DNA from: Macrostomum lignano
Taxonomy: Eukaryota
Assembly (NCBI GenBank): GCA_002269645.1
Contig: NIVC01004740.1
Coordinates: 1 to 36,472, forward strand
Length of the DNA: 36,472 bases
Direction: 5' to 3'
Part shown: piece by piece, positions 1 to 36,472 of the stretch
Position numbering within the stretch: the first letter of the stretch is position 1
Layout of the letters: each line of letters starts with the position of its first letter
The notes under the pieces: model-generated
What the model was told of the DNA's origin: nothing
Seen by the model: the letters and a program-made list of their open reading frames with translations, nothing else
Databases searched by the model: none
Made by a program: the position numbers and the translations under genes

Positions 1-73
1 CGCGTCACACAATTCCTGGATGAGCGCGGAAAATGATTTTAATGCGACTGAATAGCCAGATAAAATGTTCCAA

Positions 74-545
74 GTTTCTGACACTGCCTACCAAAGTTTC
101 TGACAGCCTAGCATTGACATCCTAGCAGAGTCTAACACCTAGTACAGTCTCTGACACCCTAGTAAGTCTCTGAGTGCCTACTAAAGTTTCTGACAGCCTA
201 GCATAGTCTGACATCCTAGCAGAGTCTGACACGCTAGTACAGTCTCTGACACCCTAGTAAGTCTCTGACTGTCTACCAAAGTTTTTGACACCCTAGCACA
301 GACTCTGACTGTCTACTAAAGTTTCTGACATCCTAGCAGAGTCTGACACCCTAGTACAGTCTCTGACACCCTAGTAAGTCTCTGACTGTCTACCAAAGTT
401 TTTGACACCCTAGCATAGCACAGTCTCTGACATCCTATCAAAGTTTCTAGCATCCTATCAGTCTCTGAATCCTACTAAAGTCTCTGACACCCTAAGCACA
501 GTCCCCTATTTACTACTAACTTTTCTGCCTTAGTCTTTGACATCC
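74..545. repeat. Degenerate tandem repeat, ~19-20 bp core AGTCTCTGACACCCTAG(T/C)A
   Basis: Recurrent TCTGACACCCTAG / AAAGTTTCTGACA blocks; ends approximate. Confidence 0.7.
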
Positions 546-1459
546 TTACTACAGTACCTGACCCCTTCCCCCAAAATAAACAAATCAATCAATTTACCAT
601 ATTTTGCATTTAACAATAGATATTTATTAGACGTTAACAAGAGCGCGTCGTTCGACAACAGGTGCAAATATAATTGTTTACTAAAAAGATAGTACAGCGC
701 GACAGACAGACAGACTTACTGACAGGCAGAAGCCACTTAAATTAGAATTGTAAAACAAATTGGGCATTGAAATTTCTGATTAACTTTTGCAATACAATAA
801 TAATAGATCGATAGAGGACTTCAGATAAAGCAACGGGATAATTTCGACTAAAAAAAGATACACATTGTCGCTACTAATAGTATTATATGTATAAATACAT
901 ACTCCATACATGAATTTAAGTTATTCATGTAAAGACTGATATAGCTAAATATATGGTATGATTGCAGCTACTAATGTACTGGATTAATTTGTAACTCAGC
1001 AATAGAGATAGAATATGTGCCGATAAATCTGTTGATTGAACAGCTTGCCAGGTTAATGAATTAAGCAACTGACAGACAGACAGACAGGTCACCTGAATTA
1101 TTATTGTAGAAGACACCTGGAAACTTTCAGTTTAAAAAAACATGTTTAGTCGGGATTTCTTTTAACAAAAGATCGATAGTAATTGAGTGCCTGTTCGTCG
1201 GGTGAAATAATTTATTATGATTTTCAGTTGGAAAAACAACATTTTTTTGGAAGATGCAAATCATTGTTTTATTCAATTGCCTGTCAATTTTGCGGGTTTG
1301 GGTTGGGTAGAAAACGAGCAGATTTTTATTCATTCACTCACGGTGGTTGGCGAATTAAAGTACATAGCAAAGGATTTCAATTTTCATAATGCGAAACAAT
1401 ATATTAGTAGTAGTAGTATTATCATAACAGCTAAGCAGCTTGTTTTCGAGTGCGTGAAT

Positions 1460-1465
1460 TTTATT
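1460..1465 (-). promoter_or_regulatory. Candidate AATAAA polyadenylation signal for calnexin
   Basis: TTTATT on + strand ~160 nt downstream of the stop codon; AT-rich context makes a chance match possible. Confidence 0.35.
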
Positions 1466-1621
1466 TGAGTCTAAAGATAAAAACCGAAGCATGTACTAGT
1501 AGAGTATATCGTAGCAGAGTTAGTTGCTATGCCTTCGAACTGCAGAATTTTACTCAACTGACTACACAGACCGAGCGAGCGGACAGCTTTAGCAAACAGT
1601 TGAAACTTTGAACAGCCATTT

Positions 1622-1661
1622 TCACTCCTTGCGAGGTGCGCGCTTGCGGGCGCTGCCGGAC
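1622..1661 (-). CDS. CANX: Calnexin exon 4 (last coding exon; (E)SGSARKRAPRKE*)
   Basis: Acceptor ...caccgcag|G at 1662/1661 completes the GA|G codon from exon 3; TGA at 1624-1622; basic C-terminal tail resembles the calnexin ER-retention tail. Confidence 0.85.
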
Positions 1662-1720
1662 CTGCGGTGAAAATGGAGTGAAATTTGTAACGAAGCTACA
1701 TCGCGATAGCGGCTGACTGA

Positions 1721-2335
1721 CTTTGTGACTGTGGTGGCCGAGTGACTTTGTGACTTTGGTAGCCGAGTGACATTGTGACTGTGGTGGCCGAGTGACATTG
1801 TGACTTTGGTGGCCGAGTGACATTGTGACTGTGGTGGCCGAGTGACATTGTGACTTTGGTGGCCGAGTGACTTTGGTAGCCGAGTGACATTGTGACTGTA
1901 GTGGCCGAGTGACATTGTGACTGTGGTAGCCGAGTATCATTGTGACTGGCTGAGTGACATTGTGACTGTGGTCGCCAAGTGACATTGTGATTGTGGTGGC
2001 CGAGTGACATTGTGACTGTGGTGGCCGAGTGACATTGTGACTGTGGTGGCCGAGTGACATTGTGACTGTGGTAGCCGAGTATCATTGTGACTGGCTGAGT
2101 GATATTGTGACTGTGGTGGCCAAGTGACATTGTGACTGTGGTGGCCGAGTGTCATTGTGAATGGCCGAGTGACAATGGGACTGTGGCTGAGTGACATTGG
2201 TACTGTGGTGGCCGAGTGTCATTGTGACTGTGGTAGCCGAGTATCATTGTGACTGGCTGAGTGACATTGTGACTGGCTGAGTGACATTGTGACTGGCTGA
2301 GTGACATTGTGACTGGCTGAGTGACATTGTGACTA
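1721..2335. repeat. Intronic minisatellite, 25-bp unit AGTGACATTGTGACTGTGGTGGCCG with a 20-bp variant near 2250-2335
   Basis: Tandem units read directly; fills most of calnexin intron 3 (1662-2409). Confidence 0.9.
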
Positions 2336-2409
2336 CAAGTAACACGATAACGGAAAGTTCCGAGCGACACTATGAATATAGAAATGGCTAAACGATAAAA
2401 GAAACTCAC

Positions 2410-3092
2410 TCATTTCCAGCCTTGGCCGAATCGCCCTTGGCAGGCGCAGCCTCTTCTCCTTCATCGTCTCCAGCCTCCTCCCCATCCTGCTGCTCTCCAT
2501 TTTCGTCTCCCTCTTCATCTTCGTCGCTCTCCAGATTCGCTTTGGACTCGGTGGCGGCCGCCGGGGCGCCCGAATCTGGCGTGGCCTCGTCCGTTTTCTT
2601 CCGTCTGGCCGCCTGCGACGCCTGCGAAGCCGCCGGGGCCGGCGAGCCGCGGCAGCAGTAGACGATAAGCAGAACGGCAGGCAAGGCGATCACCAAGAGC
2701 AGCACCGCCCAGATCCACGGCCGGTCCTTCGTAGCATCGCGAACGGCGTCCACCACCGACTGGGCGCCAGGGTCGGCCAGTCGCTCGGCCTCCCGCTTCA
2801 CCGTCCAGGTCTGCTCGGCGAAATCGTCGGCCAGCGACTTGCGATCGACTATTAGCAGATTGTCGAAAACGACGCCGTCGTTCATCGACCAGAGCTCGAA
2901 GCCGATGGCGCCGATCGGGGCGAAGCGCCAGGGCTCTTTGTCCTCGAAATAGTCGGGATTGGGGATCACCCGCGGCTTCCAGATGCCCTTGTAGGCCGGT
3001 TGTCAATCATCGGGGCCGACCACTTGCCCTTGTACTTCGGATTCTTCACCTTCGGCCGGGTCCACGGGCCGCAGCCTGGCGCCTCCTTGCAC
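2410..3092 (-). CDS. CANX: Calnexin exon 3 (end of P-domain, luminal C-terminal part, TM helix, acidic cytosolic tail); one -1 frameshift near 2998
   Basis: Acceptor aaatccag|G at 3093/3092; [31 protein letters not shown] then a frame change to [17 protein letters not shown]...IGFELWSM...TM segment...YCC; donor GA|GTGAGT at 2410/2409. Confidence 0.9.
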
Positions 3093-3114
3093 CTGGATTT
3101 TGCAGAACGATTTC

Positions 3115-3950
3115 GGGATGATTATTGAAATGATTTCCAGATGATTATTAAAATGATTTCCAAATGATTATTGTGATGATTTCTAGATGATTATTGGAAT
3201 GTTTTCCGAATGATTGTTGGAATGATTTCAAGGTGATTATTAGAATGATTTCAAGGTGATTATTGGAAATATTTCAAGGTGATTATTGGAATGTTTTCCG
3301 AATGATTGTTGGAATGATTTCAAGGTGATTATTAGAATGATTTCAAGGTGATTATTGGAATGTTTTCCGAATGATTGTTGGAATGATTTCAAGGTGATTA
3401 TTGGAATGATTTCAAGGTGATTATTGGAATGATTTCAAGGTGATTATTGGAATGATTTCCAGATGATTATTAAAATTATTTCCAGATGATTCTTAAAATT
3501 ATTTCCAGATTATTATTAAAATGATTTCCAGATTATTGTTGAAATGATTTTAAGGTGATTATTGGAATGATTTCCAGATGATCATTGAAATGAGTTCCAG
3601 ATGATTATTGGAATGACAATCCAGACAATCACAGAAATGATTTCCAGACAATCACAGAAATGATTTCCAGACAATCACAGGAATGATTTCCAGACAATCA
3701 CAGAAATGATTTCCAGACAATCACAGGAATGATTTCCAGACAATCACAGGAATGATTTCCAGACAATCACAGAAATGATTTCCAGACAATCACAGGAATG
3801 ATTTCCAGACAATCACAGGAATGATTTCCAGACAATCACAGAAATGATTTCCAGACAATCACAGGAATGATTTCCAGACAATCACAGAAATGATTTCCAG
3901 ACAATCACAGGAATGATTTCCAGACAATCACTGAAATAGTTTGCAGATGA
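3115..3950. repeat. Intronic minisatellite, 23-bp units GATTATTGGAATGATTTCAAGGT grading into GGAATGATTTCCAGACAATCACA
   Basis: Tandem units read directly; fills calnexin intron 2 (3093-3993). Confidence 0.9.
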
Positions 3951-3993
3951 TTATTGGAATGCTTCAGAATAAAAAAAACAGACAAAGCCTCAC

Positions 3994-4538
3994 TTGGGAT
4001 TGTCAACCTGCGCCGGCTCCCAGGACCCGTCCATATCCTCGTCCCAGTCCTTGGGCTTCTCGGCCTTGGGATCTGGGACGGTCAGCGGCTCGTCAACAAG
4101 CCAGCCCTGCGGCATGACGGCCTCGGCGTCTTCGATAAACTCCGGCTGAGTCTCGTCCCAGTCGTCCGGCTTAACGGCTTTGGGATCGGGGATTTTCTCG
4201 CGCTCGTCCCAGTCGGCCGGCTTCTTGTCGTTAGGATCGTCAATCTCTTTAGGCGGGTTCACCGGCGGCTGCATGTCCTCTAGGAGACTGCCGCTGTTCA
4301 CCAGGCTCCTGTCAACGTACACCTCGAAGCTATTGTCCGAGTTCAGCACCAGGGTGTACAGGTGAGTTCGCTTGTCGTTAAAGTACGAATCCAAATCAGC
4401 TTTGGGCTTTTTGGCGTGCTTCTCTTCGATTTTGCCAGATTTCGGATTCTTGTGCCGCAGAATGAAGTGCAGCTTATGGTCCATGCCGCACTTGTCAGGC
4501 CCGAACATGATGGTGTACGGAGTCTTGTCGTTGAACTC
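3994..4538 (-). CDS. CANX: Calnexin exon 2 (lectin domain and P-domain repeats)
   Basis: Acceptor ccccgcag|GAG; [48 protein letters not shown]; donor AA|GTGAGG at 3994/3993. Confidence 0.95.
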
Positions 4539-4605
4539 CTGCGGGGGTTGAGGGTGGGGCACGTTCGGCTTCGGGTGTGCAGTGGCATCGCATTGGGTTG
4601 CTGCG

Positions 4606-5995
4606 TCCCTCAGTGACAGCCGCTACCCTCCCTCAGTGTCTGCCGCTACCCTCCCTCAGTGTCTGCCGCTACCCTCCCTCAGTGTCTGCCGCTACCCTCC
4701 CTCAGTGTCTGCCGCTACCCTCCCTCAGTGTCTGCCGCTACCCTCCCTCAGTGTCTGCCGCTACCCTCCCTCAGTGTCTGCCGCTACCCTCCCTCAGTGA
4801 CAGCCGCTACCCCGCCCTCAGTGACAGCCGCTACCTTCCCTCAGTGACAGCCGCTACCCTCCCTCAGTGACAGCCGCTACCCCCCCCTCAGTGGCAGCCG
4901 CTACCTTCCCTCAGTGACAGCCGCTACCCTCCCCCAGTGACAGCCGCTACCCTCCCTCAGTGTCTGCCGCTACCCTCCCTCAGTGTCTGCCGCTACCCTC
5001 CCTCAGTGACAGCCGCTACCCCCCCCTCAGTGACAGCCGCTACCTTCCCTCAGTGACAGCCGCTACCCTCCCCAGTGACAGCCGCTACCCTCCCTCAGTG
5101 TCTGCCGCTACCCTCCCTCAGTGACAGCCGCTACCCCCCCTCAGTGACAGCCGCTACCCTCCCTCAGTGACAGCCGCTACCCTCCCCCAGTGACAGCCGC
5201 TACCCTCCCTCAGTGTCTGCCGCTACCCTCCCTCAGTGTCTGCCGCTACCCTCCCTCAGTGTCTGCCGCTACCCTCCCTCAGTGTCTGCCGCTACCCTCC
5301 CTCAGTGTCTGCCGCTACCCTCCCTCAGTGTCTGCCGCTACCCTCCCTCAGTGTCTGCCGCTACCCTCCCTCAGTGTCTGCCGCTACCCTCCCTCAGTGT
5401 CTGCCGCTACCCTCCCTCAGTGTCTGCCGCTACCCTCCCTCAGTGTCTGCCGCTACCCTCCCTCAGTGACAGCCGCTACCCCGCCCTCAGTGACAGCCGC
5501 TACCTTCCCTCAGTGACAGCCGCTACCCTCCCTCAGTGACAGCCGCTACCCTCCCTCAGTGACAGCCGCTACCCCCCCCCTCAGTGACAGCCGCTACCTT
5601 CCCTCAGTGACAGCCGCTACCCTCCCCAGTGACAGCCGCTACCCTCCCTCAGTGTCTGCCGCTACCCTCCCTCAGTGACAGCCGCTACCCCCCCCTCAGT
5701 GACAGCCGCTACCCTCCCTCAGTGACAGCCGCTACCCTCCCCCAGTGACAGCCGCTACCCTCCCTCAGTGTCTGCCGCTACCCTCCCTCAGTGTCTGCCG
5801 CTACCCTCCCTCAGTGTCTGCCGCTACCCTCCCTCAGTGTCTGCCGCTACCCTCCCTCAGTGTCTGCCGCTACCCTCCCTCAGTGTCTGCCGCTACCCTC
5901 CCTCAGTGACAGCCGCTACCCCCCCTCAGTGGCAGCCGCTACCTTCCCTCAGTGACAGCCGCTACCCTCCCTCAGTGACAGCCGCTACCCTCCTT
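4606..5995. repeat. Intronic minisatellite, 23-bp unit CCCTCCCTCAGTG(TCT/ACA)GCCGCTA
   Basis: Roughly 60 tandem units with two alternating variants; fills calnexin intron 1 (4539-6048). Confidence 0.95.
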
Positions 5996-6048
5996 AGTGA
6001 CAACATAGAAACAAGCCACAAAAGAGCACTGAGTGAATGCTAGCCAAC

Positions 6049-6591
6049 CTTCAGATCCATCCCGGGCCCGTCAGTCAGCAGTTTAACATAGGCTCCGCCG
6101 CAATCCATGCCGTTCTGAAACTTCACTTCGTATTGCATAACAAACTGCTTGCCGGGCTGGTCAAAGGCGAAAGGCTTAGCCAACTTAGCGGATACGGCGT
6201 GGTGTTTGGCTTTAGATTTGAGCACCAAAGCAAAGTCGGCATCAATGGCGCTGGACTCGGGCACTTCAACGGACCAGAAGCCGTCGTACTTGGACAAATC
6301 CGAGTCCACGCCTTCCTTCTTAGACTTGGACAGCACCAGCTGTTCAGCCAGATTCGATGGCGCAGTAAAGAATTGAGCATAATAGGCACCAGCTGGAACC
6401 TTTGGCGGCGTGAACACCGGCTTAGCAGGCGGGGCTGCCGCGTCTACACCGGCTTTATCGTCGGCCGGGTCGTCGTCGTCGGAGACGTCTGCTTCAGCGT
6501 CTGGTGATCTGGCATCCTCTGCACCAGCTGCCAATTCAGTGGCCAGCAGTAGTAGCAGGGCTAGGAGCAGCAATTTCATTCTGTGAGGCAT
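6049..6591 (-). CDS. CANX: Calnexin exon 1 (signal peptide and N-terminal lectin domain)
   Basis: Signal peptide MKLLLLALLLLLATELAAG; KYDGFWSVE, KAKHHAVSAKL, QYEVKFQNGMDCGGAYVKLL; donor AAG|GTTGGC at 6049/6048. Start ATG at 6591 or 6579 is uncertain. Confidence 0.93.
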
Positions 6592-6934
6592 AGCTGTCTG
6601 AAGATTGGCATGCAAAGATTTTATTTTAAATATGATTTTTCAAGAATTCTGTTTACATTTTTAGCATATTTAAGTAGGCAGATATGCTGAATTTTGTGCA
6701 CAATCTGTGCACTTTTAAGTATACCACCTGCTATACGCTGATACAATGAATACCATACAAAATACCTTAGGCCTATGAAATATAGCTATACATATGCATA
6801 TGCCGCCTCAATAATTTTACCTAGCTATGAAAATGTATAGCTATATCTAGAGAGTATTTTGTAAAACAGCTTTACTCTGTATGCAATTAAAATAATTTTT
6901 CTTTGAGTCACACATTTGTTTCACAAGTCTCACA

Positions 6935-7468
6935 AATGTGAAACTTCACAACCACTAATTTTTTGCAGTCACTTTCATAAACGTGAAACTTCACAACCGC
7001 TAATTTTTTTGCTGTCACTTTCACAAATGTGAAACTTCACAACTGCGAAACTTCATAACCGCTAAATGTCATCTACTTTCACAACTGTGAAACTTCATAA
7101 CCGCGAAACTTCACAACCACTAAAAAGACTGCAGTATATGAAAGTATGTGCAAAATTTTTTGTGGTTGTGAAGTTTCACAGTTATGAAGTTTCGCGGTTG
7201 TCAAAGTAGATGACATTTAGCGGTTATGAAGTTTCGGGGTTGAAGTTTAACGAAACTTCTTCTTGTTATGAAGTTTTGCGGTTGTGAAAGTAAATGACAT
7301 TTAGCGGTTGTGAAGTTTCGCATTTGTGAAGTTTTGTGCTTATGAAAGTGGGTGATTTAGTGGTTGTGAAGTTTCGCGGTTGTGAAGTTTTGCATTTATG
7401 AAGTTTTGCGTTTATGAAAGTAGGTGATTTAGCGGTTGTGATATTTTGCGTTTGTGAAAGCAACCCTA
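6935..7468. repeat. Fold-back cluster: GTGAAACTTCACAACCGC-like units on the left arm and their reverse complement on the right arm
   Basis: Orientation switches around 7120-7160; right end ...GCAACCCTA resembles a hAT TIR, but no matching left TIR was found. Confidence 0.7.
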
Positions 7469-8009
7469 TAAAATAACCCTACCACAACTTTTTGAAAAAA
7501 TGCAAAAATTAGTAATTGTCCATTTGAAAAATATTGGTAAAACTTGTATTTGAATCTGTTTCATAGAATATGCTATGTTAACATAAAAGTCATTAATTAA
7601 TTAATTAAAAAAGGAGTCAACATACTAGTAAACAAAAAGTGCTAATAAAAAGAAATAACATACTAATTCTCCATCAAAGAAAATATTGTCTTGTAAGAAG
7701 TTTTTGTCTTGCACGAAATTGTATTGACTTTTTTTGTCTTGCACTATACTGCGCTAGATTTTTCTCCCTTGCTTGCTGTTGCACCAGAATGTGTCAGTGC
7801 AGTGCATGTCCAACCCCTTTATGTACTGGAAATTTCCATAAAAATAGCCATCTTTTTGACTATAGTATGCAATACCATCCACATAGATTTATGGAACAAG
7901 AAATGAAAGAAACTTTTTCAACTTTTAGCATATAAAAGTATTTAAAAAATAAAAAAAACTTTTTTTATAATTGTCTTTTCTCAGTGCATGCTACAAAAGT
8001 GTATATTTT

Positions 8010-8688
8010 TAGAGCTGTCAAAATTAGAGATTTTATTCGAGATGAGATTCGAGATGAGAAAGGCTTATAAGTCAAGAATTTTGAGACGAGACAAGACAAA
8101 GTAAATCTAAAAAAATATATTTCAGAATTGCATCTTGTCTTGCTCTTTTCTTGTCTTATCTTGTCTTAAATTTCTTGATAAGATACAATTCTAAAATATA
8201 TTTTTTAGATTTTCCAGAATACTTTCTTAATTCTAGTTTTAATTCTTTGCTATTTATTCATAAGCATTTATGCTTGTAGCATATAGGCCCTTGGCCCTAC
8301 TATGTCTATTACTAATTCGTCAAAAGACCTATGTAGATTGTCTTCGAGTCTGTTGTGATACACCTTGCCGCAGAACTGAAATGATAACTAAAAGAGCACA
8401 TATGAAATGCAAACTTGTATATAATGATGTTCGTTAAATAACTAAAACTGCTTGACATTGGCTAGATTTTACCATTTGAAAATTGCCCTATCAAGCGTGT
8501 TACAAAAAACAGTTGTATTTATATGAAAATTTGCTTCCCTTTTTATATCTTATCACTTAAAAGCTTTTGAAAAAAGGTATTAGAAAAATTCTTGAATCTT
8601 GTCTTGAATTTCTTGACAAAATTTGAGATTTCTTGAGATGAGAAAAAATGTCAAGATCTTGTCTCGTCGAGATCTCTTGACAGCTCTA
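8010..8688. mobile_element. Non-autonomous hAT-type DNA transposon (MITE), 679 bp
   Basis: 12-bp perfect TIR TAGAGCTGTCAA...TTGACAGCTCTA; exact 8-bp TSD TATATTTT at 8002-8009 and 8689-8696; subterminal GAGA(T/C)GAGA / TCTTGTCTT repeats. Confidence 0.88.
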
Positions 8689-9099
8689 TATATTTTTTAA
8701 TTTGCTACTCTGCATGAATAATAAATTAAAAAAAGTATATAACTTTGGTATATAAAGTTTGAAAACAATCAAAACATTTTTTTAGTCCAGGTATATAAAT
8801 GTAGGGCAATTGTCAAGTTTCATTCATTAAATTATTTTGACTCTAGAAAAGTAATCTACAAACTTTTTAAGTACAAATAAATACTTTTAAGAGACTTAAG
8901 CCTGATTAAGCACTAATTCTATGCTTCAAAACTGTTTATAATGTATCTGACACCAAAAAGCTATAATAGTCTATGGCCAGAACATTTGACACATTTTTAA
9001 CTTGAAAAAATGTCTATGGTCAAGTCTAAACATCAATGACCTTTAACAAGTTGACAAATAACAAATAACTAAAAGTAAAGTCCTAATTTTAGTAAGGCT

Positions 9100-9345
9100 A
9101 TGCTGCATGCAGTGCATGCCATTCATGGGACTTCACAAGCCCTATTTGAAACATACTTAGAGGAATTGTGGCATCAACTGAACCCAGTGAAGCCATTTGA
9201 GAATATCCTAATTTCTAAGAAAAGAGCTGTGTGGGCAAACCTTGGTAGGAAAAACTTAGTGGACAAATCTCTCGCAGGCAATTAATTCACTTGTGGTTGC
9301 ACTGCAGACAAAGCTCCGAATCTTGGTGGGCAATTCTTGGCGGGC
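9100..9345 (+). pseudogene. Possible remnant of a Merlin/IS1595(ISXO2)-like transposase C-terminus
   Basis: HGTSQALFETYLEELWHQLNPVKPFENIL resembles, from memory, the ISXO2-type C-terminal segment; short and degraded. Confidence 0.35.
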
Positions 9346-12300
9346 AATACTAATAATACAGGCATAATACAGGATTATAAGGTTAATTTAAAAGCAGGCC
9401 TAGTCTATATTCTAAATGGATCTGAACAGAGTAGACGTTACTTACTACATTAAATTTAAATCTAAAAAGGCCTAGTGCTACTCTGAGTCGAAGACTATTA
9501 TCCACAACAAAAATTATGAATTAAGAAGACTAATAAATAGTAATACCTCCCTGACAAACGCTAATGACATGAGGAATCAGATCAGAGTTGCGCAATAATT
9601 GTTTATGTCATTCCGACATTTGTTCTATAAACTGACAATAAGGTGAATAGTATTCAATTAAAGACTGCCTTTGTTTTCTGCATAAGTTTGCATTGATGTA
9701 ATATACTCTAATGTTCGTAGTAGTATAGTATTGTATGCCGTTTAGACTTAGTAAGACATTTGATTAAGTTTGAAGCGCGCGCCAAGATAAATTACGTGTC
9801 TAAATGTACAGTTGAATAGGTACAAAAATCTGGCAAAAATATTTATTGGTTAAAACAAATTAATTTGATATACACAGTTAAAATTAATAAAACCTACAGT
9901 AATATTGAACAAAATTATTTCTACGTTCTTTTTAACAAATTTCCTCAGATAGACATTTTTTGTAGACTATGAGTTTAGAACTATGGCTGGCTGACAAAAA
10001 TAACTTGCCCACCTCATTCCAACTATTTAGCGCATATTGTGTTTAAATTTGCGAATGTATGTAAAATAAATCAAATCACAATTACAAATTTGAGCATTAA
10101 GGTGGGCGTGGTAAGTGTTTCTGATTCACTGTTTCGCTGATCTTGCTTACTCAAGCCTCAAGGCCGTTTATGTCCCTCACTTACTTTAGTTCTAAAAAAT
10201 TCGCTTTCAATAACTTCATAACAGTAATAAGTTTTCGTGCAGTAGCAAATTTACAAAAAAATAAATTCAACAGTCAAAGGTACTTATTTTCAGTGGCTAT
10301 CAGAAATTTTGGATTCATGTATTATGAAAGGAAAAAATTAGATTACGCCTTTTGTGCGTTACATATTCTTTTTGATATCGCGAATGTATTTCAAATTTGA
10401 AAATAATTACTGTTTCTTGGAATATTAGCTCGCAGCAATCATCTCAAGTCTTCTCTGTCCGTAGTGATTCAAGTCGACCTTCGAGGCGATCATTTAAAGA
10501 AAATTAGTTTTAACCCTTGCAACTTTAAACTTTCAATACACTAGTCTTTTTTATATTTACTGTACATGAATAGGGTAAATTTAGTAGTCACCAAAAGACA
10601 GGTAAAGGTAAATTAATTAAAATATCCAGCTTTTTAGTAGCTATATTTATATGATTATCATATTGAAAGCCACTTTGTTATAAATTGATGTAAATTATAT
10701 AAATTATATAAATAATTATAATTAGTATCTGGATTCTAAGCCTATCTCAACATTTGTCAGTCTAGAACCTAGACTAAATATTGATTTTCTTTTCATACAA
10801 ATATTAAATAATGACAAATCCACTTACCTCAATTTCAATCAGTAAATTTATAACAGAGCTTTTTTAATTACATTTTATTTGGCTTTAGTAGGCCTAGGCC
10901 TATCCTATGATTGTCAGAGGATAGCTAAAAAATAAAAAACAGAAAGTTTTTAAATAATATTCTAGGGTCAAATCAATTTTTATTATTATAGAAATAATTT
11001 GTAGAATTCTTTTAACTTTCTTTAGTTTAAAAAATTATTTGAGTACTAAATTCTAATCTAAAGTAAAATAAAAACATTTAAACTTAAAAAAATCCATAGT
11101 ATAAGATTACCCTTGCCCTATTGCAACTAATAGCTATGGTATTATTATATATAGTATCTTATGCAAATTGGCCTCTTATAGAATAGCTACAATCTGGCAT
11201 GCTAGCATAGTCTGGCATGGGAAAGGCCCAAAGGGGGATGTCTAGCATTGTTCAGACCTTTTTAAACTTTGGTTGCAGGAAGGTATCCTTATTGATATAT
11301 TGGGGCCATATGCTAAAGCTACTAATAAATAAAATTCTATTTATGCTGGCAGACAAAACAACTTTTTAACAAGAAAAATTATGGTATAGCTACATAGCTA
11401 GTAAAGCTAATTTTCCATAATTAAATATTGCGAGTCATGCAAAAAAAGTTAAAATTGGATATCAGTTTTTCTAAGTGTAATTTTGTTAATAGCAATATTT
11501 CAAAGAAATGATATAAATTTTAAACATCCATAGAAAAGAAGAACTTAATATTGATGGGAAGGGATGCTATAGTTACAAATATTGAAGGCAGAGACAGAGT
11601 TCGCTATTGAATACGATTGGCCAGCTGTTATGAGCATTATTATGATCCTATCTAATGATGATAATGCATTTTTATTATGAACAATTATTCAGCTTACAAA
11701 ATTCATATACAAAAAGTAACTGTATGTGTATATGTATACTATGGGTCCCTTGGGAAAAATATTTTTAGATTATATGCTTGTGCTTCTAGTTCTAACGTTC
11801 TAGATTCTTAGTTCTAGTTTTTAATTTTTAAGATATATAGATATTTATTTTCATTATTATATGTACCAGCATCATACTTAGTCTTAATATTTTGTGGCAG
11901 ATGAAATGACTGCATCGTATTTTTGCAAATGAAAGAATGGCAGACAAACTAGCAGTAGACAAATAACTGTCAACCACAACCAAATCTTCTCTAGCCTCAA
12001 CTTGCTACTGTTGCTAAATTTCCAAGGTGCTTTTTATCTAGGTTGGTCTTTTACTAAGCAACTTACCACTATCTACTATCATAGAGGCCTACAAGACCTA
12101 CCAAGGCTCTATGTCAATCATCTTTATTGACTTTTACAAGGCATTTATTTGACTTGGTATTTTTAGACTTGCAATTATATTGCAAGTCTATTATATTTTG
12201 GCTTTAGCCCTACTGTACCAGCCAACCAAGCAATTGCACTGCAGCTATACATTCCTACATTTCTACTCTGACTGACTACCTTATCACTAACTTGTAGGTG

Positions 12301-12974
12301 CTGGTACTAATATTTCAGACTAGGCCTATTGTTATTTGCCCCACCTACCTGTTCTATGAATGTGTATGCATATATAAAGAATGCAATCAATGCTAATATT
12401 TATAGCTCAATTTTGGGATAGCAAATTTCAATTTACCTAAAACACATTGACCAATTTATTTAACCTAGTTATTTAATTTTTTATTTAAAGCATTCTACTT
12501 TTTGCTTTAAAATATTTTCAAATTACATTAATACATACCAAATCTTCAATTAACTATATGAATGAAAAAATTTTAGATAGATACATTTACCTTTCTATTT
12601 TTATTTTCACTTTTTTTCTGTTTTCTAGTCTCAAAGTTAAACAGTTATTGAGCATAGTTTGCTTAATAAAGTCAAAGTATTTTGTTCTATATATTGACTA
12701 TATAAAATAAGATAAAGATTATATATGATTTAAATATTGCAATGATAACAATTCATGCACATGCATATTCATATTATTTCATACTAGCTATAATATTTTG
12801 TGATTATATAGTTGGTAAAATATTTATTTGATTGCTTATCAGCTACTGCCAATAATTGTGATCATTGGTTGCTAACAATTATAATACATTTTATAACTGC
12901 ACTTTAGTTTTAATATGCCCATTGAGACTATTTAAACTTGGTATTTAGTCTATGTTCAAGCAGAGGGTTGGGAG

Positions 12975-13731
12975 TAGGGGTGTTCAGGGTTCAGGGTTGG
13001 GTTGGGTTTTGGGTTAGGTTTTGGTACCAGGCTCAGGGTTTGGGGTAAGCATTTGGGTCGGGTTCAGGGTTTGGGGTAATGTGTTCAGGTTTGGGTTTTG
13101 GATTGGGTTTTGGTACTGGGTTTGGGATTTTTGGGTTTTTATATTTTTACAAGTTGAAACAAAATTAAGCATAAACTGAGTATTTCCAGGGTTTTTCACA
13201 TATATTTACTTATATAGGTATATAGAGTCTATTATTATTAGTGAGTGAGAGAATCAAAGAGAGGCAGTGCTAAATAAAAATGTAAAGCCAATATGAAACA
13301 ATATGATACCATCTTTGGAGAAAAAGATTTTGTTGAATAGAATTGAGTCAAAAAAATAGAAAACTTGTTTTTTCTCACCTTTATTCCTTTGAAAAAGTTA
13401 GTGATTCAGGTTATGACTTATGGTGAGATGAAGCCTTGAATGTTAGAGAATGTAGAGCCCTTGAAGAAAAGCAGATAATATAACCCTTTTGCAGTGTCTT
13501 GACAGTGTTACTTTCTAAGCGCACTTAAAAAATATGAAAAATAATGCAACTTTTTTTATTCTGATTGAGTATTGATGTTTTTTTTCAGGGAGAATTTCGG
13601 GGTTGGGTTGGGTAAAGTTTTGGGTCTGGGTTGGGTTAGGGTTTGGGTAGGGTGTTCGGGTTGGGTTTGGGGTTAGAGCTTTGGGTTCAGGTTCTACCCC
13701 AAACCCAAAAAATGGAAACCCAAACACCCTA
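12975..13731. mobile_element. Non-autonomous hAT-type DNA transposon (MITE), 757 bp, with GGGTT-rich subterminal repeats
   Basis: Termini TAGGGGTGTT...AACACCCTA; exact 8-bp TSD GTTGGGAG at 12967-12974 and 13732-13739. Confidence 0.85.
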
Positions 13732-13952
13732 GTTGGGAGTGGCTACTATAATGTATTGAAAAACGACTTTAATAAATTGTTGGTATTGATTGTCTGCCCT
13801 AATTATTCAATAAATTAGGATATTATTTAGTTGATGCTTTAAAAATTCTGCTTGCCTAAAAAAGGCTCACTCACCAACCAGGCTACTTCAAGTAGTCTAC
13901 TGCAACCACACTATGTCATATTAAAGATTTCAGTCCACTTTTCAAGCAAGCC

Positions 13953-14270
13953 ATGGTTCGCGAACTCATCACCAACACTGTAGCAGATTTCAAATCTCAC
14001 TACGCCGAATTGAAAGCTGATCAGTCTTTGTCCCGGGTCTTTGTCCTATTCATGGCCGGAACTGATCCAGACACTGGTGACAGCTGGTGTCCGGACTGCC
14101 GTAACTCCGAGCCGCACATCGAAGCCGCCGTCAAAGGCCTCGGCGACGATGTCGCCTTTCTAGCCGTGGATGTTGGAGATCGGCCCGGCTGGAAAAGTCC
14201 CGACTGTCCGTTCCGACACCTGGACGAGGCCAAAGTCACTGGGGTGCCTACGCTGTTTGAAATGAAATCG
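13953..14270 (+). CDS. TXNDC17: Thioredoxin domain-containing protein 17 (TRP14) exon 1
   Basis: WCPDC active site within DTGDSWCPDCRNSEP; VGDRPGWKSPDCPFR; VTGVPTL; donor TCG|GTAAGT at 14270/14271. Confidence 0.92.
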
Positions 14271-14444
14271 GTAAGTGCTCGCTAGTAGGAATTTATTTCA
14301 AAGTTTAGGGCAAATCGACAATTTGAACACCTAATCGATATTCAACCAGTTTTTATTGGTTCTTTCGTTTGTTTTATTCTAGAATAATTTAATTTTCACC
14401 TTTGCAACTTCAGTCCCCAATCTCTCAATCCTGAACCAGGCATT

Positions 14445-15270
14445 TGACCCACCCCAAACCAATGTACACATTCTGATCCCTCTCCAAACCAATGTACACA
14501 CTCTGACCCCTCCCCAAACCAATGCACACACTCTGACCCCTCCCTAAACCAATGTACACACTCTGACCTCTCCCCCAAATCAATTTACACACTCTGACCC
14601 CTCCCCAAACAAATGTACACATTCTGACCCCTCCCCAAACCAATGTACACACTCTGACCCCTCCCCAAACCAATGTGCACACTCTGACCCCTCCCCAAAC
14701 CAATGTACACACTCTGACCCCTCCCCAAACCAATGTACACACTCTGACCCCTCCCCAAACCAATGTACACACTCTGAGACCCCTCCCCAACCAATGTACA
14801 CACTCTGACCCCTCTCCAACCAATGGACACACTCTGACCCCTCCCCAACCAATGCACACACTCTGACCCCTCCCCAAACCAATGTACACACTCTGACCTC
14901 TCCCCCAAATCAATTTACATACTCTGACCCCTCCCCAAACAAATGTACACATTCTGACCCCTCCCCAAACCAATGTACACATTCTGACCCCTCCCCAAAC
15001 CAATGTGCACACTGACCCCTCCCCAAACCAATATACACACTCTGACCCCTCTCCAAACCAATGTACACACTCTGACCCCTCCCCAAACCAATGTACACAC
15101 TCTGACCCCTCCCCAAACCAATGTACACACTCTGACCCCTCCCCAAACCAATGTACACACTCTGAGACCCCTCCCCAACCAATGTACACACTCTGACCCC
15201 TCTCCAACCAATGTACACACTCTGACCCCTCTCCAACCAATGTACACACTCTGACCCCTCCCCAACCAAT
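14445..15270. repeat. Intronic minisatellite, 30-bp unit CTCTGACCCCTCCCCAAACCAATGTACACA
   Basis: Tandem units read directly. Confidence 0.93.
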
Positions 15271-15299
15271 GTGCACAATCTGACACACTCTGTACACCC

Positions 15300-15655
15300 A
15301 ATGTATACACCCCTTACCCCAGCCCAATGTACCAGACCCCTTAGCCCAGCCCAATGTACACACCCCCTTACCCCAGCCCAATGTACACACCCTTACCCCA
15401 GCCCAATGTACACACCCCCTTAGCCCAGCCCAATGTACACACCCTTACCCCAGCCCAATGTACACACCCCCTTACCCCAGCCCAATGTACACACCCCCTT
15501 ACCCCAGCCCAATGTACACACCCCCTTACCCCAGCCCAATGTACACACCCCCTTACCCAGGCCCAATGTACGCACACCCTTACCCCAGCCCAATACACAC
15601 CCCCTTACCCCAGCCCAATGTACACACCCCTTACCCCAGCCCAATGTACACACAG
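15300..15655. repeat. Intronic minisatellite, ~27-bp unit TACACACCCCCTTACCCCAGCCCAATG
   Basis: Tandem units read directly; shares the CCAATGTACACA core with the neighbouring 30-bp array. Confidence 0.9.
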
Positions 15656-15674
15656 TCACCCACCTCAAATTCAG

Positions 15675-15737
15675 GGCCGCGAGCTGAATGGTGACGATTG
15701 TCAGGATGGCGCAAAGGTTGCCGCCTTCTTTGCTTAA
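15675..15737 (+). CDS. TXNDC17: TXNDC17 exon 2 (GRELNGDDCQDGAKVAAFFA*)
   Basis: Acceptor aaattcag|GGC, phase 0; gives a 126-aa protein, the expected size for TRP14. Confidence 0.8.
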   Translation, partial: GRELNGDDCQDGAKVAAFFA

Positions 15738-16830
15738 CCACCGATGCCTCTAACACAACAGGGCCTGAGCTTCGATAATCCCTGAGTGACTTTCTCTCCC
15801 TGCGCTGTCTCTCGATCACTTCTCAAATAGTCTGTTTTGTGTTTCCTACTTATATCCACATTTATAAAGTGAATTTAATTCGATTAAATCAACTCTGCTT
15901 TAACAACGGTTCACACCACCATTGCTTGCTTTCAATGTTAGTTATTTATATAATCATGCATAATTTCCGGTATATTTTTAATTCACTTGCACCGCTTTGT
16001 TGGATAATAAAAATATTTAATAACCATACATAATATTTGTTTTAAATTTACTTAACAATTTTACTATCGTAACTTTCTTATATGCCTGCTTTTGTTTTGC
16101 TTATTTTGTTTAACTTTAATTTAAACCCGGAACTTGTTTGTGATTTGCCTATTCCAGATTTTTATTTTAATCACTTTCACATAGCCTACAATGGGTTGCA
16201 ATATTAGATACGTAAATGATTCTGGTGGAATGATAATCATAATTATAATTACGTTGCTTATGAATTGGAATTTGAGCTTGCACAGATTTTATTTGCATAC
16301 AAACTATATGTACTTTTCCTCTCTGCCTTGCTTCAACAAATGTTGTGTTTGTTACTCTCGATTGAAATTTATTTCCAAATCTGTTGTTAAATATTTGGCA
16401 GTCCGGTTAAATTTTCATTTTTTTAAAAATTAGTGTTGCTATTTATCTTCTTTAGCTATCAGTTGCGCGTGACAACCGAGAATACCTAAATATATAAATA
16501 TGAAAATAATGCACTTACTTATTTGTCCCTGTCAATTTGGGTTGGAAATTTTTCCGCTAAGCTTTTTAGCAAATAATTCAGTCCTTGTGCTTGACCCAAT
16601 TTATTTTTCGTAAGTAGTAAATCAGGGTTATTTCAATTAAAATCAAGTGTGTATATCAAAACTGGCAGCCCCGTATTGGTTTGCTATATGTTATATTTGT
16701 AGACAAAATGAACGGGTACTCATCAAACTGACTGGAACTGCTTTTCAATAGTGTGTGTACAGCGATGAATGGGGCATTGATTCAAAAGATAAAGAACGAG
16801 ATTAAATAAAGAACGAGCTCCGATTAAGGG

Positions 16831-17345
16831 CCAGCCAATCACAGGCTGCCGCCAAGGTCATAAAACGCCCGTTTTGTCACTCGACACTCGCGCAGCATGG
16901 GGTAAAAAACTGGGGTGGCTGTCTTTGAACTCGTGGGGGTAAAGAAATGAGCAGAGAAACAATCCTCTTTGCGGCCAGCCAATCAAGGGCCTTGGTCAAG
17001 GTCAATCTACGAGCGTACATTTGATCTCAGCTCGGGATGGAGGGGTAGAAAACTATGGCTGATGTCTAGACAACTAGCCCCCAAATAACGACCAGCCAAT
17101 CACACGCCTCATCAAGGTCAATCTACTTTTACTTCTACATGTACGAGTATCTCCCACGCGTGGCATAGGAGTAGAAAGCTGGAGTGGGTGCTTATTGGGT
17201 CAGTCACGTTAGGACGGCGTGAACGTGCTCTCTAGGCTGGTTCTGAAGATACAAAACAGAGAAATTAGCCCCAAATTAACGGTCAACCAATCACAGGCAA
17301 CGGACAGCTCCATTAGCGCGGTTCAGGGGTAGAAAAATGGGGTGG
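16831..17345. promoter_or_regulatory. Four diverged copies of a composite motif: A(G/A)CCAATCA ... CAAGGTCA ... GG(G/A)GTA(G/A)AAA
   Basis: CCAAT boxes at 16833, 16977, 17094 and 17285; CAAGGTCA 17-18 bp downstream in three units; GGGGTARAAA-like block in all four. Function is inferred only. Confidence 0.4.
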
Positions 17346-17400
17346 GTAGGTGTTGCATGTTCGTTTTCGGTGCTATTTTTATGTACTCGTAGAATAGAAA

Positions 17401-18424
17401 TCACGGAAGATAACCAAGCGCTGTGCCGAAGTCAACCTCATCGCTTCCCAGTCCTTTATTGTTACTTAAACTGCTGAGTTCGGGATCCTGCAGTCCAACA
17501 AATCCTAGCGATTGTTGTCTCACGCGTGCCTTAGCACTGAACGGACTATTGCCGTATTGATTTCCAACGATATCATTTCTATGATCAGTTTTGCGGCTGT
17601 AAATGTAATTGTCACCAGGGCCGCTGATTTCTTGGCTATGGTCATGGCGCAGCACTGCGGACGCAAGCGGCGGTGGGCCGCTGGGCAGCACTCGGACTCC
17701 GCCAGCTGGCGGCGCTGACAGTCGCTGTCGATTCCTGGGCGGCAGCGGTGGTGGCCGCTCTTCGACCGACTGCTTGTCGTCGAGTTCATCCAAGCTGTAC
17801 TCGGAGGCCAAGTTCAACGGTTGCAGCTCTCGATAGCGTTCGATGAGCGCCTCCTTGGGCCTCGGCAGCGGCTGCCGCATGAGCAGCAGGCGGCTCGAAT
17901 CGGCGGTGGAATTCGGCGTCAGACCCGCTGTCGATTCGGACGCGTCACTGACCAGAGTCTGATTGGACTGGAACAGAGTCGGTTGCGAGGCCCAATGGCT
18001 TTTGTCGTACCAGGGATTGAAGCGCAGCGGTTGTAGCTGTTGTTGCTGCTTCTGCAGACGCTTGGCCTGACTTCTGACGTCGAACTCTTCAACAAATGAC
18101 AGTCCGGTATCTTCAGTGTCGGTTAAAAACAGCTGACACTCAAGAAACTGGACGCCGTACGGTCGCCTAGTGACAATGCATAGTATGGGCTGGTGCCGCA
18201 GTTTCCTCAGCTGCCGGTACTGCCGCCGGCGCAGCGGGATGAGCACCGTGTCCGGGATGACATCGGCGGCGTCGCAGTGTCGCCGGAAGTAGCCGAACCG
18301 GCGTCTGCGGCCTTTGACTGTGTGAAAATGGACCAAGTCTATGCTGGTGACGGCCTCGTACGGGTAGAAGTCCTGCTGGAACTGCCTGGCTCTCGGGTCC
18401 CAGTAGCGAAAGCTGACACCGGAT
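17401..18424 (-). CDS. Terminal exon of an uncharacterised protein, tentatively a PTB/PID-like domain followed by a Pro/Gln-rich disordered tail
   Basis: Acceptor tcctctttcag|A at 18425/18424; open frame (E)SGVSFRYWDPRARQF...ILCIVTRRPYGVQFLECQLFL...PPPLPPR... joins the 311-aa ORF; GC-rich coding-like composition. Domain call is by eye. Confidence 0.65.
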
Positions 18425-18542
18425 CTGAAAGAGGAGAATGTGCGTCTTGTGCGGGGCCAATTTGGTTCTGAAAGAGAGTTCTCTTATATATTATATAGAT
18501 TACTCCAATACGTACGCTGCATGCAGTCGAAACATTTTTTAT

Positions 18543-18875
18543 TGAGAACTCAGGACACAATTGGGATGAGAACTCAGGACACAATTGGGATGAGAACTCA
18601 GGACACAATTGGGATGAGAACTCAGGACACAGTTGGGATGAGAACTCAGGACACAGTTGATGTGAGAACTCAGGACACAATTGGGATGAGAACTCAGGAC
18701 ACATTTGGGATGAGAACTCAGGACACAGTTGGGATGAGAACTCAGGACACAGTTGGGATGAGAACTCAGGACACAGTTGGGATGAGAACTCAGGACACAG
18801 TTGGGATGAGAACTCAGGACACAGTTGGGATGAGAACTCAGGACACAGATGGGATGAGAACTCAGGACACAGATG
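18543..18875. repeat. Intronic minisatellite, 24-bp unit GAGAACTCAGGACACAGTTGGGAT
   Basis: About 14 tandem units. Confidence 0.93.
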
Positions 18876-19074
18876 GAGAGGGGAGAGAGGGAAGAGAGGA
18901 AGAAAGGGGAGAGAGGGGAGGGGATCCCACAGAAGACTGCAAACAAATACTCTTCGAGATTCTTCGAAACTCTCTCTCTCTAATTATGTTTTTCTACAAT
19001 GTATTTTTTTACGTTATTCTAACTCGAATTGAAGGCAAACACACAAAACACAAAATCACTGACCCTAAACGCAA

Positions 19075-19670
19075 GCCCAACCCAACCCCAACCTCAAGCC
19101 CTAGTCACAGCCCCAGCCCCAGCCCCAGCCCCAGCCTCAGCCCCAGCCCCAGCCCCAGCCCAAGCTCGAGCCCCAGTCTCAGCCCGTCTCAGCCCCAGCC
19201 CAAGCCCCAGCCCCAGCCCCAGCCCCAGCCCCAGCCCCAGCCCCAGCCCCAGCCCCAGCCCCAGCCCCAGCCCCAGCCCCAGCCCCAGCCCCAGCCCAAG
19301 CTCGAGCCCCAGTCTCAGCCCCAGCCCCAGCCCAAGCTCGAGCCCCAGTCTCAGCCCGTCTCAGCCCCAGCCCAAGCCCCAGCCCAGCCCCAGCCCCAGC
19401 CCCAGCCCCAGCCCCAGCCCCAGCCCCAGCCCCAGCCCCAGCCCCAGCCCCAGCCCCAGCCCCAGTCTCAGCCCCAGCCCCAGCCCAAGCTCGAGCCCCA
19501 GTCTCAGCCCCAGTCTCAGCCCCAGTCTCAGCCCCAGTCTCAGCCCCAGCCCAAGCCCCAGCCTAAGCTCGAGCCCCAGCCCCAGCCCCAGCCCCAGCCC
19601 CAGCCCAGCCCCAGCCCCAGCCCCAGCCCCAGCCCCAGCCCCAGCCCCAGCCCCAGCCCCAGCCCCAACC
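19075..19670. repeat. (CCCCAG)n hexamer microsatellite with CCCAAGCTCGAG / CCCAGTCTCAG interruptions
   Basis: Read directly; starts just inside the intron after the GA|GTAAG donor at 19680/19679. Confidence 0.95.
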
Positions 19671-19679
19671 CCTGCTTAC

Positions 19680-19940
19680 TCCTGAAAGCTGAGCGTCTTC
19701 TCGCAGATGCGGTCTCCAGAATCTGTTGGCGCCACCCCGCCGTTCGCTACAGCAAGGCTCAGGTGAGCAAAGTACAGCTCGCGAAGTGCCTGCTGCAGAC
19801 TGCCGAAGCCCGTGTTGGTGTGGCGGTTGAGGGCCTGCGGAATTCGAGAAGTGAACTTTTCATACTGGTCCGTACGTTACAGCTGACATGTACGTAATTT
19901 ATCTGGGATCTGCAGGTTCTCTAAATATCGACGCTCATAT
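19680..19940 (-). CDS. Internal exon of the PTB-like gene; 5' boundary uncertain (19940 or ~19837)
   Basis: ...RIPQALNRHTNTGFGSLQQALRELYFAHL...ICEKTLSFQ(E); phase-2 donor GA|GTAAG matches the phase-2 acceptor at 18424. An in-frame TAA near 19878 makes the upstream part unclear. Confidence 0.55.
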
Positions 19941-19944
19941 TCCC

Positions 19945-20260
19945 TAGAGAGATTCCCTAAAGATTCCCCACTGATTCCCTAATTATTCCCTACTGATTCC
20001 CTACTGATTACCTACTGATTCCTTAAAGATTCCCTACTGATTCCTTACTAATTCCCCACTGATTCCCTAGTGATTCGCTACTGATTCCCCACTGATTCCT
20101 TACTAATTCCCTACTAGATTCCCTTAAGATTCCTAACTGATTCCTTAAAGATTCCCCACTGATTCTATAAACATTTCCCTACTGATTCCCTTAAAATTTC
20201 TAAATTGTCTATAGATTCCTTACTGATTCTCCATACGCACTTTACAGTGATTCCCTACAA
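19945..20260. repeat. Degenerate ~11-bp tandem repeat TTCCCTACTGA
   Basis: Read directly. Confidence 0.8.
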
Positions 20261-20268
20261 GGCCTCAC

Positions 20269-20335
20269 CTGCTTCCCAACGAACACGAGTCTGTAACTGG
20301 CTGTCTGGCTGGCGCCAAACGAGAACAACCCGGCG
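20269..20335 (-). CDS. Candidate 67-bp exon (gene assignment and frame uncertain)
   Basis: GC-rich island bounded by ctttcag| acceptor and CAG|GTGAGG donor. Confidence 0.35.
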
Positions 20336-20934
20336 CTGAAAGGCCCAGCCATCTATCCAGTTTCAAGCTGATTAAGAGAGCGCTAAAAGCAACGATACTG
20401 CCTACGAATGACTCAAGTGAGTAATTCTGGGTTGAAAAGAAAAGGTTTGCTACTTCATGGGAAACTTTCACAGGCAATGTACACAGACTTTTGCGGCTTA
20501 AACGCTTTGAGTTCATTGTTTCTCACGTAGGCTATTGACGCCCAATGTTAGCTGCATTCAATTGCTGTCTGACTCAGCATGTTCAACCGTTTTTTATATT
20601 GTTCCGCTTGCTGTCCATTTAAACGTAGCAATGATTTTCCATTTCATATGTAGTACTTTTTTACTACAGTAACGCCTACGCAGATCCCCAACCGCCCACG
20701 CAGATATTTTTCTACATATAATTATCTGGTTAGTTACAGTAAAAAAAGGAAATAATTGGAGACAATTCTTATATTTACAATCGAGGTGAAAAAAAACTTT
20801 TTTTCGTACGTTTTATTTTGCTTTCATTTACTACACGACATATCGTATAAAGTGGAATATGAGTAAAATACGCTCGTATCTTAATACTTAAAAACTTTTG
20901 GCGTTTTATCACTAATACCTTGCCCACCTCGCTC

Positions 20935-21610
20935 CTCACAACCACCTCACACCCACCCACTCATCACACCCACTCCTCACACCCACCTCACTCCTCACAC
21001 CCACCTCACTCCTCACATCCCCTCACTCCTCGCACCAACCTCACTCCCCACACCAACCTCACTCCTTACATCCACCTTCAATCCTCACACCCACCTCACT
21101 CCTCACATCCACCTCACTCCGCTCACCCACCTCACTCCGCCCACCCACCTCACTCCGCTCACCCACCTCACTCCGCTCACCCACCTCACTCCGCTCACCC
21201 ACCTCCCTCCGCTCCTCACTCCGCTCACCCATTTCACTCCGCTCACCTACCTCACTCCGCTCCTCACTCCGCTCCCCCACCTCACGCCGCTCCTCACTCC
21301 GCTCACACACCTCACTCCGCTCACCCACCTCACTCCGCTCACCCACCTCACTCCGCTCACCCACCTCACTCCGCTCACCCACCTCACTCCGCTCACCCAC
21401 CTCACTCCGCTCACCCACCTCACTCCGCTCACCCACCTCACTCCGCTCACCCACCTCACTCCGCTCATCCACCTCACTCCGCTCATCCACCTCACTCCGC
21501 TCACCCACCTCCCTCCGCTCCTCACTCCGCTCACCCACCTCACTCCGCTCACACACCTCACTCCGCTCACCCACCTCACTCCGCTCACCCACCTCGGTCC
21601 GCTCACCCAC
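20935..21610. repeat. Intronic minisatellite, 18-bp unit CACCTCACTCCGCTCACC
   Basis: Read directly; on the minus strand the unit contains the donor-like GAG|GTGGGTGAG. Confidence 0.92.
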
Positions 21611-22174
21611 CTCGGTCCCGGGACTTGGTCCGCCGCGCTCGGTCTGTCCTCTGCCAAAAACTGTCGGCTTAGTGAGCGGAAACCGCTTGACCACGGACAG
21701 ACTGCCCGACTTGACAATATAGATCCAATCGGAGTAATTGGTGTCCCTGGCCAGCACCTCCTCATTTTTATAGTAGTGAAAGTGCACGCTAGTGGAATCG
21801 CTCCGCGGCTTCAACAAGTCCAACGGGAAGCCTTCTAGATAATCGAGCGTTTTTAAAAACGCGCCAAAATCCGAGTCCAAGGCGCTGTGCTGGCCGCTAG
21901 ACATGAAAATGGCATGATAATTTTCTATGTCGATACTGAGCAGCTCAACCGTGTCCCTGCTGATCACATAGGCCTGTCGAATGGTTCTCTCGATGATAGC
22001 CAGCTCGCCGAAACTTTGGCCTTGGCTCAGATAGGCGACGGGTCTGGCGTAGCCTTGCTTCCGGTCCATCAGCATGACCATGCAGGTGCCTGAGAGAATG
22101 AAGTAGAAGCTCAGCGCCTTGTGGCCTTGACGGATGATGATTCGCCGAGGCTCGTAGCTTTCATACAGGCCCGC
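21611..22174 (-). CDS. Cyclic nucleotide-binding domain protein (CNBD2-like), exon with a cNMP-binding domain and the start of a second one
   Basis: Acceptor ccccaacag|GCG; YESYEPRRIIIRQGHKALSFYFILSG...YLSQGQSFGELAIIERTIRQAYVIS...WIYIVKSGSLSVVK (FGE/R cNMP signature); donor GAG|GTGGGT. Confidence 0.85.
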
Positions 22175-22214
22175 CTGTTGGGGCGCGGGTGATGGGGAGC
22201 CGTACTGGGAGGCT

Positions 22215-25200
22215 GGGAAGGACTGCAGAAGAGACACAGGGAGGGACTGCAGAAGAGACACAGGGAGGGACTGCAAGAGACAGAGGGATGGACTGCAACA
22301 GACACAGGGAGGGACTGAGAGACACAGAAACGGGACTGAGAGACACAGAAAGGGACTGAAAGACACAGGGAGGGACTGAGAGACACAGGGAGGGACTGAG
22401 AGACACAGGGAGGGACTAAAAGACACAGAGAGGGACTGAGAGACACAGGGAGGGACTGAGAGACACAGAAAGGGACTGAGAGACACAGAAAGGGACTGAA
22501 AGACACAGGGAGGGACTGAGAGACACAGGGAGGGACTGAGAGACACAGGGAGGGACTAAAAGACACAGAGAGGGACTGAGAGACATAAGGAGGGACTGAA
22601 AGACACAAGAAGGGACTAAGAGACACAGGGAGGGACTAAGAGACACAGGGAGGGACTAAGAGACACAGAGAGGGACTAAGAGACACAGAGAGGGACTAAG
22701 AGACACTGAGAGGGACTGAGAGACACAGAAAGGGACTGAGAGACACAGAAAGGGACTGAAAGACACAGGGAGGGACTGAGAGACACAGGGAGGGACTGAG
22801 AGACACAGGGAGGGACTGAGAGACACAGAGAGGGACTAAGAGACACTGAGAGGGACTGAGAGACACAGAAAGGGACTGAGAGACACAGAGAGGGACTGAG
22901 AGACACAGGGAGGGACTGAGAGACACAGGGAGAGACTAAGAGACACAGAAACGGGACTGAGAGACACAAAAAGGGACTGAAAGACACAGGGAGGGACTAA
23001 GAGACACAGGAAGGGACTAAGAGACACAGAGAGGGACTAAGAGACACAGAGAGGGACTAAGAGACACTGAGAGGGACTGAGAGACACAGGGAGGGACTGA
23101 GAGACACAGAGAGGGACTGAGAGAAACAGGGAGGGACTGAGAGACACAGAAAGGGACTGAGAGACACAGAAAGGGACTGAAAGACACAGGGAGGGAGTGA
23201 GAGACACAGGGAGGGACTGAGAGACACAGGGAGGGACTGAGAGACACAGAAAGGGACTGAAAGACACAGGGAGGGACTGAGAGACACAGGGAGAGACTGA
23301 GAGACACAGGGAGGGACTAAAAGACACAGAGACGGACTGAGAGACGTAAGGAGGGAATGAAAGACACAGAGAGGGACTGAGAGACACAGGTAGGGACTGA
23401 GAGACACAGAAAGGGACTGAGAGACACAGAAAGGGACTGAAAGACACAGGGAGGGACTGAAAGACACAGGGAGGGACTGAAAGACACAGGGAGGGACTGA
23501 GAGACACAGAAAGGGACTGAGAGACACAGAAAGGGACTGAAAGACACAGGGAAGGACTGAGAGACACCGGGAGGGAGTGAGAGACACAGGGAGGGACTGA
23601 GAGACACAGAAAGGGACTGAAAGACACAGGGAGGGACTGAGAGACACAGAGAGGGACTGAGAGACACAGGGAGGGACTAAAAGACACAGAGAGGGACTGA
23701 GAGACATAAGGAGGGACTGAAAGACACAAGAAGGGACTAAGAGACACAGGGAGGGACTAAGAGACACAGGGAGGGACTAAGAGACACAGAGAGGGACTAA
23801 AAGACACAGAGAGGGACTAAGAGACACTGAGAGGGACTGAGAGACACAGAGAGGGACTAAGAGACACTGAGAGGGACTGAGAGACACAGAAAGGGACTGA
23901 GAGACACAGAAAGGGACTGAAAGACACAGGGAGGGACTGAGAGACACAGAGAGGGACTGAGAGACACAGGGAGGGACTGAGAGACACAGAGAGGGACTGA
24001 GAGGCACAGAAAGGGACTGAGAGACACAGAAAGGGACTGAAAGACACAGGGAGGGACTGAGAGACACAGAAAGGGACTGAAAGACACAGGGAGGGACTGA
24101 AAGACACAGGGAGGGACTGAAAGACACAGGGAGGGACTGAAAGACACAGGGAGGGACTGAGAGACACAGGGAGGGACTGAGAGACACAGAAAGGGACTGA
24201 GAGACACAGAAAGGGACTGAAAGACACAGGGAGGGACTGAGAGACACAGGGAGGGACTGAAAGACACAGGGAGGGACTGAGAGACACAGGGAGGGACTGA
24301 GAGACACAGGTAGGGACTGAGAGACACAGAAAGGGACTGAGAGACACAGAAAGGGACTGAAAGACACAGGGAGGGAGTGAGAGACACAGGGAGGGACTGA
24401 GAGACACAGGGAGGGACTGAGAGACACAGAAAGGGACTGAGAGACACAGAAAGGGACTGAAAGACACAGGGAGGGACTGAGAGACACAGGGAGAGACTGA
24501 GAGACACAGGGAGGGACTAAAAGACACAGAGAGGGACTGAGAGACGTAAGGAGGGACTGAAAGACACAGAGAGGGACTGAGAGACACAGGTAGGGACTGA
24601 GAGACACAGGGAGGGACTGAGAGACACAGGGAGGGACTGAGAGACACAGGGAGGGACTGAGAGACACAGGGAGGGACTAAAAGACACAGAGAGGGACTGA
24701 GAGACATAAGGAGGGACTGAAAGACACAAGAAGGGACTAAGAGACACAGGGAGGGACTAAGAGACACAGGGAGGGACTAAGAGACACAGAGAGGGACTAA
24801 GAGACACAGAGAGGGACTAAGAGACACTGAGAGGGACTGAGAGACACAGAAAGGGACTGAGAGACACAGAAAGGGACTGAAAGACACAGGGAGGGACTGA
24901 GAGACACAGGGAGGGACTGAGAGACACAGGGAGGGACTGAGAGACACAGAGAGGGACTAAGAGACACTGAGAGGGACTGAGAGACACAGAGAGGGACTAA
25001 GAGACACTGAGAGGGACTGAGAGACACAGAAACGGGACTGAGAGACACAGAAAGGGACTGAAAGACACAGGGAGGGACTGAGAGACACAGAGAGGGACTG
25101 AGAGACACAGGGAGGGACTGAGAGACACAGGGAGAGACTGAGAGACACAGAAACGGGACTGAGAGACACAAAAAGGGACTGAAAGACACAGGGAGGGACT

Positions 25201-28200
25201 AAGAGACACAGGAAGGGACTAAGAGACACAGAGAGGGACTAAGAGACACAGAGAGGGACTAAGAGACACTGAGAGGGACTGAGAGACACAGGGAGGGACT
25301 GAGAGACACAGAGAGGGACTGAGAGAAACAGGGAGGGACTGAGAGACACAGAAAGGGACTGAGAGACACAGAAAGGGACTGAAAGACACAGGGAGGGACT
25401 GAGAGACACAGGGAGAGACTGAGAGACACAGGGAGGGACTAAAAGACACAGAGAGGGACTGAGAGACGTAAGGAGGGACTGAAAGACACAGAGAGGGACT
25501 GAGAGACACAGGTAGGGACTGAGAGACACAGAAAGGGACTGAGAGACACAGAAAGGGACTGAAAGACACAGGGAGGGACTGAAAGACACAGGGAGGGACT
25601 GAAAGACACAGGGAGGGACTGAGAGACACAGAAAGGGACTGAGAGACACAGAAAGGGACTGAGAGACACAGAAAGGGACTGAAAGACACAGGGAAGGACT
25701 GAGAGACACCGGGAGGGAGTGAGAGACACAGGGAGGGACTGAGAGACACAGAAAGGGACTGAAAGACACAGGGAGGGACTGAGAGACACAGAGAGGGACT
25801 GAGAGACACAGGGAGGGACTAAAAGACACAGAAAGGGACTGAGAGACATAAGGAGGGACTGAAAGACACAAGAAGGGACTAAGAGACACAGAGAGGGACT
25901 AAGAGACACTGAGAGGGACTGAGAGACACAGAGAGGGACTAAGAGACACTGAGAGGGACTGAGAGACACAGAAAGGGACTGAGAGACACAGAAAGGGACT
26001 GAAAGACACAGGGAGGGACTGAGAGACACAGAGAGGGACTGAGAGACACAGGGAGGGACTGAGAGACACAGAGAGGGACTGAGAGGCACAGAAAGGGACT
26101 GAGAGACACAGAAAGGGACTGAAAGACACAGAAAGGGACTGAGAGACACAGAAAGGGACTGAAAGACACAGGGAGGGACTGAAAGACACAGGGAGGGACT
26201 GAAAGACACAGGGAGGGACTGAAAGACACAGGGAGGGACTGAAAGACACAGGGAGGGACTGAGAGACACAGAAAGGGACTGAGAGACACAGAAAGGGACT
26301 GAAAGACACAGGGAGGGACTGAGAGACACAGGGAGGGACTGAGAGACACAGGGAGGGACTGAGAGACACAGAAACGGGACTGAGAGACACAGAAAGGGAC
26401 TGAGAGACACAGAAAGGGACTGAAAGACACAGGGAGGGAGTGAGAGACACAGGGAGGGACTGAGAGACACAGGGAGGGACTGAGAGACACAGAAAGGGAC
26501 TGAGAGACACAGAAAGGGACTGAAAGACACAGGGAGAGGGAGGACTGAGAGACACAGGGAGGGACTGAGAGACACAGAGGGACTGAAGACAAGGAGGGAC
26601 TGAGAGACACAGGGAGAGACACAGAGGGACTGAGAGACACAGGGAGGGACTGAAGACACAGAGAGGGACTGAGAGACACAGAGGGACTGAAAGACACAGA
26701 AAGGGACTGAGAGACACAGGGAGGGACTGAGAGACACAGGGAGGGACTGAGAGACACAGGGAGGGACTGAGAGACACAGGGAGGGACTGAGAGACACAGA
26801 AAGGGACTGAGAGACACAGAAAGGGACTGAAAGACACAGGGAGGGACTGAGAGACACAGAGAGGACTGAGAGACACAGGGAGGGACTGAGAGACACAGAG
26901 AGGGACTAAGAGACACTGAGAGGGACTGAGAGACACAGAAGGGACTGAGAGACACAGAAAGGGACTGAAAGACACAGGGAGGGACTGAGAGACACAGAGA
27001 GGGACTGAAGAGACACAGAGGACTGAGAGACACAGAGAGACACAGAGGAGAGGACTGAGAGACACAGAAACGGGACTGAGAGACACAGAAAGGGACTGAA
27101 AGACACAGGGAGGGACTGAGAGACACAGGAAGGGAGACTAAGAGACACAGAGAGGGACTAAGAGACACAGAGAGGGACTGAGAGACACTGAGAGGGACTG
27201 AGAGACACAGGGAGGGACTGAGAGACACAGAGAGGGACTGAGAGAAACAGGGAGGGACTGAGAGACACAGAAAGGGACTGAGAGACACAGAAAGGGACTG
27301 AAAGACACAGGGAGGGAGTGAGAGACACAGGGAGGGACTGAGAGACACAGGGAGGGACTGAGAGACACAGAAAGGGACTGAGAGACACAGAAAGGGACTG
27401 AAAGACACAGGGAGGGACTGAGAGACACAGGGAGAGACTGAGAGACACAGGGAGGGACTAAAAGACACAGAGAGGGACTGAGAGACGTAAGGAGGGAATG
27501 AAAGACACAGAGAGGGACTGAGAGACACAGGTAGGGACTGAGAGACACAGAAAGGGACTGAGAGACACAGAGACTGAAGACAAGGGAGGGACTGAAAGAC
27601 ACAGGGAGGGACTGAAGACACAGGGAGGGACTGAGAGACACAGAAAGGGACTGAGAGACACAGAAAGGGACTGAAAGACACAGGGAAGGGACTGAAAGAC
27701 ACAGGGAGGGACTGAGAGACACAGGGAGGGACTGAGAGACACAGAAAGGGACTGAGAGACACAGAAAGGGACTGAAAGACACAGGGAGGGACTGAGAGAC
27801 ACAGGGAGGGACTGAGAGACACAGGGAGGGACTGAGAGACACAGAGGGACTGAAAGACACAAGAGGGACTGAGAGACACAGGAGGGACTAAGAGACACAG
27901 GGAGGGACTGAGAGACACAGAGAGGGACTAAGAGACACAGAGAGGGACTAAGAGACACAGAGAGACTGAGAGACACAGAGAGGGACTAAGAGACACAGAG
28001 AGGGACTAAGAGACACTGAGAGGGACTGAGAGACACAGAAAGGGACTGAGAGACACTGAGAGGGACTGAGAGACACAGGGAGGGACTGAGAGACACAGAA
28101 AGGGACTGAGAGACACCGGGAGGGAGTGAGAGACACAGGGAGGGACTGAGAGACACAGAAAGGGACTGAGAGACACAGGGAGGGACTGAGAGACACAGGG

Positions 28201-29415
28201 GACTGAGAGACACAGAGGGACTGAAAGACACAGGGAGGGACTGAGAGACACAGGGAGAGGACTGAGAGACACAGGGAGGGACTAAAAGACACAGAGGGAC
28301 TGAGAGACACAGAGGGACTGAAAGACACAGGGAGGGACTGAGAGACACAGGGGGACTGAGAGACACAGAGGGACTAGAGACACAGAAGGGACTGAAAGAC
28401 ACAGGGAGGGACTGAGAGACACAGGGAGAGACTGAGAGACACAGGGAGGGACTAAAAGACACAGAGAGGGACTGAGAGACACAGGGAGGGACTGAAAGAC
28501 ACAGAGAGGGACTGAGAGACACAGGGAGGGACTGAGAGACACAGAAAGGGACTGAGAGACACAGAAAGGGACTGAAAGACACAGGGAGGGACTGAGAGAC
28601 ACAGGGAGGGACTGAGAGACACAGGGAGGGACTGAGAGACACAGAAAGGGACTGAGAGACACAGAAAGGGACTGAAAGACACAGGGAAGGACTGAGAGAC
28701 ACCGGGAGGGAGTGAGAGACACAGGGAGGGACTGAGAGACACAGAAAGGGACTGAAAGACACAGGGAGGGACTGAGAGACACAGAAGGGGACTGAGAGAC
28801 ACAGGGAGGGACTGAGAGACAGAGGGAGGGACTGAGAGACACAGAAAGGGACTGAAAGACACAGGGAGGGACTGAGAGACACAGAGAGGGACTGAGAGAC
28901 ACAGGGAGGGACTAAGAGACACAGAGAGGGACTAAGAGACACAGAGAGTGACTAAGAGACACTGAGAGGGACTGAGAGACACAGAGAGGGACTAAGAGAC
29001 ACTGAGAGGGACTGAGAGACACAGGGAGGGACTGAGAGACACAGAAAGGGACTGAGAGACACAGAAAGGGACTGAAAGACACAGGGAGGGACTGAAAGAC
29101 ACAGGGAGGGACTGAAAGACACAGGGAGGGACTGAGAGACACAGGGAGGTACTGAGAGACACAGAAAGGGACTGAAAGACACAGGGAGGGACTGAGAGAC
29201 ACAGGGAGGGACTGAGAGACACAGGGAGGGACTGAGAGACACAGAACGGGACTGAGAGACACAGGGAGGGACTGAAAGACACAGGGAGGGACTGAGAGAC
29301 ACAGGGAGGGACTGAGAGACACAGGGAGGGACTGAGAGACACAGGGAGGGACTGAGAGACACAGGGAGGGACTGAAAGACACAGGGAGGGACTGAAAGAC
29401 ACAGGGACTGAGAGA
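22215..29415. repeat. 7.2-kb intronic minisatellite, 20-bp unit GAGACACAG(G/A)(G/A)AGGGACTGA, ~360 copies
   Basis: Occupies essentially all of intron 22175-29481; rare variant units recur, indicating higher-order structure. Confidence 0.97.
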
Positions 29416-29481
29416 CATGGAGAGGGAGTGATTGAGATGAATAAAAACTGAAGCGAAGAAACCGCAGGTTCGCAAACGCAC

Positions 29482-29844
29482 CCTGGCCACCTGGGCCTGC
29501 ATCCTGATCGGATAATCAGCGATGGCCTTGTAGCTCCGCAGGTGCACCTGGGCGGTGAACAGCTCGGCAGCTGTCCGGTCGACCGGCTCTTTGCGCAGAA
29601 TTTGCGCCACCTCCGTCGGCACCGAGCCTGCCGGTTCACCCGGTACTGGGACAGGTCGAACAGCAGGTCCGAGGGCTCCTGGACAAGGCGGAAGTCGTAG
29701 TGCCGGATGAACGGCCAGATCTCGTCGTCCTGACGGTTGGCGAGGCTGAACTCCGAGCGCAGGCGGCCGCAGAGCAGCAGGAAGCGGACCAGACTGCGGA
29801 GGCGGGGCGGCCGCGGTGCCGCCTGCTGGCGTCTGGAAATCGGC
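29482..29844 (-). CDS. Upstream exon of the CNBD2-like gene; -1 frameshift near 29622
   Basis: RLRSLVRFLLLCG...LLFDLSQYRVNRQAR / VPTEVAQILRKEPVDRT...IADYPIRMQAQVAR; donor AGG|GTGCGT joins in phase 0 to AGLYESYE; acceptor at 29845 (ccccag) or 29833 (tttccag). Confidence 0.75.
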
Positions 29845-29852
29845 CTGGGGAT

Positions 29853-29875
29853 GAGTGAGTGAGTGAGTGAGTGAG
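29853..29875. repeat. (GAGT)n microsatellite abutting the Polinton terminus
   Basis: Read directly. Confidence 0.8.
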
Positions 29876-30135
29876 AGTAGTATAGAAAAAGACGCTTCTA
29901 GACCCAGAGCACTTTTTTAATGACCGTTTTAAGGGTCTAGAGGGGGGACACGGGGGGTAAATAAAAAAACACATCTAATCACCATTAACACAAAAAGACA
30001 TCTAAAAAACCCCTAACAATAAAAATCACTTCCAAACACTCCCCAACACCCCCCTCGCGTCCCCCCTCTTAAGACCTTACAAACGGCCATTAAAATAAGG
30101 TCTGATCTAGAAGCGTCTTTTTCTATACTACTACT
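29876..30135. repeat. Terminal ~260-bp inverted-repeat (fold-back) structure
   Basis: 27-bp perfect IR AGTAGTATAGAAAAAGACGCTTCTAGA (29876-29902) vs 30106-30132; imperfect pairing extends to ~80 bp per arm. Confidence 0.85.
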
Positions 30136-30189
30136 CTATAACCCCTTGCCCGCGCCGCAGGCGCGAAGGGTCTTTTTCTGTTACTAAAA

Positions 30190-30504
30190 ATGACCCGAGT
30201 TTACACCTTTTCTGTTAGTGATACTTTTGAGACTGTTGCTAAAAATGCAGAGATAATAAAACAACATATTTTGAATGGAATAATTGATGAAGTTTATTTA
30301 AAATATGACGACAAGCACGACCTAAAACTTTATCCATTAGAGCTAGATGAGATGTATGATTTAGAACAAGAGGGTGAGTTAATATTTCAACTTGGAGATT
30401 ATTTAAATTCGGATGATTGGGAGGTTAGATCAACAGATTCCGAATCAACAAATAGTTCATATGAAACCAGTGATTCAGAGAATGAAAGTGAAATTTTTAT
30501 GTGA
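30190..30504 (+). CDS. Hypothetical acidic protein, 104 aa (element-borne)
   Basis: Intact ORF with TAAAAATG start context; no recognised domain. Confidence 0.55.
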   Translation: MTRVYTFSVSDTFETVAKNAEIIKQHILNGIIDEVYLKYDDKHDLKLYPLELDEMYDLEQEGELIFQLGDYLNSDDWEVRSTDSESTNSSYETSDSENESEIFM

Positions 30505-30520
30505 AAAAAATATTTAAAAA

Positions 30521-30745
30521 ATGAACTATTATTCTATAACAGAAACGACATTTATTGTGAAAAATATATATAAAAAAATGAAGGTAAATTACTCCTACAT
30601 CGGAAATGTGCCGATTAATGAACTTAATGAAAATTTAAGTTTGATAACAGTTGAACAAATGTCAATAATAATATTAGTAACAATAATAGTAATAATATTG
30701 TTTTTGTTTGTAATAAAAAATTTACTACCATGTTGTCTTAAGTAA
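30521..30745 (+). CDS. Small predicted membrane protein, 74 aa (element-borne)
   Basis: Hydrophobic stretch IIILVTIIVIILFLFVI followed by LPCC. Confidence 0.5.
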   Translation: MNYYSITETTFIVKNIYKKMKVNYSYIGNVPINELNENLSLITVEQMSIIILVTIIVIILFLFVIKNLLPCCLK

Positions 30746-30755
30746 CTGTTTGAAC

Positions 30756-31903
30756 TTAGTTCGCAGACATTATCTGGTTCTCATAAAAAGAACCCAATAT
30801 TTCTTCACCGTCCTTATCAGCAATTATATAGGTTGTAGGATTGGTATTTAAAACTTTACTGATAGTAAATTTCTCACTTATCTTCCAATATCCTTTTCTT
30901 CCTTTTTCAAACTTATCTTTCCATTTATAGATATAAACAGAATCACCAACCTTAAAAGATTTCTTTTTATTTTTTTCAAATTTTCCAAAAGTAACTTTAA
31001 CTTTTTCAGGATTGTTATAAGCTTGTTGAGGAGTCATCTTTATCGCCGAATGATATGAATTGTTATAATCTTTTACAACGTCTGGTAATATTTTTACCCA
31101 CTTTTGGTTTCCATTAAGACTAAACTGAAACCATAATTTCTTACCTAAAGTTCGATTAAATCTTTCTATTAATGCGTTTTTACTCTCTCCATAAATAGAA
31201 TAAATTTTATTAATATACTCCCCATTCGCGTCTTTTTCCTTTCTTTTCCTTTTTCAAAATGATACAATTTATACATATGAGGATTGTAAAATTCTTTTCC
31301 TTCATCAACACACAATCTTTCGCTTTTTTCTCCAAGATTTCTAAAAGCAGCAGCAACCTCCTCTCCTTTTTTGGATTTTAAAGGAACAGCCCACGCGTAT
31401 CGAGTAAAACCATCTAGTATGGTTAAGATATATTTATATCCTCTTTCATTTGGCATCGACATTAAATCAGCATACCAAATTTCATTCTTTTTGAAGTTCA
31501 TGATTTTTCTATAAAATTTAGGTTTTCGGTATTCTTTATGAAGAACCTTTGCCTCATCAAAACTTAGCCCACTACCACTTAACAACAAACACTCAACACA
31601 ATTATTTCCATGTTGGTTGTAATTAATTCCCAAACCAAATTTAACTTTAGACTGTAAGATTTTTTTAACCATCCATCTAGTTAATTTTTGACCTACCGAT
31701 AATCCCTGTAGGTTATCTAATCCTTGAATCATTTTTCTATCGGCTTCATGTTTTAATCTTAATGCTTCCTCGGGTGAGTTCTTATCAGCATCTCTGTATG
31801 CTAAGTCATGATAGTATGCTAACCAATCAATACCGTTAATGGGAATTGAATCGGCTTTTGGAGTATTATCAGGATTTAATCTCAAATCTAACCTAGTCCC
31901 GGG
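30756..31903 (-). CDS. PLA2-integrase gene, exon 2: PLA2 catalytic part fused to a Polinton rve integrase; -1 frameshift near 31240
   Basis: PGTRLDLRL...PINGIDWLAYYHDLAY...KHEADRKM (parvovirus-type PLA2); then AKVLHKEYRK...IWYADL...YKYILTILDGFTRYAWAVPLKSK...VDEGKEFYN; shifted frame ...IERFNRTL...YNNSYHSAIKMTP...FKVGDSV...GSFYENQI. All three DDE residues are visible. Confidence 0.9.
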
Positions 31904-32236
31904 TAGTTTACCCTCAATCTTTCGAATGAGGCTGGAGCACACCTTAAGCGGCGATAATTACCGCCCATCTCCGTCTGCTCTCTGAACCTTCTCCTTATAT
32001 TTAAAATACTTAGGAGCTTGGCTGCGCATTGCCACCGTGTCTTCAAGCTTTTTACCATCGAACCATAGGTTCGCGTGCAAAGCACGATTGGGAAGAGGAG
32101 TTACCTCTGTTCCTTCAAAAGATTTCTCAATTGAAGTGGTACTTGAAGCTGTATGACGGGTTTCACGCAATTTGGAGATGTCGCCACAAATAGTGACTAG
32201 CAAGGACATTGCCTTCCTCACTCAGGCCACGGGTTA
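31904..32236 (-). ncRNA. Group I intron, subgroup IC1-like, 333 nt, no ORF, terminal nucleotide A
   Basis: P (AAAUUGCGUGAAA), Q (AAUGCGCAGC), R (GUUCAGAGAGCAGA) and S (AAGGUGUGCUCC) in order; P1 with a U.G splice-site pair; P3 CAUCUCC/GGAGAUG; P4; P5abc; P6; P7 GAGCA/UGCUC; P8; P9 with GAAA loop; P9.0; P10. Removal restores NFTG|PGT in frame. Confidence 0.92.
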
Positions 32237-32362
32237 ACCTGTGAAGTTCATTGATGGTAGGTGTAGTTCCCCTGTATATTTACCAGTAGTAAAGATTGGT
32301 GGTAAGCTTGTTAATCCTTTTTGAACATCTAACAATCCTCCTTCAAACACTATTTGGTTCAT
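32237..32362 (-). CDS. PLA2-integrase gene, exon 1 (42 aa, ...GELHLPSMNFTG)
   Basis: TAAAAATG start at 32362; ELHLPxxNFTG is the N-terminal half of the parvovirus-type PLA2 Ca2+-binding-loop motif; 126 nt, phase 0 with exon 2. Confidence 0.85.
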
Positions 32363-32911
32363 TTTTAATAGCCTTAAAAATACATGAAAGCACCAATTGT
32401 TTTGCAAACTCTTCAATGGTTGGTTGTTTAACTTTTTTATAGTTATTATCTACGCTAGTTAAGTATCTTTTATTTGTCCAATGTTCAGACTTTTTCATCT
32501 GATCTTCATCTTTGTAACTAAACGAAGAAGCGGGAATGAAATGATCAATATCTAAATTTCCAGTATAATCTTTTGAAACATAATATTTTCTTGTGAAATT
32601 TAACCAATCAAAAAAGAATTCTTTTGTGCAATCAAGATATGAGATATAGTCCTTGTCATTAAAATTTTTCAACGCCCAATTTATTCTATTTCTAATTAAA
32701 ACAATATGTTTGTAATTATCATCATTGTGATACTTGTTTTTCTATATTCATTAAATTTATCTTTATTGTTTTTCATCCAAATAGTAGATGAGGTATTATG
32801 ACAAGATCGACAATCATTTCTAAATTTTTTTGAATCATTTCTCCAAAAATAAAATTCTTTCGTCATTGGTTTTTCTTGTTTACACTTAATACAAATCTTT
32901 TTAGGTTCCAT
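32343..32911 (-). CDS. Free-standing HNH (beta-beta-alpha-metal)-type endonuclease with N-terminal CxxC...CxxC; -1 frameshift at 32737-32741
   Basis: ICIKCKQEK...DCRSCH; restoring one A gives RKNKYHNDDNYKHIVLIRNRINWALKN, joining ...YLDCTKEFF...DIDHFIPASSF...HWTNKRYLTSVDNNYKK. Resembles the HNH family common in large DNA viruses (recalled, not searched). Confidence 0.75.
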
Positions 32912-32937
32912 TTTATAAAAAAAAATTTAACAATTAA

Positions 32938-33609
32938 TTAAACTCCAGTATGTCCAGCAGCTTTCGCAGCAGCTAAAACAAGTTTTCGCGGTGTTTTAAA
33001 TCCATCACCAACAGCTGGTTTGTTATTTATAGAATTAACAATCCATTTATACAAGCTGGTATTTTTAACAGCTCCTCCTAACTCATCATAAAAAATTCTA
33101 GCACTTATTAATTCATCCCTAGTATATAAATCAGGGTTAAACTTTACCCTAGGGTTCATAACAATATTATATGCTCCACCCAATTCTGTATATAGTTCAT
33201 TCCGATTTTTATCAACTCCACCAATTCGATAATTATTATTACCTAAATCTGTAACAGCAATACTAGTTGGTGCAGGTCTCGGATATTGTTCAACTCCACC
33301 CCTAATCTCTTCACGTCTAATTTCTGCAACTCTCAATTGAGCTTGATCAACATCATAAGCAGGCGGCTCATCCAAAATTTCATCCTCTTTTGGCTCGGTA
33401 TTTTTAGCAATTTTTTCCAGAAGGTCTTTATCTGTTTTTTCTAGTTCACTAATTTTCCCCGTAATAGGATTAACAAAAGGAGCAGCAAATCTTTCACCAG
33501 CTAATTGTATTCCTAACTTTCTTTTTTGTAAATTTCTAACAAAATCAGAATATCTTTGCTTCTCTTTATAAATCGCTAACTCTCCATCAACGTCCATAAA
33601 TTGACTCAT
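32938..33609 (-). CDS. Hypothetical Polinton protein, 223 aa
   Basis: Intact ORF; coiled-coil-like N-terminus; C-terminal ...LVLAAAKAAGHTGV is reminiscent of conserved small Polinton ORFs (by memory). Confidence 0.6.
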   Translation of the reverse strand: MSQFMDVDGELAIYKEKQRYSDFVRNLQKRKLGIQLAGERFAAPFVNPITGKISELEKTDKDLLEKIAKNTEPKEDEILDEPPAYDVDQAQLRVAEIRREEIRGGVEQYPRPAPTSIAVTDLGNNNYRIGGVDKNRNELYTELGGAYNIVMNPRVKFNPDLYTRDELISARIFYDELGGAVKNTSLYKWIVNSINNKPAVGDGFKTPRKLVLAAAKAAGHTGV

Positions 33610-33643
33610 TTTTTAACATAAAAAACTTTTTTAACTTAAAAAA

Positions 33644-35108
33644 ATGGCTGAAACAAAAACTATGTGGAGTGATAAATTTCATTTCAAAAAGCACCGACAG
33701 TATATTAATGAGGTCAGAGCAAGAGATTTAAATTATACCCTACCAACAAGTGATAATTCAAATAACTTTACTACTGGAACGGTAACTTTTGACATCGGCG
33801 CAACCAACACTATATTGGATATGAAAAATGCATTTTTCCGTGTTAGATGGTTATATACTAGAAATGATGGAACTGCTCTTGCAGCCGGAGATATCGCAGA
33901 TCGATCCGGAATAATAATAGAAAATGATTGGTTTTATAAATGTTTTTCCCAAGCTCAACTAACTGTTAATGGTGCTGAGGTTGAGACATCATCAAACCCC
34001 GCAGAGATTAATGGAGTTTTGAAACATTTAAATTATACTTATTTATCAAAACAAGTTGGTGATAATGTTGGGTGGATGCCGGATAAAGGTAATGGTCAAG
34101 CAGTAGTTTTCCCTAATGTACAAAACGCAGCCGGTGCAGATACTGCAGCGCTAATTGCATACCTTAATACAAACATAGTTCCAGTTGTAACCACTATGAC
34201 TAATACAAAAGCTATTAACACCGGGTTTATAGATCGTCAGAATAAATTCCCAGTCGCGGTTTTAACCACAGCAACAGCATATGAGCAAGACTTTTCAATC
34301 TTCCCGCTATTTGGGTTCTTCTCACCAAATCGGGTATGGAAAGGATTAAAATTTGGGATACAGTTGCAAATATCTGGTGGATATCAGCCTAGGATACTTT
34401 ATGGAACCTCAATTTCAACCGATATAGCAGTTCGTATAGCATTCAATTAGTCGTACCAACTATTGAGGTAACAGCCCCACTTTTAAAACACATCGATAAT
34501 CAGTTAACGCATGATCAGGAAATATTTTATTTGAATCGTCGACATTTTATGCGAACCATTAATAACAGGATTCATTCCAGTGGCAAATATTGACATCAAA
34601 ACGTCGGGTGAGATATATTTTTGTTTGGTTTAAGATAACAAATAGAAGGAGTAAAAGAGCAAATGGGGATTTATATTGGCTTCAATCCGGTGCCATAGCA
34701 GCACAAGCAGCCACCGCAACAGACAATGCGGCTGCAGCTATTAACGAGTTTAATGTTCAGAATATCCGCCTGCAGGTTGATGATCAATATTATCCAGTTA
34801 AAGATCCTCTTAATCTAAATATTGCAAATAATGATGTTAATGATTTTATAAAATATTATCACGATTATGCCAAAAATGAAGCATATGCCGTCCCTCAGTA
34901 CACATCTACAGAGTTTCTAAACATTCATCCAGTGGTTGTTTATGATCTAACGGCACAGAAAGAAAACGTAGCCAATATTGGACTTAATTATATGTTAGAG
35001 ATTAATAAAACCGGCAATCAGGCACTTGACGCCCACGTATTGTTTCTAGAGGAATATATGTCAATTGCTAAAGCTGATGGCACGATTGTTCGGGACGCAC
35101 CATTGTAG
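33644..35108 (+). CDS. Major capsid protein (double jelly-roll, Polinton PY/hexon-like); frameshifts near 34440 and 34572
   Basis: ~490 codons once joined; VTFDIG...ILDMKNAFF...CFSQAQLTVNGAEVE...WMPD; bridging frame IQLVVPTIE...; FQWQILTSKRRVRYIFVWF; IRLQVDDQYYP; FLNIHPVVVYDLT. Confidence 0.78.
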
Positions 35109-35159
35109 AATGAGTGCAGGTCTCCGACCGTCGCGCCTATTTAAATTATTTCTTTAAAA

Positions 35160-35880
35160 ATGGTAAAGGCAAAACACGATAAGATATTCAAATGATCCTT
35201 TTTTGTTTAGTAATCGGAGGATCAGGTAAAGGAAAAACACACTTTGTTTACGATTTATTAACAACAGATGGAATGTTAGACTATAATAATTTAATAATTT
35301 ATACTAATAAACCTAGAATAAAATATTATGAATTTCTTAAACATGGATTAAAAAACAAATTAAAAAAGATGTCTTGTTTAGAATGTTAAGAGCATATGAG
35401 CAATATGAGGATGATGACGAACCGCGATTAATCTACGAGACATTGAGGATTTATGTAAAACAATGGCACAACAGCCAGAAAACATCACGAGCCCCAACTG
35501 TTAGAGTATCAACCCGATTAGCCTATGATCAAATTCCAAAACATGATAAAACACTAATTATTTTGATGATTGTATTAATGACGGTGATCAAGAATTGCAA
35601 AAGGAAATTTTTGTTAGTGGTAGAGGAGATGGAATGGAGCTTTTTATCTAACACAGTCCTTTAGAGAATTAGAATCGATTATAAAAAGAATGCAAGTTGT
35701 TGTGTAATGTTTGATTTAGATAATTATGATTTACAAAATATACACGCTAGGTTTAAAACCATTTAAAAGTATGTAAAAAATTTGGGATGATAGCCATACA
35801 AACTATCAATCGAGGTTAGAAAGGAAAAATCGAATCTTAAAAGATATAAAAGGATGAGGAAGAATAATTCCCACTATAAA
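35160..35880 (+). CDS. A32/FtsK-like DNA packaging ATPase, several -1 frameshifts
   Basis: Walker A CLVIGGSGKGKT; MLDYNNL; Walker B IIFDDC after frame correction near 35562; GR...FYLTQS downstream motif. Confidence 0.82.
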
Positions 35881-35881
35881 A

Positions 35882-36472
35882 ATGGCTACAAATTTAGATA
35901 CTATAAAACAATTGGTAGATCGAACTAATTTCAAAAATTTAGTACAAACATTACAGTTTATAATGACAACCAGCGAGCAACGGATTCAATTGCGCGATCC
36001 ATTACAAACTTGATCAAAGCCTAAGTTATCAAATGGTTTGATATTATTTTCGGTTTTAACATGCCTCAATTAATTAATGCAACAAATAATCAATTTAGAT
36101 ATTCTAAAGATTCCGGAGCCAATTGGACAACATTTAGCGTTAACCCAGGAGCGTATAGCTATACTGATTTGAATGCTTATATAGAAGGAGAATTAACATC
36201 TAACGGCAATTGGGTAGCAGGACGCGATTGTTATAGGGGTTGATTTACCATCTGGCAGATTCACACTATCACTAGGATCCGGATATCAGGTTGATTTCAC
36301 AATTGCAAATTCACTCAGAACCATACTTGGATTTAATTCCCGAATAGTTACCACATCAAGCACCGGAGATACAGTGGGAAATATTGAGGGTGGAGTTAAT
36401 ACAATTAATATAACAACCGACATATCAAACGGTGGTTATATAACAGATAATAATGGAGTTTTGGTTCAACGT
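35882..36472 (+). CDS. Minor capsid (penton-like, Polinton PX) protein, partial, frameshifted
   Basis: NNQFRYSKDSGANW...VNPGAYSYTDLNAYI; SGYQVDFTIANSLRTILGFN; GNIEGGVNTINITTDI. Confidence 0.75.

Follow-up and report, generated by a model that had tools for sequence, protein, structure and literature searches.

Group I introns of nuclear genomes have been described, in the accessible text of a 2013 review, as residing exclusively in the rRNA genes of eukaryotic microorganisms (PMC3679873). The published exception found to this rule is provided by the Polinton-like viruses of protists, with introns of the RF00028 family reported for such viruses of Rhodomonas lacustris, Paulinella micropora, and Desmodesmus armatus in the available part of a 2025 study (PMC12220804), whose available text and two supplements do not contain the word 'Macrostomum'. 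In giant viruses, the polr2a and polr2b genes of Bodo saltans virus carry both 'parental' introns that bear a nuclease and 'offspring' introns that are ORF-less, as described in the available part of the report (PMC5871332). In the animal adintoviruses, the accessible text of the principal paper uses 'intron' once, for a maturase-like gene (PMC8502044), and neither that text nor that of a nematode Polinton preprint reports a group I intron in animal Polintons. No report of a group I intron in an animal nuclear genome was found in the open-access literature.

The window considered here is a 36,472-nucleotide stretch of DNA (contig NIVC01004740.1) from the genome assembly of the flatworm Macrostomum lignano. 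On its minus strand, positions 32236-31904 form an ORF-less, IC1-like group I intron of 333 nt, referred to as type A, whose boundaries are fixed exactly by three intron-less copies from the near subfamily (L032, L101, and L102). A preliminary description of this DNA had given the same coordinates and length and a reading frame split by the insertion, all of which are correct; the first intron codon in the exon 1 frame is a stop codon. It had also assigned the insertion to group I (IC1-like) and called for a covariance-model search. In 'evalue' mode, RF00028 matches 31913-32246 of the minus strand with 64.6 bits, above the gathering cut-off of 50, and an E-value of 5.8e-16, which bears out the assignment. 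The intron is missed in 'gathering' mode, where a scan of the whole window returns 0 Rfam matches, a loss at the filter stage. The G+C content of the intron is 47%, compared with 33-37% in the exons, and its minimum-free-energy fold has a z-score of -2.71, with 0 of 100 shuffled sequences folding as well. Both P2.1 and a P5abc domain with an A-rich bulge, which we take to be the hallmarks of subgroup IC1, are present. The insertion is a genuine IC1-like group I intron.

The fold comprises the elements expected from the preliminary description, whose P1, P2.1, P3, P4, P5a, P5b, P6, P6a, P7, and P9 are as drawn there and are paired in nearly all of 61 distinct copies. P1 is formed on the minus strand by exon positions 32241-32237 and the guide at 32227-32223, with a U.G pair at the 5' splice site in 61/61 distinct copies. 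P7 (31982-31976 with 31939-31934) contains a bulged A and the G-binding G-C pair in a variant sequence, and each of its six pairs is held in all 61; the variant proposed earlier is real but not unique, being shared by giant-virus introns. Between the two P7 strands lie the 3' strand of P3 (31972-31966) and a short P8, a helix that is located as described but is better drawn with 6 bp and a 4-nt loop, its inner pairs differing among copies. The stretch at 31933-31904 holds P9.0 (31933-31932 with 31906-31905), P9 with a GAAA loop, and the terminal A (31904). The P10 guide (32233-32228) forms 5/6 pairs in the window copy, as had been stated, but its outermost pair is present in only 21/60 distinct copies and one position never pairs. 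Likewise, the helix named P5c (GAACC/GGUUC) exists, but it sits in an optional 30-nt insert with two small hairpins in the P5abc domain (32088-32059), which only 28 of the 85 complete copies of type A contain, and not in the constant P5c at about 32112-32092.

Comparison of the 61 distinct type A copies, which are at least 87% identical to the window and vary at 105/333 positions, reveals how these helices have been maintained. P6, P7, P2.1, and P5a are paired in 61/61 copies, apart from one P5a junction pair (26/61), and P4 is broken in a single cell (60-61/61); P3 shows at most one broken cell per pair, and the range over P2.1, P5a, P5b, and P5c is 59-61/61. Across 83 pairs, 27 variant types retain pairing and 23 break it (167 vs 92 cells). 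Eight double changes that keep pairs were observed in P2, P3, P5b, and P9; four of them form one P2 block that may be a single event, and another (310-321) falls at a mostly unpaired position. Weak spots are one P5 pair (45/61), one P9 pair (16/61), the inner pairs of P8, the outer pair of P10, and P9.0, whose two pairs are broken five times and once, respectively. Since type A copies are related and probably recombine, these pairing counts are not independent. In the flanking exon, T, the base required for the P1 U.G pair, is the last base of the Gly codon adjoining the site in 95/97 intron-bearing copies in which the 5' end was read; in intron-less copies this codon ends in C in 5/7. Among terminal-A copies, pN/pS is 0.31 in exon 1 and 0.16 in the PLA2 part of exon 2; the corresponding values among terminal-G copies are 0.34 and 0.05. 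Exon 1 pN/pS among copies is 0.31-0.41, and the range over all groups and both parts is 0.05-0.41. Values below 1 could predate the intron or reflect recombination with spliced or intron-less copies. Judged at the sequence level, pairing conservation and pN/pS support function without proving it.

The interrupted gene encodes a fusion of a PLA2 domain with an rve integrase. Exon 1 (32362-32237, minus strand) has 42 codons, the last being the Gly codon before the insertion, and exon 2 (31903-30756, minus strand) encodes the rest of the PLA2 domain and the integrase, with the frames 31903-31169 and 31253-30756 sharing the sequence in this copy. A free-standing HNH/endonuclease VII-like gene (32911-32343, minus strand), likewise in two frames here, immediately precedes exon 1. 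On the plus strand are a probable double-jelly-roll major capsid gene (33644-35108, in two frames at 33644-34450 and 34566-35108) and a probable A32-type packaging ATPase fragment (35183-35389), the latter a weak assignment with PF04665 at E 0.033, below the cut-off. In the window copy, the integrase, HNH, and capsid frames are each broken. By comparison, intron-less L032 has a single open PLA2-integrase frame of 424 aa, which scores 31.6 bits with PF08398 (cut-off 23.9) and 29.2 bits with PF00665, under the cut-off of 32.6; the window integrase reaches 32.8 bits with PF00665, just over that cut-off. Relatives of the PLA2-integrase number 366, many with both domains, and none was found in a viral contig collection. 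The window capsid matches PF21738 at E 0.0011, below the cut-off, and has an ESM Atlas feature score of 0.97 to mostly viral clusters, with Preplasmiviricota the commonest in two of the top three. In 12 intron-carrying contigs, the same strand also encodes a protein-primed polymerase (PF03175), at a distance of 9-10.5 kb upstream, a count based on 91 scored candidates of 974; the window contig ends before the polymerase and includes only one element end. This terminus, occupying 29876-30132 on the plus strand and starting at 29876 with a host GAGT microsatellite on its left, contains an internal inverted repeat that matches at 27/27 nt and over about 82 nt at 83%; it is shared by other copies and could fold back as single-stranded DNA. 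The GAGT microsatellite is the insertion site of the element. The host gene is a PLA2-integrase fusion and its carrier is a Polinton; the Polinton context proposed earlier is thus upheld by the PF00665 integrase, the Atlas features of the probable capsid, and PF03175 in 12 contigs.

The intron belongs to a population of elements that occupy one site. The 107 distinct loci examined, comprising 30 of 40 from one set that overlap 106 of 150 from another, divide into 87 with type A, 12 with type B, 1 with type C, and 7 without an intron, proportions that are rough as the last 20 loci were chosen for diversity. Both intron-less and intron-containing alleles, which the preliminary description had suggested seeking, are therefore present in the assembly. 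Among type A copies, 85 are complete and 61 distinct, and two (L083 and L114) are missing the 5' half of the intron together with exon 1. The type A core motif has 127 exact matches in the assembly and that of type B has 29, with 0 for either in reversed controls. Other type A copies score 50.7-72.1 bits with RF00028; L035, L039, and the 5'-truncated L083 were not among the matches listed. The intron-less copies (L032, L101, and L102 in the near subfamily; L108, L109, L111, and L112 in the far one) have a continuous frame. A 12-nt canonical P7 motif was also tried as a genome probe and dropped, its 154 matches against 145 in the control being attributable to chance and repeats.

Type B introns (L094-L100, L103-L105, L118, and L119) are ORF-less, 321-325 nt long, and inserted at the same 5' site as type A. 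Their P2, P2.1, and P5abc are almost letter-identical to those of type A, whereas P3, P4, P5, P6, and P7 are different, and the P8 extension resembles that of type C; type B thus looks like a mosaic ribozyme, as far as its sequence can tell. RF00028 scores 41.6 bits, below the cut-off, in L103 and L118, with L094 and L095 not among the matches listed, and the inferred 3' site would add one codon to the PLA2 loop. Type C introns are about 880 nt long (C870:164794-165673 spans 880 nt), have a canonical-type P7, and reside in the far Polinton subfamily. A genome search with RF00028 yielded 28 scored candidates, all above the cut-off at 72.7-91 bits, and the 11 examined are type C. The order exon 1, nuclease ORF, and ribozyme core is seen in 26/28 of these matches, the 5' part being assigned by position; of the exceptions, C184 has no exon 1 among the matches listed and C954 is rearranged. 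The notion that type C is a deletion product fusing a nuclease gene to the core was rejected, with exon 1 located 78-108 nt upstream of the nuclease match in 26/28. Furthermore, several database proteins from other assemblies (P0003, P0033, P0241, P0243, P0248, and P0394-P0396) have a head or tail that is translated ribozyme, and P0392, which clusters with P0003, is intron-less; the intron family therefore occurs beyond the Macrostomum lignano assembly, as does its presence or absence at the site.

A terminal G is near-universal in group I introns, and published exceptions exist. The last base of the window intron (31904) is A, a feature absent from the preliminary description. The 3' site is placed there because P9.0 and the intron-less copies put it there, and the window copy, having no terminal G, is therefore classed as a terminal-A variant, like the Diderma intron L2066. 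Type A copies end in A in 64/87 cases and in G in 23/87, while all type B (12/12) and type C (11/11) copies examined end in G. Terminal A occurs in all three peripheral-domain classes. It is accompanied by a pyrimidine at exon 2 position 3 (60/63), and terminal G by a G at that position (20/22). This association may reflect stronger P10 pairing; linkage explains it equally well, the two sites being 3 nt apart. Apparently, A is also the last base of L145/L294, an RPB1 intron of a giant virus in which P7 has the same variant sequence as in type A, while L150 and L290, which are closely related to this intron, have a terminal G. According to the accessible text of the respective reports, Diderma L2066 self-splices in vitro with a terminal A (PMC3679873) and the coral intron ND5-717 yields ligated exons in vivo despite the missing terminal G (PMC6545197). 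Because both introns splice without a terminal G, a terminal A need not block splicing.

Two kinds of nuclease genes are associated with the intron. In the gene slot upstream of exon 1 at 87 loci, the HNH gene is intact in 54, broken or partial in 12, and absent in 21, and 18 of these 21 HNH-less loci have a PD-(D/E)xK-like gene instead (e.g., L010:1940-2443); judging from this distribution, the two genes appear to replace each other in the slot. The HNH-like homologue of L032 matches the phage endonuclease VII and HNH profiles phrog_1035 (E 2.8e-6) and phrog_2255 (E 7e-5). Group I introns in the RPB1, capsid, and Hsp70 genes of giant viruses contain relatives of this protein, and two of those introns share the P7 variant (L293, E 9e-18; L299, E 7e-11). 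In the PD-(D/E)xK-like protein, residues D65, E76, and K78 are nearly invariant, and its structural model (pLDDT 95.7) has EcoO109I as the best match (Foldseek E 5e-4; Z 9.8, with the next at 6.2; rmsd 3.8 over 166 aligned residues). The free-standing protein is 58-66% identical to the internal ORF of type C, so one nuclease family is both intron-internal and free-standing. The type C nuclease ORF extends into the ribozyme core in 10/10 copies examined. No solved structure matching either nuclease by sequence was found, nor was a relative of the PD-(D/E)xK-like nuclease found in the viral contig collection. Intron-less L032 has an intact HNH gene upstream, and L101 and L102 have an HNH-type gene there; nuclease and intron are thus not tightly linked. 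The architecture suggests that the intron would behave selfishly, passing from one Polinton copy to another by homing, with the nuclease gene inside the intron in the related subfamily (type C), and that in the window subfamily an upstream HNH-like or PD-(D/E)xK nuclease may drive the ORF-less intron by collaborative homing.

The nearest relatives found are giant-virus introns. Among 32 viral motif matches, the P7 variant has a full intron context in 6, with the other 26 having none; it was found in 13 of 14 metagenome loci, as giant-virus-type RPB1 or capsid introns, and is rare in an untargeted viral set. When P7 is masked, type A groups with 11 of the 16 viral cores that have the P7 variant, in a clade with a support of 0.52, and its identity to viral introns with the same P7 is 0.611, compared with 0.610 to others. 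The underlying tree includes 103 distinct cores, with 136 of 318 columns kept and a midpoint root, and was built from type A and viral cores, as types B and C did not fit the search pattern; it does not settle the donor among these 103 cores. The comparison of origins covered viral cores, with fungal and algal rDNA introns left out. A search of a phage collection gave only 48-nt matches at E 8e-3. On the basis of sequence affinity, the source of the intron is likely to lie in the gene pool of giant viruses and Polinton-like viruses and not in host rDNA. Other group I-like cores were encountered in short viral contigs of 1.2-8 kb (L277-L279 and L281-L288) and are unlike giant-virus introns. In L173/L292, a long ORF of phage or bacterial type is split by a further group I-like core whose P7 has the 5' strand of the type A variant.

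Regarding function, it is proposed that once a PLA2-integrase transcript is made, the intron would fold and bind free guanosine in P7, followed by cleavage after the U of the U.G pair and exon ligation, with P9.0 and P10 setting the 3' site, hence the tolerance of a terminal A. Unspliced RNA meets a stop at the first intron codon, so the whole PLA2 domain depends on splicing. Splicing of the intron family as predicted, terminal-A copies included, is considered probable. Joined exons were sought in 4 of 20 sequencing runs, on L002:900-2400, none of the runs being recorded as RNA; contigs of X1, X4, X5 (presumed RNA), and X18 (DNA-like) contain no joint at the splice sites, a comparison that is insensitive, given that X18 also missed the intron-less DNA copies. 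Two joints among the run contigs lie away from the splice sites. The 3' part of the intron is uncovered in X4, which does not count as evidence. The assembly has 0 matches in which the end of the main exon 1 variant is followed by a base other than T, so an RNA junction with that variant would be diagnostic.

Several other explanations of these data have been weighed. In one of them, splicing is limited to copies with a terminal G (types B and C and part of type A), and the copies ending in A, which form the majority and include that of the window, are non-splicing passengers that multiply because other copies complement them. The loss of the terminal G in 64/87 type A copies and the broken frames of the window copy are in keeping with it, as is a short exon 2 frame in 14/46 type A copies with enough downstream sequence. 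Core pairs, however, are equally intact in terminal-A copies, the exon 2 frame is open in 24/33 of them compared with 8/13 terminal-G copies, and published introns with a terminal A do splice, which leaves this explanation unlikely. It is still less probable, indeed very much so, that the fold is real but its removal needs protein help or a viral phase (e.g., a helper giant virus) and does not take place in chromosomal transcripts. The giant-virus affinity of the nearest relatives would fit such a dependence; host-factor-dependent group I introns exist, according to the accessible text of the 2013 review (PMC3679873), and published abstracts state that Polinton-like viruses can depend on giant viruses. 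Against this, the intron has a full P5abc and P2.1 without large protein-binding extensions. Removal by the spliceosome, with a GT close to the 5' site as donor and an AG in the vicinity as acceptor, is barely credible: 1 of 14 combinations (GT at 32238 with the AG ending at 31888) gives an in-frame, stop-free join, but it deletes six codons from the PLA2 loop, which is conserved, each of the remaining 13 produces a frame shift or a stop, and the conserved ribozyme core would be left unexplained.

A further explanation concerns the carrier, namely that the element derives from a non-animal contaminant or symbiont and was mis-assembled onto worm DNA at a simple repeat. Such an error would be favored by the similarity between the end of the element and the GAGT microsatellite where it joins host DNA, by the proximity of many element copies to contig ends, and by the window contig, which has neither a second element end nor a target duplication. 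The window itself, on the other hand, contains host calnexin exons (6591-3990, minus strand; PF00262), of which the one at 3993-4508 matches a protein labelled Macrostomum lignano at 100% identity, with most other named matches coming from animals. Also in the host part of the window, a cyclic-nucleotide-binding exon (21059-22081) and the element are separated by a long, strand-skewed host tandem repeat (22000-29400). The end at 29876 is sharp, as 39 other scored copies start matching at or within 8 nt of it, and the host flank is present at three places in the assembly, continuing in the other two (C24, 893 kb; C1293, 320 kb) into a GAGT microsatellite without the element. Moreover, the 127 and 29 motif matches and the 28 type C matches are spread across many contigs, and many copies are deep inside contigs of 0.3-1.4 Mb; a chimeric join at the simple repeat, conceivable for the window contig taken singly, cannot account for these copies. 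The 20 sequencing runs listed with the window stretch come from 7 studies and have a single organism label. With these observations, contamination is highly improbable. The Polinton family is integrated, in multiple copies, in the Macrostomum lignano nuclear genome, and the integration proposed in the preliminary description is substantiated by the calnexin identity, the sharp element end, and the empty sites in C24 and C1293.

Taken as a whole, a broader picture is put forward tentatively, as one slightly less likely than not: an animal nucleus harboring a living group I system of more than 180 motif- or model-defined copies, in which a single site of a Polinton gene is contested by three types of ribozyme that splice themselves (mostly with a terminal A), swap peripheral domains between cores, and home via a nuclease of restriction-enzyme fold that is both intron-internal and free-standing. 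An animal case of a group I intron would mean that DNA viruses, on integrating, are able to bring catalytic introns into metazoan chromosomes, where these stay under selection. Macrostomum lignano is used as a laboratory animal, and whether a group I ribozyme can splice from nuclear mRNA, and why such introns are otherwise absent, become questions that are testable in an animal. A single site with empty, nuclease-bearing, nuclease-less, terminal-A, terminal-G, and apparently mosaic forms offers a natural series for studying how 3' splice sites are chosen, how homing cycles proceed, and how RNA evolves by modules. There is also a warning for annotation: genes of this kind resemble pseudogenes, and the intron escapes Rfam when the whole window is scanned with default settings.

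In comparison with known systems, the intron belongs to a known class, and the open-access literature gave no precedent for its setting in a protein-coding gene of the nuclear genome of an animal, with empty, nuclease-bearing, and nuclease-less copies in one population. The rDNA introns of subgroup IC1, such as Tetrahymena L1925 and Diderma L2066, share P1-P10, a complex scaffold, the P7 G-C pair, optional presence, a cycle of nuclease gain and loss, and a precedent for the terminal A, but they reside in rRNA genes of microbes and not in a protein-coding gene of an animal, as far as the accessible text describes them (PMC3679873). The hexacoral introns ND5-717 and COI-884 are likewise group I introns in animal protein-coding genes, whereas they are mitochondrial, have a proposed fungal origin, and have no virus-like carrier in the available account (PMC6545197). 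Collaborative homing, in which an ORF-less intron is served by a nuclease gene beside the host gene, provides a parallel for the window subfamily; it was described from phage, according to the part of the report available, while here it is suggested by gene arrangement, with intron-less copies also having the nuclease gene (PMC11296320). Animal Polintons and adintoviruses resemble the present carrier in their integrase, PLA2-like domain, capsid, ATPase, and protein-primed polymerase; however, the adintovirus PLA2X, as presented in the accessible text, ends in a pX-like domain, and the PLA2 domain here is fused to the integrase (PMC8502044).

Further parallels are found among viral introns. Those of giant viruses resemble the present ones in core motifs, P5abc, and the P7 variant (environmental RPB1 and capsid introns), as well as in nuclease ORFs that reach into the ribozyme core and, in the available part of the Bodo saltans virus report, in ORF-less forms proposed to home in trans (PMC5871332). 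They differ in belonging to viruses of protists and in occupying RNA polymerase, capsid, or Hsp70 genes instead of the PLA2 domain of an animal Polinton. The nucleases also differ: those of Bodo saltans virus are HNH or GIY-YIG enzymes according to the same partial source (PMC5871332), while the type C internal nuclease is modelled with a type II restriction-enzyme fold. In terms of setting, a close case is that of the protist Polinton-like viruses, whose introns are similarly short (309-376 bp) and located in a protein-coding gene of a Polinton-like element in a nuclear genome (PMC12220804). The novelty claimed in the preliminary description accordingly stands for the animal nucleus, for which no precedent was found, and gives way for nuclear Polinton-like elements in general, as those of protists already have such introns in the accessible text (PMC12220804). 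In that text the hosts are only protists ("a few protist groups") and the flatworm is an animal; the host gene there, which precedes the capsid gene, has a product of about 50 aa without annotation, compared with a PLA2-integrase here; and the structure, subgroup, empty alleles, nuclease-bearing form, and terminal A, with which the available account does not deal, are all described for the Macrostomum lignano introns (PMC12220804).

Follow-up and report, generated by a model that had tools for sequence, protein, structure and literature searches.

Collaborative homing of a group I intron and a separately encoded nuclease is described, in the accessible text of the source, for cyanophage S-PM2, where the endonuclease F-CphI is the partner of the ORF-less intron of psbA (PMC6083498). 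For Polintons, the available parts of two sources suggest collaborative homing of helicases and replicases, not of introns (PMC11296320, 10.64898/2026.10.13.758929). As for nuclear group I introns, the accessible text of a 2013 review placed them only in rRNA genes of microorganisms (PMC3679873). Here, we analysed a stretch of DNA of 36,472 nucleotides (the window), one contig of the 764-Mb assembly of the eukaryote Macrostomum lignano, in which an ORF-less group I intron splits a protein gene of an integrated element. More than 150 copies of such introns were found in this gene, most of those in the window's family ending in A. An earlier note on this DNA had proposed that an HNH endonuclease gene lying directly upstream cuts the intron-less allele and spreads together with the intron. 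We consider it fairly probable that the intron is part of a system centred on another enzyme, an Eco47II/EcoO109I-like nuclease (hereafter RE) serving in homing or in competition, and not on the HNH protein.

The split PLA2-integrase gene and its intron

The left part of the window carries host genes, e.g., a calnexin gene at positions 2406-6591, which lies amid long tandem repeats and whose best PDB matches are two calnexins (E 2e-34 and 1e-30). An AT-rich element with terminal inverted repeats starts near 29,870, as judged by a shift in composition. The repeats at its end are nested, 27 nt of them being perfect and 43 nt matching at 74%. We assign the element to the Polintons since its PLA2-like domain is fused to an rve integrase, and such PLA2-like genes are given as typical of Polintons and adintoviruses in the accessible text of PMC8502044. 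The features of the window that concern us are as follows.

29876..30132, no strand: element end, with a perfect 27-nt inverted repeat at the border with host DNA
30756..31903, minus strand: exon 2 of the PLA2-integrase gene, PLA2-like domain (PF08398, E 0.01) followed by rve integrase (PF00665, E 8e-8), first codon Pro
31904..32236, minus strand: ORF-less group I intron of 333 nt with terminal A, splitting GGT/CC (GGNCC); RF00028, 64.6 bits
31958..32209, minus strand: frame of 83 aa within the intron, matching the C-terminal tails of intron-encoded Eco47II-like nucleases (five homologue tails, E <= 3e-7)
32237..32362, minus strand: exon 1, 42 codons, the last being the Gly codon GGT
32343..32911, minus strand: HNH-type endonuclease gene in a nuclease slot with exchangeable content, encoding an N-terminal zinc ribbon and a C-terminal D-H/N/N site
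32938..33609, minus strand: ORF of 223 aa, the conserved flank upstream of the nuclease slot (from the ORF list and comparison of copies)

The PLA2-like domain and the integrase (window 30756-32362) form a single ORF, open over 431-432 aa in intron-less copies, and splicing would therefore gate both activities. The same fusion is found in an independent metagenome contig, L177. In the window copy, the frame of exon 2 is broken near 31170-31250. The intron is inserted between the invariant Gly and Pro codons of the PLA2 motif G-P-G-T, and these codons (GGN CCN) always spell GGNCC. The junction given in the earlier note, ACAGGT/CCCGGG, proved to be correct, and hence the terminal base of the intron is A, not G.

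Compared with RF00028, the intron scores 64.6 bits (threshold 50, E 5e-16); a scan of the whole window with Rfam at the gathering cut-off did not report it. From the R and S motifs we take its core to be IC1-like. Among 52 distinct intron cores, P3, P4, P6a, P7 and P8 each pair in 49-52, two-sided changes are seen in P3, P7, P8 and P9.0, and one position assigned to P9 fails to pair. P1 is present in the predicted fold, and in the window as well as in nearly all copies read the exon ends in GGT and the intron begins with TAACCCGTGGCCTG. The terminal G looked for in a group I intron is absent from the window intron, as it is from most of the 83 copies read (A in 61 and, with indels, in 2 more; G in 20). 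Sequencing error was considered as the source of the terminal A and rejected, since A is the majority state and its position is fixed by P9.0. The terminal base covaries with the first codon of exon 2, A being found with CCC in 58 and G with CCG in 18 of the 83 copies. It may be that the terminal A makes splicing slower in most copies; splicing in vivo of an intron without a terminal G is on record in the available text of PMC6545197. No spliced joint across the intron was found in the contigs of four public runs, none of which is on record as RNA.

The earlier note had called the intron ORF-less, and this was confirmed: no nuclease gene lies inside its 333 nt, only the frame of 83 aa, which, on the strength of its matches to nuclease tails, we read as the putative trace of a lost nuclease gene.

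A second intron type (B) occurs at the same 5' site, in about 25 copies by coordinates, 5 of which were read (L090, L091, L170, L171, L176). It has peripheral parts in common with the first type (A) but another core, presumably IE-like. A search with RF00028 gave no detection of intron B, and its 3' splicing may lead to A-G-L instead of P-G.

The Eco47II-like nuclease and the absence of GGNCC

In about a quarter of the copies of the window's family, the slot directly upstream of the split gene is occupied by RE, an alternative gene of 167 aa. The match of RE to Pfam RE_Eco47II (PF09553) has an E of 4e-4, below the curated cut-off, and its Atlas neighbours are of the Eco47II family at 0.94. The structure model (pLDDT 89) aligns with EcoO109I at Z 9.7 (rmsd 3.6, 166 aligned), which is the only Z of at least 8 among 48,161 chains, while Foldseek lists a DdmD domain first (E 2.4e-4), then EcoO109I (E 3e-4) and AvaII (E 8e-4). 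Searches of PDB sequences with the profiles of RE and of the HNH protein gave nothing significant. From these matches, RE is predicted to be a PD-(D/E)xK nuclease of the Eco47II/EcoO109I group. It is under purifying selection (pN/pS 0.28) and open in 14 of 16 copies. Eco47II cuts GGNCC, EcoO109I cuts RGGNCCY and AvaII cuts GGWCC, and we infer that the target of RE is GGNCC. These three are classed as type II enzymes in the accessible text of two sources (PMC3424549, PMC2441816). Of 12 genome-wide matches to C5 methyltransferase (PF00145), none lies on an element contig, as compared by eye with about half of the element read. Relatives of RE were found neither in viral contigs nor in GenBank phages; a metagenome scan gave 2 loci, 1 of them informative.

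Elsewhere, RE is encoded within the intron itself. In a sister family, whose PLA2 is ~60% identical, a homologous intron is present at the same F-x-G/P-G-T site; this intron is 880-894 nt long, ends in G, scores 82.6-88.9 bits with Rfam and contains the RE gene, flanked by a 15-nt inverted repeat. The family gave 52 exon-2 matches: 25 with the intron and RE inside it, 1 with a long intron and no RE match, 24 with neither intron nor RE, and 2 unclassed. Sequence was read for 5 of the copies with and 5 of those without the intron. In contig L177 the intron is at the same site, encloses RE, ends in G and has an Rfam score of 80.6 bits. The layout of an intron-encoded homing endonuclease, with an ORF in a peripheral loop that is present with the intron and absent without it, is therefore seen in the sister family and in L177. 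Database homologues point the same way, as 5 of 9 continue into a translated intron core that matches the window intron (E <= 3e-7); the other 4 comprise one weak match, one without a match and two too short to test. Since RE resides inside same-site introns in the sister family, in L177 and in database homologues, the window intron most likely descended from an intron that encoded RE. In a tree of 15 RE proteins the free-standing copies form one clade among the intron-encoded ones; the root and deep forks of this tree are unsettled, and thus we claim no direction from it. In the sister family exon 1 was also observed twice, facing inward, 16-21 kb apart (G000 C2167, C620, C1101, C2232), so that the terminal repeat probably includes exon 1.

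Apart from the intron-less junction, the predicted target is missing from the part of the element covered. A scan of 319,800 bases in 52 copies gave 10 GGNCC sites, 9 of them in a single copy that extends into host DNA and the tenth at an intron-less junction. In a set of 448,033 bases from 56 copies, restricted to positions common to at least 10 copies (~8.5 kb per element) by a mask that drops the intron-less junction, GGNCC was found 0 times, where 4.08 would be expected in each copy. Of all 1,024 5-mers, only the four GGNCC words are absent from this set, and the next rarest pattern has a ratio of 0.49. Host flanks contain 183 sites versus 222 expected (98,829 bases). The single PLA2 relative in viral contigs, L179, is intron-less and was used as a control, and there GGNCC occurs 9 times versus 7.5 expected. 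In 9,716 bases of sister-family genes 4 sites were found versus 13.2 expected, and these are the four intron-less junctions; altogether, the junction reads GGNCC in 8 of 8 intron-less alleles read in both families. The 56 copies are relatives and not independent trials, a single copy giving ~0.02 by Poisson. Since the copies are related and the half of the element on the polymerase side is unread, we treat the absence as one strong evolutionary observation, not as 56. Gly-Pro dipeptides are nearly absent from the ORFs of the element (0.02 per copy versus 3.3 expected; L139 ORFs, 56 copies), as predicted by a purge of GGNCC. A GGC junction as an immune allele was rejected as a general rule, since two intron-less alleles read GGT/CC and the four GGNCC words are alike absent. 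In the sister family, 24 intron-less copies persist with a GGCCC junction.

In the reading that we favour, RE would cut GGNCC, and the element would have been purged of this word except where the invariant Gly-Pro pair forces one. An intron placed between the Gly and Pro codons would remove the last self site, which leaves the intron-bearing DNA without a site, and splicing would restore the protein. An intron-less competitor would be cut at the junction and repaired from an intron-bearing copy, by which the intron would spread. In the window's family, RE would have been lost from the intron, and the free upstream gene would serve the ORF-less introns in cis or in trans; such a free RE directly upstream would represent a collaborative or trans-homing layout. 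The HNH gene would then be a second selfish cassette, entering and leaving the same slot by exchange, with the HNH-bearing copies keeping the intron as immunity. Cleavage by RE, splicing and homing are steps that we infer. To a wider claim we give about an even chance, namely that this is a restriction system free of a methylase, in which a solo GGNCC cutter, sites purged bar the Gly-Pro one and an intron as antidote would turn a 5-bp word into a unique homing target, with the intron-encoded, the free-standing and the nuclease-replaced stage of this intron in one genome, in a protein gene of an element integrated in the nucleus.

Host DNA would likewise be cut by an enzyme with the target GGNCC, thus RE may be selected for degrading the host's DNA or for excluding viruses. 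RE could then be a weapon used in the lytic phase against host DNA or unrelated co-infecting viruses, with the intron kept for removing the last self site and homing a by-product or absent. This alternative overlaps our favoured reading, the main difference being what selects for RE. In foreign DNA, a site specified by four bases occurs much too often to suit a classical homing enzyme, as the counts in the host flanks illustrate (183 in 98,829 bases), viral restriction systems act in virus exclusion according to the accessible text of 10.1101/2019.12.21.884833, and the methyltransferase matches (12 genome-wide, compared by eye) include none on element contigs. However, RE lies inside the intron in two lineages, looped out by a 15-nt inverted repeat in the manner typical of homing, and it is absent from 24 of 24 intron-less sister copies. 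We regard the weapon alternative as unlikely.

The HNH gene and the exchangeable slot

The gene layout reported in the earlier note holds: the HNH gene runs from an ATG at 32911 to a TGA at 32345-32343 and overlaps by 20 nt the PLA2 gene, whose ATG is at 32362. The distance of ~107 bp to the intron is also exact, with 107 nt between the HNH stop and the 5' splice site. The gene is free-standing and adjacent to the intron, as in collaborative homing. The window copy is frameshifted near 32736-32741, which leaves frames of 71 aa and 132 aa; this break is absent from most contigs of the four public runs, and a full open frame with the D-H...N...N motif is present in 52 of 65 HNH slots of the copies read. 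Homology bears out the proposed HNH-type identity, namely through PHROGs, conserved residues and viral fold matches. The N-terminal part matches endonuclease VII/HNH in PHROGs (E 4e-6). Over 103 homologues H124, N147 and K159 are invariant and D123 and N156 exceed 90%, so that the catalytic His, the central Asn and the final Asn/His of an HNH site are found in D123 H124, N147 and N156, respectively. The best viral fold matches are Mimivirus L246 (E 7e-11) and an 'intron encoded endonuclease' of Bodo saltans virus (E 5e-9), and those to PDB folds are weak (best Z 5.8). A Pfam search of the protein itself gave no HNH match, and only 3 of the 103 homologues gave one. The protein does not fall in the DHHRN family of F-CphI and Endo VII: it has DHFIP, an invariant central Asn and cysteines only in the N-terminal domain, whereas the available text of PMC6083498 gives that family a DHDH motif between CX2-4C and CX2C and no central Asn. 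It is under purifying selection (pN/pS 0.48). In one further locus (L102:5471-5938), an acidic ORF of 155 aa lies in the slot beside an HNH remnant; it has 6 matches in the genome, some of which form an alternative end to the upstream ORF, and belongs to no Pfam family.

A search of the genome with exon 2 gave 513 candidates and 150 scored matches, 139 of these close. Slot classes were taken from coordinates against searches with exon 1, HNH and RE; 86 distinct copies and 16 further loci were read as sequence, while the remaining classes rest on coordinates. Among the 139 close copies, intron A occurs with HNH in 78 and with RE in 28, intron B with HNH in 17 and with RE in 8, and the intron is missing from 3 copies with HNH and from 0 with RE, one copy counted as HNH containing just a remnant. 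The other 5 were unclassed by coordinates, and one of them (C13) has intron A and RE by sequence. The HNH gene is present in 95 of 132 intron-bearing copies and absent from the other 37, where RE takes the same slot. Intron-less alleles are rare (3 of 135), and all three carry HNH, open in C3967 and C3031 and frameshifted in C1051, the latter two being near-identical. Free-standing RE is accompanied by the intron in 37 of 37 copies and occurs in 0 of 3 intron-less alleles, which is not significant (Fisher p 0.56).

Linkage was followed in 51 de-duplicated HNH copies, in which pairwise distances of HNH and intron correlate at a Spearman coefficient of 0.14-0.27, while the 3' part of the intron tracks the flank beyond HNH at 0.57. 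Two copies, C573 with RE and C2328a with HNH, are nearly identical on both flanks and represent a clean cassette swap. Junction-proximal exon haplotypes are common to several slot types and none is specific to an HNH subtype, and no sign of HNH-specific immunity or co-conversion was found in the 66 nt before and the 39 nt after the intron. Intron alleles are shared between RE copies and HNH copies, thus the linkage of the free RE to the intron is not tight either.

The co-occurrence of HNH and intron among relatives, which the earlier note proposed to check, was not found, as HNH sits on 3 of 3 intron-less alleles and is missing from 37 of 132 intron-bearing copies. Since it is also weakly linked to the intron, HNH appears to be present regardless of intron status, although the intron-less sample is small. 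The layout of this element family agrees with the more general idea that an ORF-less intron can be served by a free-standing nuclease; HNH is probably not the partner, and the Eco47II-like RE is the likelier one. That the intron-less PLA2 allele is cut by HNH, which would spread along with the ORF-less intron as a successor to the lost intron-encoded nuclease, is in our estimate distinctly unlikely. It would agree with the 107 nt to the insertion site, the 95 of 132 intron-bearing copies, the intron-encoded endonuclease of Bodo saltans virus among the fold relatives, the purifying selection (0.48) on a gene open in 52 of 65 slots, and the scarcity of intron-less alleles in the HNH-bearing family (3 of 135), which is not seen in the sister family without HNH (24 of 50). 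It is opposed by the presence of HNH on all 3 intron-less alleles (open in 2), by its weak linkage to intron alleles, by exon haplotypes close to the junction that recur with several HNH subtypes and with RE, and by the GGNCC purge, which points to RE, not HNH. HNH is probably an independent selfish cassette. Finally, that the intron and both nucleases are passengers in a generic hot spot, with a decaying intron (terminal A) and GGNCC missing by chance or through an old purge, would suit the lack of a spliced joint in the contigs of the four runs (none on record as RNA) and the many frameshifted, non-independent copies, but is very improbable given that the absent 5-mers are the very four that the enzyme family of RE predicts and no others, that the intron helices are conserved with covariation, that both nucleases are under purifying selection and that L177 independently has the same layout.

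Comparison with known systems

If our favoured reading is true, homing can be carried out by an ordinary restriction enzyme with a short site, genome-wide avoidance replacing a long target and the intron standing in for a methyltransferase. It would imply that Polintons replicate together within cells, where they recombine and compete, a point relevant to whether they are active viruses. How nucleases pass between the free-standing and the intron-encoded state is debated, and with all stages in one genome this can be tested directly here. The literature that we searched describes neither an Eco47II-like intron nuclease nor a site purge combined with protection by an intron; subscription journals lay mostly outside this search, as did supplements, among them those of PMC12220804, which list introns that could overlap.

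By analogy, the system would work like intron homing, in part like the collaborative homing of F-CphI and like the Bodo saltans virus introns, which comprise parental and offspring forms. As with F-CphI in S-PM2, as far as the accessible text describes it, a free-standing nuclease adjoins an intron-bearing gene and the intron would protect self and gain mobility. Unlike there, the adjacent HNH gene does not track the intron, and the likelier partner is the restriction-fold RE, which is found both inside introns and free upstream; the carrier is no cyanophage but a eukaryotic Polinton known from sequence alone. In Bodo saltans virus, the available text of PMC5871332 likewise describes nuclease-bearing and nuclease-less versions of one intron and proposes interference between related viruses, and our HNH protein is a fold relative of one of its intron endonucleases. 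The enzymes there are, however, of the HNH and GIY-YIG types, the genes are those of RNA polymerase, the carrier is a cytoplasmic giant virus, and that text describes no site purge. Introns of about 310-380 nt matching RF00028 are also reported for protist Polinton-like viruses in the accessible part of PMC12220804, but there the interrupted frame is a short one upstream of the capsid gene, the hosts are cryptophytes, rhizarians and chlorophytes, and no nuclease partner is identified in that part.

On the side of the enzyme, I-Ssp6803I similarly represents the use of the PD-(D/E)xK restriction fold by a mobile group I intron, according to the accessible text of PMC3424549. Its target is long (17-bp profile), whereas for RE a 5-bp word seems to suffice, having become unique through genome-wide avoidance. 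RE has the fold and motif of Eco47II (PF09553), EcoO109I and AvaII and shares with them the predicted GG-N-CC core. Unlike these, it has 167 aa, it is intron-encoded or solo with no linked C5 methyltransferase found, and it is the loss of sites together with the intron that seems to protect the element.
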